Part shown: positions 1 to 64,000 of the stretch, in pieces
Layout: each line of letters opens with the position of its first letter
Position numbering within the stretch: the stretch's first letter is position 1
Source: a virus
Lineage: Duplodnaviria > Caudoviricetes
IMG/VR virus record: IMGVR_UViG_3300023048_000002
Coordinates: 1 to 64,000 of that record
Strand: one strand, 5' to 3'
Length of the DNA: 64,000 nucleotides
The notes under the pieces: generated by a model
The model's database searches: none
The model's input: only the letters and a program-made list of their open reading frames with translations
What the model was told of the DNA's origin: nothing
Position numbers and translations under genes: made by a program

Positions 1-19
1 TTGTGAACGTGCGGAATTC

Positions 20-325
20 TTACCCTTCAGGGCTGCAATTCGTTCCATTGTGATTGTCTTCTTCAGACTCATTTTGTTTATCCTTATGATAATTTTCGTA
101 TTTGTTGTAGTAGGCACTGATTTCATCCATGCGTTCACGCTGTTGAGGTGATGCACGGCGATACCACATATCGTCTAAGTCACCCATCAAATTGGAAACC
201 TGATCATCATTATAAGGTTTCTCTTGTGCATGGATGAACTGGTCTAATACAATGTGGTATTCTTTAATCAATGGCTCATCTTGTTCAGAAATAAAATTCG
301 GTGGGGTCTGATACTGTTCTGTCAT
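20..325 (-). CDS. hypothetical protein
   Basis: ORF in a tightly packed minus-strand run. Confidence 0.6.
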   Translation of the reverse strand: MTEQYQTPPNFISEQDEPLIKEYHIVLDQFIHAQEKPYNDDQVSNLMGDLDDMWYRRASPQQRERMDEISAYYNKYENYHKDKQNESEEDNHNGTNCSPEG

Positions 326-830
326 AATGTCCTCTCTCTAATTGGTAGGAGATTAGATGCCATTCACCACCACTCCCATGGGTAAATTGATCATATACTA
401 AAGGATCGTCTTTAACAATATCCTTTACATCATTTACAAAGGTATCGATAGCTTCAATGTAATCTTTCTTGTTGAAAGAGTAGAAGCTCTTCAGATCGCC
501 ATAACCTTGATTCTTGGGGACACGCCACTCAACAGTGTGCTTGCGAACCTTTACCTTAATAGCATCCCAAATACCTGCACATCCGGCTGAACCACAGCCA
601 CAGGTTATGATCCAAGCATCGACATGTCGCTTTGCAGCAGACTTAACTAATGCATAATCATTAATGGTGTGATCGGATTCCACTCCATTGAGGATAAGCT
701 TAGGGACAAATTCGGAATAATCATATGAGTCTTCACCATAATGATCTTCAGGATTTGTACCTTCAGGATATTTTTCATGATCATGAATATGTAATTGAAC
801 TTCAGCATCAATGCGTATAGTATCGGTCAT
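285..830 (-). CDS. hypothetical protein with Cys cluster (TCGCGSAGC)
   Basis: ORF; start moved to MTDTIRI at 830, giving an ATGA overlap with the upstream gene. Confidence 0.65.
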   Translation of the reverse strand: MTDTIRIDAEVQLHIHDHEKYPEGTNPEDHYGEDSYDYSEFVPKLILNGVESDHTINDYALVKSAAKRHVDAWIITCGCGSAGCAGIWDAIKVKVRKHTVEWRVPKNQGYGDLKSFYSFNKKDYIEAIDTFVNDVKDIVKDDPLVYDQFTHGSGGEWHLISYQLERGHYDRTVSDPTEFYF

Positions 831-1045
831 GGTATGTTCTTCCATAGCCAGAACTTATAGACATGATCCAAGTCAATCTCTTCCATACGATCATTGAAGT
901 CATCTTCAGTACGATGATACATCTGTTCATCTTTAAGGTCTTGATAAACGATCAAGACCTGATCGCGAAGAGGACCAGCACCCTTAGAGGTTCCGACTAC
1001 CTTGTAGTAACCACCCTTATTCTTACATGTGTAAATCTTAATCAT
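827..1045 (-). CDS. DUF1653-like small protein
   Basis: KGGYYKVVG...VYQDL...MYHR...DF pattern. Confidence 0.55.
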   Translation of the reverse strand: MIKIYTCKNKGGYYKVVGTSKGAGPLRDQVLIVYQDLKDEQMYHRTEDDFNDRMEEIDLDHVYKFWLWKNIP

Positions 1046-1478
1046 GCTTATCCTTAACTGAGGTGTCCTTTTTAGGCTCTTCTTTCTTATCTTTGGTATC
1101 TTCTACCGAATCATCCTTAACACAAGAAATAGACACGTTGTTATTATAATACTTGTTTTCTGCTGTATAGCAAATGGTATGTGAATCTTTATCAACCACC
1201 TTAAAAATAAGTGCACTGGCAGTGTTATCATTATAATGATAACTACCATCAGAAAAAACAGAAGAATGTTGCTGCTGCTCTGTCAACGGAGATACTTCAG
1301 GTGGTTGAATAACTACTACTTTTGGTGGTGGAGTATTATGATCAGTCGGTGTTTTAGAATTACCACCACCAAAAAGAAAACCAAAAGTAAATCCGCCTAC
1401 AACAAATCCAACTCCAATGACTGATCTACGAAACATATTCATCCTGTTTTCATTTGGTTCTTTTTTGAGTCTGTACAT
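1038..1478 (-). CDS. membrane-anchored hypothetical protein
   Basis: N-terminal hydrophobic segment VIGVGFVVGGFTFGFLF. Confidence 0.6.
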   Translation of the reverse strand: MYRLKKEPNENRMNMFRRSVIGVGFVVGGFTFGFLFGGGNSKTPTDHNTPPPKVVVIQPPEVSPLTEQQQHSSVFSDGSYHYNDNTASALIFKVVDKDSHTICYTAENKYYNNNVSISCVKDDSVEDTKDKKEEPKKDTSVKDKHD

Positions 1479-1488
1479 TATTACACCA

Positions 1489-1827
1489 TTAACTGTGATT
1501 ATTCTTAAACATTGCTAGTTCCCTAGCAAACTGTTCTCTTGCTGGTCGGAGCAATTCATCTACCAGAGGTTTAGCTTGCGCAAGCCACTTCTCACAATAT
1601 CCATCAGAAAGTGGAAGATCATTGAAATTATCCACATTCCATAGAATAAGGCTAATCATCTGCTCACGTTCTGCTTCCAGCTTATGGAGAGATTCATCGA
1701 ATGCCGTTAGAGTCTTCTGAGCATCAGCATTTTCCGTATCAAAATCACGACCCTCAACACCTTCATTGTAGGCCAATTCCCAATACTTGTGAAAAAGCAT
1801 TCTCAATTCTTCGTATTCGGTTTTCAT
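1489..1827 (-). CDS. hypothetical protein
   Basis: ORF with ATGA overlap. Confidence 0.6.
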   Translation of the reverse strand: MKTEYEELRMLFHKYWELAYNEGVEGRDFDTENADAQKTLTAFDESLHKLEAEREQMISLILWNVDNFNDLPLSDGYCEKWLAQAKPLVDELLRPAREQFARELAMFKNNHS

Positions 1828-2015
1828 TTCACAACCTCAAAATTCTTGATGCACATTTCGTGCTGCATCTTATCTGTAACAATAACTCCACCATTGCTAG
1901 CACAAGTATCTACACGATCCTGTGCATTCATCTTAAGAATGAGCAAGCCAAACGCTAGGACTATGAGAAGCGAGACCTGTACGATCACATTTCTGCGAGT
2001 GTAATTGTATTCCAT
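1824..2015 (-). CDS. small membrane protein
   Basis: Single TM helix; AAGGA RBS. Confidence 0.55.
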   Translation of the reverse strand: MEYNYTRRNVIVQVSLLIVLAFGLLILKMNAQDRVDTCASNGGVIVTDKMQHEMCIKNFEVVK

Positions 2016-2023
2016 GATTATCC

Positions 2024-2311
2024 TTAAGGAAGCACGTAGTGATGAATCTGATCAGTGAACACCTTGACTTTGTTCAAGCTCAGACGGAAGATGATTTCAC
2101 CAGCATCATGCTTGTTGATGGCTTCCTTTACCTTGATGGTACGACCCTTAGGAGTTGTCTGAACAAGACGATAGCACTTATCACCAGTCAAGGTCGTGTA
2201 GCACTGAATGTAAGTATGTTCATCGAAGTGTTTCACGACAAGATCAAAGTTTACATCGTTCGTACCCGTGATCTGGTTGAGTTTGATGCTATTGGAAAGA
2301 GTGGTCTTCAT
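2024..2311 (-). CDS. hypothetical protein
   Basis: ORF in operon. Confidence 0.55.
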   Translation of the reverse strand: MKTTLSNSIKLNQITGTNDVNFDLVVKHFDEHTYIQCYTTLTGDKCYRLVQTTPKGRTIKVKEAINKHDAGEIIFRLSLNKVKVFTDQIHHYVLP

Positions 2312-2315
2312 AATC

Positions 2316-2561
2316 TTATGTAGTTGGATACCAAATTGGATTATAATGCATTAAACTATTACGGTCAATGGTAAGGAGCTTAATTGCACGCTCTTCCAAG
2401 CTTGTAGCTGCATATTCACCCATGTCTCGTGGACTGTGATTACACCCATATGAATGGCTGTCCATCGAATCGCCACAGCAGCAGGTACCAGTGTCTATGT
2501 TGACATTGTGGATGAGACTGATAAAGTCTCTAATTAGTTCTTTGTAGTCATTTTCAATCAT
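2316..2561 (-). CDS. hypothetical protein (CCCG...H...H metal-binding motif)
   Basis: ORF; start at MIEND, just after the terminator. Confidence 0.55.
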   Translation of the reverse strand: MIENDYKELIRDFISLIHNVNIDTGTCCCGDSMDSHSYGCNHSPRDMGEYAATSLEERAIKLLTIDRNSLMHYNPIWYPTT

Positions 2562-2575
2562 AAAATTTCCATAGA

Positions 2576-2605
2576 AAAAGGCCAAGGGTTAAACCCTTGG
2601 CCTTT
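2576..2605. terminator. intrinsic terminator after the tRNA pair
   Basis: GGCCAAGGG-TTAAA-CCCTTGGCC hairpin with A/T tails; near-identical copy at 20930-20962. Confidence 0.8.
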
Positions 2606-2608
2606 ATT

Positions 2609-2738
2609 TGGTGCCCCACCCCGGACTTGAACCGGGACGCCCTCACGGGCGGCGGATTTTTTGAAGCGCTCTCGTGTGAAATAATCTCTAAAAGCGCTTG
2701 GAAGAATCCGCTGCGTCTACCAGTTCCGCCAGCAGGGC
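2609..2738 (-). tRNA. tRNA-Leu body with a 43-nt insertion in the anticodon loop (intron-like; anticodon CAA if removed after position 34)
   Basis: Acceptor GCCCTGC/GTGGGGC-A-CCA, Leu-type D arm GCGGAACTGGTAGACGC, anticodon stem GCGGA/TCCGC closing a 50-nt loop, long variable arm, T arm CCCGG-TTCAAGT-CCGGG. Confidence 0.8.
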
Positions 2739-2750
2739 ATTCATTTAAAT

Positions 2751-2836
2751 TGGTACCGACACCCGGACTTGAACCGGGACGCCATCACTGGCAGATCATT
2801 TTGAGTGATCCAAGTCTACCATTCCATCATGTCGGC
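2751..2836 (-). tRNA. tRNA-Leu(CAA)
   Basis: Cloverleaf, GATCA-CTCAAAA-TGATC anticodon arm, long variable arm, A73, encoded CCA. Confidence 0.92.
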
Positions 2837-2879
2837 ATAACGCTAAATTATTTATCCCTATAATTTAACGGTCTTTATA

Positions 2880-3060
2880 ATTCCTTCAATCAGCGGAAGG
2901 ACTAGCCGGGTCCGCAGTCTACATGAATTCGAATAGGGCGACAATCCCTTGATGCGGCATTTCTAGACCACCGCTATGAGTTGCCATCAGTACTCATAGT
3001 TTGCTGTCATTATTTCTTCAATCTATTGGGATATAATTGAATACTCATTCCAGCGGCAAT
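2880..3060. ncRNA. candidate structured non-coding RNA (multi-hairpin)
   Basis: No substantial ORF; several stems (TCCTTC/GAAGGA, AGGG/CCCT, GCGG/CCGC, CTATGAGT/ACTCATAG, TTCAAT/ATTGAA). Confidence 0.35.
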
Positions 3061-3063
3061 ACT

Positions 3064-3447
3064 TTATTTATACTCTGCAAAGATTTCACGAATCTTTGCT
3101 TCATCATCTTCAAGGTCACAATAACCATTGACCTCAAAATGATTCTGTCCATCCTTGGTAGGAAGGCTTAGTAGCGTCGAGTACGTATTGTGCATAATAG
3201 AATTCAGACGGATTGCTGTCTTGCGAACACGATACGTGGAACCCGAATATCCAGTAATATACCATGTATCACCTTCGTCTTCAACCTTTGAAATTCCAGA
3301 GTTGAGACGCCAGTAAGAACCATCTAGATAGCCACCAGACCATCCACCAAGAATCTTGGTAACACGATCACCTGTGGTGAGGTTCTTAATATCAATTAAG
3401 ACCCAACTATCTGGATTGTAATCAGCATATTTAATTTCTTCATTCAT
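3064..3447 (-). CDS. conserved phage hypothetical protein (GGWSGGYLDGSYWRLNSGI)
   Basis: Motif familiar from large myoviruses; start moved to MNEEIK. Confidence 0.7.
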   Translation of the reverse strand: MNEEIKYADYNPDSWVLIDIKNLTTGDRVTKILGGWSGGYLDGSYWRLNSGISKVEDEGDTWYITGYSGSTYRVRKTAIRLNSIMHNTYSTLLSLPTKDGQNHFEVNGYCDLEDDEAKIREIFAEYK

Positions 3448-3605
3448 AGTGATGAGTTTGCCTCTACGATAATAAACGTAAAAAATACGAGGATACCCAT
3501 TGATGCGATACCTGCTACGTATGATCCATGATCCGTCATGATCAAAATCATAACACAGATTAGTGTTAAAAGCGCTGTCATCCAAGACTTAGTAAATCGT
3601 TTCAT
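3444..3605 (-). CDS. 53-aa two-TM membrane protein (not in ORF track)
   Basis: MKRFTKSWMTALLTLICVMILIM...; ATGA overlaps at both ends. Confidence 0.6.
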   Translation of the reverse strand: MKRFTKSWMTALLTLICVMILIMTDHGSYVAGIASMGILVFFTFIIVEANSSL

Positions 3606-3979
3606 TGTTCTTCCAATTGTTTCTGTAAACGGTTTAGGGTGCCTGTAAGATTGCTATGATGAAACTTCCATATTCTGAAATGTTTTTCACGTTTAAATAT
3701 GTCTTCTGCCTGAATTTCTTCAGCAGTCATGGGAACGTATTTCATCAGATATAGTGTTCCACTAGGCCAACCTTCAACCTTAATGTCTGCAAGCTCATGT
3801 CCCTTACAGGCTTGAACAATTTCCGTAGCAGTTGGGACATGCTTGAATTCAGCGATGATATCACGGCGTTCAGTAGCATTGCTGACGATGTGAGTCATAT
3901 CTTCAGGAGAATTAAAATGGCCCAAGGCTAACAGACGACGCTTCGTGTTTACAATTTGTTGTTTGATGGCATCGCTCAT
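3602..3979 (-). CDS. hypothetical protein, paralog of 3976..4392
   Basis: Shared QQIxxxxxxLxxLGxxNxPEDMxHI motif. Confidence 0.7.
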   Translation of the reverse strand: MSDAIKQQIVNTKRRLLALGHFNSPEDMTHIVSNATERRDIIAEFKHVPTATEIVQACKGHELADIKVEGWPSGTLYLMKYVPMTAEEIQAEDIFKREKHFRIWKFHHSNLTGTLNRLQKQLEEQ

Positions 3980-4392
3980 TTGGCATGAATCCTTTTCAGT
4001 TCTTCAATATGAGCATCCCATTCTTTCTGCTTCTGTGTCAGTTCTACAAGACTTTCATTCAGCATCTTGTACTCTTTCTGCCAGTGTTCAAAGGAGAGCT
4101 TGCGCGAATTTTCAACCCATTCGGCCTTTTCTGCATCAGTTACATCAATCACTTGGTAGATGTTTAGATCACCATCATACGAAGCTTCGATCATGACGGT
4201 ATCTGGATCATAACCAGCAGTGAGTTTCAACAGTTCAGTAAGCGTGTAGCTAGGATCAAAATCTGAAATATATTCACGATTATGATCAGCGCCAGTGTAC
4301 TGGATATGAATCATGTCCTCAGGACCATTATAAAATCCGAGCTTCCCAAGCTTCTTAACAACGGAATTAATTTGCTGAGTATTCTTAGCCAT
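3976..4392 (-). CDS. hypothetical protein, paralog of 3602..3979
   Basis: Shared N-terminal motif with the neighbour. Confidence 0.7.
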   Translation of the reverse strand: MAKNTQQINSVVKKLGKLGFYNGPEDMIHIQYTGADHNREYISDFDPSYTLTELLKLTAGYDPDTVMIEASYDGDLNIYQVIDVTDAEKAEWVENSRKLSFEHWQKEYKMLNESLVELTQKQKEWDAHIEELKRIHAK

Positions 4393-4458
4393 TTTTTACA
4401 CCGTGAGTGGTTAGGATGCGATCAGTATAATGGATTTAATTATGGAAGACAAGAAATG

Positions 4459-4488
4459 AAAAACCTCAAGATTTCTCTTGAGGTTTTT
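4459..4488. terminator. intrinsic terminator after the tRNA cluster
   Basis: AAAAACCTCAAG-ATTTCT-CTTGAGGTTTTT. Confidence 0.8.
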
Positions 4489-4491
4489 GTT

Positions 4492-4577
4492 TGGTGGGCT
4501 AGGTGGGACTCGAACCCACACACCATTACGGCGTCAGAATCTAAATCTGATTCGGCTACCAATTACGACACCAGCCC
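4492..4577 (-). tRNA. tRNA-Leu(TAG), long variable arm
   Basis: TCAGA-TTTAGAT-TCTGA anticodon arm, T arm GTGGG-TTCGAGT-CCCAC, ACCA end. Confidence 0.9.
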
Positions 4578-4581
4578 AATA

Positions 4582-4666
4582 TGGAGCCCTTGACAGGATT
4601 CGAACCTGCATATCCTAAGATGGGAGATTCGTAATCTCCTGAGCTATCCAACTGCTCAACAAGGGC
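4582..4666 (-). tRNA. tRNA-Arg(ACG) with an atypical 13-nt variable region
   Basis: GGAGA-TTACGAA-TCTCC arm, D loop with A20, T arm GCAGG-TTCGAAT-CCTGT, TCCA end. Confidence 0.88.
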
Positions 4667-4672
4667 ATTATA

Positions 4673-4750
4673 TGGTAGGCAACCCCGGACTTGAACCGGG
4701 AAGCTACTCGTTCTAAGCGAGCAAGGTATACCAATTCCCTTCAGTTGCCC
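4673..4750 (-). tRNA. tRNA with TAG (Leu) anticodon and short variable loop
   Basis: GCTCG-CTTAGAA-CGAGT arm, 5-nt variable loop, Leu-like D loop, ACCA end; 78 nt. Confidence 0.85.
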
Positions 4751-4790
4751 ATACAGCTTTATTTATAAATCATGTAACTCAGATGAACTA

Positions 4791-5174
4791 TTATAGTGGA
4801 TTCCACAAATTAAACAAGTAATCCTTACCTTTGTTCAAATATTCAATCACCTTCGGTTCATCTGCACGGCAGACCTTAATAGTCGATTCAATTACGTACC
4901 CGTGGCGCTGAGCAACAATGTACACATTAAGGATGCCATTGATTTTTTCATCAGATTCGTAAGGTTTGATTTCACCATAACATCCATCATAGTACCCATG
5001 ATACTTCGCTTCTTCAATGGTATTGAAATCAAACCAATCCCAACGAATGATTAGATTATAATCAGGATCAGCATCACCAAATTCATCTAGATAATCTGTG
5101 AAAGATTCATAGTTTTCACCATGTTGACCTGTACAATGATAATTATGCTTAATTTCCCACAGATGCTTATCCAT
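4791..5174 (-). CDS. conserved phage hypothetical protein
   Basis: ORF with D-PDYNLIIRWDW motif. Confidence 0.65.
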   Translation of the reverse strand: MDKHLWEIKHNYHCTGQHGENYESFTDYLDEFGDADPDYNLIIRWDWFDFNTIEEAKYHGYYDGCYGEIKPYESDEKINGILNVYIVAQRHGYVIESTIKVCRADEPKVIEYLNKGKDYLFNLWNPL

Positions 5175-5183
5175 CGTATATCC

Positions 5184-5429
5184 TTAGAATTCGTTATGTT
5201 GAGTGTTAGTCATGATCTGAAGAGCTTCAGCAGCATCCTGAAATGGGATATCTGCTACATGTGCCAAATGTGATACCGCAACATAATCATCTTCATGAAG
5301 GCTGATTTCGTCTACAGGATTTCCATAGACTACTTCACGTAGTGACTCAATCATTTCATCGCTTACTGTGCTGTAGGTATCATATAGTGTCAGGAAATCT
5401 TTAACAACCAATATTACATCTTTAGACAT
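5184..5429 (-). CDS. hypothetical protein
   Basis: ORF in operon. Confidence 0.55.
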   Translation of the reverse strand: MSKDVILVVKDFLTLYDTYSTVSDEMIESLREVVYGNPVDEISLHEDDYVAVSHLAHVADIPFQDAAEALQIMTNTQHNEF

Positions 5430-5441
5430 TCTTAATTACTC

Positions 5442-5771
5442 TTAGAGGCCATCGATTTCAAGTTTAAATACATTGAAATAACGTAGTAGAGGGGTGATAT
5501 CTCGGATACCATTTAGTTTGATCTGGCGATAGACCTTACCAGCAAACTCAGCATATTCTGTTGCGAACTCACTCAGACTGTCATTGTCTTCTGGAATATT
5601 TGAAAAGTCATATTCAACGACTGATGCAATCTTGGTAGCATCCTCGGCTGAAATAGGAGTGTCAAGTTCCTGAAGGCGAGTCCAGAAAATCTTGTAAAAC
5701 TTGATGTTCGCAGACTGATCAAATGATGCCGTCAGACTACGGAGCTTGATGTTTAGTTCTTCTCGGTTCAT
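5442..5771 (-). CDS. hypothetical protein
   Basis: ORF with TAATG overlap. Confidence 0.6.
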   Translation of the reverse strand: MNREELNIKLRSLTASFDQSANIKFYKIFWTRLQELDTPISAEDATKIASVVEYDFSNIPEDNDSLSEFATEYAEFAGKVYRQIKLNGIRDITPLLRYFNVFKLEIDGL

Positions 5772-6253
5772 TAATTTTCTCGTTTATAATTTAAAGCTTC
5801 TTCCCAATAGGTCTTTGTTATGACCATATTGTAGGAATTCGTTTTGCCTTCTATATCAATTCCACAATGAAGCTTTGCCTCTTTGTACATGATGGTTGCA
5901 ACATCATGATAGTCTAGCATGATCAAAAATTTAATCATACGAGTGATACGACGATTGTTATGTGCAATCTGAAAACCCTTTGGATCAACATACCTATAAT
6001 TATTAAAGTATCGGGTTGCCATGCGAAGAGCATAGTCCATCACGAACTTGTCATTCTTCATCCATGCCAAGGTCTCATCATCAAGAACAGGAGCATCAGT
6101 TACGATTTCGCTTGGTTCGAAATTAGGGAATGCACGCTGACACCAATTATGCGTTGATTCAATCCAATGAAAATCGGCCTTAACTACCTGATCAAAGGTA
6201 GGTGAACCATCTACTGAAACATTGGTATAAAAATTCTTAATTTGGTTGTTCAT
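5771..6253 (-). CDS. OGFr (opioid growth factor receptor) conserved-domain protein
   Basis: IESTHNWCQRAFP and HNNRRITRMIKFL motifs. Confidence 0.7.
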   Translation of the reverse strand: MNNQIKNFYTNVSVDGSPTFDQVVKADFHWIESTHNWCQRAFPNFEPSEIVTDAPVLDDETLAWMKNDKFVMDYALRMATRYFNNYRYVDPKGFQIAHNNRRITRMIKFLIMLDYHDVATIMYKEAKLHCGIDIEGKTNSYNMVITKTYWEEALNYKREN

Positions 6254-6773
6254 TATCTTCTTCTACGAAGGAAACAATTGGGCAGAACTTGTTCTTATAC
6301 GCATCACGGGCAACAGAGAACAGAGAAGGTTCCTTTTTCTCCTGCTCAGTCTTATCCTTCTTGAGCTTATTCTTCAACTTTCCGTAAATCTCACCAATGA
6401 AAGTAGCACTGGCGATGAAAGAAAAAACGAAGGCTACCACTGAAGAGAATAACAGACCAATAAGTCCAAAAAGAAGGGCTACCTGCATCGGCCATGGGGA
6501 ACCTTGGATAGTAAGACCAATAAATCTTCCATCAAACCCGACTTGAGAGATGCCATAGATAACATCGTAGATAGCATTTGGAATTAGTGCGAAAATCAAA
6601 ACACCAAATGCGAAAAGCTTAAGTGCTGTAGCGATCACCATACGGTAATACTGACAGAACGTGTTTGGGAAGCGATGGCAATAATAAGCCCTGTCACTGT
6701 CAAACATTTTGATCTTCTCGTTCCAGTGAACAAGGAAACGATATGATGTTGATTTAGAAGTAATATTAAACAT
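6237..6773 (-). CDS. membrane protein
   Basis: Two hydrophobic helices; PNTFCQY and KNKFCP motifs. Confidence 0.65.
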   Translation of the reverse strand: MFNITSKSTSYRFLVHWNEKIKMFDSDRAYYCHRFPNTFCQYYRMVIATALKLFAFGVLIFALIPNAIYDVIYGISQVGFDGRFIGLTIQGSPWPMQVALLFGLIGLLFSSVVAFVFSFIASATFIGEIYGKLKNKLKKDKTEQEKKEPSLFSVARDAYKNKFCPIVSFVEEDNEQPN

Positions 6774-6775
6774 AA

Positions 6776-7198
6776 TTAAATTCCATGATTGATAACAGAA
6801 ATGCCGCCTTCCGAATTGGAATGGACAACACGACGAATGCCACTTTTAATAATCAAAGCGTTACAGCCTTCACAGGGGCAGCTTTCCATTAGGTTACCCT
6901 TGCTGTCTGCACGAATAACGAAAAGCGTACTCTTTCGGAAATCAGTTGACACATCCTTGAGACAATCGACCTCAGCATGAATCCACGAATACTCTTGATA
7001 AGTAGAACCCAATTTGTGGCTTCTGGAATTGATTTTCTGGAATGGATCAGACTTTGATTTGTTGACGCCAATACTAATTGTTTTATTACCACTCGTCAAG
7101 AGTGCTGCATGCTTGCAACGCAATCCATTATCCAAATTCATCGCAAGCTTGCGAAGGGTTCGGATATGTGTCAGTTCATAGCTTTTAATAAGATTCAT
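6776..7198 (-). CDS. Zn-dependent cytidine/deoxycytidylate deaminase-family protein
   Basis: HAE and PCxxC motifs. Confidence 0.8.
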   Translation of the reverse strand: MNLIKSYELTHIRTLRKLAMNLDNGLRCKHAALLTSGNKTISIGVNKSKSDPFQKINSRSHKLGSTYQEYSWIHAEVDCLKDVSTDFRKSTLFVIRADSKGNLMESCPCEGCNALIIKSGIRRVVHSNSEGGISVINHGI

Positions 7199-7662
7199 GA
7201 ATAGCTTTCAAGGTAATAGTCAATGTATTCTTTGGTAAGGTCATTCTCCATCATGTAAGCCTCGCGCTCCCATGGGAGCTTATCAATAGTTCGCAAATCA
7301 AGTCCTTCATATGGGTTAGTACCAAAACCATTAGTACCCCAATACCATATACCAGTCTTGGATACTTTCAGTTTTCCACTGATATATTGAGCGGCATGGA
7401 CACATTCATGAGCTATTGTTGCGAGGGTCATGATGAAGTTCATCCCCTTGCGAATACGAATTGTAACCTTTAATTCATTACTTTTCAAGCGGCGATAATA
7501 GCACTCACCACTATCAGTCATATTTGCATCTACCTTAATTTCAATTACTTTGGTATTAGAGGTGTCAACACCCTTAAGTAATTTATTTAAGAAATACCTT
7601 GTTGCTTTAACATAGACCTCATTGTTCTGGTCCCGTTTCTTACTGACTAGTCTAAACTGCAC
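7195..7662 (-). CDS. putative zinc metallopeptidase
   Basis: TIAHECVHAAQ (HExxH) and PWEREA. Confidence 0.7.
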   Translation of the reverse strand: MQFRLVSKKRDQNNEVYVKATRYFLNKLLKGVDTSNTKVIEIKVDANMTDSGECYYRRLKSNELKVTIRIRKGMNFIMTLATIAHECVHAAQYISGKLKVSKTGIWYWGTNGFGTNPYEGLDLRTIDKLPWEREAYMMENDLTKEYIDYYLESYS

Positions 7663-7676
7663 GTTTCACCCAAAAA

Positions 7677-7710
7677 GAAAGAGCGAGGGATTTAATCCCT
7701 CGCTCTTTTA
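7677..7710. terminator. intrinsic terminator
   Basis: GAGCGAGGGA-TTTAA-TCCCTCGCTC hairpin. Confidence 0.75.
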
Positions 7711-7721
7711 TTTACACCAAA

Positions 7722-8765
7722 TTATTTGATGTGACTCCATGATTCACCATCACGAATACGAGCAACCTGACGAGCAGAGATGTCGAAGCTTTCAGCAATG
7801 GCCTTTAGGGTCCACTGGTCCTTCAACATCTTACGGATTTCACGAACATCTTCCGCCATGATCTTGGCACCAGTCATCTGACTTGCAGGAAGTTCAACGT
7901 CTTCATCATCGCCTTCCTCTTCATCATCTGCCCAATAATCGGAATCTTCTTCCTCTTCTTCTGAAGATTCATCAAAATCTTCTTCGTCCTCAACATCCTC
8001 AACTTCCTCATTATACTCTTCAGTATAGTAATCAGTGATACGTTCATCAGTTTCGATTTCATCGACTACTTCGTACTTCCAGCAACGTCCCTTAGAGAAG
8101 TTATAATCAACTGGAATGGAAACCACATCAGCCGGATCGATCTTGACAATCATCAAACGATGACCTTTAGTTGCGAAACCACTGCTTAGATAATCCATGG
8201 AGCAGAAGTGTAGGCCAACTGAGCATGTATTGTTACGATTAGCATCAACATCTTCACGCTTCATTTCTGGCTTATCACCAACCTTGTTACTAACAGTTCC
8301 ACTATAGATATCACGATAGTCATTACGGACCATCTTATATGCTAGGAAGTAGCCCTCAGGTGTGAATGGGAGAGAATTCTTTTCTAGGAAAAGGAATAGC
8401 TCATCACGGCTGAACTGGTTTGGGTTAAGTGATACGCGTTCAAGGAAGCGACAGAACGGCTGAATATTAATACCATCCTTGAACAAAGAAATTACACGGG
8501 TAGCAATACCACTGGCAATAGGCTTCTTATCAAGATAGATTTCGTCACCTACGATTTCAACACGACCGTCAGTGTGATCGGCAATGTAGGTACGAATGTT
8601 TAGTAATGCAGGAATAGCATCCCAATTCCCTGCTTTAAGATGTTTTAGAATCTCTTCGTAATTAATTGCAGACTTTGGGATGGTGTGGAGGCCGGTTTTA
8701 CCATTGATCTTAGCAACGATCACGATAGAACCATCAGCCTTATAATTGAAACCGATGTTGGACAT
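7722..8765 (-). CDS. rIIB: RIIB lysis inhibitor-like protein with acidic tract and C-terminal HTH
   Basis: GYFLAYK, TCSVGLHFCS, VKIDPADVVSIPVDYNFSKGRC motifs; follows rIIA. Confidence 0.92.
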   Translation of the reverse strand: MSNIGFNYKADGSIVIVAKINGKTGLHTIPKSAINYEEILKHLKAGNWDAIPALLNIRTYIADHTDGRVEIVGDEIYLDKKPIASGIATRVISLFKDGINIQPFCRFLERVSLNPNQFSRDELFLFLEKNSLPFTPEGYFLAYKMVRNDYRDIYSGTVSNKVGDKPEMKREDVDANRNNTCSVGLHFCSMDYLSSGFATKGHRLMIVKIDPADVVSIPVDYNFSKGRCWKYEVVDEIETDERITDYYTEEYNEEVEDVEDEEDFDESSEEEEEDSDYWADDEEEGDDEDVELPASQMTGAKIMAEDVREIRKMLKDQWTLKAIAESFDISARQVARIRDGESWSHIK

Positions 8766-8798
8766 TGTGTTACTCCGTTTGTGGATTTAAATATGATA

Positions 8799-10991
8799 TC
8801 ACTTTTTATCATTAACAAGCAAGATATAATCAGTCATTTTAGCTGATCGCTTTTTCTGTTCGGGTGAAATAGTTCCACTATAATTGTAACCTTCAGTTAC
8901 AAACTCTAATAATGGATACGTATCATTATATTCTTTTACCAATTTTAAAACTTTAGCCGAAACATTATTGTAGATATATTTGTGGTCTAGATTTGAGCTA
9001 ACAACATTCTTATTAAAGATTTTCTTAGCTACTGAACCATTAGCAGTAATACTTTTATTGATACGAGCAACGTACTTGTCTGCAATACGACGAATCCTCT
9101 GCATACGTTTTGGTTCAAATGTTTTCGGCAAACGTGCAATATCATTAGGTTGCCAGATATTCAATTTGACTGTTGTTGCATGATTTGAAATTAAATTACT
9201 AACTGCTACCGCTGACTTGTAACGTGTCAATGAAAGATCAGTTTTAATTACTTTCTTTTCCATCTCATTAAGTAATTCCCTTGCCTTTTCAATAGCACAA
9301 GAAAAATTAGGGTTACTCTTCAGAAGATCAGCCTTTGACTCTTTGATTGCATAGATAGGTGCATCAAAATTACTCAAGATCAAGTCAATAAGATTCACCT
9401 CATCCTGTGTGATTTTCAATCGTGGATAGGTTTCAAATTCCAGATAATAGCCTTTCTCAAGCTCTTCTTCATCATAGGTACGAATCCAATGAACGATAGA
9501 ATCGAGATTGATAGTACCTTTATTAATCCAGCTATACACAATAGGCGTTCCACGAACAGCACGACTATTCTTAGGAGGTTCTGGAAGAGTAGAAACACGT
9601 TGTAGTTTCAATCCGCCAAGAAGTGTATTGAAGTTATCAATATATGCATCATCAACATGTGAGCCACCTTCCTTATGTTCAAGAAGGTAAACATCATCGG
9701 CTGGATGTTCCATAGCATAATTTTTGATTCGTGCAATAGCAGCTTTTGTTTCATCACGAATAAAAATCTTTACATCCGATGATGCAGTAATCAAAAGCTC
9801 ATGACCACTCCAATATGCACGCTTACCATTATTTGATACTGATGAGAAATAGAAGTTTTTATCATTCTTATCACTTAACCAAGATTTGGTAAGCTTTAGT
9901 TGATATGATTGTGATCCACCACCAACTACACTGATTGGAGAAGCACCAAATGTTCCATTAACACCAAACTTAACACCAGCAAGGCTAGCCATACCACGAT
10001 TGGCATAATCGGCATTGAGGAAAATCAAACGTTCCCAATCGGTTGGAATAGCCTTAAGCTTTTCAACCGATTCCTTGAAAATATGTGGTGATACGTTACC
10101 AATGAACTGTTCAATACTTGAAATGGTGTGTGTGCTGTATGAAATACCTTCACGGCTTACCGTTACTTCAATTTCACCAATATCAAAATTTAGAACACCA
10201 GATGAATACACATCAAAGAAGCGAAGGTTATCAGCATTTTTAATTTTTGTCTTGAATTGATTAAGATCAAGAGGATAGCCCACCTGACCCTGAACGATCC
10301 AAAGACCACTGATGTCTTTTGATGTATAAAATTTACCGTAGTCATCCTTAATAGTTACGTTGGGGATGGTGAAGTCCGTAGTAGCATTGGTCAGGATAGG
10401 CTTTACTTTAAAGAACTTAAGCTGTGACTGGATGGCCGCACGGAAGCGGTTGGCGTCATCACGCTCAACAGCCATATGGACCTCAACGCCATTATGCTCA
10501 TCTGTCTCTTCCGAGAACATAAGATCAAGCTTAGGAATACCCTCAGCGTTCTTCATAACGGTATAGTGGCTCTTGATACCCTCATGGATAGAGACTACAG
10601 TAAAGGAATCGGTGTAAGAGAATGGGGTCTTTGACCCAAGACCGAAGCCACCGATAGCATCATTCGACTTATCCTTGTTCGACTTGAATAGAACAGTGTA
10701 GATACCTTTCATGTCAGCATGAGATAGACCTAGACCGAAATCCTTGATACCGAGATATGGTTCATAGATAGATGGTACATGAACTTCGAAAGCACGATCA
10801 GGCTGACCACTCATCACATGAGAGTCGAGAGCATTGCAGCAGAGTTCACGAACAATTGATTCGGGTTTATTCTGGTAGAGAGTATCAGAGAATAGCTTAA
10901 ATGCTTTCCCATCAATCGCGAAACTAAAGGCTTCACTATCTAGAACACCAGACGAGAATGTATCGCCTGATTGATTATGATTAATACGCAT
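8799..10991 (-). CDS. rIIA: RIIA protein (GHKL/HATPase_c N-terminus)
   Basis: LY..K.ESIVRELCCNALDSH, DFGLG, GGFGLGSKTPFSYTDSF. Confidence 0.93.
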   Translation of the reverse strand: MRINHNQSGDTFSSGVLDSEAFSFAIDGKAFKLFSDTLYQNKPESIVRELCCNALDSHVMSGQPDRAFEVHVPSIYEPYLGIKDFGLGLSHADMKGIYTVLFKSNKDKSNDAIGGFGLGSKTPFSYTDSFTVVSIHEGIKSHYTVMKNAEGIPKLDLMFSEETDEHNGVEVHMAVERDDANRFRAAIQSQLKFFKVKPILTNATTDFTIPNVTIKDDYGKFYTSKDISGLWIVQGQVGYPLDLNQFKTKIKNADNLRFFDVYSSGVLNFDIGEIEVTVSREGISYSTHTISSIEQFIGNVSPHIFKESVEKLKAIPTDWERLIFLNADYANRGMASLAGVKFGVNGTFGASPISVVGGGSQSYQLKLTKSWLSDKNDKNFYFSSVSNNGKRAYWSGHELLITASSDVKIFIRDETKAAIARIKNYAMEHPADDVYLLEHKEGGSHVDDAYIDNFNTLLGGLKLQRVSTLPEPPKNSRAVRGTPIVYSWINKGTINLDSIVHWIRTYDEEELEKGYYLEFETYPRLKITQDEVNLIDLILSNFDAPIYAIKESKADLLKSNPNFSCAIEKARELLNEMEKKVIKTDLSLTRYKSAVAVSNLISNHATTVKLNIWQPNDIARLPKTFEPKRMQRIRRIADKYVARINKSITANGSVAKKIFNKNVVSSNLDHKYIYNNVSAKVLKLVKEYNDTYPLLEFVTEGYNYSGTISPEQKKRSAKMTDYILLVNDKK

Positions 10992-11057
10992 GGATAAAAC
11001 GACTCCGTGTAAATGATGTGAGAAAGCACTGAACTATAAATTCAATGCTTTTTTAAT

Positions 11058-11291
11058 TCAAGGGGTAAGTGTGATGTAGAATTTGGCGAGGCATTTACCA
11101 TCAACCATTTTCTTAATTGTTTCGACAGGAAGCAAATCATCCAACTGCTTCAGTAAGATACCACTAGGATCAGCAATACCTTTAATTGCATTGTACTGGT
11201 AGACACACTTGCGAGCTTCACGTTCAATTAAAGAAAAGTCAGGAGTCTTCATCTGCCCATTCTCCCAAACATAATACATAACTGGACTCAT
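11058..11291 (-). CDS. hypothetical protein
   Basis: Likely start MSPVM after an AAGGA RBS. Confidence 0.5.
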   Translation of the reverse strand: MSPVMYYVWENGQMKTPDFSLIEREARKCVYQYNAIKGIADPSGILLKQLDDLLPVETIKKMVDGKCLAKFYITLTP

Positions 11292-11292
11292 A

Positions 11293-11526
11293 TTATTTCC
11301 TTTTGTTATATCGAGGTGATCCAGATGCAAAGGACAAGATATATCGGTACAATATCACACAGACCACAAAAATAACAACGAAGATCATGACTGACCAGAA
11401 CCACCCGATGCCAAGGTGGAAGAAATAGATAAGAAAGATCACCGACCCGATCAGAGTAGCTGTGCCAGACAACCCGTAGATGAACTTACCAAATAGATAT
11501 TTGTTTATAAGGTCATGTTGTGACAT
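11293..11526 (-). CDS. two-TM membrane protein
   Basis: Hydrophobic helices; AGGAG RBS. Confidence 0.65.
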   Translation of the reverse strand: MSQHDLINKYLFGKFIYGLSGTATLIGSVIFLIYFFHLGIGWFWSVMIFVVIFVVCVILYRYILSFASGSPRYNKRK

Positions 11527-11609
11527 ATCGTTCTCCTATGTACCTTGTAAGATAGCAAGGATTCCATTACCAGTCAAGCTAATTCTTTATCTTTACAGTA
11601 ATAGATTTA

Positions 11610-11638
11610 TTGACACGACAAATGCTAAATGATATACT
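11610..11638 (+). promoter_or_regulatory. sigma70-type promoter facing a non-coding region
   Basis: TTGACA-17 nt-TATACT. Confidence 0.65.
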
Positions 11639-11922
11639 GGCGCTGTCACAGGTATGACCCTGAAGCCTTTCATCTTAAATTGATGACTATCAAACATTAA
11701 AAGAATACCTACCTCGCAACCCATGGTAGCCGATAGACAGAAACTATCTATAAAGAAAATCCACAACAACTTAAACCATATCTGGTATTAACATGAGCCA
11801 GGTGTGATAGCCTTGCACGTTCTTCACTTTAGAAGTTATTACTAATTGATTAACATATCTAAAACAAATATTAAAGATATGGGAAATGATTAGAAGCACC
11901 ACAACCCCCGGCCTGCGGTGAA

Positions 11923-11951
11923 ATTTTAGCTGATAGGTTAAGTAAAGTCAA
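11923..11951 (-). promoter_or_regulatory. sigma70-type promoter, convergent with the 11610 promoter
   Basis: TTGACT-17 nt-TAAAAT. Confidence 0.6.
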
Positions 11952-12030
11952 CAAGATAATTTAATTATAATGGATTTTCATAGATGTTGACAGATGATAG
12001 CTACATGATCATCTATAAAATTTAGACAAC

Positions 12031-12062
12031 AAAAAAGCCGCTGGTTTCCCAGCGGCTTTTTT
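12031..12062. terminator. bidirectional intrinsic terminator
   Basis: AAAAAAGCCGCTGG-TTTC-CCAGCGGCTTTTTT. Confidence 0.85.
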
Positions 12063-12078
12063 AGTTCTTACGCTTGCG

Positions 12079-12372
12079 TTAGTCGCGGGCGTAAGCGAAT
12101 AGATCGACTTCACGGATGACGGCATAGGTTTTGCCATCTAGAACAGTGCGAGATTTAACACTCACCTCATTGTAATATACCTTGTCACCAACCTGTACAG
12201 TGAGTGGATATTCACTTGTTTCACTTACAGCTACAATTTTACCGCTTAGGCCATCTGCGTACTTCTGGACTTCAGCGATGATGATACCAAATGATGTCTT
12301 GGTCTGAGAGACCTTAGGTGCTTCTTCTACGAAGACGAAATCATGTTCTGGCTTTAGGTTTAGTGTTGACAT
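12079..12372 (-). CDS. groES: GroES-like co-chaperonin
   Basis: LKP.HDFVFVE, T.FGIII, GKIVAV, VQVGDKV, YAVIREVDL. Confidence 0.85.
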   Translation of the reverse strand: MSTLNLKPEHDFVFVEEAPKVSQTKTSFGIIIAEVQKYADGLSGKIVAVSETSEYPLTVQVGDKVYYNEVSVKSRTVLDGKTYAVIREVDLFAYARD

Positions 12373-12402
12373 TGGTTTATGGATTCTCCTTGGATGCTAA
12401 AT

Positions 12403-12410
12403 TATAAATA
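12403..12410 (+). promoter_or_regulatory. T4 gp55-type late promoter
   Basis: TATAAATA; related ATAAATA boxes precede 13998, 18894, 37826, 50076 (+) and 24512, 36340, 63885 and the tRNA clusters (-). Confidence 0.7.
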
Positions 12411-12435
12411 TTTCATAATGTAAAGTCAAGCAATC

Positions 12436-13281
12436 ATGCAATCATTCAAACAATATCTATACGAAAAACTATCGTCTGTTCTTTACCACACGACCAGTGC
12501 CCAAGCGGCTGCTGCTATTTTAGGATTCAATAAGTTTCGTCTTACGCCTTCTATTGAAGGTGATATTGAAGATAAGCTTGGTAAACATGACTATTACATG
12601 AGCTTTTCTAGAAACAAAGGTTCTGATTTCGTTAAAGGCATGTTGAATGGTAGTAAACCTCTAGTTACCTTTGTTCTGAATGGTAACTTACTTTCACAGA
12701 AATATTCCGGTAAGCCAGTTGATTACTTCGCTGGTACAAAAATGAAAACCGATGAATTTGAGGATCGCCTATTCTCAAATCAGCCATTTATCGCACCAGC
12801 GAGAAACTATATTAAAGAAATCCATTGCTTCATACCTAATGGAAGACTAGATAAGTATACGGCTCCACTCAATAATAATGCAGAAGATAGAAGCGTTGCT
12901 ATATACTTCTACAGCGATCCAAGGGCTTTCATGATCCTTAATAAAGCCAAAGCCATCAAACCTCAAGATGAGTCTTCTGTAGTTGAGCCAGAAGAGAAGA
13001 AAGAATTGGCTACAGCCGGTGGTGGTAGAGCCGACTATGAGTCAGTCATTACCATCTTACACAAAGACCCAAGTAATCTTGATCATGAGGATAAAGTAAC
13101 ATTAAGTTACATGTCAGATGGCAATAGCCGTAGAGCTATGGGACAACGTATCTTGTCCTATCTAAAGAAGAATATTAACAGCGAATATGATAATGTTGTT
13201 CAATATAAAGAAATAATGAAAAACTCCGGGTCAAAGGATGTGGATGACCTATTAACAAAAATTTATAAGGCATACAAATGA
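12436..13281 (+). CDS. putative internal head (ejected) protein
   Basis: N-terminus MQSFKQYLYE resembles the T4 capsid-targeting sequence; late promoter; LYHTT...SFSR...EFEDR motifs. Confidence 0.6.
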   Translation: MQSFKQYLYEKLSSVLYHTTSAQAAAAILGFNKFRLTPSIEGDIEDKLGKHDYYMSFSRNKGSDFVKGMLNGSKPLVTFVLNGNLLSQKYSGKPVDYFAGTKMKTDEFEDRLFSNQPFIAPARNYIKEIHCFIPNGRLDKYTAPLNNNAEDRSVAIYFYSDPRAFMILNKAKAIKPQDESSVVEPEEKKELATAGGGRADYESVITILHKDPSNLDHEDKVTLSYMSDGNSRRAMGQRILSYLKKNINSEYDNVVQYKEIMKNSGSKDVDDLLTKIYKAYK

Positions 13282-13505
13282 GAAAAAAGATTTACGGTTG
13301 GACTAACTTAATTATAGGTGTCATATTCTTTGGATTCTTTTCCTTCGTTCTCTTTTTAGGAGTTACCGGGATATCCACTGATCCAGTAGGATTTTCAGTC
13401 ACTAATTCGGTATTAGTATTGATCATTGGTATCTTAGGTGTTGTTGAGGGCGTCAGAGTTTTCCTTCGTGGACTAAAGTTCATAAAGAAGGACAAACAGG
13501 TTTAA
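13278..13505 (+). CDS. two-TM membrane protein
   Basis: Hydrophobic helices; ATGA overlap. Confidence 0.6.
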   Translation: MRKKIYGWTNLIIGVIFFGFFSFVLFLGVTGISTDPVGFSVTNSVLVLIIGILGVVEGVRVFLRGLKFIKKDKQV

Positions 13506-13950
13506 TCCAAGGCTTATCAATATAGAAAGTGTTGAGATGACATACCAGTGACTTAGGGTCTGCGTTCATTCCATCTTTTCTAGTAATTATTTTAGTCACT
13601 GGGTCAACTGTAACTTCAATACCCCCAAAGAATTGCTCATCAAATTCAGTCTTCTCTTCGACTGAAACTTTAGAGTTCCCATCTACGTCTGCTCTTTCAG
13701 TAAGAATTTCATTATATTTTTTCCAGAAACCCTCATACCCTTTAATGGTTGATCCTTCACTGAGTATTTTGTTATCATAGAACTGTTGATCCATCTTGAC
13801 TGATTTCTGTTGTTTCAGGTATAATGGAACGAAGATTGCTATGCCTATCAATAAAATTACTGATAGTATAAGTGTCTCTGTAGTTTGCGAGATGTGATTG
13901 TGTTTCAATTTCATAGTCTTATCCTCAAAATTATTTATTTCAAAAAACAT
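13480..13950 (-). CDS. membrane-anchored protein with EF-hand-like loop
   Basis: TM helix; ADVDGNSKVSVEE; start uncertain. Confidence 0.55.
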   Translation of the reverse strand: MFFEINNFEDKTMKLKHNHISQTTETLILSVILLIGIAIFVPLYLKQQKSVKMDQQFYDNKILSEGSTIKGYEGFWKKYNEILTERADVDGNSKVSVEEKTEFDEQFFGGIEVTVDPVTKIITRKDGMNADPKSLVCHLNTFYIDKPWIKPVCPSL

Positions 13951-13997
13951 GTGAAGACATAAAGCTTGGATAAATAATTGATCAAACGGAAACTGAT

Positions 13998-14291
13998 ATG
14001 AAGAAAATTTTGATGCTCTCTGCTGTAATGTTCATGTCCGCATGTGCAGCGCAGGAGGTGAAACCTCAACAGCTAGACCTGTCTCAAATACACAATGATG
14101 TCTATGTAACATGTAATTCTAAGTTAGATCATAGTGAATTAGATTATCTTAAGTCTCAACGACATGATGACCAATCCACTATTTTTAATGGATTTATCAT
14201 TTCACAAGTAGTAGATGTCAGTGGAAAGCACTGGTCTATTAACCAAACTGAATGGACAAATTATATTTGTTCTGAAAAAACCCTACCATAA
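13998..14291 (+). CDS. putative lipoprotein
   Basis: Signal peptide with lipobox MSAC. Confidence 0.65.
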   Translation: MKKILMLSAVMFMSACAAQEVKPQQLDLSQIHNDVYVTCNSKLDHSELDYLKSQRHDDQSTIFNGFIISQVVDVSGKHWSINQTEWTNYICSEKTLP

Positions 14292-14305
14292 TCAAGGAAA
14301 TTAAA

Positions 14306-14632
14306 ATGAAGTTAGCTGATATTGCAAAGGCTCTTACTGAGTCAAAGACCGAAGACGAAACACCAGACAACGCACCGGCACCAAAAGGTGACGAAGTTAC
14401 CACAGCGCAGGCTGCTAAGATTCTTGGCGTAAGCATGGCTCGTGTTCGTCAGTATAAAGAAGAAGGCAAGCTATCTGCCTCTAGCGAACCAGAACCGGGT
14501 TCACGCGATAATAAGTTCAAGTTGAGTGCTGTTGAAAAGTTGAAGTCAGAACAGGGTTCTGATGGTGAACTAAAGCGCACTGGTCGCCCTAAGGGTTCAA
14601 CAGAAGACAAGTCAAAGTCTAAGGAAGACTAA
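14306..14632 (+). CDS. MerR/Xis-like HTH DNA-binding protein with AT-hook-like GRPK
   Basis: TTAQAAKILGVSMARVRQYKEEGKL; TGRPKGS. Confidence 0.75.
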   Translation: MKLADIAKALTESKTEDETPDNAPAPKGDEVTTAQAAKILGVSMARVRQYKEEGKLSASSEPEPGSRDNKFKLSAVEKLKSEQGSDGELKRTGRPKGSTEDKSKSKED

Positions 14633-14634
14633 TC

Positions 14635-15198
14635 ATGAATTATCCATTACTAGAAACTCTGCTAATGGAATTCGTTGACAATCGTGCTGGAATGCAAAAA
14701 CGTTCCAGCACGAGTGGCAAGCAGGCATCTAAAGAATTTGATGGAAAGGCTATCTGCGAAACTAAGATGAATGGTGCTATTGTAGGCATCAGTAGTTATG
14801 ATATACAGATTGATCCTCAGTTTCAGGGTTCTTATCGTTCAGGTGGTTTCGGCCATCCTGATAATCGTTTTCCTGATGAACAGCCTGAACTAGTTGGCTA
14901 TAGTGCAACTGTTGATATGTTCTCTGTTCTAATCAAACCCGAAAACAACAAGGAAGTCATATATGAAGTGGCATTCACATCTGATGCGTCTACTGACAGT
15001 ATTGAATCTGCCTTTAGAATGATGATCGATGGTGAGGCTATGTTCTACATGTACACGGCTGAAGATAACTTCAAACAGGCTGAACCAGCACCAGCAAATA
15101 GTGAACGCAAACTGCTTGACATTTCAAAAAATTACGTGCTAAATAATGATTGCTATGGCGAAGAGATTGTTAGTAGCCATGTTGAGTTCATGCAATAA
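14635..15198 (+). CDS. hypothetical protein (possible internal head protein)
   Basis: ORF; N-terminus LLETLLME. Confidence 0.55.
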   Translation: MNYPLLETLLMEFVDNRAGMQKRSSTSGKQASKEFDGKAICETKMNGAIVGISSYDIQIDPQFQGSYRSGGFGHPDNRFPDEQPELVGYSATVDMFSVLIKPENNKEVIYEVAFTSDASTDSIESAFRMMIDGEAMFYMYTAEDNFKQAEPAPANSERKLLDISKNYVLNNDCYGEEIVSSHVEFMQ

Positions 15199-15213
15199 TT
15201 ATTAGGAGTATGT

Positions 15214-15501
15214 ATGAGAATTGAAATTTACGGTACAAGAACTTGCCCATTCTGCCATAAGGCAAAAGAAGCATGTAAGTCAGCATGTAAGTCCTATGCA
15301 GATATTTACGTTGGTGAAGATGGTGTAACCAAAGAAACTATCCAGAAGCGTGTTGATGGGCTAGGTCTAAAGGTTGAAGTTAAAACTGTTCCTCAGATTT
15401 TCGTTGATGGTGAATATGTCGGTGGATACACTGATCTGGTCAAGAAATATGATTGGGCAAGACAGTACAACTCATCTACTCTGGTCAAAAAGCCAGTATA
15501 A
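15214..15501 (+). CDS. glutaredoxin
   Basis: CPFC and TVPQIFVDGEYVGGY. Confidence 0.9.
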   Translation: MRIEIYGTRTCPFCHKAKEACKSACKSYADIYVGEDGVTKETIQKRVDGLGLKVEVKTVPQIFVDGEYVGGYTDLVKKYDWARQYNSSTLVKKPV

Positions 15502-15502
15502 A

Positions 15503-15528
15503 AGAAAGCCCGCGAAAGCGGGCTTTTT
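15503..15528. terminator. bidirectional terminator (repeated family)
   Basis: AAAGCCCGCGAAAGCGGGCTTTT; copies at 22376-22401 and inverted at 50445-50470. Confidence 0.85.
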
Positions 15529-15529
15529 A

Positions 15530-16840
15530 TTACTCAAAATCTTTTAAGTGGTAATTGTGACATTCCTTGGGAACCCAATTGAAAGCACCATGCTCACTAA
15601 TAAACCAATGCCAGTTTTGGGGCTTTTCTGGTACAACCTTAGTACCATGACCGTCAGTTACCACGAACACGCCTTCAGGATATTTTTTATTCTCGCTTTT
15701 CATGATGTTCTGGATAGCTGATTCAATAATACCAAAGTTAGTACCACCACCTAAATGAGCCTTCCCTGACTCTAGAGACGTTTCCTCTACATAATCATGG
15801 AAGCAGAATAGGCGAACATCAAAGCGCTCACTAGGAAGCGTTGCAGCAGCTTTAAAGAAGCGTTCAGCTAAATGATGACACGATCCAGATGTATCCAAGA
15901 AGAAAAATACCTGAAGACGATCTTTCTTTAGATTTGGAACTTCTTGTTCAACTGAGTTAGGAATCATTAAATCATTACCAATTAAGAAATAGCGTCGATT
16001 CCTAACTGCCCATTGATCTACATACTTCTCTTTAATACCAACACGCTTGAGTGCCCATTTCTTAATAATGGTTTCCCATTTTTTCTTTTTAACCTTTGGA
16101 ACATCGAAGTATGTCCACTGGCCGGGACCACCACCTTTACCAGCTTCTCCATTAGGAACAGGATCACCATGCTTTTCAAGGATATCCTGAATAGCATTTT
16201 TATCTTCGTTATTGAGCATTTCGTTAAGTTTGTCAATAACGGAAGATGCATCACCACCTTCACCTTCAGTATCTGACGGATCACCATCACCGGGAGAACT
16301 GAAACTAGCATGTGAATCTACTGTTTCAGCATCATCGGGTAATTCACCAGCTTCCTTCTTTTTCTGTAACAGATTATAATAAAATTCAAGAGTTCCATTT
16401 GTAGGGATATTATCTTCAGGTTTAAAAAACTTATCTACCCAACAATAACGATTGTCAGGATCAATTAAGTCTCTGTCCATACCAAAGCGTTCAACCAACA
16501 TATGGTTATCAACCAAGTCTGCTGCTTTATTTGCAAGCATGGCATCATCGAAATCTTTCATTCGCTTTGGATGATTCAAAATAACATGAATGCATTCATG
16601 GGCAGCAACAAAGCATTTCTGATAAACGCTCTGTTCATTCCAAAAGCCCTGATTAATATCAAATCTGATAAAATCTCCGGTCTTCTTGTCAAACCAGATT
16701 GCAGCAGTCGGTTGACGACTACTGAAGTAAGGAATGCCAAGCTGCCAAAATATTTTAAAGACTGCGTGGTATGGTTGAAGGTGAAAAGATAATGCATTTA
16801 TCTCATCCGACTTCATTGGATATTCATAAGTACTTGACAT
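15530..16840 (-). CDS. metallopeptidase + VWA-like (DUF2201-type) MoxR partner
   Basis: HECIH, NKAAD; C-terminal DTSGS, GGGT, VTDG MIDAS motifs. Confidence 0.85.
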   Translation of the reverse strand: MSSTYEYPMKSDEINALSFHLQPYHAVFKIFWQLGIPYFSSRQPTAAIWFDKKTGDFIRFDINQGFWNEQSVYQKCFVAAHECIHVILNHPKRMKDFDDAMLANKAADLVDNHMLVERFGMDRDLIDPDNRYCWVDKFFKPEDNIPTNGTLEFYYNLLQKKKEAGELPDDAETVDSHASFSSPGDGDPSDTEGEGGDASSVIDKLNEMLNNEDKNAIQDILEKHGDPVPNGEAGKGGGPGQWTYFDVPKVKKKKWETIIKKWALKRVGIKEKYVDQWAVRNRRYFLIGNDLMIPNSVEQEVPNLKKDRLQVFFFLDTSGSCHHLAERFFKAAATLPSERFDVRLFCFHDYVEETSLESGKAHLGGGTNFGIIESAIQNIMKSENKKYPEGVFVVTDGHGTKVVPEKPQNWHWFISEHGAFNWVPKECHNYHLKDFE

Positions 16841-16890
16841 AGTTTAACCGTGATAGATGATGTTGTTTATGCTAGCAGTTTAATGTAATA

Positions 16891-18378
16891 TTGGCAAATC
16901 ATTTCCCTGAGGTATACTGTGTGAGTGCTATATCAGCTAAAAGAGAATTTAATGGAACACTGACGACTCGCCCAGCCCCAAGCTTGGCGAAGTATGATCT
17001 GTGGCTGCAACACAAACTTAATGTATTGTTTCGTGGTAAACGTGGCATTGGTAAGTCTGAAAAAGTAATCAACAAGTGGAATGAATATTATGGTAAAGAC
17101 AATTGGCTTTACTTTTCTGCATCAACTATGGACCCATGGGTTGACCTTATTGGTGCACCCAAAGAAGCCTTTGATGCTGAGACTGGAAAATCATTCCTTA
17201 AGCTCATCCGTCCTGCTGCACTAGAGTTCGGCATGGTTAGGGCAATCATGTTCGATGAATTTAATCGTGCACCAGCAAAGATTCGTAATGCTGTCATGGA
17301 ACTAATTCAGTTCAAGTCTATCAATGGGTTTAAGTTTCCTCATCTTGAAGTGGTTTGGGCTGCTGTTAATCCAGATGATGACGATACCTATGACGTAGAA
17401 CGCATTGACCCAGCACAGCTAGATCGTTTCCAAGTCATTGCTGATCTGCCTTATGATGTTGATGTTGACTGGTTTCGTGATACCTATGGGGATGAGGGTG
17501 TATCCGCATGCAACTGGTGGCGTAGTCAGGATGAAAATATCCGTGAAGAAATCTCTCCACGTCGAATGTCTTATGCTGTCAAGATGTTCTTTGTTGGCGG
17601 TGATCTACATGATATTCTTCCACCACAGGCAAATGTTTCAAGCCTTGTTGAATTGATGACTCGTGGAAGTTTTAAGGATCGTTTATTAAAATTATTCAAA
17701 GATAAGAACAATCAAGAAACACAGAAAGCATTTAATAACCACAATTTCTTTGCAGGAACGATGGAGATTATCAATAGTAGTGATGATTACGTGGATTACT
17801 TCCTCCCATTCATTCCTAAGGATTCACTTGTTAATTTCTATATGGATAGTAATCGTGTTCGCCGTGTGATAAGCGCTCATGACTATAATCTATATCAATC
17901 CATCTTTGAACCACTATTGAATTCAGCAGGATCATTCAAAGCTGACCAGACTGGTATTAAGAATGGTATTGAACGCTGGCGCGAAAAGTGGTTGAGTAAC
18001 GATGGCTTTACTGACAATGATTTCATTGACATGGTTTCCAACACAAAGAAGAACATTGACTACGTAACTAAAGAAGAAAAGTACCGTGATGTGATCAATC
18101 GATTTGGTCTTATTCTTCATGGTAATAATGAATTACAGCAGTCTCAGTATCGTCAGATGTTGGGGCCAATGATGGAGATTCTTCATCATGTCAAACGTGA
18201 CCCAAATTACAAGAACGCTGTTCTTAGCAATATCACCAACATTAAGAATAAATTGAACTATGGTGGCACAGATTTTATGTCTATTTTAAATGTGAATCTA
18301 CCCGGCTTGCGACATATGAAGATTGGGGACTCATTTGATGGACTCGTAGATATTCTAAAAACTAACAAAATAATTTAA
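16891..18378 (+). CDS. MoxR-like AAA+ ATPase
   Basis: GKRGIGKS Walker A, MFDEFNRA Walker B, AAVNP, DPAQLDRF; true start probably GTG 16921. Confidence 0.85.
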   Translation: MANHFPEVYCVSAISAKREFNGTLTTRPAPSLAKYDLWLQHKLNVLFRGKRGIGKSEKVINKWNEYYGKDNWLYFSASTMDPWVDLIGAPKEAFDAETGKSFLKLIRPAALEFGMVRAIMFDEFNRAPAKIRNAVMELIQFKSINGFKFPHLEVVWAAVNPDDDDTYDVERIDPAQLDRFQVIADLPYDVDVDWFRDTYGDEGVSACNWWRSQDENIREEISPRRMSYAVKMFFVGGDLHDILPPQANVSSLVELMTRGSFKDRLLKLFKDKNNQETQKAFNNHNFFAGTMEIINSSDDYVDYFLPFIPKDSLVNFYMDSNRVRRVISAHDYNLYQSIFEPLLNSAGSFKADQTGIKNGIERWREKWLSNDGFTDNDFIDMVSNTKKNIDYVTKEEKYRDVINRFGLILHGNNELQQSQYRQMLGPMMEILHHVKRDPNYKNAVLSNITNIKNKLNYGGTDFMSILNVNLPGLRHMKIGDSFDGLVDILKTNKII

Positions 18379-18387
18379 GAGAAATAT

Positions 18388-18861
18388 ATGGAAACTATTA
18401 AAGGTGATATTACGAAGGAAACTGAAGGTTACATTCTTCATGGAGTTAACTGTCGTGGCGTTATGGGTTCTGGTGTAGCTCTAGCAATCAAAACAAAATG
18501 GCCTAAGATTTATAAAAGGTTCCAAGACATGTTTGCTTCAGTCAAGAGTTTTGGTGAACCTGATGTCTTACTTGGTAGGATTGACACCATCGAAATTTCA
18601 CCTAATAAGCTTTATGTTATTAATGGTTACACACAAAATTTTTATGGGAAAGATGGTAAGCGATATGCTTCAGTCGAAGCTGTTGATAGTGTTCTGAATT
18701 CATCATTCGCAGAAGCCTCACGAGGAAATATAAAATCCCTCAAGACAGTGCGTATTGGTTGTGGCCTTGGTGGTCTGGATTGGGATACTGAAGTTGAACC
18801 ACTTTTCCTAAAGTATGTGGAAAAGTTCCCAAATGTTAAAGTCCAGATATTTGAGTTCTAA
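18388..18861 (+). CDS. macrodomain ADP-ribose-binding/hydrolase (T4 Tk.4-like)
   Basis: KGDIT, HGVNCRGVMGSGVA, RIGCGLGGLDW. Confidence 0.9.
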   Translation: METIKGDITKETEGYILHGVNCRGVMGSGVALAIKTKWPKIYKRFQDMFASVKSFGEPDVLLGRIDTIEISPNKLYVINGYTQNFYGKDGKRYASVEAVDSVLNSSFAEASRGNIKSLKTVRIGCGLGGLDWDTEVEPLFLKYVEKFPNVKVQIFEF

Positions 18862-18893
18862 GAAAATAAATAGAAAACCACTAAGGAGAATGA

Positions 18894-19157
18894 ATGAACA
18901 TTGAGATTTACAGTAAGGATGCATGCGGTCAGTGTATTCAGGCCAAGAGCCTAATCAAGAACAAGGGATGTGAAGATTACAAGGAATACATCCTTGGTAA
19001 GGATGCAAGCCTGCAAGACCTTCAGCTACGTGTTACAGAAGCGAACTCTGATAAGCCTGTACGCTCAGCACCACAGATTTTCATTGATGGTGAGCATATC
19101 GGTGAATACAGGGATTTGGTAGCTTTCTTGGCTACTAATGACGGTTGTTCAGTCTAA
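18894..19157 (+). CDS. glutaredoxin
   Basis: CGQC and SAPQIFIDGEHIG. Confidence 0.85.
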   Translation: MNIEIYSKDACGQCIQAKSLIKNKGCEDYKEYILGKDASLQDLQLRVTEANSDKPVRSAPQIFIDGEHIGEYRDLVAFLATNDGCSV

Positions 19158-19733
19158 ATTAAAATCGAAAAAATCAATTTGAATTTTACCGCCACGATGA
19201 GCGGCATCTAATTTTTCAGACCAAACGGAACTCTTGATATAAGATTCCAGTAAAGCATTATGTACAGGTGCATACCATAACAAGGTTTCACCTGTATTTT
19301 TTTGTCTTAAATTTTCTACCATGACCTTAGCATCATCGTGGTTTAAATGTTCAATGACATTGGTAGAGAATGCTAAGTCACATAGTGGAACCTCATCTAT
19401 TGAAGATGTCAAAATAAGATTAGATGGCTTGGCATCAGATTTAGTGTTCTCATTGAATGCTTCAGCAATGCAAAATGTATTAGGATCGTAACCCACGACC
19501 TTTCCAAATATGCTCGTTAAAAATAATGATGCCCTACCTGTACCACAACCATAGTCTAAGACAGTAAGTTTCTTAGCCTCGGATGGTTTCAAGTCAAACT
19601 TCTGCAAAATGTATAGAGCAATATTCGCACCTCTGGTCACATAAGCAAAATCATTATCAACATATTTGTTAGCGATAGAGCCACGAGGGTTGTTCCAGTG
19701 ATCAAGGTTAAAGGCCATTAAGTTTATTCTCAA
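19149..19733 (-). CDS. class I SAM-dependent methyltransferase
   Basis: VLDYGCGTG; NVIEHL. Confidence 0.85.
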   Translation of the reverse strand: MRINLMAFNLDHWNNPRGSIANKYVDNDFAYVTRGANIALYILQKFDLKPSEAKKLTVLDYGCGTGRASLFLTSIFGKVVGYDPNTFCIAEAFNENTKSDAKPSNLILTSSIDEVPLCDLAFSTNVIEHLNHDDAKVMVENLRQKNTGETLLWYAPVHNALLESYIKSSVWSEKLDAAHRGGKIQIDFFDFNLD

Positions 19734-19799
19734 GTTGAATTATTTAGTGCTTTAACTAGGTTGCTATGATATATTCGCAATCATTTTCGAGGATTATTC

Positions 19800-20174
19800 A
19801 TGTATACATGTTACCTGCTCTCGGATACGGCTCGTGAAACTCTTCTAAAGCTTTATCCACCCAAATACTCAAGAGTTATATGTCACCACATCACCATTCA
19901 ATTTGGGGCTCCTGAAGGAACTCCATTACCTGAAAAGCCAAAGGTAGTTGAAGTCGTTGGTTATGCTAATGATGAAGATGGCCTTGAGGCTTTCACTGTT
20001 CGTGTCGATGGTAAAGATAAACGTCCAGATGGTAAGCTTTACCATATCACCCACTCGCTTAACCCATCAAAGTTTAAGCCAGTGGATTCCAACACCCTTG
20101 TTAATAGTGCAGGTTCGGTTAAGAAGATCGATCCTATCGTTATCAAGGTTCTACCAGACATTCAAAAAGGATAA
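19800..20174 (+). CDS. 2H phosphoesterase (tRNA-ligase cyclic phosphodiesterase-like)
   Basis: Two HxT motifs: HHITIQF and YHITHS; KPVDSN. Confidence 0.7.
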   Translation: MYTCYLLSDTARETLLKLYPPKYSRVICHHITIQFGAPEGTPLPEKPKVVEVVGYANDEDGLEAFTVRVDGKDKRPDGKLYHITHSLNPSKFKPVDSNTLVNSAGSVKKIDPIVIKVLPDIQKG

Positions 20175-20176
20175 TT

Positions 20177-20929
20177 ATGTTAGATTTAGTTTCATTTGTT
20201 GGGGTTGATGAACATACCAACCTTGACGATCTTATTGCATTTGACGAGAAGTATGGACAGGATGAGGTAGGTATCGAGTATGGGTTTCTATTCAGCGTAG
20301 AACGCTCTCAGACAGCCGACAAGCGCTACCCGTCACTCGCCTTCATCGGTGAGTCGGTAGACCGCTTGTCGGGCAGCGTAGCCACGTCTGTGCATCTATG
20401 CGGTGCTGATGCTATTAAGATGTACTTGGATGGTGATCAGAACTTACTTGACTTGTGCATGAATTCACGTATCCAGCTAAACTTTAAGATGGCTGATTAC
20501 GATGAGGACGAATTACTTGAAAAGTTAATTACACGTTCTAAGGATCACAATGCTCCATTAATCTTACAGTCAAACAAGTCAAAGAAGAATTTCATTGACA
20601 GGTTACTTGAAAAGGCGAATCTATCATTTTTTGATGATGAATCTGATCTTAATATCAATGTTCTATATGATGGTTCAGGCGGTTTTGGTCGTGAGATTGA
20701 AAACGTAGAATCGGTGTTTCCTTTCTTCTTTACTGGTTATGCCGGTGGTCTCAAGCCTTCCAACATCTTCAAGGTTCTAGAATTGATCGAATCGGTTAAC
20801 CACTTTGTGACTCCATATTACATTGACATGGAGTCAGGAGTTAGAGAAGATGATATATTCTCGTTATCAAAATGCGAGGCGGTAATGGAAGAAGTTTTAG
20901 CGTTTCAAAAAGCGAAAGGCTACGTGTGA
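20177..20929 (+). CDS. phosphoribosylanthranilate-isomerase-like TIM-barrel protein
   Basis: SVHLCG, LYDGSGGFG, GYAGGL, IDMESGVR. Confidence 0.7.
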   Translation: MLDLVSFVGVDEHTNLDDLIAFDEKYGQDEVGIEYGFLFSVERSQTADKRYPSLAFIGESVDRLSGSVATSVHLCGADAIKMYLDGDQNLLDLCMNSRIQLNFKMADYDEDELLEKLITRSKDHNAPLILQSNKSKKNFIDRLLEKANLSFFDDESDLNINVLYDGSGGFGREIENVESVFPFFFTGYAGGLKPSNIFKVLELIESVNHFVTPYYIDMESGVREDDIFSLSKCEAVMEEVLAFQKAKGYV

Positions 20930-20962
20930 AAAAAGCCAAGGGTTAAACCCTTGGCTTTTCTT
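20930..20962. terminator. intrinsic terminator
   Basis: GCCAAGGG-TTAAA-CCCTTGGC followed by T tract. Confidence 0.8.
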
Positions 20963-21019
20963 TTATAACATTATCCATTTCTACGACTAAATAAGTATAA
21001 ATAATTGAGGAAATTTTTT

Positions 21020-21196
21020 ATGCTTAATACAAACCAGCAAGTCAAATATCGTGTTGTTCTAGATGGTCGCACACTAAGCGAGCATTCTAATAAAGTTTTA
21101 GCCGAAGCTCAGATTTTCTCCCTAGGAGATGATGCAAGAAGCAAGGCTCAAATAGTTCCAGTGATGGAAGATGGTCGTCAGTTTTTACTAGGATAA
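21020..21196 (+). CDS. conserved phage hypothetical protein (C-terminal DGRQFLLG)
   Basis: GAGG RBS before the ATG at 21020. Confidence 0.6.
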   Translation: MLNTNQQVKYRVVLDGRTLSEHSNKVLAEAQIFSLGDDARSKAQIVPVMEDGRQFLLG

Positions 21197-21222
21197 ATTT
21201 ATAAAAGGAGCGTAGTACCAAA

Positions 21223-21426
21223 ATGCGTAATCTAAATCGTGAGAGTTTCTTTGAACTCTTGAAAGAAAAGATGACTGAGGTCGGTGAACTTTTCATTGAA
21301 CACGATGTCCCCAATTTCGAATATTATAATGAGGAAGAGGATGACGCGGAGATTGAAGACGACGAGATTAAAAGAATTGTCGAAATCTTCAGAGATGCAA
21401 ACGATGTAGTCGAGAGAAATCTCTAA
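21223..21426 (+). CDS. acidic hypothetical protein
   Basis: AAGGAG RBS. Confidence 0.55.
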   Translation: MRNLNRESFFELLKEKMTEVGELFIEHDVPNFEYYNEEEDDAEIEDDEIKRIVEIFRDANDVVERNL

Positions 21427-21459
21427 AAAAGAAGGCCGGGGAGCAATTCCCCGGCCTTT
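21427..21459. terminator. bidirectional terminator between convergent genes
   Basis: AAGGCCGGGGA-GCAAT-TCCCCGGCCTT. Confidence 0.8.
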
Positions 21460-21710
21460 TACTTGTCTAAGATAGACAGTCCGATCATGATCGCTTCATC
21501 AACACGGCTCAAGGCATTATCCATGTCGATAGATTTATCTTTAGAGAAATCGTAGTCGAAATCACGCTTAGGCACCACAAAGTCACGGCCTTCACGTAGA
21601 ACTCTTTTAAATGATTTCACGCCTAACTCAAGGTCAACGCTTATGTCCTCTTTATCTTTAATCTGATTGTAGAACTCAAACAGTCGGCTTTGCCAGTAAT
21701 GGGTAGTCAT
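21459..21710 (-). CDS. hypothetical protein
   Basis: ORF with its own promoter-like region. Confidence 0.6.
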   Translation of the reverse strand: MTTHYWQSRLFEFYNQIKDKEDISVDLELGVKSFKRVLREGRDFVVPKRDFDYDFSKDKSIDMDNALSRVDEAIMIGLSILDK

Positions 21711-21847
21711 AGGAGTGTCCTCTATGAACAGACTATAGCATTAGTCCTAATCCATTACAAGCGCCTCTTTATCCTAAAACTATTAGCTTGATTAACACCT
21801 AACAAATATCTACAATCACATCCTAAGAATACTAAGGTGAAAAAGAA

Positions 21848-22375
21848 ATGAAGACAGGATATAAGATCGCGATAGACATGGATGGTGTGTTATCAGACTT
21901 CTCCCGTAAGGTGGCTGAGATTCTTCAGGTCGCTCCGGTGGAATCTTTAGCATTAATGGAAAAGGTGGATGAAGCTTCCCTAGATAAGCGCAAGATGTGG
22001 GGTGCCATCAACAGATACGATGCCCATACTCCATTCTTTTATTCTTTGGAGAAAATGCGTGATGCTGATGACCTGATGGGTTGGGTGGTTCGCCACTTCG
22101 ATCATGAGGACATCTTTATCCTGACAGCTTCTGGTCATAGTCCTAAGGATGCTCCTGCACAGAAGCGTCGTTGGATTCGAAAGCATATCGGTGACTATCG
22201 TGTTGAAGTAGTTACAAAGAGTAGTGAGAAGGCAGAATTCGCAACGCCAACCACTATTCTTGTTGATGACCGAGCGAAGTCAATCGATCCATGGTTGGAG
22301 GCTGGTGGAATTGGTGTTCTACATACAGATTCCACATCAACTATTAACGCTCTGAAAGAACTTCTAGAACTATAA
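21848..22375 (+). CDS. HAD-family 5'(3')-deoxyribonucleotidase
   Basis: DMDGVLSDF, ILTA, QKRRW, ILVDDR, AGGIGVLH. Confidence 0.85.
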   Translation: MKTGYKIAIDMDGVLSDFSRKVAEILQVAPVESLALMEKVDEASLDKRKMWGAINRYDAHTPFFYSLEKMRDADDLMGWVVRHFDHEDIFILTASGHSPKDAPAQKRRWIRKHIGDYRVEVVTKSSEKAEFATPTTILVDDRAKSIDPWLEAGGIGVLHTDSTSTINALKELLEL

Positions 22376-22403
22376 AAAAAGCCCGCGAAAGCGGGCTTTT
22401 TCT

Positions 22404-24512
22404 TTATGAACATGGACTGTAGTTGCCCTGTGCACCTGTTGCTGCTCTATCCAACTCGATCTGACCCGGAATGTTGATCTGATGTCCGGTAACGTTGTCG
22501 GTAATGATAACGTTGAAGTAGAACAAGTACTGATAGTCGCCCTGTGTGGTACAACCAGCCATACCGAAGAATGGCCCGAAACCACCGTAGTAACTGTTAA
22601 AGAATAGCTGCTTGTCACCAAGGCTGTTCCAGTTACCACCACCTGAGTTGAAGCAGACAACTGCATTACCACAGTACGAAGAAATTGTTGTCTGTGCTGC
22701 TGCTGTTGCCTGAACTAGACCGACTGATGCCAATCCATTAGGTAGGTTGGTTGAACGTGAACATCCCAATCTAATATTAGTTAGGGTTACACTGTAATTA
22801 CCTGAACCACCAGTTGGGAAGATAATAGGCATGTTGGTGTGATCATTATTATCTTCGATCTGTGGTGGACGTGATGATGGAGTGTAGCAACCATTCTGGA
22901 CGTTTGAACAGTTGATGACATTGGTTGAACCAGCATCAACAGCAAATGCAGCACCACGATACAAGTCATTGAACTTACCAGCAGTGGTTGAAATTCTCAA
23001 TGTACCAACTGCACCGAAGTCATGTAGGTAAACTGATGAACGTGGGTCACCATCTACGATTCTATAACCCAATGCTGGGTATAGTGTCATGGTAGGTGTT
23101 ACTGAAGGAACTGGTGTTCTTGACGGTGTTGGGCTTGGTGTAGCTGAAGCTGTCATAGAAGGCGTCAAGGAGGCCGTGATTGATGCTGTAGGTGTGATGG
23201 TGCGGGTTACAGTAGGAGTCATCGTAGCGGTCACTGTAGGCGTTACAGTAGGTGTAATTGTTCTAGTTACCGTAGGCGTAATTGTTCTGGTCAACGTAGG
23301 TGTAATTGTCAACGTAGGTGTAATGGTTACCGTAGCCGTCATGGTTGGAGTAAAGGTTGGGGTTGGTGTAGGTGAAGGAGTTGGGGTAATGGATGGCTTA
23401 TAACCGCCCATAATAACCAGCTTTTCAGAAAAGTTAACCGATAAATTCTGCTCTTGTGGAGTCTTGCACTTTGTATCAGATAGATAAGTTGCAGCATCCA
23501 AATGAACCTGCAAAATCAAGTCACCCTGATTTGTTGAGTTGGACTGTAACGCATTTCTAATCCAGACATTTGTCTTATCTGTTAAGTAATCATAATCACT
23601 ATCAACAACAATGTATTTTCCATTATTAATGGCAACGTTATTTGTTATCTCTACCACACGGTTTTGAATGTAACCTGTCTTGATAAGGATAGAAGTTGGT
23701 GTAGTCTCTGTAGCAAATTTTTTAACTGATTCGTTCACTGTAAGAATAGTGTCAGCACCATTGAACACGGCATTGGTCACTGTGTACAAACCATTGTTTA
23801 TACTTGAAGAGGCTAGAAGAATGTAGCCCATATCATTGATAGCCATTTTCTCGGCTACAATAATAGTTGTTAGGTTGGATGCCTGAGTATAGGTTGCAGA
23901 TACAACGGTATACTTCTTATCGTTCATCTTTGTGCCATAGATTTCAAATGTTCTCTTGGCAATGAACTGTTGAGCATAATTACCAGTTAAGCTGATGGAG
24001 TTAACTGAGTTAATCAAATATGGAATCGTGTTGTAAGGCACGATAAAGAAAATAGGTTGTGTGGTGAAGAACGCAGACTTATCACCAGATACAGATAATG
24101 TAGTGGATGAAAGAATTCTTTTAATCTGGAATGTATTATCATACGAATGGTTCCCACTAACAGTAATTAAACCTTCGGCTGCTGAAATCGAAGAGATTGG
24201 GGCATCTGTTGTAGGTGAAAGGTTTTCAAAGGTGGAATCATCTGCTGTGCAGGTTCCTAGGTGGCAACATTCAGTTGAGTCAAAACCACAGACTTCATCA
24301 TCCCATTCCACACCGAATCCAACAGGACGGCATAGGGGATCAGTTGACCAGTTAATCTTGGCATGGAAACTTTCATTAAAATCTACAACAAGATTATCAG
24401 TGAAATTGTATTTCTCTACAACTTCAAGAATCTTGGAGTGGTACGGCTTTACGTCTTGAAAGTACTCGATGAATGCGTCTATGGGACGCTTTTTGACAAT
24501 GGTATCAGCCAT
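22404..24512 (-). CDS. virion structural protein with Thr/Pro-rich linker (baseplate/fibre-associated)
   Basis: Late promoter upstream; N-terminal [13 protein letters not shown]; beta-rich repeats; PT linker; Cys/Gly-rich C-terminal domain. Confidence 0.6.
23090..23398 (-). repeat. Thr/Pro low-complexity peptide repeat (TPTxT)
   Basis: About 100 aa of TPT(V/L/I)T units, degenerate at the DNA level. Confidence 0.9.
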
Positions 24513-24556
24513 GGGATAATAGTTTCTTCACGTTAATCGAAACTATTTATAGCTTG

Positions 24557-24745
24557 TTAAACCAATTTTTCTACTTCAATTAGTTCTTCTAATTCAACAA
24601 TTAGAGAATCGAGAGAGTTATCTATTACATGGAGGATAGTACGAATGGCTCTATCATCGATATCTTGGATATCTACAAGAGATAGAGCATGCTCGATACC
24701 GTCTTCATTAATGGTATCGAGTAGTTCCTGATAGGATAAACTCAT
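24557..24745 (-). CDS. hypothetical protein
   Basis: ORF. Confidence 0.55.
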   Translation of the reverse strand: MSLSYQELLDTINEDGIEHALSLVDIQDIDDRAIRTILHVIDNSLDSLIVELEELIEVEKLV

Positions 24746-24921
24746 TGTGAGAGTTTAGCACCTAGGGTAGCAAACATTTCTTCGCGGATGCATGAATGAC
24801 ACTCATGATGAATCGTTCTTTGCTGTTCTGCTAGCAAGGTTAAACGAATAATAGTAGCATTTATATCTTCTATAGGACAGTCATGTTTCATTGAATTTTT
24901 ATCGGAAACAAGTCTCTTCAT
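24742..24921 (-). CDS. 59-aa hypothetical protein (not in ORF track)
   Basis: MKRLVSDKNS...HHECHSC...; ATGA overlap with the next gene. Confidence 0.45.
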   Translation of the reverse strand: MKRLVSDKNSMKHDCPIEDINATIIRLTLLAEQQRTIHHECHSCIREEMFATLGAKLSQ

Positions 24922-24951
24922 CGTATCTTCACCTTATCATTACGGGTACAT

Positions 24952-26004
24952 TTATTTATTGATGAACCCGTTTAAACTTAGAAATATTTTAGCATCATGT
25001 GCCCCATAGATATTTGATGCTACCTGATTCAAGGTGTAGAGTTTTCCGTACTTACGGATAGCATCATCAATGTCTTTACATGAGCTACCGATATCTGGAA
25101 CTGCAATCGACCAACCCAACTTTGCACACTGGTCAATGACCTTAGTGGAGTCGGATTTTTTATCGGGAACGAAGACCTTGCGACGTGGACTCTTTCTAAG
25201 AAGTTCAATCTGACCTTCAGTCAAGGCGTTTTCCTGAATGCTTACACCCTTAAGATGATAGGCATCAAAATACCCTTCAGTGAAGTACAGTGGACTATCA
25301 CCATTTAAAGATAGACGATCCATGCCATATACAATGTTTGAGCGAGGTACATCAGCATTTAGGTACTTCATCTTAGACTTGATTTCTTCGTTACGATCAA
25401 GCGCACGACCCTGATAGTAAATCATGTTCCCATCCTTATCAAAGAATGGAATGATTAAACGATTCATCAAAGCTTTTGCCACAGCCTCAGATTTGGGACC
25501 ACCCTTAGTCCTTCCATTGCTCAAATAGAATACTTGTGAGTTAGGATCAACATTACGATAAGCCAACTCTTCCAATGCCTTCTTTGCGATGACATTTTCA
25601 TCAGAGGCATCAGATAGCTTATAGAAGAAATCAGGCACCTCCATGGTATGGATTTCAAACTTCTTCTTTTCGGGCACAGAAAACTTATTCCCACCTTCTT
25701 CAAGAAAGCGTTTCTTATAGGCTACTGCATAGTATTCTTTTTCAGGAAGACCAAAGGAATCAAAAATCTGCTTCATATCCTTGCTGAAAGGATATTCACG
25801 ATCCGGGTCAAAAGTTCCCTTAATGCCACAGTTAAAGCAATGATAGGCGCACTTGTCACCGTCAAAACGAAATCCACCGCGTGGACCTTTGGTTCGACTA
25901 CCATCACCACAATCTTCACAGTATGTCTTGTTCCAGCTATTACCAACGGGACCAATGAAAGCCACATACTGCTGAAGTAAATCTTGAATGGAATTATCGA
26001 ACAT
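24952..26004 (-). CDS. DNA primase (T4 gp61-like)
   Basis: CxxC...YHCFNCG zinc finger, RLIIPF, YQGR, TEGYFD TOPRIM, PD, KDIDD. Confidence 0.9.
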   Translation of the reverse strand: MFDNSIQDLLQQYVAFIGPVGNSWNKTYCEDCGDGSRTKGPRGGFRFDGDKCAYHCFNCGIKGTFDPDREYPFSKDMKQIFDSFGLPEKEYYAVAYKKRFLEEGGNKFSVPEKKKFEIHTMEVPDFFYKLSDASDENVIAKKALEELAYRNVDPNSQVFYLSNGRTKGGPKSEAVAKALMNRLIIPFFDKDGNMIYYQGRALDRNEEIKSKMKYLNADVPRSNIVYGMDRLSLNGDSPLYFTEGYFDAYHLKGVSIQENALTEGQIELLRKSPRRKVFVPDKKSDSTKVIDQCAKLGWSIAVPDIGSSCKDIDDAIRKYGKLYTLNQVASNIYGAHDAKIFLSLNGFINK

Positions 26005-26036
26005 AATAAAAAGCCCTCTTGCGAGGGCTTAATTTA

Positions 26037-26831
26037 TCACTTTACAGCTTTAGGAGCAACCTTTTTCTTAGGTTTTACTTTAGTTGGAGAAGGTAATTCT
26101 TCTACCTCTTCTACGTCAGATATATCATCTTCATCACCGTCCTGTTGTGCTGCTAATACTTCTAACATTTCTGCTAGACCAGCATCAACCTTTGGCTGCT
26201 GATTCAAATCAATTAGTTTATCTTTTACACGTTCAACAACTTCAGTACTCTTCATCCAGATATCTCTACCATCAAGGACGGAAGCAATTTCTTCTTCTGT
26301 TAAGAATCCACCATAGATGCTATCAGCAAAGTCCTTAAAGAATGATTCTGTATGTCTAACCTGCTGCTGAATTTCATTACCCTTACCACCAAGCCACTGT
26401 GAGTAGTTGTGGATCATAAAGGAACTGTTTGGGGCAACCATGTGATGTTGACCAGCCAAGAAAATCATTGTACCTGCTGAGCAAACTTCACCTTCCAAAC
26501 TGGTGATGATTACTGCTCTTGATGTACGAATAGCATTGATGATCTGAACCGCAGTATACAAGTTACCACCACGAGTATTCAAGTGAATAAAGATCGTGTC
26601 ATGCTCTTCTGCTGTTCTGATTGTGTGTAGCATGTTTAGATAGAACTTAGGTTCACCAATATCTTCTACAAGATAGAAGCTATGATTGTTCACCGTAAAT
26701 GACTGTCTAAAATGTTTAACTGTTTTTTCAGACTGTGGCATAAAGTCTAATGAGAATAATTCGTCCATACCGTTGTTTTGCATGTCGCTCTTGTTATTAT
26801 AATTTTTACGATTCATTGATATGTGTTTCAT
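26037..26831 (-). CDS. ClpP-like ATP-dependent protease subunit
   Basis: HLNTRGG, VCSAGT (catalytic Ser), FMIHN (catalytic His). Confidence 0.85.
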   Translation of the reverse strand: MKHISMNRKNYNNKSDMQNNGMDELFSLDFMPQSEKTVKHFRQSFTVNNHSFYLVEDIGEPKFYLNMLHTIRTAEEHDTIFIHLNTRGGNLYTAVQIINAIRTSRAVIITSLEGEVCSAGTMIFLAGQHHMVAPNSSFMIHNYSQWLGGKGNEIQQQVRHTESFFKDFADSIYGGFLTEEEIASVLDGRDIWMKSTEVVERVKDKLIDLNQQPKVDAGLAEMLEVLAAQQDGDEDDISDVEEVEELPSPTKVKPKKKVAPKAVK

Positions 26832-26894
26832 TGATATGCCTATAGTTATTATAAAAAAGGTCTTGACCCATAAGAGTCAAGACCTTTGATTTTG

Positions 26895-27092
26895 TTACTG
26901 AACCGCAGTTGGTGTAACTTCAACGGCTGGTGTTGAGGCTGGGACGGTGACCTGTGGGACTACAACATCGTCTGTCTTCTTGGCAAACTTCGCCTTCAAA
27001 GATTTTACCCAAGCAAGAAGCTTAGGAAGAGTAACGACACCTAGACCAGCAAGTACAACGCCTACAGCGACACCAAATAGAATGTTAAACAT
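26895..27092 (-). CDS. small membrane protein
   Basis: MFNILFGVAVGVVLAG...; GGAGG RBS. Confidence 0.55.
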   Translation of the reverse strand: MFNILFGVAVGVVLAGLGVVTLPKLLAWVKSLKAKFAKKTDDVVVPQVTVPASTPAVEVTPTAVQ

Positions 27093-27179
27093 ATTTTGTA
27101 TCCTCCTGTACAATCTATTTATTGATTGTGGAAATACAAAATAAAAAAGCCGATACATTTCTGTATCGGCTTCTTCACA

Positions 27180-29282
27180 TTAGCTCAAGACTTTAGTCAT
27201 TGAGATTGATTCGAACTTGTTTGCCTGATTCGTTGGTCTAAATACATAGGCTTCACCAGATTCGATTAGAACATCCTTGTCATCATACAAGATGGGTGTT
27301 TCACCAGATTTTGCATGAATCATTAGATCACCTACCGAGGGTAGAGAATCTACATATTCAAGAAAAGCTGGCATCTTCTCTTCAAGTACGGACTGATTGT
27401 TTTCAGCGCTTGATACATCACCGTATAGGTTTGCATCAATGTAAACAAGCTTACGCTCCTTGACATCAATGTAAGCCACATACTTAGTCAGATTATCACC
27501 CTTGAGAGGAAATACCATCTGAGCGCGACTTGGTTCATATAGCTTACCAGTCTCAGCATTCTCACCCATCTGAAGAGTTGCAAGAACCTCATCAGATTCA
27601 GAGAACGACTTCTTACTGTAGCAAAGAATGTTCCATACCGCATAACGAACACCATCAGCCGCAAGCTTGTCAAGATATAGATCGATCATCTGACATGCAC
27701 GACCTTTAAGCTCACCGGAATTTACTGGATCACCAGAGAACACTGCTGACTTCTTAAATCTGGCTTCATTCCAGCAACATGAACCAACTGCTTTCCAATC
27801 ATCATTGAAAAAATTCCAACCATTGTCATACCATGTCGTCTCATGAGGATTAGACTGCCAGTAACTTGCGCTACGAAGGAAGGTAATATTCTCAGGAATA
27901 TCGAATGATGTTCCACGACCGTATTCTGCCAATTCCTGATCATTGGTGGCAAGTTTGATCTGTGAAGTACGCACATCTAGTTTCACACCATTTGGGAATA
28001 GTTTGTTTAGACGCTGCTTCAATTCACTAGTGACCAGCTTCAAGATGAATGACAAATCCTTACGTTCAATCTTGGTCTTCTCATTAGGAAGAATCTGCAT
28101 CTTGGTCCAGTTTCCCTTAGGAGCAATGGTCAAGTTCTTGCGATCATTGATCGTAAGTAGATACTTCTTAATTTTGATTAGCTGAAGAGTTGTTAGTGAC
28201 GGAACAACCTTACCGAAGCTCTTGAAAGCTTCAATGCCAAAGATGCCATACATACGATGGAGTGCGCGGAAGTACTCACCCGGACGTGTTTCAAGAAGCT
28301 TGAAGACCTTATTGCCTCCACCCTTCCACACGCCTTCACTCACAGCAAGTTCAAGCTTGCTGCTGAATGACTTAACTTCATCATTGTAAAGCTTATTGTA
28401 GACTTCTGAAATCTTACGGAACTGACGGTACTCACCCGGATGTAGCTGAGCAAGTAACTTCTTCCAAAGGTCTGCACGCTCAGCTACATCAGCCTCAAGG
28501 TTTTTTGAACCTGCTAGCATTGCTAGGATGGCACGACGATGAGCGCGTGAGAACTTCTTAAACTTAACTTTGGTGCGCAGGGAAGCATCAGCATCCGATA
28601 GTGCGGCACAGAGACGCATAACGTCTGTAGCATCTTCAACACGTATTGAAACCTTCAAAGCATTATCAACAACATACTTCAAGGTTTGAATCATGTTTTC
28701 CTTGAATCCAAAACCGGTAGAAGTGAGAACTTCAGGAATGATCTGTGGATAGTCCTTAAGAAATACTTTCATCGATTCAGACTGAATATCAGTCCACTTA
28801 GTCTTGTTCTCTACAAGATCAATAAAAATATTAAGAATCGAATGGTCAGACGAAAACTGAAGTACCTTAAGCTGACGCTCTTCGAAAATGGTTGGACGGG
28901 CCAATTCTTCCTGTGTGAAGTTATCCTTATGGAAACCCATGTACATTAGAATCTGCTTGACCCAATATTCTGACTGTGCCATGTCGAGAACTTCCTTAGG
29001 GAAGTTCTTATAGACAACAAAGTTGTCCATGTTGCGATCAGCACCAGTAATGGTCTTAAGGTTCGGCTCAAGCTTTGTCCAAAGAAGAGTTTGCTGACCC
29101 TTAGTCAAACCAGCAAAGCAAGCAAGTGCATCCTTAGAGAATGCAAAACCATAGGTTGCAAGGTTCGAAACAAACGTGGCAACAATATTTGAGTCAAAAA
29201 TCTTCGATGTAACCGGTGCGGCAAATTCATTAACTTCAAAGCTAACAAGGTTATGGCGAAGGAAGATTTCAGTGATATTCAT
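27180..29282 (-). CDS. ROT/TROVE-like helical-repeat protein with C-terminal TerD-like domain (Prok-RING_4-associated architecture, RING absent)
   Basis: YKNFPKEV, ATDVMRL, KFSRAHRR, LHPGEY, RPGEYFRAL, GRGT, SGD...ACQMIDL motifs recalled from this family. Confidence 0.7.
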   Translation of the reverse strand: MNITEIFLRHNLVSFEVNEFAAPVTSKIFDSNIVATFVSNLATYGFAFSKDALACFAGLTKGQQTLLWTKLEPNLKTITGADRNMDNFVVYKNFPKEVLDMAQSEYWVKQILMYMGFHKDNFTQEELARPTIFEERQLKVLQFSSDHSILNIFIDLVENKTKWTDIQSESMKVFLKDYPQIIPEVLTSTGFGFKENMIQTLKYVVDNALKVSIRVEDATDVMRLCAALSDADASLRTKVKFKKFSRAHRRAILAMLAGSKNLEADVAERADLWKKLLAQLHPGEYRQFRKISEVYNKLYNDEVKSFSSKLELAVSEGVWKGGGNKVFKLLETRPGEYFRALHRMYGIFGIEAFKSFGKVVPSLTTLQLIKIKKYLLTINDRKNLTIAPKGNWTKMQILPNEKTKIERKDLSFILKLVTSELKQRLNKLFPNGVKLDVRTSQIKLATNDQELAEYGRGTSFDIPENITFLRSASYWQSNPHETTWYDNGWNFFNDDWKAVGSCCWNEARFKKSAVFSGDPVNSGELKGRACQMIDLYLDKLAADGVRYAVWNILCYSKKSFSESDEVLATLQMGENAETGKLYEPSRAQMVFPLKGDNLTKYVAYIDVKERKLVYIDANLYGDVSSAENNQSVLEEKMPAFLEYVDSLPSVGDLMIHAKSGETPILYDDKDVLIESGEAYVFRPTNQANKFESISMTKVLS

Positions 29283-29305
29283 ATTGTTGTCCTTTATTTG
29301 TTTGA

Positions 29306-29332
29306 ATAAAAAACCCTCTTGCGAGGGTTTTG
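29306..29332 (-). terminator. intrinsic terminator between the tandem RNAs and the ROT/TerD gene
   Basis: AAAACCCTC-GCAA-GAGGGTTTTTT on the minus strand. Confidence 0.8.
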
Positions 29333-29340
29333 GAATAGGT

Positions 29341-29410
29341 GCAGGAAAGCGGATTGCTAAGTTCCAGATTTAAGATTGATGTTTTTAGAAGGAAGCAATT
29401 CCTAGCCTGC
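29341..29410 (-). ncRNA. structured ncRNA unit 2 (Y-RNA-like)
   Basis: GCAGG/CCTGC outer stem, CTA internal loop, GGAATTGCT/AGCAATCC inner stem, loop beginning TCCTTCTAAA. Confidence 0.65.
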
Positions 29411-29413
29411 GTA

Positions 29414-29476
29414 GTCTGGTAATTGTAAGAAGTAATTACAGAAAGTTATTTAGAAGGAACTTCTTACTAGCCTGAC
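29414..29476 (-). ncRNA. structured ncRNA unit 1 (Y-RNA-like)
   Basis: GTCAGG/CCAGAC outer stem, CTA internal loop, perfect 9-bp GTAAGAAGT/ACTTCTTAC stem, loop beginning TCCTTCTAAA. Confidence 0.65.
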
Positions 29477-29485
29477 GATTTGAAT

Positions 29486-29513
29486 ATTATACATCTTAAC
29501 AGGTTAATGTCAA
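29486..29513 (-). promoter_or_regulatory. consensus sigma70 promoter for the tandem RNAs and ROT/TerD gene
   Basis: TTGACA-16 nt-TATAAT. Confidence 0.8.
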
Positions 29514-29521
29514 GCTTTGAA

Positions 29522-29900
29522 TTAGTGGGTGGTTGTTACACCACCCGTGCTATTGGGTAATACGGGAGCAACCCGCATATGGGCTTACGCTGCTAGAGCG
29601 TAATCACCATAGAATGCATTTGTGTTAGCATTTATAGTTTTTTAAGGTTTTACGAACCATTCTGAAACGAACTGTAAACTTGCCTATTCTAGTCCCGGTC
29701 GAAGCCAATACATCCCCATCAAATATACTCTCATTGACGAACCTAGTTGCAGGTTTCGATCCTGCTTTCGCCCATCGTGCTAGCAGTGCCACGACAACAC
29801 TGGTCATAAGAGTATATTTGGTGGAGATGGCGGGATTCGAACCCGCGTGTCGCGACCCTTTATTACTCGCTTTTCAGAGAGTTTCCTCTCAAACAGTCAT
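29522..29900 (-). ncRNA. ssrA: tmRNA, circularly permuted two-piece form (acceptor piece ~29900-29819; intervening segment 29818-29718; coding piece 29717-~29522)
   Basis: GCGGG-TTCGAAT-CCCGC-CATCTCC-ACCA lies upstream of GGGGATGTATTGGCTTCGAC; G3.U70 pair; tag ANTNAFYGDYALAA* at 29629-29585. Confidence 0.9.
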
Positions 29901-29921
29901 GTTCTTATTTATATCACATTA

Positions 29922-30197
29922 TTACGGAATGTCAATGCTTACCATGTTATCAAGATTAATTTTTGGCACTCTTATCAATTCATCATCATCGACACAACCC
30001 ATAACCTTCACGTTCGGATCACTGACACATTCCAGAAATAGATGATTATAAACTGTTCCTTCTTCCCTATCTTCCAAATATCCAATGACTTTGAATACAT
30101 GACCTTTGTAGTTATCATAGTAAGGATACCATGGCCTAAGAGGATTAAACACCTTAGGATTAAAGATTACAAGGGTTCCAATTTCAAACAGATTCAT
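29922..30197 (-). CDS. hypothetical protein
   Basis: ORF. Confidence 0.55.
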   Translation of the reverse strand: MNLFEIGTLVIFNPKVFNPLRPWYPYYDNYKGHVFKVIGYLEDREEGTVYNHLFLECVSDPNVKVMGCVDDDELIRVPKINLDNMVSIDIP

Positions 30198-30200
30198 TTG

Positions 30201-31103
30201 TCAATCTTTTACTTTTTTGTGAGGTATGAGCGCTTCAACGCAACGTAGCATACCACTGAACGGAACCTTGTCAGCCATAGCATTGTCTAGAGTCCTATTA
30301 GCAATGTTGTACTTGCGAGCAATCTTAATCTTTGAACTGAACTCTTCAATGATCTTGCCACGAGGACCGATGACACGATAAACCTTTACCATCTTTACTT
30401 CTTCTCTATTTTTAACAGAGAGCGTGTAATTGTTAATGGTTCTTCCAGCATCATAGATGTTATACATGACATTATTCTTGATGTTAAAGAACTTGCAAGC
30501 TTCGCTAATGTTCTTAAACTCAAGGGTCTGTTGTGTTGGATTGTATTCTCTTACCAAGACTCCTTTAGCACGGGAATACATAGGCTTTCTAATAGCATCG
30601 TTAATGGTTGTTTCGCCAATATTTAATGCCTTGCTTGCGGCAGCAATAGATGGATATATCTGATGGCCTTGTACACCTTTACCCATGGCCCAAATCATCT
30701 TACCGCCAGACTTAACAGCCTTGGATAGGATTGATTCTTCATGTTTCTTAGCTTCGATATGACGCCAATAGAAACCATAAGCTTTGAATCCACTGAGCAT
30801 ACACATGTGCATGTTACCAGTGATGCTAACTGCTCTCTTGTTGCCGGGATCATTATCCACCTTCAAGACATTCTTAACAACCCATTTAGCAGCTTCTAAA
30901 CGTGATCCGAAAGTCTGGATGGATTTGCCTGTTAATGGATGAATCTGTTCAAGAGCGATCTGCTTCCTGAACTCTCTACCATTGAAGCTATCGGCATTAT
31001 GTGTGAACACATCTAGACGTAAAGCATTTTTCTTAGCTTCACTATCAACCCACTTGGTATCTGTTGTGCGGCCTTCAACGAAGGCTTCTTTAATTATACT
31101 CAT
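30201..31103 (-). CDS. NUMOD1/HTH-repeat DNA-binding protein (homing-endonuclease-derived domains, no nuclease motif seen)
   Basis: Repeated F.S..EAA motifs; KAYGFYWR. Confidence 0.6.
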   Translation of the reverse strand: MSIIKEAFVEGRTTDTKWVDSEAKKNALRLDVFTHNADSFNGREFRKQIALEQIHPLTGKSIQTFGSRLEAAKWVVKNVLKVDNDPGNKRAVSITGNMHMCMLSGFKAYGFYWRHIEAKKHEESILSKAVKSGGKMIWAMGKGVQGHQIYPSIAAASKALNIGETTINDAIRKPMYSRAKGVLVREYNPTQQTLEFKNISEACKFFNIKNNVMYNIYDAGRTINNYTLSVKNREEVKMVKVYRVIGPRGKIIEEFSSKIKIARKYNIANRTLDNAMADKVPFSGMLRCVEALIPHKKVKD

Positions 31104-31531
31104 TATTTGTATCCAATAAATGAAGGTGCTGGATGCTGTTCATCTAATGCCATACCGATAAGCCATGGTAGGTTAGACATACAAGCTTCCTTACGGTTCA
31201 TGATATCCTTAATCTTAAATAAGTCAACCTCTTCATCCGTAAGAGAACTGTAACCATTAATAGAATCGAAGCGTGTTGCATAAACAACAACATTCCAATA
31301 CTTTTGGTCAATGTCACCAATCGTACAAACATGAAACCATTCTTCACCAATGGTTTCTAATCCACATTCTTCTCTAAACTCTCGTGCCATAGCATCAGCC
31401 GGAGTATCATCGAACTCTTCGATTTTACCACCAATACCATTAAGTAAACCAGCCTGATTCTTCGGACGGTTCTTTCTAATCAATAGGACTTCATCGTTAT
31501 AGAACGCAAAACCAACAACATAATTAATCAT
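31103..31531 (-). CDS. Nudix hydrolase
   Basis: GGKIE...AMAREFREECG Nudix box. Confidence 0.9.
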   Translation of the reverse strand: MINYVVGFAFYNDEVLLIRKNRPKNQAGLLNGIGGKIEEFDDTPADAMAREFREECGLETIGEEWFHVCTIGDIDQKYWNVVVYATRFDSINGYSSLTDEEVDLFKIKDIMNRKEACMSNLPWLIGMALDEQHPAPSFIGYK

Positions 31532-31743
31532 AATTTATCCTCTTCAAGATCGTCTTCGCTCTCACAATTATATCCTGCAATCTCACACAGGTCTTCTAGG
31601 AGTTGATATGCATCTTCATGACTAGCATCAGTCAGATGAATTTCTTCGGCACAGTAAATATCATTCTTTTCGATAAAAGCTTTAATGGCAAACAGTAAAC
31701 GTTCACCCTTCCTCTTATCGACTGATTCTCTTCCTGTAGTCAT
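31528..31743 (-). CDS. hypothetical protein
   Basis: ORF overlapping both neighbours. Confidence 0.55.
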   Translation of the reverse strand: MTTGRESVDKRKGERLLFAIKAFIEKNDIYCAEEIHLTDASHEDAYQLLEDLCEIAGYNCESEDDLEEDKL

Positions 31744-32366
31744 TAGTAGATACCTCTGATAGCAGTGACGATACCCTTCTCAGAGTCAATGTTTAAACGA
31801 TCACTATGGCGATGTGCCTGATCATCAACAATTATTTGGCGCACAGTCATATTCTTTGAACGAGCAAAGTCAGTCAATACTTTGACTGACTGACCAATGT
31901 ATACTTTAAATTCTTCAACTCTGTCATTATTATCACTCCATTCCATAAGTGCTTCGATCATAGATTGATCGCAAATTGCTTGTAATTCTTCTTTAAAAGA
32001 TTCAAATACTTTACGTTCATAATTTAAATAACCTGCTGTACTGTATTTGATCTTATAACTACTTAATTCAGATATTGGTTGCTCAAATTTCTGTTCAATA
32101 GCTTTGATTACACTATCGTATTCAGCATCAGATAATTTTACAGAGCCAAAGTTAGGTGCATACGTCCAAGCCAATCCCATTAACTCATGTGTTACTGGAC
32201 TCATTATGTTGTCAGGCTGTTGCATGAAGATGACATCTTTCTGATCCATCTGACTCATATTAAACACTATTACATAACGACCTATACCATCTGCGTTCCA
32301 GTTAGTTAAATAAGATACTTTACCATCTTCAATGGATTTAAAAATTTTCTCAAGTAAACTGTTCAT
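31743..32366 (-). CDS. hypothetical protein
   Basis: ORF. Confidence 0.6.
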   Translation of the reverse strand: MNSLLEKIFKSIEDGKVSYLTNWNADGIGRYVIVFNMSQMDQKDVIFMQQPDNIMSPVTHELMGLAWTYAPNFGSVKLSDAEYDSVIKAIEQKFEQPISELSSYKIKYSTAGYLNYERKVFESFKEELQAICDQSMIEALMEWSDNNDRVEEFKVYIGQSVKVLTDFARSKNMTVRQIIVDDQAHRHSDRLNIDSEKGIVTAIRGIY

Positions 32367-32659
32367 TCTCTTTCCTTATACCAATCTAGGTTCCAATCAA
32401 ATGCTTCAATTTTATCGAAGACGATATGAACCTGCAAACCACATGGCCTACCATCTGTTACTGCCCTACCATCAACACTAGCGAGATTATATTCAATTCT
32501 CTCTTGGTACATAAACTTAATAAAGTCGGTATATGCTCTACCAATGTATTCCTGATAGTCTGAAATTCGAATCATCTTTCTGAATTCTCTAATTTGTTCA
32601 TCGGTTGGCGGCGGAAGATTTTTAATATGTTCTAGCAACTCTGCAAAACTCATAACCAT
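32363..32659 (-). CDS. hypothetical protein
   Basis: ORF. Confidence 0.55.
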   Translation of the reverse strand: MVMSFAELLEHIKNLPPPTDEQIREFRKMIRISDYQEYIGRAYTDFIKFMYQERIEYNLASVDGRAVTDGRPCGLQVHIVFDKIEAFDWNLDWYKERE

Positions 32660-32925
32660 TAGTATACTCGATATTTGTAAGGTCTACCAAAATCAGTCTT
32701 TTGCTTTGGTAGAGGTGTGATGGAATCTACATATTCTTGTAAAGTTCTAAATGCTGAATCATGGTTATGCCAATACGCATGTAACATCAAAGGATGTCTA
32801 ATACCAACCCATACCCACGCCAACTTCCTAGCAGAAAAGGTATTTTTCACTAGGAATTTATATCCTGTTAACCAATTACCTTTTCTTATACCAAATCTAT
32901 CATCATTAAATATTACAATTTTCAT
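32659..32925 (-). CDS. hypothetical protein
   Basis: ORF. Confidence 0.55.
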   Translation of the reverse strand: MKIVIFNDDRFGIRKGNWLTGYKFLVKNTFSARKLAWVWVGIRHPLMLHAYWHNHDSAFRTLQEYVDSITPLPKQKTDFGRPYKYRVY

Positions 32926-32933
32926 ATTATCCC

Positions 32934-34808
32934 TTACACATTAAACTCATCTTTGAACTCATCTACCGATAGTGTCTTGATACCCAACTCACGAGCCTTC
33001 ACGGCCTTTCCAGAGGTTGAGTTAGGCTCAGCCGTCACAAGGTGTGTGGTGTTCTTAGAGACCGAGCTACCGACCTTCGCACCAGCCTTTTCAAGCTTGG
33101 ACTGAAGGTCTTTGTCACGGAAGCCAGTGAACACGATATTCATACCCTTGAACTCATCAGTCTTCACTTCAACGATGAAGTTCAATCCTAGGCGATCTTT
33201 CAACTGTTTGGCGTTATACAAACCATTAACGAAAGATGTGGCTGTCTTCATTTCGAAACCATCAAAACCCATGACATCAGATAGCTTAAGGTTCCAGACA
33301 TCTGACTCATTAGTTAGATTCTTAATAAGAAGCTTTGACTTACGAACACCGAAGCCAGAACCAAAGTACATGACTGCACCAAGATAAGTAGGCAGAGTCA
33401 GGCCAGCAAGACGACGCTCAAGACTTGTGAAAATCTTGGAGCCATTGGAACCAATCACACCTTCCCATTCAATTTCCATTAGATTTAGAATGGTATCAAT
33501 AACTTCTTCATAGCTACGACTACGAAGCTTGAAAGCATCGAATACCTTAGCCATGCTTGATTCCTTAAGAAGATCGACTTCCAAGGTTTCAAAGAAATCT
33601 AGAACCTGCTTAAAGATTACATCTGAATCACTCTGATAGTTCTTACGAACGAAGTCAACCTTATTCTCATCCCACTCCCAATCACTATCAGGATATTGTG
33701 CAACGATCTTATCATCAGGAATCACGTCTGTGATGTATGGAATGACCTCACCTGAGCGAACTAGCTTGACAGTCTTACCCGGACCAATTTGGTTATCTAC
33801 AATAAACTTACCATTGAAACCAGTAGCAAAGGTAACAGTAACACCGCCGATCTTGACAGGTACGATTTCAACGCGTGGCTTCTCACGTCCCCACTTACTG
33901 ACTTCGTAGTGAATTTTTACAACCTTTGATTCCTTAATAGCGCTTGCATCCTGCACTTTGTACTTGACCGAATGCTCAGGGTTCAAACTAGAAGAACTTG
34001 AAAGCGTCTTCTGTGAATTCTTGTCATTGATGGTTACTACGATACCATCTAGCTCATAGTCTGATACAACGCGTGCATCACGGAGAGCCTTTGTCAGCGT
34101 AGGATCAGATACTTCAGAGCCAAAAATTTCATCATGTGCGACCACAGAAAATCCAAGGCTCTTCAATATAGCCAAGTCACCTTTCTGTGATGCAGTTAAA
34201 TATTCATCTGATCCATCGACAATTTGATAAGCAACGAAATCAATATCGTTAAGAACAGCATCATCAGTGGTGCTACGGTTCATTGCACCAGCGACCATGT
34301 TACGTGGGTTCGCGTAAGCACCTGACCAATTCTTTTCAAACTTATCATTAGACATGATCAACTCACCACGAATGGTAAGATGGCCGGTACCTGTGATTGA
34401 CAATGGGATATTAAGTTTCTTGACGTGACGTGAATAATCTGCACCTTCATAACCGTTACCACGGCTATAGGCGATCTGGAACTGACCATTCTTATACTGA
34501 AGCATGCAGCTTACGCCGTCCAGCTTATGACTGACGATGACCTCCTTAGTCTTGAGGCCATACTTTACGACCCAACTAGTGGCATCGCCTTCATAGATTT
34601 GCGTTAGCGAACCCATGGTATATGGAAGCTTGATCTTGCCGCCGCGAACGTCAGAGCCAACCTTCATAAAATAGGAATGGTTAGGCTGCATCTTCTGCGC
34701 CTTAACCTTCAATTGGTCATACTGAGCATCAGAGACCGATGGAATACCATTGGTATATTCATCGTCCCAAAGCTCAAGCTGTTCAACAATTGATTTAATG
34801 TTATCCAT
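32934..34808 (-). CDS. ligA: NAD-dependent DNA ligase
   Basis: YTNG.P.VSDAQYD, KLDG, SRGNG, RGE, NPRN, DGIV, RSGEVIP; C-terminal BRCT. Confidence 0.95.
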   Translation of the reverse strand: MDNIKSIVEQLELWDDEYTNGIPSVSDAQYDQLKVKAQKMQPNHSYFMKVGSDVRGGKIKLPYTMGSLTQIYEGDATSWVVKYGLKTKEVIVSHKLDGVSCMLQYKNGQFQIAYSRGNGYEGADYSRHVKKLNIPLSITGTGHLTIRGELIMSNDKFEKNWSGAYANPRNMVAGAMNRSTTDDAVLNDIDFVAYQIVDGSDEYLTASQKGDLAILKSLGFSVVAHDEIFGSEVSDPTLTKALRDARVVSDYELDGIVVTINDKNSQKTLSSSSSLNPEHSVKYKVQDASAIKESKVVKIHYEVSKWGREKPRVEIVPVKIGGVTVTFATGFNGKFIVDNQIGPGKTVKLVRSGEVIPYITDVIPDDKIVAQYPDSDWEWDENKVDFVRKNYQSDSDVIFKQVLDFFETLEVDLLKESSMAKVFDAFKLRSRSYEEVIDTILNLMEIEWEGVIGSNGSKIFTSLERRLAGLTLPTYLGAVMYFGSGFGVRKSKLLIKNLTNESDVWNLKLSDVMGFDGFEMKTATSFVNGLYNAKQLKDRLGLNFIVEVKTDEFKGMNIVFTGFRDKDLQSKLEKAGAKVGSSVSKNTTHLVTAEPNSTSGKAVKARELGIKTLSVDEFKDEFNV

Positions 34809-34867
34809 AAAAAAGCCTCATGTAGATATTTAATTCTACATGAGGCTACAGGAGAAATCAAGGAACG

Positions 34868-36340
34868 TTAGATGAACTTACTAACCTTACCGCTTGGCAT
34901 GTACTTAGCAAATTTTGCTTCAGTAATAGGTGTCAAGCCATGGTGACGACTAAAATATTCTTTTGCTTCTTTTATGTCCGCTTTGTATAAAGCCTTAGGC
35001 TCAGGTAGTTCTACCTTAAGCTCAACACCAATCACACCCTCAACATCATAGGCTTTAATAATCGTTATTATTTGGTCAGCAGTAATACCTTTACCACCCT
35101 TGACGATATCGTAAACGATCTTATTTACAAAATCAATCTTTTCCTTAGTACCATCGGCTTTAAGGCGAGTAATCTTCAAATCTTCCCATCGGTTTGCATC
35201 AATTTCCCAAGCCATGAATAGAAGTCTATTGAACTGCGCTAGAATTTTGTCCGTAGCATATGACATATACTCACGCGTCATATACTCAAACAAACAATTA
35301 ATCAACTCTTGTGATGGTTCCCATTCTTGGTTGAATGAACGAATATACATTAGAAGAGCCGCCACGGTGTTTTCTTTTTTTACATCTACGTGGGCAAATA
35401 TACCTTCTAATTTCAAACGTAACTTGCGGCTATTGCGAAGGTCTTCTTGGAAAGAGAAAGGGTCTTCAATGTTTTTAGCCATAAAGCAATCATTATCGTC
35501 AACACCTTCGTAATGGGCGATATCCTTCAACATTCCCTTAATCTTTCTGCGGGAAGTTTCGTATTCAATAGCAGTGGTGACAGCACTAATAATTTCGTCC
35601 TGAGCTTTCTTGATATTGTCGTTCAATGCTTCAACGGCTGCATTCGCGGAGTCTACGATAATTTTAAATCTTTCGTAGTTCTCATGCTCCATAGATTCAA
35701 CATCATCCATGATCAAATCTTTGATCGCACTTCTTGATACCTGTTCTATTGCCATACTGATGAATTTGGAATCCAGTGTCTCATCATCATATTCAGGAAG
35801 AGTGAAATCGTAGAGGTAAGGAATCCACTTGAAGACAGGATATTCATCCGATGTGAAGTTATCTTTGTCATCATCTAGAATGCCTTTACCAATAAGCTCA
35901 GTTCTATTAAGTAATCTGTAGTTAGAGTATGCATTAGAATAGATTCCCGCATCATTTAGAGCATTATAAAAATTGTCTGTCTTGATCAGGACGTTTGAAC
36001 CGACATCTAAAACAAGTTCTTTGTTTAGTAGGTCTTTCTTAGGGAAGAAAGTATAGCTCTGGCAATGCTTGGTTAATTCCATAACAATGTCTTGGAATCT
36101 TCCTCTATGTACCCTAGTAAGGTCATAACTCATTTTACTTATAAAATCTTTACCAAATGACTCCAAGAATGAGTCTTTAACGTAAGGCAGTTTGGTAGCA
36201 AAATCATCAAGCTCACTTTCCATATCAAAATTTATTGAAATGAAAGAACCATAGATGAATTGCATCTTATCAAAATGTGAATGACTAATTATGTTGGAAA
36301 TTACTTTATAATCAGAGGGTTGTAGAACTTTTGAAAACAT
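34868..36340 (-). CDS. hypothetical protein (late-promoter driven)
   Basis: 490-aa ORF; TATAAATA upstream. Confidence 0.7.
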   Translation of the reverse strand: MFSKVLQPSDYKVISNIISHSHFDKMQFIYGSFISINFDMESELDDFATKLPYVKDSFLESFGKDFISKMSYDLTRVHRGRFQDIVMELTKHCQSYTFFPKKDLLNKELVLDVGSNVLIKTDNFYNALNDAGIYSNAYSNYRLLNRTELIGKGILDDDKDNFTSDEYPVFKWIPYLYDFTLPEYDDETLDSKFISMAIEQVSRSAIKDLIMDDVESMEHENYERFKIIVDSANAAVEALNDNIKKAQDEIISAVTTAIEYETSRRKIKGMLKDIAHYEGVDDNDCFMAKNIEDPFSFQEDLRNSRKLRLKLEGIFAHVDVKKENTVAALLMYIRSFNQEWEPSQELINCLFEYMTREYMSYATDKILAQFNRLLFMAWEIDANRWEDLKITRLKADGTKEKIDFVNKIVYDIVKGGKGITADQIITIIKAYDVEGVIGVELKVELPEPKALYKADIKEAKEYFSRHHGLTPITEAKFAKYMPSGKVSKFI

Positions 36341-36405
36341 TTTTAAATCCTTAATAGGTGTCTAAAAATATTTATAGTCCGTTAAAAAGCGTGAACCTGA
36401 GAGCC

Positions 36406-36903
36406 TTAGAAGTCTCTCAGTTCTTCCATGTATTCTTCCACGATTTCAATTTCTCCAATCTCATCGTCAATGTTTTTGATACTCTTAGGATCAAAGTCAC
36501 CACAATCATATGATAGAGATGTATGAATCTTATATTCAGGGAAGTCATAGGTTGCATCATATTCATCCATGATGTACTCATGACGCTTGACTAATTCATC
36601 ACAATCAAAACGAATGACTAAACAATTAGTTTCTTTGTCTTCATTTCTGGTCTTAAAAATTTCTAGCTTGGTTGGCTTACCGATCCATGGCTTTACTAGT
36701 TCACCATCAGGTTTAAAACCATCACAATGCTTTCTAGAATAGATCACAGTACAGTGGAACTCATCACTAGGAGTCGGGTTTGGGATATCATGTTTTTTGA
36801 TGAAATCCTCAAAACTCTTAATTGTCTCACCAGAGAATTTAACCGCAACGTAAGTTCCCGGCTGCTTCTCTTTCAATGCTTCATTCAAATCAACTAATTT
36901 CAT
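36406..36903 (-). CDS. acb1: anti-CBASS nuclease Acb1 / T4 gp57B-like 2H phosphodiesterase
   Basis: GTYVAVKFS, IPNP, FHCTVIYSR, ATYDF.EY.IHTSLSYD match gp57B; start at 36903 follows an AAGGA RBS. Confidence 0.85.
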   Translation of the reverse strand: MKLVDLNEALKEKQPGTYVAVKFSGETIKSFEDFIKKHDIPNPTPSDEFHCTVIYSRKHCDGFKPDGELVKPWIGKPTKLEIFKTRNEDKETNCLVIRFDCDELVKRHEYIMDEYDATYDFPEYKIHTSLSYDCGDFDPKSIKNIDDEIGEIEIVEEYMEELRDF

Positions 36904-36911
36904 ATAAATCC

Positions 36912-37415
36912 TTATATTTTTCGGGTCCATCTTTCAAAGCGTAGGTCTTCCGTTTCCTCAATAACCTCATCAAGCTTGAACGCATATTCCAACCATTCCT
37001 GATTAAAGAACGTATCACATTCATAATCTTTCTTGATTCTGGTTATATATCCATATTGTGCCCCAAATACTGGATGTTCTAGGGCATAATTATAAATTGA
37101 CGTACCGCCAATAAAGATAAATGGGTTAGACATTAGTGAAAAATTATCAATACGCGAATGTTTTGTAACCCATGTTGTCTCAGGAATGTCCCTTGATGTG
37201 ATTACATAGCACTTACGTTTGGGTAGAAGTTCTAATGTCTTCTCTGGATAGCCACGCATTTCAGCTATCTCTTTATAGGTATTGTAACCTAGGATGCAGT
37301 GACCATTGATAGTCACTTTTTTAAAGAAGGCAAAATCTTCTTTATAATGCCAAGGAATCTTATTATCCTTGGCGATACCCCATTTCTCATCGACTGCTAC
37401 GATAAAGAAATTCAT
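36912..37415 (-). CDS. frd: dihydrofolate reductase
   Basis: GIAKDNKIPW...EDFAFFK, LPKR, IGG, CDTFF. Confidence 0.92.
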   Translation of the reverse strand: MNFFIVAVDEKWGIAKDNKIPWHYKEDFAFFKKVTINGHCILGYNTYKEIAEMRGYPEKTLELLPKRKCYVITSRDIPETTWVTKHSRIDNFSLMSNPFIFIGGTSIYNYALEHPVFGAQYGYITRIKKDYECDTFFNQEWLEYAFKLDEVIEETEDLRFERWTRKI

Positions 37416-37603
37416 TCGTTCACCAAGAGCAGGTCTTTATCTTTATTGACCCACTTATTGTATTGACGGTTTTCAGGATCAGTAACAGATAGAGGACGAA
37501 TCTCATGGAGAACTTTTGATCTACCAGAACGTAGAGTTTTTTCAGCACTTCTTCCAGTGAGAACAACCTCTTCTCCATTATACACATATGTTTGCATTGA
37601 CAT
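37412..37603 (-). CDS. hypothetical protein
   Basis: ORF, EVVLTGRSA motif. Confidence 0.55.
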   Translation of the reverse strand: MSMQTYVYNGEEVVLTGRSAEKTLRSGRSKVLHEIRPLSVTDPENRQYNKWVNKDKDLLLVNE

Positions 37604-37825
37604 TTTATCTTCTCATTAAAGTTTACCATAAATAATTAGGTAATCGAAAGGTTTTTTTATTAAACAGCTATCAACCCCGATACACTCAACTACATACTCT
37701 TCAGTATATATGTCTCTTCCTATCGAGTCAATTTTTAGGGAGTGCGTATGAATTCATAATTGTCCCTATCTTTCTGACAAACACCCCTCAAACGTTTTAA
37801 CTGAATTTCGGAGTATACAAAACCC

Positions 37826-38599
37826 ATGGCTAGAAAAATAACTAAGAAAAAAGCAAGATCAGAAAAAATGAGCTTCGTCCATGAAGTCACACATAGTAAT
37901 ATCGTAGCCATTCATCAGGGACCAAAAACAAAATCTTGGTCCCTACACGACTTGAAAGCCATCAAGCCAATGACTGCTAAGCAGGGTAGCTTAATTGAAT
38001 CATATTTTATGGATAATCATCTAGTCGCCAGCGGTTCTGCTGGTACAGGTAAATCATTCCTAGCTCTTTGGCTAGCATTGAATTCCCTACTAGATAAGGA
38101 TGAGCCACAGGACCACATCATCGTCGTCAGAAGCGCCGTTGCTTCCCGTGACATCGGTTTCCTACCGGGAACTGCGGAAGAGAAGCTAGAGCCATTTGAA
38201 GCCCCTTACAGGGACATCATGCATGAACTTCTAGGTCGCTCAAGCTCATATGATGATTTGAAGGATGCAGGTAAGCTTAAATTCATTCCTACATCATTCG
38301 TTCGTGGTTCCACTTGGGATGATGCTATTGTCGTTATTGACGAAGCTCAGAACCTAACCCTTCACGAATTGAATTCTGTGATTACCCGTGTAGGCGTAAA
38401 TACTCGTGTTATCGTTTGTGGTGACTACAATCAGAATGACTTGGCTAACAAGCGTTATGAAACCAGTGGATTCAAAGATTTCTTGAGAGTGGCAGAAGCT
38501 ATGCATGATTTCGATGTCGTCAACTTCACTAAGGAAGATATCGTTAGAAGTGAATTCGTCAAGGCTTGGATTTCAACCTTGGAAGATTTAGGACTTTAA
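37826..38599 (+). CDS. phoH: PhoH-family ATPase
   Basis: GSAGTGKS, IGFLPG, RGSTW, DEAQN, GD..Q.DL, DIVRS. Confidence 0.95.
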   Translation: MARKITKKKARSEKMSFVHEVTHSNIVAIHQGPKTKSWSLHDLKAIKPMTAKQGSLIESYFMDNHLVASGSAGTGKSFLALWLALNSLLDKDEPQDHIIVVRSAVASRDIGFLPGTAEEKLEPFEAPYRDIMHELLGRSSSYDDLKDAGKLKFIPTSFVRGSTWDDAIVVIDEAQNLTLHELNSVITRVGVNTRVIVCGDYNQNDLANKRYETSGFKDFLRVAEAMHDFDVVNFTKEDIVRSEFVKAWISTLEDLGL

Positions 38600-38644
38600 T
38601 TCTAAAACGTAGATAAGCGAAAGGGACGCACATGCGTCCCTTTC

Positions 38645-39061
38645 TTATTTCATGGCCTTGAAAAGATCAACCAAATCTGGCAATTTACCGTGATCAGTAA
38701 ACTTGACTACTCGCTCAGGCTTACCAAGAATACGTGTAACCACTTCCCTTAATTCTTCAAAGTCGGATGCACGCTCTAATGTAAGAACCGTATCCGCATA
38801 TATTTCTTCATCACATTCACTATATTCATTCCACCAGTTACCATACTTCGTAAACTTTAGGTTGAGTATAGCATCAAACTTATACAATGACTTGGGGTCG
38901 AGGTCTTTAAACTCTTCCCAAATATAATCAGACCAATACATATCCATCGACTCACATGTGCCTGCCGGATCACCAGAGTAGCTAATGACTGAAAATATAT
39001 TTTCAAATACCTCTCTGGTAGATGGTCTTAGATATGCAGAAGCATAAATTTTAATCACCAT
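38645..39061 (-). CDS. hypothetical protein
   Basis: ORF. Confidence 0.55.
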   Translation of the reverse strand: MVIKIYASAYLRPSTREVFENIFSVISYSGDPAGTCESMDMYWSDYIWEEFKDLDPKSLYKFDAILNLKFTKYGNWWNEYSECDEEIYADTVLTLERASDFEELREVVTRILGKPERVVKFTDHGKLPDLVDLFKAMK

Positions 39062-39554
39062 TACAAGTCTCCAACATTTTTTTAAACTTATCTATTTCTG
39101 CATGCTTAAAACGATTCGGACACAATAATAGCTTCTCTTTAGTATAGAAAATATAGTCTTCATCATCCACGGCAAACCATGCCACACCCGGATAATTTTC
39201 CGTCATATAATGACGACATTCATCTTCACGATTATATGTGAATGATGTATAAGTTACGCCATGGTGGGGTGTCTGACCTACGATCAAATCTCTGATGGAT
39301 TCTGGAAACTGTTCTACCAGCCATTCATGCTTATAGCTATAACGCCATGAGGTTGAGAATACAATCTTGATGTCATACTCATCAATAGAATTATTGATTG
39401 CTCTGGCAAAGTATGGAGTGAAGGAGAAATCTTTAAACTCTGCATCAGTCGTATCTTCATCACGAAAGAATGGATGCATACAACCATCGAAGTCAGTGAA
39501 AACAATTACCTGTTTCTTCATACCATTGGCAGCATTGTGTTCAAACGCTGCCAT
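39051..39554 (-). CDS. HAD phosphatase, Swiss-Army-knife RNA-repair type
   Basis: DFDGCMHP, IVFSTSWR, GQTP, RE.E, AVDD. Confidence 0.8.
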   Translation of the reverse strand: MAAFEHNAANGMKKQVIVFTDFDGCMHPFFRDEDTTDAEFKDFSFTPYFARAINNSIDEYDIKIVFSTSWRYSYKHEWLVEQFPESIRDLIVGQTPHHGVTYTSFTYNREDECRHYMTENYPGVAWFAVDDEDYIFYTKEKLLLCPNRFKHAEIDKFKKMLETCNGD

Positions 39555-40089
39555 TAGTGTAACCTCTATATGTTAAAGAAATTCTACGACCACACATAAA
39601 CCCGGCCTTGGGAATCCTATGCTGGTGTGTATCCTGAAATCCTGCTGACATGATGCAAAGGCTTCCGTTCTCAAGCTTTAACTTGGTTACATCATCGTTG
39701 CTACCATTTTCTCTAAACCAAATCTCACGTTCAACCCCAAGGCTGACAATGCAGATTGGCCTAGAGTCATCCATTTCTGGACTGTCATCGGCATGCCAAC
39801 CCAAGTGGTCGGACTGATCTTCATAGCGATTCAAGAAGCAGACTTCATACGTGGATTCAGTCTCAATCTGAAGCGCATATTCAATGAATGTGATCATTGA
39901 ATGTTTGGCTTGTGATGGATACTCTCTTTCATATGGTGGTGTGCCATAGGTGTAAGCAAAGCCAAACTGACTTACATAATATTCCATACGTGGAGTGTTC
40001 CCACGCTTAACCCAATCCAGTTCAGTGACTAGAATTTCCAGAACCTTATCTGGCTCTGGTATAAAATTTGGTATGTACTTAATATCCAT
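39541..40089 (-). CDS. AlkB-like 2OG-Fe(II) dioxygenase
   Basis: LNRY...WHADD, SLG, HRIPK, RISLTYR. Confidence 0.9.
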   Translation of the reverse strand: MDIKYIPNFIPEPDKVLEILVTELDWVKRGNTPRMEYYVSQFGFAYTYGTPPYEREYPSQAKHSMITFIEYALQIETESTYEVCFLNRYEDQSDHLGWHADDSPEMDDSRPICIVSLGVEREIWFRENGSNDDVTKLKLENGSLCIMSAGFQDTHQHRIPKAGFMCGRRISLTYRGYTNGSV

Positions 40090-40343
40090 TACTTAATTCC
40101 TAGTTGTTCCTTTGTCATAGTCATGAAATCAACCCATGATGTGACCTTTGCTTTCTCACCATAATCAACACGATCATCTAGTGGAATGGGTCGATGTTCT
40201 TTTAGAAATGCATTAAGGTCTTCACTATCAGTGAACCATAGGCGACACTTGATGCGCTCTCGCTTAACAACTTCATACACGTTGCCGTCAGCATCCTTCT
40301 GTTTAGAAAGATAGCCTCGGTCGAATTCAAGTAGTAGTTGCAT
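40089..40343 (-). CDS. hypothetical protein
   Basis: ORF. Confidence 0.55.
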   Translation of the reverse strand: MQLLLEFDRGYLSKQKDADGNVYEVVKRERIKCRLWFTDSEDLNAFLKEHRPIPLDDRVDYGEKAKVTSWVDFMTMTKEQLGIK

Positions 40344-40345
40344 AA

Positions 40346-40762
40346 TTAAAATTCTTTAATTTGAATTGAAAGACTTTTTAATACATTACTCATGCTAGTT
40401 GCAGTTGCTTCTAGCATTAAATCGAATGTAAATGGAGCATAGTAATCCATTTCAGGATCACCATTTTCAAGAAATGTCGTACACTTAAGGCCTGAAAAAT
40501 CAAGATTCTCAACTCGTGCAATGAAGATGACAATATCTTTCTTCTTTGTATAGTCAAATTTCCCAAGGAACTTAAGGTCTGATTCTTGAAAAACCAAACC
40601 AGATTCTTCCTGACATTCACGAAGGGCAGTCTGTACGAAAGTTTCACCTTCGTCCTGACGACCCTTGAAGATATCCCAATGTTTATTATTTGTGGCATGA
40701 CCTAGAGCATACTGATTGCTTTGAATCTTGACTAGGATACCAGCAGAAATTACCTTAGACAT
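40346..40762 (-). CDS. Nudix hydrolase (T4 NudE-like)
   Basis: ISAG, HWDIFKG...ALRECQEESG, PEMD. Confidence 0.88.
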   Translation of the reverse strand: MSKVISAGILVKIQSNQYALGHATNNKHWDIFKGRQDEGETFVQTALRECQEESGLVFQESDLKFLGKFDYTKKKDIVIFIARVENLDFSGLKCTTFLENGDPEMDYYAPFTFDLMLEATATSMSNVLKSLSIQIKEF

Positions 40763-40925
40763 TAGAACTCTCCATTACATGCGAATGTCGCTACTTTTTT
40801 GCACTTAGTGCATACCTTATAGAAAATGAGACAGGGCTTACCCGTTAACATTTCCTGTACTCTTTTACCTCTTGCATCGTACACCCAATAATGAAAACAA
40901 AAGATTGATTTAAGTTTAAATATCA

Positions 40926-41510
40926 TTAGACTAACTTCAGCAATTGTGTTAAAGACGATATAGAATCATATTGATTATCGCCAGTCCTGTCAAGTAAGGT
41001 GCTATTCCATCCGAAGTTACGTGGACTTTCCACATCAGCTTTGAAGGTATCACCTACCATGTGAATATCGGTCCCATACATCCACAATGCTTTCTCAACG
41101 GCCATGTAAATTTCAATGTCCGGCTTTGTATAGCCCTCTGCGAAGCTCCAAACGTAATGGTCGAATACATCCCCAAAGATGTGCACAATGGGCTGTGCAT
41201 AAGGATGTGCGAGGTTTGAACAAACGACAAGCTTCATTCCTCGCTTCTTAAGAACTTCTAACGTCTGCTTGACATCAGCAAATTCCTTGATTGACTTCAA
41301 CTCAATTGAAAGCTGATCCATGAGATGTGGAAGCTTCAAGCTTCCACCAGCAAATGCCACGGTCTCTTCAAAGGTTACTGGATGTGTCAACGGGTTCAAA
41401 TGTTTGAACCCGTTGATGTCCGTCAAGTTTTTCAACTGCTTGTAGGGATACGTCCTTTCATGAATTTTTACGATAGTCCCATAAGCATCAAATACAACTG
41501 CCTTGGTCAT
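40926..41510 (-). CDS. HAD-family hydrolase
   Basis: FDAYGT, CSN, KPD, VGD...D. Confidence 0.85.
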   Translation of the reverse strand: MTKAVVFDAYGTIVKIHERTYPYKQLKNLTDINGFKHLNPLTHPVTFEETVAFAGGSLKLPHLMDQLSIELKSIKEFADVKQTLEVLKKRGMKLVVCSNLAHPYAQPIVHIFGDVFDHYVWSFAEGYTKPDIEIYMAVEKALWMYGTDIHMVGDTFKADVESPRNFGWNSTLLDRTGDNQYDSISSLTQLLKLV

Positions 41511-42757
41511 TACCGTCTCCCCAGCAGTGCTTCTTCAAATGCCGAGATAAGATTAAAATGGATTCCATTCCAAAACTTACTCTGAGCAGCATCAACATTT
41601 TTAAACTTGATGTCTGCAATCATTTCTTTAATCTCTTGAGCATCAGGCTTCTTGCCTTCAGCCCATTCGAAGCGCTTCATTTCGCAAGACAAAAATTCCT
41701 TGGTGTCAAGGAATGCTTCCATCATATGAAGAATCTTCTCCAAGTTATCCTTGGTATTGACTTGCCATGCCAGCAGAATCGCGAACAGGTCTTCGAAGAA
41801 GTTAGGGTTCTTCTGGACCATGATTCGAATGTTCATCGCATCGAAAATATTAACAATTTTCTTGATGGAATCCTGCCAAATGTTATGCCCAAACGTGTCG
41901 CCGTACTCGCCAACGAAAGTAGCCAGTTCAATAACATCCACAGGCAACTTAGCTTCGCGCAAAGATTTAACAAAATTCTTCTTGTCTGCCATTCTATCCG
42001 GGGTTGCGTACCAATGGGTAGAGTAAAATGCAGCAGCACGAACCAGCACCTTTCGTTCATCTGAAAACGAATCCGTCAGTTCAACCACCGGTTCGAACAA
42101 ATCACTGTAGGCGTAAATCCCATGCTCCATGTTGGTAACGTATTTCAACGCACCACAATTAGCTAGCACTTTGAAGTATTTGGCCGGTTCCTCAGTTAGC
42201 AGACTTTTCTTGGTCTCAGCCCAAATGCGATCCTTGGAAACATGATTCAGCGCACCATCCAGCACCATTTTGTCCACCATGATCTTAGTCATGATGTCAA
42301 TCTTGAATTCAGGGAAGCGAGCATTGAAACGAGCCAGACGCAGGATACGCAGAGGGTCTTCAGCAAAAGCTTCAGACACATGACGCAGCACCTTGTTCTC
42401 GATGTCCTTCAGACCACCATAAGGGTCAACCATTTCACCTTCAAAATTATGCGGAACTGCGATAGCATTGATGGTCAGGTCACGACGACACAAGTCATCT
42501 TCAATAGAAACAGAAGAGTCAAACTTGGTTTCGAAATCCGTATGCTTCAAACCAGACTTGCGCTCGATACGAGCCAGAGCGTATTCATCATTGGTCTCTG
42601 GATGAAGGTATACTGGAAAGTCCTTACCAACCTGACTGAAGCCTTGAGCTTCCATTTCTTCTGGTGTAGAGCCGACGACAACGTAGTCATGGTCATGAGG
42701 AACCAGACCCATGAGAAAGTCGCGGACTGCGCCGCCAACTTGGTATACCTTCATCAT
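41510..42757 (-). CDS. cca: tRNA nucleotidyltransferase (CCA-adding enzyme)
   Basis: VGGAVRD, DHDYVV, VGKDFPV, EYALAR.ERK, RRDLTINA, EDPLRILR. Confidence 0.95.
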   Translation of the reverse strand: MMKVYQVGGAVRDFLMGLVPHDHDYVVVGSTPEEMEAQGFSQVGKDFPVYLHPETNDEYALARIERKSGLKHTDFETKFDSSVSIEDDLCRRDLTINAIAVPHNFEGEMVDPYGGLKDIENKVLRHVSEAFAEDPLRILRLARFNARFPEFKIDIMTKIMVDKMVLDGALNHVSKDRIWAETKKSLLTEEPAKYFKVLANCGALKYVTNMEHGIYAYSDLFEPVVELTDSFSDERKVLVRAAAFYSTHWYATPDRMADKKNFVKSLREAKLPVDVIELATFVGEYGDTFGHNIWQDSIKKIVNIFDAMNIRIMVQKNPNFFEDLFAILLAWQVNTKDNLEKILHMMEAFLDTKEFLSCEMKRFEWAEGKKPDAQEIKEMIADIKFKNVDAAQSKFWNGIHFNLISAFEEALLGRR

Positions 42758-42767
42758 AATTAATTCC

Positions 42768-42986
42768 TTATTTTACAAGTAGGGCTATCTTTTCTCCGCT
42801 ACGCCATGGTGGAGAATGCATGAAACTTTCAATACCAATCACAATATGCTTAATACCATTGATAGAGACTTCAATGCCGATGAGGTGTTTGAAATTCTGA
42901 CATTCAGATGGGTTTGTTGTTACGTAGGCTGTACCTCTACAGACCTTGAAATTCTCTTCTGAAATGAATTCTAGCATTATGCCCAA
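42768..42986 (-). CDS. hypothetical protein
   Basis: ORF. Confidence 0.5.
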   Translation of the reverse strand: MGIMLEFISEENFKVCRGTAYVTTNPSECQNFKHLIGIEVSINGIKHIVIGIESFMHSPPWRSGEKIALLVK

Positions 42987-43510
42987 TCCTTTACAACAGC
43001 AGGGTCAACAACAACGCGTTCGATTGGGACAATCGTAACAACATTGTTCATAAAATCACACACTGCTGCAAAAGCATGAGGTCCATTTTTGTCATGGAGA
43101 ATTTTCATGACAATTTCATAAGTTTTCCTGTCTTCCTTGGCATCTTTGTGTTCATCCTTCATATTTTGAATACACTGTCTTGCATCAATTACGTAGGAGT
43201 TATTTTCTTTAAATTGTCCTTGATCAGCAAGCTTAACAATTTCAACAGAATGGTAATACTCAGCCTTCTGCCACTCATCAGCTTCATTAGCATACCCATC
43301 AATAGATTCGGGGATTTCAGCATTAACAAATGCTGAAATGAACACGGCCTTTTCAAGGATGTTATAACAAACCTGAAACATTTCTTGTATAGAACTTACG
43401 TAATAGATAACCTTATCATTGTCGTAATAGCCCAGCTTATGAACGACCTGCATAGGAAATTTAAGCTTCATACGCTTTATCAGCTTTTCTACATACTTGT
43501 CACTAAACAT
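42977..43510 (-). CDS. hypothetical protein
   Basis: ORF with GGAG RBS; TTGACA-17-TAAGAT upstream. Confidence 0.6.
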   Translation of the reverse strand: MFSDKYVEKLIKRMKLKFPMQVVHKLGYYDNDKVIYYVSSIQEMFQVCYNILEKAVFISAFVNAEIPESIDGYANEADEWQKAEYYHSVEIVKLADQGQFKENNSYVIDARQCIQNMKDEHKDAKEDRKTYEIVMKILHDKNGPHAFAAVCDFMNNVVTIVPIERVVVDPAVVKDWA

Positions 43511-43588
43511 TTAAATTCTCCAAAAGAAAAAGATGCGACTTTATTAGAGTCGCATCTTATGTGTTAATAACGTAATTGTCAAGTTAAC

Positions 43589-43822
43589 TTATTCAAATCC
43601 TAGTGTGGTTAATACCGAACGATTAGCTGCAATCTTCTTCTTGAGAACGTCTGTGAACAGTGTGACATCATCTGGTTCTAGGTCAAGGTGAATACCATTG
43701 CTTAGGCGGATTGTCACTAGAACATCCATCGCAGCCCTTCCAAGGTGAGTCACTGCCTTCTCAAGAGCTTCGATCTTCTCTGCAAGCTTTACTGCTTTAC
43801 GTGCTGCTTCAATAGTATTCAT
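43589..43822 (-). CDS. hypothetical protein
   Basis: ORF. Confidence 0.55.
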   Translation of the reverse strand: MNTIEAARKAVKLAEKIEALEKAVTHLGRAAMDVLVTIRLSNGIHLDLEPDDVTLFTDVLKKKIAANRSVLTTLGFE

Positions 43823-44289
43823 TATTCAAATAATCCATAGCCGGGAACTTTTACCAAATATTTTAATGATTTTGGTGCTTCACTTTTATAATATTCTAAT
43901 TTAAGCGTTGGGTCAATATAATTAAGAATCATAATCCAAAGCTGAAGTAGAAGCTCTGGTTCCTGAATATAGAAACCATCTTCATCCTCATTCTGTTCAA
44001 AGAATTGATCATCATTAATTCTTGTCTTAAACTTATCCCAAATTCCAGTAGCACGGAGTTGAACCATAATATCTGGATCAATCGTGCTTTCTTCATACAT
44101 ACTACAGATATCACCAATGGCGAATCCTAGAACCTCAGGCGAGCGCCAGTGAGCCTTTACGATATCATCAATAAGTGCTGGTGAATTAACCATAAAGCTC
44201 TCGCTTTGACCATGGCCATCCTTAGACCAGTCACCAATAGGGAATTCATATTCGTACATGTTTGCGTCTTGTGTATCTTCTTGTGTCAT
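43822..44289 (-). CDS. conserved phage hypothetical protein (IGDWS.DGH...GYGLF)
   Basis: Motif typical of large-phage accessory genes. Confidence 0.65.
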   Translation of the reverse strand: MTQEDTQDANMYEYEFPIGDWSKDGHGQSESFMVNSPALIDDIVKAHWRSPEVLGFAIGDICSMYEESTIDPDIMVQLRATGIWDKFKTRINDDQFFEQNEDEDGFYIQEPELLLQLWIMILNYIDPTLKLEYYKSEAPKSLKYLVKVPGYGLFE

Positions 44290-44291
44290 AA

Positions 44292-44630
44292 TTACATTCC
44301 AAATATATTGTTTAATTCAATTTCATCTAGGACTTTAACTATCATGTCACCATGGCACGATTTCTGAGGTTTACACCAACAACCTAAAGTCTTTCCACGC
44401 AATGATTCGATGTCATCCATTAATTCTTTATTTTCACGAAGGTAGCGTTCAAATAATTTGATGACCTCAGAACGGATAACACCACTGCCTTCACGGTGTG
44501 GCGATCCTAGATATTCTGCTTCTTCCTTCGTTAGGATGTGATCCCTTTTATAAGGATTTCCCCATTTAGAAGTTCGATCAATCATTACATCATATTTTTC
44601 TTTTCTATGATGAACCACTTTAGTTTTCAT
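44292..44630 (-). CDS. DUF4326-family protein
   Basis: DR.SKWGNPY, LRGKTLGCWCKP..CHGD. Confidence 0.85.
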   Translation of the reverse strand: MKTKVVHHRKEKYDVMIDRTSKWGNPYKRDHILTKEEAEYLGSPHREGSGVIRSEVIKLFERYLRENKELMDDIESLRGKTLGCWCKPQKSCHGDMIVKVLDEIELNNIFGM

Positions 44631-44803
44631 CGTCTCTTTGCCTTTAAATCTTTACGAGACGTTAGATGCCATTGATAACACCAATTGCATTTGTAGACAC
44701 GGAGGAAGGATGTACTCTTTCTATTAAGTTGATTATCGACAACCGAGAGTGCTTCACGCTCGGTTTCATAACCATTCTTTCCTGTATGCCTACACGTACT
44801 CAT
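44627..44803 (-). CDS. 58-aa zinc-finger protein (not in ORF track)
   Basis: C..TGK.GY...A...RVYKCNWCYQWHLTS; ATGA overlaps at both ends. Confidence 0.65.
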   Translation of the reverse strand: MSTCRHTGKNGYETEREALSVVDNQLNRKSTSFLRVYKCNWCYQWHLTSRKDLKAKRR

Positions 44804-45015
44804 TCACTTACACTTTCATAGTCTTCAGGTTTATCGCACCATTCCGGTAAAATCAATACAAAGATAAGGTAAGGAAAGATAATAAAAGATGACCAACAGA
44901 AATAAAGCATGATCATAGCGAAACGAACTAACCATGTTGGGATACGCAACCAGTAAGCAATGCCAGCACATACCCCAAACATACCAACAAATGGAATTTT
45001 CTTAAGAGAGCGCAT
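44800..45015 (-). CDS. PspC-domain membrane protein
   Basis: GVCAGIAYWL.IPTWLVR...YLI...LP. Confidence 0.8.
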   Translation of the reverse strand: MRSLKKIPFVGMFGVCAGIAYWLRIPTWLVRFAMIMLYFCWSSFIIFPYLIFVLILPEWCDKPEDYESVSE

Positions 45016-46027
45016 TGATCTTTTCCTTTATGAGTTCATAATCTTTATACAGCGCTGGGTCAGATTCGCTAACCTTTGAGAACATGAATCCATAACCGAA
45101 TTCCCAGTTACTAAAAACCCTTCCATCGCCACCCCAATCTTCAATTAGACCATGAATGGTGTCATACATTTTTTCATCTTCTTTGGTTTCAATAGTGAAT
45201 CCATTCAAACCACGTTCAGCATAACTTGGGCCATCATTCCAATCAATTCTGTTGGCTTCAAGATAATGCCCAAGATGTAGATATTTGTTCTTCTCTAGAA
45301 TAGCATCAAGAATCTCACTAGCATCTGCATCGTATCTGGTCTCATATTTCACACGTAGATGCACTATAACCTTCTCTGCATCAACTTTAGCCTTTTCCTT
45401 GACTTCTTGACGTTTGATTTCCTTGATCTTGGCAATACGCTTAACTGATTCTTCCCTAGCAGCTACGAGACTTTTTTCCGCAGCAGACTTATGAAAATCA
45501 TATGAGTCAGTAGAAGAAATATTTCTTTGAAGATCACCGATATATCCAGCCGTGTGACCAATAGATTTTTTAGTTTTAGAACGTGTGGTAGGGTATTCAT
45601 ATGTTGTATAGCCTGCTGGAATACCTGCTGCACTCATCATGAATGATAGCTTTTCTTTAAGTTTCTTATTATTCTCAAGGGCAGCACCATTGTTAGCATG
45701 CATCAAATTGATCTTTTCAATATACTCAATAACAGTTTTTTCATGCTTTTCAAGGCACTTATTGATCTGTTCCTCAGTATTAGCCAGATGATCAGTTTTA
45801 TAATAACTGTCATACTTGACTTTAAAAATATAATCCATATGTGGAGAATTCCATGTTGGAATAGTCTCCACTTTCATGTTTGGAGGAAGGTTATCATTAG
45901 CCTTCTCTTCCAACTTGGCGATGTGATTGCGAAGAGACGTCAAAGTATCTTCGACTGTTTTTACGATGTCCATAAAAATGGCTCCACTATTGGGAGCCAT
46001 TCTAGGATAATTAAATTGTTTAGTCAA
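45002..46027 (-). CDS. conserved phage hypothetical protein
   Basis: 341-aa ORF; KNKYLHL...NR.DW, DGRVF. Confidence 0.65.
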   Translation of the reverse strand: MTKQFNYPRMAPNSGAIFMDIVKTVEDTLTSLRNHIAKLEEKANDNLPPNMKVETIPTWNSPHMDYIFKVKYDSYYKTDHLANTEEQINKCLEKHEKTVIEYIEKINLMHANNGAALENNKKLKEKLSFMMSAAGIPAGYTTYEYPTTRSKTKKSIGHTAGYIGDLQRNISSTDSYDFHKSAAEKSLVAAREESVKRIAKIKEIKRQEVKEKAKVDAEKVIVHLRVKYETRYDADASEILDAILEKNKYLHLGHYLEANRIDWNDGPSYAERGLNGFTIETKEDEKMYDTIHGLIEDWGGDGRVFSNWEFGYGFMFSKVSESDPALYKDYELIKEKINALS

Positions 46028-46029
46028 GC

Positions 46030-46314
46030 TTAGTCGCGCAACTGATTATATTCAGCAGCCCAAATCTTTTCAAAGCCTAACTGTGCAGCATACATGTCAA
46101 CAGTTTTGATGTCAGCATCATCTACAAAATTTACAATTAGCACAAGAGGTTTTGTTTTATCAAATTTTAAAAAAGTATTGATAAAATTTTTGAGAGGTAA
46201 ATTCTTGGCTGACCCAAAGGTTCCATTTCTGAAATCAACTGGACTTCTTAAGTCGATCAACTGACCACCCTTATCTAGAAGGGCATTTACTTTACTTTTA
46301 TTTGCGAACTTCAT
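46030..46314 (-). CDS. rhodanese-like protein (no active-site Cys seen)
   Basis: LIDLRSPVDFRNG...AKNLP. Confidence 0.7.
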   Translation of the reverse strand: MKFANKSKVNALLDKGGQLIDLRSPVDFRNGTFGSAKNLPLKNFINTFLKFDKTKPLVLIVNFVDDADIKTVDMYAAQLGFEKIWAAEYNQLRD

Positions 46315-46351
46315 TTATCTCTCCTGTTGTCAGCGAGAGATAAACTCTCGC

Positions 46352-46915
46352 TTAATTTTTATCGAATACCTGTCCGATATCATAGATTCGCTTAAAGCTG
46401 GAATCGGTTACATTCCATGGCATATCCATAAGTATAGTGTTCTCAATTTTACTATGAGTTGAAAAATCGTTACAGTTGTCTATATTATCGTCTACGGCCA
46501 TAATCACGTTATCATAAATGTTTGCATAGTAAGATTTCTTGATCGTATGGCTTGACACATGAATGTTGTCATATGGAATACCATTACGGTCGAACCATTC
46601 CTTCGTCACGTTGTACGCGTCAGGGTGGTAGCCTCTGGACGTAATGATGACGATCTTATGGCCCTGATCCTTCAGTGCGGTGAGTGTCTTCAAAGAGTTA
46701 TCGTATGGCTCCATAGTAGTAAGAATATCGCTGTCAATGATCGCGTCAAATAGGTTCTCGATTGAGATACCATAAATGTCTGTAATATTGAAGCAATTCC
46801 ACTGCTGCCAAGGAACGCTCTTCTTTGAGTATTTATCCAGAACTTTTTGCATTGGAACCTTGAGATTACCTAGCGTATCGTCAAGATCGAAAATGCATAC
46901 TTTACCTGATTTCAT
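46352..46915 (-). CDS. HAD 5'-nucleotidase (NT5C-like)
   Basis: DLDDTL, ITSR, T..W, VDDN, PWN. Confidence 0.8.
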   Translation of the reverse strand: MKSGKVCIFDLDDTLGNLKVPMQKVLDKYSKKSVPWQQWNCFNITDIYGISIENLFDAIIDSDILTTMEPYDNSLKTLTALKDQGHKIVIITSRGYHPDAYNVTKEWFDRNGIPYDNIHVSSHTIKKSYYANIYDNVIMAVDDNIDNCNDFSTHSKIENTILMDMPWNVTDSSFKRIYDIGQVFDKN

Positions 46916-46989
46916 CTGTATTCCTTGAAATTTGGTGGAGTATATCTCACCAAGGGTGGGTTAAACGAGAAAAAACGCCTGATCAATGA

Positions 46990-47691
46990 TCAAGCGTTTA
47001 ATATGCTTTCTTTTGTTAGGATTTCTTTTACGAAATTCATACCATCAGTTGCTTTCATTTCCAGATGGAGAAAGTCTTGAATTGAATATAACATATTAGG
47101 ATCGATGATGACTCCTGTGGTACCCTTTGGCATGTACGTGTGCAAATGTGATGCTGGGAATACTTCTAAAGATGTTCCAACGATGATATATGCATGAGAC
47201 TTCTTGACTGCTGCTATGGCATCTTCATAACGCTTGACATTCTCACCGAACCATACAATGTCAGGACGCATAGGAAGTCCACTCGGTGAACGATCATCTT
47301 TAGTCAGGTCTTTCTCCCAACGGAATGACTTCTCTTCACCGGCAACTTCTCTAACCTTTAGAATCTCACCATGTAAATGAATCACATTGGTTGAACCACC
47401 ACGCTCATGAAGGTCATCAATATTCTGTGTTATAACAGTTACATCATAGAACTCTTCCAACTCAGCGATGATCTTATGTGCATCATTAGGTTGTGCGGCT
47501 TGAATGTCTTTGCGACGTTCGTTAAAGAAATGTAGAACCTTGTTAGCATCACGGTTCCAGCCATCAATGGATGAGACTTCTTCAATCTTATAATGGTTCC
47601 ATAAGCCATCTACAGAATCACGGAAAGTGGCGATACCACTTTCCTTTGAAATACCTGCACCAGTCATAAAGACTAGTGATTTGCGCTCCAT
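46990..47691 (-). CDS. Sir2/CobB NAD-dependent deacylase
   Basis: TGAGISKESGIATFR, TQNIDDLHER, HLHG, RPDIVWFGE, GTSLEV.PA. Confidence 0.92.
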   Translation of the reverse strand: MERKSLVFMTGAGISKESGIATFRDSVDGLWNHYKIEEVSSIDGWNRDANKVLHFFNERRKDIQAAQPNDAHKIIAELEEFYDVTVITQNIDDLHERGGSTNVIHLHGEILKVREVAGEEKSFRWEKDLTKDDRSPSGLPMRPDIVWFGENVKRYEDAIAAVKKSHAYIIVGTSLEVFPASHLHTYMPKGTTGVIIDPNMLYSIQDFLHLEMKATDGMNFVKEILTKESILNA

Positions 47692-48254
47692 TACTTATTA
47701 CCTTCTAGAATTTTACGCTCAACATCTAGATTACGGACTTCAGCATTTTCGTCAGAGTATTTCTCTGGATAACGTGCCTGAAGCTTTGCAATGTTACGAA
47801 CCAAACCTTCTTCCCAATCAAGGCCAAGGGCATCGTTTAGAATAGCGTTATACCAACTAGCATCAGCCATTTCTTCTTGAATGTTGACTGCATCAATAGT
47901 ACCACCAGTAATGTTCTTCTGTAATGCTGAAACAAGCTCAGCGGCTTCAGTAGCAACACCAATAACACCATGGAACACACGAGGGTTTACACCTTCAAGA
48001 ACTTCTTCCTTCTGTTCGCTGTGATGACGATCAGCACAATTATCAAAGAACTTCAAACTATCGGATAGCTCTTGAAACTTCTCATTATATTTCTTTGGAT
48101 TTTTGTAATAAATCTTTTTCTTAAGGCAGTCAAGCATTTCACCGGCAGTGACGAAGATTGCTAGAACATGTAGAAGTTCATTCTTATCAGCAATAACTTC
48201 ATCAACGATTGACTCTGTGCGTAATGCTTTTTCTTGGTATTCTATTAAATTCAT
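47691..48254 (-). CDS. MazG-like NTP pyrophosphohydrolase
   Basis: GVATEAAEL, EEMAD..WY, NIAKLQARYP. Confidence 0.85.
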   Translation of the reverse strand: MNLIEYQEKALRTESIVDEVIADKNELLHVLAIFVTAGEMLDCLKKKIYYKNPKKYNEKFQELSDSLKFFDNCADRHHSEQKEEVLEGVNPRVFHGVIGVATEAAELVSALQKNITGGTIDAVNIQEEMADASWYNAILNDALGLDWEEGLVRNIAKLQARYPEKYSDENAEVRNLDVERKILEGNK

Positions 48255-48348
48255 AAATGGGTCCGTTTAAGCGGTTAGTCTACCATTCATGAATCTCTTA
48301 ATCAATCTAAAAGAAAAAGGCCGGTTACCCGGCCTTTTCTGTTTCCTT

Positions 48349-48984
48349 CTAAGAATTAAGCTTTCGCTCGTAATCCTTGTAGATTGGGGAGTTCTTGCTT
48401 ACACCCTTGATAAGGAAGTCAAGCTGGTCTCCAAGAATGTGTCTATTCTCAAGAATCAAATGTTCATAGAACGATGGCTTGTATGGAAGATAATGTAGCT
48501 CAAGCTCAGCATCTGCAAGAGTCTTATTATCCTTCCAACGGTTACATGCTCCACATGCTGTTACAACATTTTCCCAAATATCTGGTCCACCTTTAGAAAC
48601 TGGATGAACATGGTCGCGAGTTAACTTACCTTTTGGGTATATGGTATTACAATATGCACAAAGATAACGGTCACGTTCGAACAACATTGCATTAGAAAGT
48701 GTCGGGCTGTATCCAGCAAGGTCACGCTTCTTTGTACGTTTGCTCTTATCATGTTTTACAGCAACAATCGTGTCCATAACTAGCACAGACTGCTGTCCAG
48801 TTGAAGCATTCATTCCACCACGAAGTGTATGTGCATACTTACCTGTTGTCCAAAGGATACGATCCTTCGCCTGCAATGTTGCGAAGTCCTGATATGTAAT
48901 CCAACGCAATGGCTCTCCTGAATCGGAAAGCTGCAAAATTTTGGGGATGTGGGTTCGCTTTTCAATTTCATGTGCAGTCGTCAT
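48349..48984 (-). CDS. HNH endonuclease
   Basis: RD..LCAYC, TRDHVHP.SKGG..WENVVTAC..CN..K. Confidence 0.9.
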   Translation of the reverse strand: MTTAHEIEKRTHIPKILQLSDSGEPLRWITYQDFATLQAKDRILWTTGKYAHTLRGGMNASTGQQSVLVMDTIVAVKHDKSKRTKKRDLAGYSPTLSNAMLFERDRYLCAYCNTIYPKGKLTRDHVHPVSKGGPDIWENVVTACGACNRWKDNKTLADAELELHYLPYKPSFYEHLILENRHILGDQLDFLIKGVSKNSPIYKDYERKLNS

Positions 48985-49013
48985 AACATATTCCTTTGGA
49001 TATTTAGTTCGTT

Positions 49014-49490
49014 CTAACCCTGTCGGACTCTGTTGAATCCTTCTGATGTATCGGGTATTTCATAGGTTTCAATCATATTTATTACAATGCCAATTGGGAT
49101 GTTCTTACCAGTTTGACGAGCGCGCTCCTTCAAACGGCTTAACAATTCTTCCTGATCAACCATAAAATACACACATTCAGTGTGATAATCCTTAGGAAAA
49201 CGAGACAGAATTTCCTTGCGTTTCTTAGCCGTAAGATTGGTTTGATCCCAAATCACATTCTTACGATTCTTAATAGCTTCATCCAACTGAACATACATAC
49301 GCTTAGTAGCTTCCTTAACCGAAGTCTTCCAGACTTCAGAGTAAGTCTTACCCTGTTCCTTGGCAATCGTTTCTACAATATCATCGGTCGAGATGATGAC
49401 ACTATCGTGAGCCATAGTACCAATGTAAGTAGACTTACCGGACGCAGGTGGACCTACCAAGACAATCAATGTTGGGGTGTTAATATTCAT
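49014..49490 (-). CDS. P-loop polynucleotide-kinase-like protein (AAA_33)
   Basis: VGPPASGKST, ISTDD, WDQTNL...R, EGF. Confidence 0.85.
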   Translation of the reverse strand: MNINTPTLIVLVGPPASGKSTYIGTMAHDSVIISTDDIVETIAKEQGKTYSEVWKTSVKEATKRMYVQLDEAIKNRKNVIWDQTNLTAKKRKEILSRFPKDYHTECVYFMVDQEELLSRLKERARQTGKNIPIGIVINMIETYEIPDTSEGFNRVRQG

Positions 49491-49551
49491 TCTTTTGTTC
49501 CTTGTATATTATCAGTCTATAAAATTAATTCAAGCTAGAATATAATTATAT

Positions 49552-49998
49552 TCAGTCTGCATTCACAAACTCTACTTCAATTCCAGCTTCAGCAAACATA
49601 GCTTTAGCAAAATCAATTTCTTCACCCCATCGAGTACGAAACTCATCTGAAGGTTCTACAGAAACGACACGCTTAATGCCAGCAGTAATCATGCTTCCGG
49701 CACATGCAGAGCATGGAAAGGTTGATACTGCCATCGTCATACCTCTTGTTGGCAGACCTTCAGCAGCACAATAGTCAAGAGCATTCTTTTCTGCATGCTG
49801 AATTAGCTTATATTTGGTTGGACGATCTTTCAGACGTTCATCATCAGCAAATGCTTCAGGGAAGCCATTGTAAGCCAAGAGACGAATGCGCTTACCATTG
49901 GCAAGTACAGCACCCACTTTGGTTGATTCATCCTTAGACCATGATGCAGCCAATCTAGCAGCATCAATCAATCGTTTATTCCACTTATCATTATTCAT
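49552..49998 (-). CDS. dCMP deaminase
   Basis: SKD.STKVGA, YNGFP, HAE.NA, PCSAC. Confidence 0.9.
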   Translation of the reverse strand: MNNDKWNKRLIDAARLAASWSKDESTKVGAVLANGKRIRLLAYNGFPEAFADDERLKDRPTKYKLIQHAEKNALDYCAAEGLPTRGMTMAVSTFPCSACAGSMITAGIKRVVSVEPSDEFRTRWGEEIDFAKAMFAEAGIEVEFVNAD

Positions 49999-50075
49999 AA
50001 TTTCTCCGTCTTAAATTGTATCTTTTGAGATGTATAATGTCAAATATCATATAAATAAAGAAAAAGAGAAAAACT

Positions 50076-50441
50076 ATGAAAATTCTGCAACTTTTAGAAT
50101 CCGTGATGGATTTTGATACTGATACACAATACAAATTAACTGGCGTTAATGCATTCTCAGAAGAGAATGGGATGATCGATGGATCATTTTCATTCGTTCA
50201 AGATAATGGTGTTGTTTACGCAGTGGATATCATGGTTAACCCTAAGACCCGTGGATTTAAGTTTGGTGATATTGATATTCAAGATCATGGTACTACTCAT
50301 GATGGGAACCCTGATGACCTTAAGATTGCTATTAGATTCTTTAAGGATAACTTCCAAGAAATTGTAGCCCAACTTAAGCAAGACCTTGAAGAAAACTCAG
50401 ATGGTCAGAAACCCTTCAATCGACCAACTGCAACAGCCTAA
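50076..50441 (+). CDS. hypothetical protein (possible internal head protein)
   Basis: TATAAATA upstream; N-terminus MKILQLLE. Confidence 0.6.
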   Translation: MKILQLLESVMDFDTDTQYKLTGVNAFSEENGMIDGSFSFVQDNGVVYAVDIMVNPKTRGFKFGDIDIQDHGTTHDGNPDDLKIAIRFFKDNFQEIVAQLKQDLEENSDGQKPFNRPTATA

Positions 50442-50474
50442 ATTAAAAAGCCCGCTTTCGCGGGCTTTTTATTA

Positions 50475-51449
50475 TTACCAATCACTACCAGATGATCCAC
50501 TATCGAAGCTGGAAGAACCAGAATCAAAGCTTGAAGATGAATCTGACCAGCTAGACGAGCTAGAAGAACCGCTATCCCAACTTGAGGATGAGCTTGACGA
50601 GGAACTGGAAGAACCAGAATCGAAGGTGTCAGTATCACCATCATCAAATGTGGTTGTAGTGGTGGTTGTAGTGGTTGAACCAGAATCAAATCCACGATCA
50701 ACATGGCCGACATATGGGTCACTATAATAGTGATCACGATGATGATCAGACAATGCTTCATTAAGAAGAACACCAGTCAGCATGCCATCGACATAACCAT
50801 TATTGGTATTACCGACGATAACAGTCTGTGGGACGACTGAAGGCTGGACGATAACTGGTGATACTGGTACCGTTGGGCGAGTAACATTAGCCGATGAGTA
50901 ACGTGGAACCGGCTGGCTAACACCAGCACCATAAGTACCACTGTTTGCGGTACGAGTTACCGGCTGACTATCAACAAGATCACGATAAGCACGTTCGGTC
51001 TTATCATCGATTTCCTGCTGGCGGCGCTGGATCGACTTATAGACCCAAACAATGATGCCGACGATAACAAGGACCGCAAGGGTGCCGAAGAAGTACGGAG
51101 CAACACTACCGGACTCATGTGCAGGCTGTACCGTTGGCTGACGAACAGTCGCAGTAGTAGTCGTAGTAGTTACAGACTTTGCGACATGCTGCGAAGTAAG
51201 CTTACCAACGAAATCATTATACTTTGAAAGGCTACCTGCATAACCATGCGATGGATCGATTGCATCAGCCTTGGACAGTGCTGTACGAGCTTCGCCAGTC
51301 TTGCCGAGATGCTGTTCAACCTGTGCAAGGTAATACCAACCCTTGGCTGATTCTGGATGTTCCTGAAGGCCTTGCTGAAGGTCTTTCTCAGCCTGTGCCC
51401 AATTACCATCGCGAGTGATTTCTGTCGAGATTTCAGCGAGTGACTTCAT
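50475..51449 (-). CDS. TPR-containing membrane protein with Ser/Asp-rich tail
   Basis: TPR (HPESAKGWYYLAQV), TM helix, poly-Ser C-terminus; start probably MKSLAE. Confidence 0.75.
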   Translation of the reverse strand: MKSLAEISTEITRDGNWAQAEKDLQQGLQEHPESAKGWYYLAQVEQHLGKTGEARTALSKADAIDPSHGYAGSLSKYNDFVGKLTSQHVAKSVTTTTTTATVRQPTVQPAHESGSVAPYFFGTLAVLVIVGIIVWVYKSIQRRQQEIDDKTERAYRDLVDSQPVTRTANSGTYGAGVSQPVPRYSSANVTRPTVPVSPVIVQPSVVPQTVIVGNTNNGYVDGMLTGVLLNEALSDHHRDHYYSDPYVGHVDRGFDSGSTTTTTTTTTFDDGDTDTFDSGSSSSSSSSSSSWDSGSSSSSSWSDSSSSFDSGSSSFDSGSSGSDW

Positions 51450-51528
51450 TGTGTGTTTTCCTGTAGGGTTATAAAAGTTTGGACACCGTTGTGGTGTCCA
51501 CACAGAATACTTCTATTAATTCTTTCCG

Positions 51529-52056
51529 TCAATCAATTGTGATTGACTGGATTGGGACCGTAACCTGATTAGTGCTAAATCCAAAGATTAACATTCCATC
51601 CTTGTTGGAAGCATAGCACCAAGTATGGTCAACAGGGATAAAAAATTTTAAGTTAAATGGCTTAGCTGTAATTCCCTTATGAACAAAGAGTTCTCTGTTC
51701 ACCCCATTAGAAAAATCTTCTGGTCTATACAAAGACCAATTATGGTCACGTTCAACAAATTCGGTTTCTTCTTTAAGACCAAAATGGTTGTAGGTCGTGT
51801 AAACATTTAAATATCCACCTTGCAAGTCAGCCTTTATATCACTACTATTGTAACCAGTAACAGCAATCTCAATGCAAGCATTGTCGTCATTGTGATATCT
51901 AATATTGAATGGCAACATTGCTTCACCTCTTAAGTGAATAGCTTCCAATGGGTATTTTTTAATCTTATTGAAATAATTACCAACTTCTTGATGTCTCTGC
52001 TTATAGTGAAGCTTTTCAAGTTCAGAATCTTTGTTTTCAATTTTAATTTCTGACAT
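51529..52056 (-). CDS. small heat-shock protein (Hsp20/IbpA-like)
   Basis: PFNI, IEIAVTGY, HKGI...F...F, A..KDGML. Confidence 0.75.
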   Translation of the reverse strand: MSEIKIENKDSELEKLHYKQRHQEVGNYFNKIKKYPLEAIHLRGEAMLPFNIRYHNDDNACIEIAVTGYNSSDIKADLQGGYLNVYTTYNHFGLKEETEFVERDHNWSLYRPEDFSNGVNRELFVHKGITAKPFNLKFFIPVDHTWCYASNKDGMLIFGFSTNQVTVPIQSITID

Positions 52057-52146
52057 ACTATTCTCCTATGTGTTATATCAGGATATGTCCTTTCGGCTAC
52101 ATAAGTAGCTATATTTCGACTAGCCATCAACAGTCTATCATTAAAA

Positions 52147-52806
52147 TTAAACAGACGCTAGCTTTCTGATCTTGGTGGAAGACATATCATTATTACCTTC
52201 AATAAAAATATGGCGGTCTGATTCCATCAATGTCTTGTATCGTTTAAATGAATCACTCTGACTTCTACCTGCAACGATGCACTTACCCTTGTCGATAAAG
52301 GCTAGTGAGAAGTTTGCACGGTCACCACCGCAAAGGAGGTATGCATCATTGTTAAGATCAATGAGTTCCTTATACAGGCGAGTGAAGTTACGCGAACAAC
52401 CATTTTCCATAGAATCTTCAAAGATCAATGAGAAGCTAAATCCACGATAGGGGAATCGACCCAAGAGAAGGCCGAATGCGGCGGTAAAACTCTTCTCGTT
52501 GAACTTACCTTTAGAGGTACGGTATTGCTGATGATCAACATGAATGATCACGATACCTTCTGTACCATGCTTTGCAATAGCATCAATGGCTTTGATGACG
52601 GTCTCAAGGTGACCTTCATGGAAAGGATAGAATGCACCAGAATACTGAATGACCGTCTTACCCTCGGGAAGACTGAAGGTCTTAGCATAAGATTCATTCC
52701 ATGCATGAGGCTCTTGGAAATATCCAGCCTGTAGACAGAAGTCATATCCATACTTAGCTTCAATGGTTTGAAACCAAGGGTCTAGACAATCAAGTTCAGT
52801 AGCCAT
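52147..52806 (-). CDS. HxGH-family nucleotidyltransferase (NadD/cytidylyltransferase-like)
   Basis: YSGAFYPFHEGH, GGDR, MSSTKIR. Confidence 0.8.
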   Translation of the reverse strand: MATELDCLDPWFQTIEAKYGYDFCLQAGYFQEPHAWNESYAKTFSLPEGKTVIQYSGAFYPFHEGHLETVIKAIDAIAKHGTEGIVIIHVDHQQYRTSKGKFNEKSFTAAFGLLLGRFPYRGFSFSLIFEDSMENGCSRNFTRLYKELIDLNNDAYLLCGGDRANFSLAFIDKGKCIVAGRSQSDSFKRYKTLMESDRHIFIEGNNDMSSTKIRKLASV

Positions 52807-52831
52807 AATTATATTCCAATGTCAATATCGT

Positions 52832-53665
52832 TCAAAAACCGTAAGCCACATCACCCCTGATGATATAACGGTGCCCATCACCCACATACTTCTCCACCTG
52901 ATGGCAGAGCCAGTGAGGGAAGATCAGCAAACGCCCCTGCTTAGGGGAAACACTCATGATAACCTCATTACTCATTTCTGTCCAGTCTGAGCGATCCTGA
53001 AACATAGGATGAATATGATGCTGATGATCCTTAACAAACTGGAAGTTACCGCCAGTACCACTAGGAGTATTGAGATACAGAACCCATGAGAAGAGAGTTG
53101 TATAACGCTCATCTGTGTTAACGAATGGTGCATCATAATGTGGAGTATGCATTCCACCATCAGCATACTTCATAAAACGAAGCCATGGTGTTGATCCAAG
53201 AAGTTCATAGCGTTCTTCAGGTTCAAACGGAGTTGCCATTACAGGCTGATATGAACCCGGACAATCCTTGCGCTCATACTTGTATGGCTGCATAAGAGTA
53301 TGCATACCACCGATCTTGGTACGAACAAATTCACGGATAGGAACCATATTGTGAATTTGCTTAGTAATGACATCTGCAAAGTCTGTACCCCAAGCCATGG
53401 CGCGATGCGACCCAGCATTCTCTTCAGTATTAGCAAAACCATCAATACCCACTGGATATTGAATTTGATCATCAAACTGACGGATCAGGCTTGCACACTG
53501 CTCAGCCGAGATAATGTCATCACCCCAAATAATAGGATATTCAGAATAATGATTGATGATTCGTTGCTCACGAATACCAAAACGCTTCTGTTCTTTGAGG
53601 ATAGATGGGTTCCATTCCGGCTTCGTATAGAGTCCACCAGTCTTATAAGCATTGAGGTTGTGCAT
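52832..53665 (-). CDS. 2OG-Fe(II) oxygenase (prolyl-4-hydroxylase-like)
   Basis: RFMKY, HYD, LYLN, GG, LIFPH...H, R. Confidence 0.85.
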   Translation of the reverse strand: MHNLNAYKTGGLYTKPEWNPSILKEQKRFGIREQRIINHYSEYPIIWGDDIISAEQCASLIRQFDDQIQYPVGIDGFANTEENAGSHRAMAWGTDFADVITKQIHNMVPIREFVRTKIGGMHTLMQPYKYERKDCPGSYQPVMATPFEPEERYELLGSTPWLRFMKYADGGMHTPHYDAPFVNTDERYTTLFSWVLYLNTPSGTGGNFQFVKDHQHHIHPMFQDRSDWTEMSNEVIMSVSPKQGRLLIFPHWLCHQVEKYVGDGHRYIIRGDVAYGF

Positions 53666-53778
53666 GGGATGTCTCGTGATTTGATAACGCTATTATTTCT
53701 CAACTCCATTAGAAGTCAAGATTAAGTTTACTTTAAAGATGAATAGGTGTAAAATATAACGACTAATTGAGTAGTTGA

Positions 53779-54114
53779 ATGAAGTTACATCTTACACAAA
53801 GGGATTTCAAGGATATATGGAATCAGTTAAAGGCATCAGCAAAGAAACGTAATATTGAATTCACGTTGCTGCCATCTGACATAGACGAGATTGGCATTCC
53901 TATCACCTGTCCCATCCTTGGGATACCATTAAGCTTCCATCGCAATAAGGTACAGGCTGACTCTATAAGTTTTGATAGAATCGATTCAGCTAAAGGTTAT
54001 TCTATTGACAACGTGATAGTTGTATCGTACCGAGCAAATATGCTCAAGTCTAATGCAACGTTAGATGAAATGCGAAAAATCGTTAACTTCTATGAAGAAT
54101 TAATTAAAGATTAA
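53779..54114 (+). CDS. HNH-like (His-Me) endonuclease, inverted inside the NAD operon
   Basis: CPILG...SFDRIDSAKGYSIDNV..S..AN..K. Confidence 0.75.
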   Translation: MKLHLTQRDFKDIWNQLKASAKKRNIEFTLLPSDIDEIGIPITCPILGIPLSFHRNKVQADSISFDRIDSAKGYSIDNVIVVSYRANMLKSNATLDEMRKIVNFYEELIKD

Positions 54115-54964
54115 TCTGTGATATCGCTCCAATGATTTTCGAATATGCGTACTTACGGAATCCTTCCAGTCTCGGATATGCATGTTGACCGGGGAACGGC
54201 AGATTGTATTTGTGTCGATTGCGATGAATATTGTTAACCACAAATGTTGTAGGATCATCAACATTTTTAATCGCATTAATGAGATTGGTTCGATCATCAG
54301 TAGTGTCACTAACATTACTCGCTTCATAGGCAACCTTTTCAATCTGTGGATATGTTGCCCCAATCATCTTATAATCGTTAAGGTCACCTGACCACTGTAG
54401 ATCACCAGATGGTACCGCATCGATGATTTCCTGCGGAACGCCAAGCTCCTTAGCTAGTGCATATACTTCAGACTTGTGAAGATGGCTAATCGGATAGTAG
54501 TCCTGTGCAGCGTCAGAAGCCTTACCCCAAAATCCAAGGTAAGCAGCTTCATCGAAATTAACAGTACCAACAACCACTGGCTTCAAACCATGGCAGTGTC
54601 GCTCGGCAGCAATACCATAGAAGTAAGCATTACGGATGATGGGGAGTGCAGCTTCCTTGCCTGCTTCGTTCAGATATCGCGGATTCTCCATTTCAAGATA
54701 ATCCCAACGCATCATATAATCTTCATGATCGTGAGCTTCATGCATTGCAGCAACAAAATCCATGGCAATCATCGGTGATGAAAGCTTCTGACCTTTGAAG
54801 CACGTCTGAAACACTGTGGTTGGAATTCCTGCATGATGAAGAACAGCAGCGGTAGTAGCCGAATCGATACCACCAGAATAGCCTACGATTGCTTCGTTGA
54901 GACCACTGGTCTCAAACCATCGCTTAACGTGGTTGAGAAGCCTTTCTGTAGATGCACTGTACAT
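54104..54964 (-). CDS. nadE: NAD+ synthetase (NH3-dependent type)
   Basis: GYSGGIDS, GT.N..E..LG..K..D, PI..L.KSEV..LA..LGVP..I..A.PS.DL. Confidence 0.85.
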   Translation of the reverse strand: MYSASTERLLNHVKRWFETSGLNEAIVGYSGGIDSATTAAVLHHAGIPTTVFQTCFKGQKLSSPMIAMDFVAAMHEAHDHEDYMMRWDYLEMENPRYLNEAGKEAALPIIRNAYFYGIAAERHCHGLKPVVVGTVNFDEAAYLGFWGKASDAAQDYYPISHLHKSEVYALAKELGVPQEIIDAVPSGDLQWSGDLNDYKMIGATYPQIEKVAYEASNVSDTTDDRTNLINAIKNVDDPTTFVVNNIHRNRHKYNLPFPGQHAYPRLEGFRKYAYSKIIGAISQINL

Positions 54965-54966
54965 GA

Positions 54967-55560
54967 TTAACCCTTCAAAGTTTGATTGACGATTTCCTTC
55001 ATTGGAGCAAACAACTCTTCTGGCAATGAAGTGCGCTTCGAAAAGAATAACGGATTAATTAGATAGTTGCAAGCACTAATTCCATTATCGGTCTTCAGGA
55101 GTGAGTTGTTCATGAACAAGTCTTCCATGTCGATGAGGTCTTCATTCTTAAACAGACGTACCGGAACGGTGTAACTCTCCGTACCCAACAGCGACTTAGC
55201 CAGATGCATAGTCTGACCATGAACCATATCAGTATCAATGATATGAATCATGCCAGTATAAAGTATTTTCTTCCTGATTGGCATAGGCTCCCCAACAAGA
55301 CGGTTGACCACATCACCATGTTCATTGAACACTCGTGAAATCTGAAAATAATCTATACCAAATGCATCAGCAAGATGACGATCTAGAGACACATGAAGAT
55401 GTTCAAGAATTTGTGGTGGAAAGATACCAAAGTCTTCCTTATTAGGAACACGATGATCCACAACCCTAATCTCCGAACCAAGTTCCTTACGAATGAGACC
55501 GCTCACTTTGTCAAGATAGTGCATACCTTCTTCGGTATGCACTCTGAGAATGTATTTCAT
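54967..55560 (-). CDS. hypothetical protein with degenerate type I PRTase-like motif
   Basis: IIDTDMVHGQT resembles the PRPP-binding loop; lies between nadV and nadE. Confidence 0.45.
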   Translation of the reverse strand: MKYILRVHTEEGMHYLDKVSGLIRKELGSEIRVVDHRVPNKEDFGIFPPQILEHLHVSLDRHLADAFGIDYFQISRVFNEHGDVVNRLVGEPMPIRKKILYTGMIHIIDTDMVHGQTMHLAKSLLGTESYTVPVRLFKNEDLIDMEDLFMNNSLLKTDNGISACNYLINPLFFSKRTSLPEELFAPMKEIVNQTLKG

Positions 55561-55568
55561 AGCTATCC

Positions 55569-56969
55569 TTACTTAACGAAATAGGCATTAGCACGTTCAC
55601 GAACTTCATCAAAGGTCGTTTCTTTGACGATCATACCATGCTTAAACACGATTTCAAGCTCTTCTTTGCGTTCCAGTGGGTCTTCCAGACGAATAGTAAG
55701 GTAATTACCGTGATCATCCTTGACAAGACCTAGGCGGCCCTGCTTTGAGGTCTTACCATTATCATCAATCGGCTGTTTGTATACATCGACCCATTCATTG
55801 TTTACCAGAGCAGCAGAGCATTTCTGTGCAAACTTAAATGTATCACGATTGACCATCTGCAAAAGACCGCCACCCATTCCAAAGTTAAGATTTTCAGTGC
55901 TGAAACCTTCAGCCTTAAGATTCTCAAGAATCAAAGGAATCGTTTCAAGAGTGATACCATCACCCTGAATCACACGGATGTGATCAGGAAGCACTTTGTA
56001 TCCCTTGCTGTTAACTGTAAACCCTTCAAGTTCGGCAATCATCTTAACCAACTTGATAGGAACAAGAGTCGGATCACCAGAGTCAGGACGGATGACTACA
56101 CGAGCGCCAGCAGCCTTTACGCGGTCGAATAGACCACCCTTGCTCCACATGTTCTCAACAGCATTGTAGATGTTGTAACTATCAGAGACTACTGCAAAGA
56201 TTGCGCCCTTCTTGGCATACTGATCAACCATGTTCGAATAAGCGTCAAACTCATTCTCACGCTTCCAGCTAGTGATGGTTGAATGCTCTGCGGCAGGGAT
56301 CGAATATGCGCAAACATCAGAACCATAATAATTCATGGCACCAACGATGGCTTCAACGGTGTCAGAACCCATGAAGTTAACGATATGGCCCATACCACCA
56401 AGCATGGCGCTTTCTGCACTACTGACACCACGAGCGCCGAAGTCATGAAGCATGAAATTCAGACTATCAAGCTGGTCAGAGGTTTCAAGAAGATACTTGT
56501 GCATGATCTTCTTACAGGTATAAGAAAGAGTAGCAACCGTTGAAGGATACCAGATGGCACGAAGAAGTGCTGTTTCAATATATGAAGGAAGCCAGAAAAG
56601 GTTCGGGTCTGACGTGTGAACGGTGAGAAGGACATTGTGCAGTGGAATCACAGAACCTTCCTTTGCAGACTTGATCGTCAGTGGAAGATATCCATCATGC
56701 TTTTCTACAATGTATTTCCAACCATCATAGTTGAACGGTTCGCCATGCTTTGCTGCGAAGGTGTTAGCAAATTCAACATCAGCCATTGTGATGGGCTTGC
56801 TAAGGTATTCTTTGAGATAAGCCTGAAGGCCAAAATAAAGTAGTTCATCAGTGAACTTGCAGCCACGGGATTCAATATAGCTGAATACATCAGTGGTGCC
56901 TGCGGGATACTGAAGCCAATGAGACATCTTATAGCTATCAGCGCGTAGAATTGTGTGTAGTTTAATCAT
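55569..56969 (-). CDS. nadV: nicotinamide phosphoribosyltransferase (Nampt)
   Basis: DSYK.SH, LHDFGARG, PAAEHS, VSDSY, IRPDSGDP, IQGDG, FGMGGGL. Confidence 0.95.
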   Translation of the reverse strand: MIKLHTILRADSYKMSHWLQYPAGTTDVFSYIESRGCKFTDELLYFGLQAYLKEYLSKPITMADVEFANTFAAKHGEPFNYDGWKYIVEKHDGYLPLTIKSAKEGSVIPLHNVLLTVHTSDPNLFWLPSYIETALLRAIWYPSTVATLSYTCKKIMHKYLLETSDQLDSLNFMLHDFGARGVSSAESAMLGGMGHIVNFMGSDTVEAIVGAMNYYGSDVCAYSIPAAEHSTITSWKRENEFDAYSNMVDQYAKKGAIFAVVSDSYNIYNAVENMWSKGGLFDRVKAAGARVVIRPDSGDPTLVPIKLVKMIAELEGFTVNSKGYKVLPDHIRVIQGDGITLETIPLILENLKAEGFSTENLNFGMGGGLLQMVNRDTFKFAQKCSAALVNNEWVDVYKQPIDDNGKTSKQGRLGLVKDDHGNYLTIRLEDPLERKEELEIVFKHGMIVKETTFDEVRERANAYFVK

Positions 56970-57190
56970 GATCCTTAACTCCTAAGTGATTTCGATTATG
57001 TGTTGTATTGTGCGTGACAAAGAAATATTTGTCAAGTTTATTTATGTTTCATCTGGAACAATGTGGTACTTTGGTCTTTTACGTACAGGCTCTAAATTTT
57101 TTAGAAGCTTTATACTTTCAGAATCATATATAACAGTCTTCTCTATTTCAAAATCACTGTTAGGTAATGGTTTGACAATGAAATCTTCCA

Positions 57191-57382
57191 TTACTGTTCC
57201 TGCGGCCACTTAACAGCATCGGCACGACCACGAAATACTTCCCATGCTGCCTTTAGCTTCTCAAACCTGAAAGCACCACTAGCTGGACGTGCTGGCACGT
57301 AACCATCTTTACCGTTGCTAGATTGCACTCCACCATTGTTGGCATATTCAACAAGGTCTTTTAGATTCCACATTGTACTCAT
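57191..57382 (-). CDS. conserved small phage protein (VPARP...LKAAW.VF.G.ADAV.W)
   Basis: Recurrent phage motif. Confidence 0.6.
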   Translation of the reverse strand: MSTMWNLKDLVEYANNGGVQSSNGKDGYVPARPASGAFRFEKLKAAWEVFRGRADAVKWPQEQ

Positions 57383-57383
57383 A

Positions 57384-57650
57384 TTAATCCTTGGTCTTTA
57401 CGTATGGTTTAGTTTGCATTGAATTAGAAGGATCAATGTAATAAACCTGTCCAACACTATGTGTGAATTCATTATATTGTTTCTGAATGCCTTCAACCGT
57501 AGCATATCGATTATAAAAATCTTGACCATTGCCAAGGTTCATCGGCCAACCACACAAGTATACAATTTGATTGTCAGGCGGGACAGGCACGTTGGCCTTG
57601 TCACCACCCCATAACTCTTTATAGAACTCTAAATCTAATGGGTAATCCAT
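57384..57650 (-). CDS. hypothetical protein
   Basis: ORF with AAGGA RBS. Confidence 0.55.
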   Translation of the reverse strand: MDYPLDLEFYKELWGGDKANVPVPPDNQIVYLCGWPMNLGNGQDFYNRYATVEGIQKQYNEFTHSVGQVYYIDPSNSMQTKPYVKTKD

Positions 57651-57674
57651 ACTGTTCCTTAAATGTGTTAGATA

Positions 57675-58913
57675 TTACTTACGCATGATAACCTTATCTT
57701 CAACCTTGGCAATCCAATAGTTGATCTGACACATGTGATCCTCAAAGATTTGATCGCGCATTCTACGGACTTCTGCCAAATTAAACCACCATGCTTCAGC
57801 AGCATCGTCCATACCCTTGACGCGAGGAAGACCACGCGAATCATCAAGAGCATAGCAATGAGACTGTGAGATAGTACGGCCAACCTTCTTACCACAGCGA
57901 CCACGAAGTGAACGGTCAGGATGATCGAAGGTCTTTTCACCAACATAACTACCGATAAGAACCTTATCTGGAATCTTCAAACCAGTCTCTTCCTCAAGCT
58001 CACGAAGTGATGCTGTGAAGGAATTCTCGTTGCCGTTGATGTGTCCACCCGGAAGTGCCCATAGACCCTTACCCGGATGCTTGGCACGTTTGATCAATAG
58101 GATATGTCCTGACTGAATAATTACATTGTCAGCGCAGTAGAAATTGGTAATGACCTCGTAGTCATGTTCCTCTTTGATCTTATCCTGAAGCTCTTCGAAT
58201 GGCTTCTGATATTCAAGATCGAAATCATACCAGTCCTTTACATACTGGAACTTCTCGGTCTTCATCCACTGTTCAATATAATTTGCCGTACCTTCAGGAA
58301 GAAACTTCTTAAAGTTAAGATCACCATCGTAGATCATCTTACGGATATCGGTTGCATTGACCAGAGTGCCTTCTTTGGTGTAGGCAAGAGTGGTCTCAAG
58401 CGGCCATTTCGGGAACATATTCAAATAGAAAGATGAATCGTCCTTTTCATAGCCAACGACACAAATCTTTGCGGTATGTGCTTCGTCACGACCATTAACG
58501 CGATACTTGGAATAGTCCATGACCACGGCATCGACAGCTTCATACATAAGTGCCTGCCATTCCTTATCCTGATAACGACGATCTTCTACGGCCTGAAAGT
58601 GAATACCTTCAAGCTCTTCTGGCGTTAGGCCAGCTTTGATCATTTCGATACGTTCTGCGGAAGTCCATGGATTCTTCCAGTCGATAGGCTGGTTGTGGGA
58701 ACCCAATGCAACGATGACATGATCGGCAAGGGTCTTCGCATGGAGAAGATTTTCACGATGAGCTTCAGTGAATGGTTCCATACGGCCAATAAGCACTGCG
58801 AAGTTATACTTCTTTGATGCCGGTACCCAAACATCTTTGGTTGGGGTCTTACTGATTTTAACGGCACGATTAAGTTCATCGTAACCAATGGTAATTTTCT
58901 TATTCATATCCAT
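57675..58913 (-). CDS. nadM: bifunctional NMN adenylyltransferase / ADP-ribose pyrophosphatase (NadM-Nudix)
   Basis: IGRMEPF..AH, KNPW...ER, KD.SSFYL..FP.W, NATDIR, WALPGG...RELEEETG, DDA, FEDH. Confidence 0.92.
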   Translation of the reverse strand: MDMNKKITIGYDELNRAVKISKTPTKDVWVPASKKYNFAVLIGRMEPFTEAHRENLLHAKTLADHVIVALGSHNQPIDWKNPWTSAERIEMIKAGLTPEELEGIHFQAVEDRRYQDKEWQALMYEAVDAVVMDYSKYRVNGRDEAHTAKICVVGYEKDDSSFYLNMFPKWPLETTLAYTKEGTLVNATDIRKMIYDGDLNFKKFLPEGTANYIEQWMKTEKFQYVKDWYDFDLEYQKPFEELQDKIKEEHDYEVITNFYCADNVIIQSGHILLIKRAKHPGKGLWALPGGHINGNENSFTASLRELEEETGLKIPDKVLIGSYVGEKTFDHPDRSLRGRCGKKVGRTISQSHCYALDDSRGLPRVKGMDDAAEAWWFNLAEVRRMRDQIFEDHMCQINYWIAKVEDKVIMRK

Positions 58914-58967
58914 AACTCCTATGTGATAGTGATTGAATTGTACTGCTAAACGTATTTATGTCAAGAA

Positions 58968-59231
58968 TTAATAGTGTGCATCAATGGCTAGTTCATGTCG
59001 GCCCTCACTATCTTTGAAGATAAGAGGTGACCAAGCTAGAATATAATTTGATTCACCACGAGGAATAGTCTTCCAATTTTGGTTTTCAAAATAGTGATCT
59101 TCGATTCTTTCGATTATAACTGGAACCTTCTGAATTTCTTCGTCAGAAAGTCCCTTATTCTTCAACCTGTCGATAGTTTCAAGTAGATCACCAACAGTAC
59201 AGTAATGCTTATAGAGAATATAATCACCCAT
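58968..59231 (-). CDS. hypothetical protein
   Basis: ORF. Confidence 0.55.
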   Translation of the reverse strand: MGDYILYKHYCTVGDLLETIDRLKNKGLSDEEIQKVPVIIERIEDHYFENQNWKTIPRGESNYILAWSPLIFKDSEGRHELAIDAHY

Positions 59232-59620
59232 TAATCATTCCTCGCTATGTCTCTTGATTTTTCAAGAATTTCTTTGAATGTCGGCATATATTTAAAATTG
59301 ACACCCTTCTCCCATGGAGCCACAAGCTTCGTATACATATGGTGTTCATAGGCACAGTTGTAATCATTCTGACTAATAATGTCAACTTTACGTACTCCAT
59401 TACCATTCTCTTTTAAGATATAGGAGTGATGAGTTTTTTGGCCGGTATCAGTCCATGATGTATAAGCTGTAATATGACCAATGACATAGAACTTCTTAGT
59501 CATCTGGAATTCAATCTGATTCAAGAGTTCAAGTTCTTTTTCTTGTAGCTGACGATTTTCCCACCATCGTTTAATAAAATTAAACACATTAACTTCCTCT
59601 GATAGCTCTAATAGTTTCAA
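59231..59620 (-). CDS. hypothetical protein
   Basis: ORF; start uncertain. Confidence 0.55.
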   Translation of the reverse strand: MKLLELSEEVNVFNFIKRWWENRQLQEKELELLNQIEFQMTKKFYVIGHITAYTSWTDTGQKTHHSYILKENGNGVRKVDIISQNDYNCAYEHHMYTKLVAPWEKGVNFKYMPTFKEILEKSRDIARND

Positions 59621-60254
59621 TCATTGCTAATTTACTGGCTACGGCAATATTTTGATTTGCCTTATCCATATAATCATGATGGTTAATTCCCATATGACCC
59701 TGTAGCAGGCTGATGGCATCCTTTATTTTCTTTGCATCCCTTTGAGTAGATTCTTTCCTGCGTATGTCTTCCAATAATTGAAACTTTGATTCTAGTTTGG
59801 GATTAGGTTTCGGTGGAAACTTTGGTGTCTGTTCCTTCTTCGAAGTAATCTCCAATTCTTCCTTGGTACTCTTATTAAAGAAGTTTTTCTTTTCAATAGT
59901 TCCCTGTACAGGCTGTTTGAAATCTTCTGGATTATGCTTCTTAACCGGAGGCTTAATGAACTGTTTGGTAGCTCTAGACTTTTGGTCATATTCATGCTCT
60001 GCAATGCGATCATTGATGATATCCAATGCTATCTGCTTATCACCATTCACACAACGACTGCACAAATAATCATAATCTGTTCCACGATAATCATAATCTG
60101 TTCCATGATAATATCGATTTTTTAAAAGAATCTTCCAACCAAGTTCAAAAGAAAATTCATTATTACAGAAATGACAAGTCTTCCACTTAAAGATCGGAAA
60201 GCAGCGGCTAGCCTCATCTGGAAATTTAATCTTTTCTTTCTTTAGACGATACAT
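59589..60254 (-). CDS. hypothetical protein with CxxC...CxxC zinc ribbon
   Basis: CHFC and CSRC; internal GTDYDY duplication. Confidence 0.6.
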   Translation of the reverse strand: MYRLKKEKIKFPDEASRCFPIFKWKTCHFCNNEFSFELGWKILLKNRYYHGTDYDYRGTDYDYLCSRCVNGDKQIALDIINDRIAEHEYDQKSRATKQFIKPPVKKHNPEDFKQPVQGTIEKKNFFNKSTKEELEITSKKEQTPKFPPKPNPKLESKFQLLEDIRRKESTQRDAKKIKDAISLLQGHMGINHHDYMDKANQNIAVASKLAMIETIRAIRGS

Positions 60255-60256
60255 TG

Positions 60257-60765
60257 TTATTCCTTTACTAGCTGCTCACGGACTTTCTCAAGGACTAGAC
60301 CTAGAAGATTGTCACCTTGCCACTGTGATTTATTAATTGCACGAGGATCATTGGCTGACATGCCAATTCCCCACACCTTATCATACGGTGAAGCTTCAAC
60401 GATTTCAAGACCAACGGTTGCAAGTAGAACCTTGGCTGCATCTGGATTCTGTTGGAACTTGGCTAGGCAACCCTCATAGACTGCATCAAAGCGAACCTTA
60501 GCCATGCTGCGTCATTATAATCCTTTACCTGACGACCAATGGCCTTAATTTTCTTTGGGTCTTTTGACTTGAGGATGCTGGCGGCTGCAACGGTGTCGTT
60601 GAACAGCATGGCTTTGCGATACATCATATAGTGTTCTGATGTATGAAAGAGAATGTCATCCACAAAGAAGGATGACTTATGCCAGTTGGAAAGGGGACTA
60701 CCCCAAAAGAACGCGAAGCCGCTATTAACGGAAATTCCGTAGTCGGAAAGATTTAGTGTGTTCAT
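60257..60765 (-). pseudogene. NADAR (YbiA-like) protein split by a 1-nt frameshift
   Basis: LSNW, SEHYMM..KA.LF, GRQV in the first frame; AKF.QN, EASPYDKVWGIG, G.NLLG in the second. Confidence 0.8.
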
Positions 60766-60982
60766 GACAGTTATCCTTATCCAACAATGATAACTGGCAA
60801 TGGACTAGTTAATCAAGGTTATATTCTGTTGACATCGTTATCGTGTCAACCGCCTTGATCGGACGGATCATAATGGATAGGGTACCGTCTTCTGCGGTTT
60901 CGATTGAATATCCTTCAATCATACGCTTTGCTACATATTCATCGAGGCAATTTTTAGCCTCTACAACATTTAAAAACATATA

Positions 60983-61168
60983 TTATTTTTCAACCTTAAC
61001 AAATTTTAACTTGGTAGAAGCAATAATGTTGGTTACTTCGTCCTCACAGCTTCCACAGATATTGGAGACGCCTAGGACTTCAGAAATCTTTTCAACAGTA
61101 TCACTACCTTTTTTAATCTCATCGATGATCATCTCATCAGTGATCGCGCTACACATGCAAACAAACAT
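60983..61168 (-). CDS. bfd: BFD-like (2Fe-2S) ferredoxin
   Basis: VCMCSAIT...CGSC. Confidence 0.8.
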   Translation of the reverse strand: MFVCMCSAITDEMIIDEIKKGSDTVEKISEVLGVSNICGSCEDEVTNIIASTKLKFVKVEK

Positions 61169-61227
61169 AAAAATAAACCTCGTTTATAGATATTTATGCT
61201 ATCCTAAAACGAGGTTGTTAATCAATT

Positions 61228-61923
61228 TTATTTTATTATCGACTTGACATAGTTAGACAATGAATGATACTTAAATGGGTTGGAGAACTTTCCTTTCGAT
61301 TTAAGTTTAAGAGTATTGTTAGGCCTAAACCAGCGATAAAGTGGTATACTAAAGGGAATCCAAGTAACGAAGTCTTGCATTATACGATACGATGTGCTTG
61401 ATTCAGATAGAAACTTATCTTTAAATAATAGGTTAGGTGATGCAAAGCATACACACTTCGAAGACTTCGTATAGCTTATATTATACAGAGATGCTACCGC
61501 CGCACCCAACGAGTGTCCGGTGAAGATGATCTGCTTACCTTTGTCAATAGAGTTGATGTAATCCTTAATGAATTGCTCATATCTCTTATGATAAAGAACA
61601 AAGCCACCATGGGCTTTTAGATCATACATAAAATACTTCGGAACAAAGTTAAGAATGATCTTCCAGTTAGACCACATGGAAGGTTCCGTTCCCCTGAATG
61701 CAATATAGATTGCATCTGATGTTTCCCCAATAAGACACTTCATACCTTGATACTCAAGTATCTTATAAGGTATATCTAGCTTGTCTAAATTTTTTGCAAT
61801 GAATGAATTTGAGAAGTACGCTAACGAAGAAAGTCCTAACGCGTGCGTTAGGACTTTCTGGTCATCTTGCACATCAGCCATTCGCTTCAAAAGCGTTCTT
61901 ATGACTAAAAGTTTTGCTTTCAT
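61228..61923 (-). CDS. class 3 lipase
   Basis: IAFRGT, AHGGF, TGHSLGAA, FASP, D.V..IP, H. Confidence 0.88.
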   Translation of the reverse strand: MKAKLLVIRTLLKRMADVQDDQKVLTHALGLSSLAYFSNSFIAKNLDKLDIPYKILEYQGMKCLIGETSDAIYIAFRGTEPSMWSNWKIILNFVPKYFMYDLKAHGGFVLYHKRYEQFIKDYINSIDKGKQIIFTGHSLGAAVASLYNISYTKSSKCVCFASPNLLFKDKFLSESSTSYRIMQDFVTWIPFSIPLYRWFRPNNTLKLKSKGKFSNPFKYHSLSNYVKSIIK

Positions 61924-62430
61924 TTAAAACTCTGTTTTCTTAGTATCTTGTTTTGAGTGTAAAAATTTAACTAGCTGGCTTGGAAGCATATCTTGAATAG
62001 GGCTCATAAGAGTACCGTAGTAAACCTGTGCCATCTTGAAACCTTCACTATCACCCTTTGCTAGATGTTCTTTAAACTTCTCTAGAGCTTCGATTGCGTT
62101 ACCTTTCACTCCACTGTAAACAGCGCCAGTGTCATCATAACCCTTCTCATCATACTCATCCATTGAAGCCTTAATTTCACCGAGTCTCTTGGCAATCCAT
62201 TTAGTGACATCTGACGGTACTTCTACCTTTTCAGCCTGCTCAGTATCGATTCCCTGCTTGGCAATATTGACTTCCATCGTATCGGTATTAAATTCTTTAG
62301 TCAAAAGGTTATCACCTTCAGCAGGTTCAAGACCATTGGATGGAGTACCATTTGAAAACTTAATAACTGGAACCTCGGCTTCTACAACCGTCTCAACACC
62401 AGCTAATTTCAAAAGTCTCTGTAAGTCCAT
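61924..62430 (-). CDS. putative virion/head protein
   Basis: Start MDLQRLLKLAG, a motif recurrent in jumbo-phage head proteins. Confidence 0.55.
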   Translation of the reverse strand: MDLQRLLKLAGVETVVEAEVPVIKFSNGTPSNGLEPAEGDNLLTKEFNTDTMEVNIAKQGIDTEQAEKVEVPSDVTKWIAKRLGEIKASMDEYDEKGYDDTGAVYSGVKGNAIEALEKFKEHLAKGDSEGFKMAQVYYGTLMSPIQDMLPSQLVKFLHSKQDTKKTEF

Positions 62431-62452
62431 AATAATTCCTAATTTCTTATAT

Positions 62453-62779
62453 TTATTGTTTAATAGACCAGTCCGCCTTAAAACCACGAGCATCAAATAA
62501 GTTCTTGATGGCATAGCCAAATAGCTGTGTATACTGAGCCCAACGTTCTTTTAGATTAGCTTTAGGGATAGGAATTTCAAGATTGTGAAATGCTGCATTA
62601 ACCACATCAATAGGACTACTCCAATTTACTGATAAGTCACGGCAAATCTTATTAATTTCTTTCTTAATATAAGAGATTGTATCATTAGGGAATGGCTCTT
62701 GTGGATCAGTCTCCACAAACTTTAATTCCTTCTTCTTTTCCTTCTCTTTCTCTAGGAGGATATCCTTAATTTTTTTCAT
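62453..62779 (-). CDS. hypothetical protein (possible head protein)
   Basis: N-terminus MKKIKDILLE. Confidence 0.55.
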   Translation of the reverse strand: MKKIKDILLEKEKEKKKELKFVETDPQEPFPNDTISYIKKEINKICRDLSVNWSSPIDVVNAAFHNLEIPIPKANLKERWAQYTQLFGYAIKNLFDARGFKADWSIKQ

Positions 62780-63155
62780 TGCAATCCTTTGTTACATCAA
62801 CAGCTAATGTATAAACTGAAGATGCACCGAATACTAATGCCTGTGGTAATGGAGATACAGGAATTGGTGACTTCGCTGCAAGGTCATTATAGCCATCAAC
62901 GATTTTCTCAAGCTTACAAGCATACTGCATGGTCTGCTTTAAAGAGATAGCATAGGCCTTTGTCAACTCACCCTGATCATCCTTCTGAGCATCAGTCAAT
63001 TGAGTGATAGCCAATACTGGACGGGCATATGAGGGAGAATGAGGGACTACGTAAACTGGTACTTCCTTGGTGACTACACTGACAGGTTTGACACTGGTGT
63101 CAGCACATGCCGTAAGCATTACTAGGCCTAGGGTTAATAGAATATTTCTTACCAT
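62766..63155 (-). CDS. o-spanin (Rz1-like lipoprotein)
   Basis: Lipobox LTAC; Pro-rich; follows the i-spanin. Confidence 0.75.
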   Translation of the reverse strand: MVRNILLTLGLVMLTACADTSVKPVSVVTKEVPVYVVPHSPSYARPVLAITQLTDAQKDDQGELTKAYAISLKQTMQYACKLEKIVDGYNDLAAKSPIPVSPLPQALVFGASSVYTLAVDVTKDCNEKN

Positions 63156-63526
63156 TTGTACAACTCCAAATTATCTTTCAAGTATTTCTTAGAGTCATCA
63201 CAGGTCTTTGGTGCCGGTGCATTCTTCAATGCATTAATTAGAGTCGTGTTCTTCTGATCGTTCTTGGTAAGTGTATCGCCAATAGCATCAAGAGACTTTT
63301 GAAATCCTGCTGAGATGTTCTGTGCGGCATCAATCTGTTTGTTCTGTGTAGCAATTGTATCTGTCAGAGTCTTGTTGTTAGTCTGTGCAGTGGTGAGATT
63401 TGTGGAAGCCACAGCTAGGTCTTTTGCCAAGGAATCATTCTTGAAATGCTGATACACGTTGAATCCACCAGACGCAAGAAGTAAGACAGCAACCAAGATC
63501 AAACCAATTTTATAAATTAAACTCAT
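63149..63526 (-). CDS. i-spanin (Rz-like)
   Basis: N-terminal TM, coiled coil, C-terminal Cys. Confidence 0.75.
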   Translation of the reverse strand: MSLIYKIGLILVAVLLLASGGFNVYQHFKNDSLAKDLAVASTNLTTAQTNNKTLTDTIATQNKQIDAAQNISAGFQKSLDAIGDTLTKNDQKNTTLINALKNAPAPKTCDDSKKYLKDNLELYKW

Positions 63527-63885
63527 ACTGCTTGCCTCGATTTTTTCTTAATGTGTAGCTTATCATTTACTTCTCTCATATCAGAATGCAGGGAAGTTAC
63601 CTTTGTTTCAACTGTAGTAATCTTGTGCTTGGTCTCTGCCATAGCTTCCTTGTTTGCAAACAAGTCAGACTTAACTGTCTGTTCCAAGATAACCATTTCT
63701 TCCAGCTTCCTGTTTAGATAAAGATTTTGGTCTCTTATCTTTTTATGTTCAGCCTTAAGAATCTGTAGATCATTCCTCAACTGTCTATTTGCTTTCTGCA
63801 AATGAATGAGGTCAATTTTTACTGCTTCTCTTAATGAATGAAGCTCTTTAGAAAGAGCTTCATTGGAAATAGATTCCTTTGCCAT
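63523..63885 (-). CDS. coiled-coil hypothetical protein
   Basis: Heptad pattern; late promoter upstream. Confidence 0.6.
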   Translation of the reverse strand: MAKESISNEALSKELHSLREAVKIDLIHLQKANRQLRNDLQILKAEHKKIRDQNLYLNRKLEEMVILEQTVKSDLFANKEAMAETKHKITTVETKVTSLHSDMREVNDKLHIKKKSRQAV

Positions 63886-64000
63886 ATATTTATCCAGTCA
63901 TTTTCTTTAGAGTGAAGTTTGAATAAGTGTCCTGAACATTCGGTATACTTTCAAATACTCTTTAATTATATATAGGGAACTCAATGGCTGCGACTGGTCA

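Follow-up and report, generated by a model that had tools for sequence, protein, structure and literature searches.

Introduction

In cyanobacterial tRNA-Leu(UAA), a group I intron sits between U34 and A35. To our knowledge, self-splicing group I introns account for all tRNA splicing in bacteria and their viruses, and the prevailing view restricts protein-dependent tRNA splicing to archaea and eukaryotes. We know of no splicing pathway of the bulge-helix-bulge (BHB) type in bacteria, and of no bacterial or phage endonuclease that removes a short hairpin insert of the kind described here. Phages T4 and T5 make stable tRNA-like RNAs.

The tRNA genes of Lak megaphages contain introns termed "enigmatic" (Devoto 2019, PMC6784885, accessible text). 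Archaeal and eukaryal tRNA introns, which are short and non-catalytic and pair with nucleotides of the loop, are cut by EndA or TSEN at a BHB and joined by RtcB or Trl1 (PMC4090602). In phage T4, polynucleotide kinase and RNA ligase repair breaks in the anticodon loop, and jumbo phages have RNA-repair gene sets, according to the available sections of PMC7824862 and PMC4810235.

Here, we analyze a tRNA-Leu(CAA) gene with a 43-nt hairpin in its anticodon loop, between C34 and A35. The gene comes from a 171,340-nt virus record, of which positions 1 to 64,000 are called the window. CheckV puts the completeness of the record at ~49%, and its source run is labeled leaf litter metagenome. T4-type capsid, portal, and terminase genes are present in the record, and its NAD-dependent ligase shares 47-50% identity with the ligases of four jumbo phages, CM1 and RAS14 of Stenotrophomonas and Xoo-sp13 and XacN1 of Xanthomonas.

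The insert most resembles the Lak introns. As far as the available text of PMC6784885 goes, both are short, interrupt the anticodon loop of tRNA genes that are otherwise normal in a phage of >200 kb, match no Rfam family, and have no known removal mechanism. The same text describes Lak inserts as conserved between related phages; here, one relative (X2) keeps the exact length and another (X3) covers the gene. The phage lineages differ, as the present record (171 kb, ~49% complete) belongs to a T4-like soil phage distantly related to XacN1. The Lak inserts, again in the accessible text of PMC6784885, include one that perhaps encodes a tRNA itself, and Lak gene variants occur with and without the insert, whereas the insert here is a plain 43-nt hairpin at position 34/35 of tRNA-Leu(CAA), and our searches found no insert-free orthologue of the interrupted gene. 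The locus is of a known kind, the short tRNA inserts of very large phages, in an unusually well-defined case and a different phage lineage. A literature search returned no explanation of short hairpin inserts in phage tRNAs, and Devoto 2019 was the sole paper found; the word "intron" is absent from the main text of Al-Shayeb 2020.

The other systems each share some features with this locus. The cyanobacterial group I intron occupies the same 34/35 position, also in a leucine tRNA. Group I introns, however, measure ~200 nt or more, have a catalytic core (P3-P8), and place a U ahead of the 5' splice site and a G at the end of the intron, whereas the present insert consists of 43 nt in one hairpin with no Rfam match at E<=10, follows C34, and ends in A. 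At 43 nt, the insert is far too small for self-splicing. Like archaeal and eukaryal introns, which serve as the model for the cut-and-rejoin proposed below, the insert is short and non-catalytic and pairs with loop nucleotides. BHB introns nonetheless lie at 37/38 and have their splice sites in two 3-nt bulges with a 4-bp helix between them, whereas the junctions here, at 34/35, lie opposite one another with a C.A mismatch and two A-U pairs between them, and neither EndA nor RtcB is found in the record. T4 enzymes rejoin a tRNA broken in its anticodon loop, and the window contains repair-type genes while relatives encode Rnl2-type ligases; T4 repair, however, reseals a nick and removes nothing, and no RNA ligase was found in the ~49% of the genome that the record covers. 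Finally, oversized phage tRNA-like genes, including a 133-nt gene of the same record and a Leu-bodied family, have the upper body of a tRNA and an enlarged lower arm and lie in tRNA arrays, as here. One excision restores a canonical arm in none of the 39 members of that family, unlike in the interrupted gene.

Results and Discussion

A Complete tRNA-Leu with an Interrupted Anticodon Loop

By direct reading, the minus strand from 2738 to 2609 is a complete class II tRNA with a long variable arm, except for its interrupted anticodon loop. The features of the locus, in window coordinates, are as follows.

2609..2738, minus strand: interrupted tRNA-Leu(CAA) gene, 130 nt including the encoded CCA (direct reading, ARAGORN with introns, cloverleaf MFE)
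2704..2738, minus strand: 5' part, with the acceptor 5' strand, D arm, anticodon stem 5' strand, and loop nucleotides U32, U33, and C34 (reading, folding)
2661..2703, minus strand: insert, UUCCAAGCGCUUUU...GAGAGCGCUUCAA, 43 nt, a 10-bp hairpin with a 16-nt loop and paired ends (folding, homologous arms)
2609..2660, minus strand: 3' part, with loop nucleotides A35-A38, anticodon stem 3' strand, long variable arm, U48, T arm, acceptor 3' strand, A73, and CCA (reading, folding)
2739..2750, minus strand: 12-nt spacer separating the two tRNA genes (direct reading, ARAGORN)
2751..2836, minus strand: intact tRNA-Leu(CAA), 86 nt (ARAGORN; Rfam tRNA, 44.2 bits at 2754-2836)
2572..2605, minus strand: intrinsic-terminator-like 13-bp hairpin and UUUUUCU (folding)

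The acceptor stem has 7 bp (GCCCUGC/GUGGGGC, with two G.U pairs), followed by A73 and CCA. The D arm, GGCGGAACUGGUAGACGC, has the stem GCG/CGC and the loop GAACUGGUAGA and contains A14, A15, G18G19, and A20a. The variable arm, CGCCC-GUGA-GGGCG, is followed by U48, and the T arm reads CCCGG-UUCAAGU-CCGGG. Folding shows zero mismatches in the body stems. The anticodon stem, GCGGA/UCCGC, encloses 50 nt (7 + 43), in place of the 7-nt loop with a contiguous anticodon of a bacterial tRNA-Leu. The MFE of the whole gene is -58.0 kcal/mol (z -3.18), with 2 of 200 shuffles equally good.

The E. coli-type leucine identity set, as listed in the accessible part of PMC9976931, is present in full in the interrupted gene: A73, A15:U48, G18G19, A20a, the D/T corner, and C2-G71, the last described there as a block against SerRS. 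Direct reading also reveals A14, the long variable arm, the T loop, and the encoded CCA. According to the same part of PMC9976931, E. coli LeuRS requires A73 and the corner of the D and T loops, and neither the anticodon arm nor the variable arm.

ARAGORN at its default settings misses the interrupted gene and, with introns allowed, reports c[2609,2738] with a 43-nt intron; the label Phe AAA that it assigns is a boundary artefact. The Rfam tRNA model, RF00005, gave no match to the gene even at E<=10. An earlier sequence-only reading had described the same anatomy, coordinates, and 50-nt loop, and direct reading, folding, and ARAGORN with introns all agree with it. It had also placed an intact Leu(CAA) gene 12 nt away with an identical 22-nt stretch in the variable and T arms, and this gene (2836..2751) and stretch (GGCGTCCCGGTTCAAGTCCGGG) are both there. 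Because the similarity is limited to these 22 nt, the intact tRNA-Leu(CAA) is not a recent duplicate of the interrupted gene.

The terminator-like hairpin begins 3 nt after CCA and is stable (-24.1 kcal/mol, z -4.95, 0 of 200 shuffles). As the 13-bp hairpin and UUUUUCU come just after CCA and the spacer is 12 nt, the arrangement suggests that the interrupted and intact tRNAs form one two-tRNA transcription unit. A simple terminator scanner did not list this minus-strand hairpin. Its sole listing, a plus-strand site made of the variable-arm complement and a T run, is regarded as a by-product.

Boundaries and Fold of the Insert

A search of viral contigs for the same anticodon arm, GCAGCGGAUU..AAUCCGCCGCC, lacking an insert yielded 14 loci, and every one of these uninterrupted tRNAs has the loop UUCAAAA. 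From the 50-nt loop, 43 contiguous bases can be removed in 8 ways, and one of them, removal of 2703..2661 between C34 and A35, yields UUCAAAA. Because this removal alone restores the loop of all 14 arms, the gene can be taken to descend from tRNA-Leu(CAA); judged from these homologues, its ancestor is a tRNA-Leu(CAA) and not a CUA suppressor. The 34/35 insertion point and the Leu(CAA) identity proposed from the sequence alone thus hold.

Alone, the insert folds as AAGCGCUUUU/GAGAGCGCUU (-12.1 kcal/mol, z -3.79), and 0 of 200 shuffles fold as well. The fold of the whole RNA also pairs the terminal U and A bases of the insert and joins U32 and U33 to A37 and A38. The anticodon arm with its insert is predicted to be a single long, nearly continuous helix in which the two junctions lie opposite each other. 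This predicted coaxial extension of the anticodon stem comprises ~22 layers; its first 7 bp lead through a C.A mismatch, 2 more bp, and a 2x2 internal loop into the 10-bp hairpin. Among 300 shuffled inserts used as a control, 18 had at least as many intra-insert pairs, 8 were as stable, and 61 kept the cloverleaf; the corresponding counts for 300 random 43-mers of the genome are 30, 18, and 95. Relative to these controls, the hairpin is unusual, that is, uncommon though not extreme.

The MFE structure, with its 1x1 mismatch, 2 bp, and 2x2 loop, contains no BHB, in keeping with the earlier observation that a canonical one is lacking. Direct reading allows 2 pairs at most between the start of the insert (UUCC) and the exon AAAA.

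Proposed Removal of the Insert by Proteins

We tentatively favor an explanation in which the locus is a selectively maintained tRNA-Leu(CAA) gene with a 43-nt hairpin intervening sequence at C34/A35 that needs to be cut out and the halves rejoined by proteins. The gene would be cotranscribed with the intact tRNA-Leu(CAA) 12 nt upstream, and the transcript would be trimmed to a stable 130-nt tRNA-shaped RNA. Folding predicts that the split anticodon of this RNA is buried in the ~22-layer coaxial extension and that the 130-nt form cannot read codons. A protein endonuclease would then cleave the two strands at the foot of the hairpin, at the facing junctions, and an RNA ligase of the Rnl2 or RtcB type would seal the halves together, after healing by kinase and phosphatase where required. 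This would leave an 87-nt tRNA-Leu(CAA) that reads UUG codons.

We favor protein removal because the ancestral loop is restored exactly, the leucine identity set is complete, the junctions face each other, repair-type genes are present, and relatives encode ligases. Further points in its favor are the conservation of the gene in X2, the self-contained hairpin with paired ends, the restorable anticodon arm that 39 oversized Leu-bodied viral genes lack, and the use of UUG for 21% of the leucine codons in the phage record. Against it, we count the failure to find an RNA ligase or splicing endonuclease in the record (~49% of the genome), a BHB, ribozyme, or Rfam family in the insert, or an insert-free orthologue. 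The spliced copy would also look redundant because an intact tRNA-Leu(CAA) lies 12 nt away, and diverging duplicates account better than introns for the intact partners of both insert-bearing genes in the record.

To look for the enzymes, we scanned 74 ORFs of the window and 104 others with Pfam and added six-frame searches. A contiguous cluster of RNA-repair type occupies 39051-42757 on the minus strand of the window and consists of HAD_SAK_2, an AlkB-like 2OG oxygenase, Nudix, HAD, and a CCA-adding enzyme. A P-loop kinase also counts among the repair-type genes of the window. The individual genes considered are listed below.

36406-36930: 2H phosphodiesterase, Acb1-type (grouped by Pfam with anti-CBASS enzymes, not tRNA ligases)
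39051-39554, minus strand: HAD_SAK_2 (Pfam)
39541-40089, minus strand: AlkB-like oxygenase (Pfam)
41510-42757, minus strand: CCA-adding enzyme (Pfam)
49014-49490: P-loop kinase (Pfam)

The 2H phosphoesterase, kinase, HAD, and CCA enzymes that had been invoked for a protein-spliced mini-intron are therefore all present, but the 2H protein is an Acb1-type anti-CBASS enzyme by Pfam. We found no RtcB, Rnl1, Rnl2, or EndA in the 171-kb record (~49% of the genome), and PF01974, PF01139, and PF09511 are absent from this ~49% complete record. RNA_ligase (PF09414) appeared solely below the cut-off, inside LigA. A search for RNA ligase or endonuclease genes elsewhere in the genome, which had been proposed as a check, thus returned none in these 171 kb, which span about half of it.

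All three cultured relatives, XacN1, Xoo-sp13, and RAS14, have RNA_ligase PF09414 (Rnl2-type) above the cut-off, and in each of the three, one RNA_ligase gene is near the tRNA array. The available sections of PMC7824862 give XacN1 three Rnl2 paralogues, in agreement with the profile matches. Because the window tRNAs lie close to the end of the record (2.6-4.8 kb) and the ligase of the relatives is near the array, a ligase could sit just outside the record.

XacN1, Xoo-sp13, and RAS14 have both Rnl2-type ligases and oversized tRNA genes comparable to the one described here. It is conceivable, if rather doubtful, that the XacN1 group of large T4-like soil phages splices tRNAs with proteins, by means of an endonuclease acting at the stacked hairpin base and a phage Rnl2-type ligase, and that insert-bearing copies form a reserve resistant to anticodon-loop nucleases until matured. 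If so, this would be a third kind of tRNA splicing in bacterial viruses, neither group I nor BHB.

The present case defines the problem precisely: the ancestral loop is exact, the junctions are unambiguous, all leucine identity elements are present, and an intact isoacceptor adjoins the gene. If the RNA is spliced, a new RNA-processing pathway would be at work; if it is not, the gene would encode a natural RNA built on a tRNA scaffold.

Oversized tRNA-like Genes and a Possible Role for the Unspliced RNA

The record has a second insert-bearing tRNA-like gene outside the window, at 126636-126768 on the minus strand (L007:2636-2768). This 133-nt gene has a 56-nt insert of three hairpins ahead of an intact CUUAUAG loop (Ile UAU), and an intact 92-nt tRNA-Ile(UAU) at 126181-126272 is its partner. 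The tRNA arrays of XacN1, Xoo-sp13, and RAS14 each contain several oversized tRNA-like genes (L022:783-891 in XacN1, L023:1821-1916 in Xoo-sp13, and L025:11019-11152 in RAS14, as well as L022:7568-7715 and L023:6671-6821). Two oversized genes of the cultured relatives occupy the same slot, between tRNA-Ser(UGA) and tRNA-Lys(CUU), and a conserved gene of ~150 nt with a Leu-type D arm is common to XacN1 and Xoo-sp13. The 109-nt gene of XacN1 (positions 30282-30390 of its record) might be read as Trp(CCA) plus a 33-nt insert if an A.A mismatch in the stem is allowed, but we give this reading little weight because chance alone can produce such a restoration.

Searching viral contigs for Leu-type bodies in which the D stem and the T loop are 55-85 nt apart, we detected 61 loci (L041-L101) with 41 distinct cores. 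Two of these cores are ordinary tRNA-Leu genes followed by another tRNA, and the other 39 are oversized. In the oversized cores, the acceptor, D arm, and T arm are conserved, and a hypervariable middle of 55-85 nt stands in place of the anticodon and variable arms. Many have the acceptor AGTCAGG/CCTGACT; an encoded CCA is mostly absent, and a contig sometimes contains several such genes (examples are L048:1485-1587, L050:1490-1603, and L046:149-305, 426-547, and 1485-1604). Rfam tRNA matches some of them at 30-44 bits, and no other Rfam family does. Intron calls by ARAGORN on the 41 cores gave arbitrary anticodons and were set aside. The interrupted gene, with an arm that is canonical but for a single clean insert, stands apart from this family, in which a single excision restores the anticodon arm to a leucine loop in 0 of the 39 oversized genes.

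A close rival, though we hold it less likely than not, is that the interrupted gene encodes a non-decoding tRNA-shaped RNA that works unspliced, with its long arm presenting the hairpin as cargo or just serving to avoid the ribosome. Such an RNA might be a mimic, sponge, or decoy of a tRNA-binding host factor or a donor of leucine outside translation. Its tRNA body would provide processing by RNase P and at the CCA end, stability, and probably leucylation. Leucylation is probable because LeuRS does not read the anticodon arm; A73 and the D/T corner, the LeuRS elements, are all there, and the accessible part of PMC9976931 has the anticodon and variable arms as not needed. A role for the unspliced form is also in line with the frequency of oversized tRNA-like genes in phages (the second gene of the record, those of XacN1, Xoo-sp13, and RAS14, and the 61 viral loci), with the intact same-anticodon partners of both insert-bearing genes in the record, with the conservation of the interrupted gene in relatives, and with the lack of detectable splicing enzymes in the 171-kb record. 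However, seven ancestral loop nucleotides and a canonical anticodon stem would be kept needlessly, and these are absent from the 39 oversized Leu-bodied genes. A buried anticodon would make a poor decoy for an anticodon nuclease, we have no candidate target or partner protein, and the record contains no significant complement of the hairpin loop (the best is 12 nt at E 0.27).

Conservation in Relatives

Three sequencing runs cover the stretch, all as contigs and none of them an RNA run: X1, X2, and X3, of which X1 is flagged as a possible source. The X2 contig (3,525 nt) and the X3 contig (36,047 nt) represent relatives from two further sequencing runs and cover the interrupted gene. Since both cross the insert without a joint, the insert is not an assembly artefact; for X3, which spans the gene, this refers to the indels listed. 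The flanks in X2 differ from the record at 86 of 547 and 57 of 533 positions. In the ORF at 2024-2311, at least 29 of 78 third codon positions differ among the first 40 differences listed (~37%, assuming that the list is complete up to 2258). Across both tRNAs together (2603-2841, 239 nt), X2 has 12 substitutions and six 1-nt indels. All of the indels map to 2784-2810, where the intact tRNA has its anticodon stem and variable arm. The intact tRNA-Leu(CAA) of X2 accordingly has a changed anticodon stem sequence and a shortened variable arm, and because all six indels fall within it, the interrupted gene keeps its exact length.

These comparisons bear on the view that the locus is a pseudogene, a spare tRNA-Leu(CAA) inactivated by a palindromic DNA insertion and tolerated because the intact neighbor suffices. 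The intact copy with the same anticodon 12 nt away fits this view, as do the failure to find removal machinery in the 171-kb record, the lack of a match to the Rfam tRNA model, and the restriction of the insert to this lineage (0 matches in viral contigs and 2 chance matches in genomes). We nevertheless regard it as unlikely. X2, although ~37% diverged at neighboring third codon positions, keeps the exact length of the gene, with at most 12 substitutions over both tRNAs; over that interval, the intact tRNA acquired a different anticodon stem and a shorter variable arm; and the body stems contain no mismatch. Decay of the interrupted gene is therefore unlikely, because the gene is kept in the diverged X2. 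A recent exchange of the tRNA cassette could also lower the divergence in X2, and is conceivable because both flanks are rearranged in the relatives. Among the three explanations offered by the sequence-only reading, the pseudogene is thus disfavored by retention in diverged relatives, and the mini-intron and the precursor or decoy both remain.

The regions flanking the tRNA pair in the window, 2547-2602 and 2842-3063, vary among relatives. In X2 and X3, 558-619 nt replace the terminator stretch just 3' of CCA, and in X2 the 222-nt upstream spacer (2842-3063) is missing, with 4 nt instead. This spacer contains TATAAATA at ~3046-3053, which we take to resemble the T4 late-promoter motif.

Wider searches for the same insertion, which had been proposed as a check, gave a mixed outcome: X2 keeps its exact length and X3 covers the gene, but viral contigs gave 0 matches, both to four DNA patterns built on the interrupted gene or on its hairpin and to the same arm with a 15-45-nt insert after C34. 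The latter pattern gave 2 chance matches, outside tRNAs, in the genomes of 185,579 species. A tandem T-arm pattern gave 9 loci in metagenome contigs, none related; the flanking ORFs gave no distinct locus in viral contigs; and blastn against cultured phages matched the tRNA body alone, in 6 records.

Possible Origin of the Insert and the Improbable Amber Suppressor

A miniature mobile DNA hairpin (REP-, MITE-, or IS200-derived) is an improbable source of the insert and would in any case concern its origin only, being compatible with any fate. An imperfect inverted repeat, UUCCAAGCGCU and the complement of AGCGCUUCAA, forms the ends of the insert, in keeping with such an element. The insert is nevertheless single-copy, matching itself alone in the 64-kb window and the 171-kb record, and a search of viral contigs for both hairpin stems together gave 0 matches. 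Moreover, no target-site duplication is visible around it, and the Pfam scans revealed no transposase of these kinds.

Excision one nucleotide later, giving the anticodon CUA and a leucine-inserting amber suppressor, is very improbable: the loop UUCUAAA would be well formed, TAG ends 4 of 169 ORFs, all three cultured relatives have tRNA(CUA) genes, and LeuRS ignores the anticodon in the accessible part of PMC9976931, but CAA occurs in 14 of 14 homologous arms, the genes of the record are open under the standard code, and the CUA tRNAs of the relatives are ordinary 76-nt genes not of the Leu type. The CUA alternative raised in the sequence-only reading accordingly loses support, since all 14 arms have UUCAAAA, which excision after C34 alone restores.

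Stop codons of the 169 ORFs in the record are TAG in 4, TAA in 126, and TGA in 39, and the genes read open under the standard code. Suppressor tRNAs are, as this and the tRNA(CUA) genes of all three cultured relatives suggest, usual in this phage group (L022:6548-6706, L023:4792-4867, L026:1329-1404, and L025:17429-17503), and RAS14 encodes a tRNA(UUA) as well. We saw no suppressor tRNA in the record, which covers about half of the genome.

The window also encodes a tmRNA, at 29494-29911 on the minus strand, with the tag peptide ANTNAFYGDYALAA (ARAGORN). Atypical tRNA sizes occur at 4582-4666 and 4673-4750 (minus strand) of the window and at 114281-114462 and 127095-127179 of the record. With their long extra arms, the Arg(ACG), Lys(CUU), and two Thr(UGU) genes measure 83-90 nt, and a 78-nt "Leu(UAG)" gene is without the long arm.
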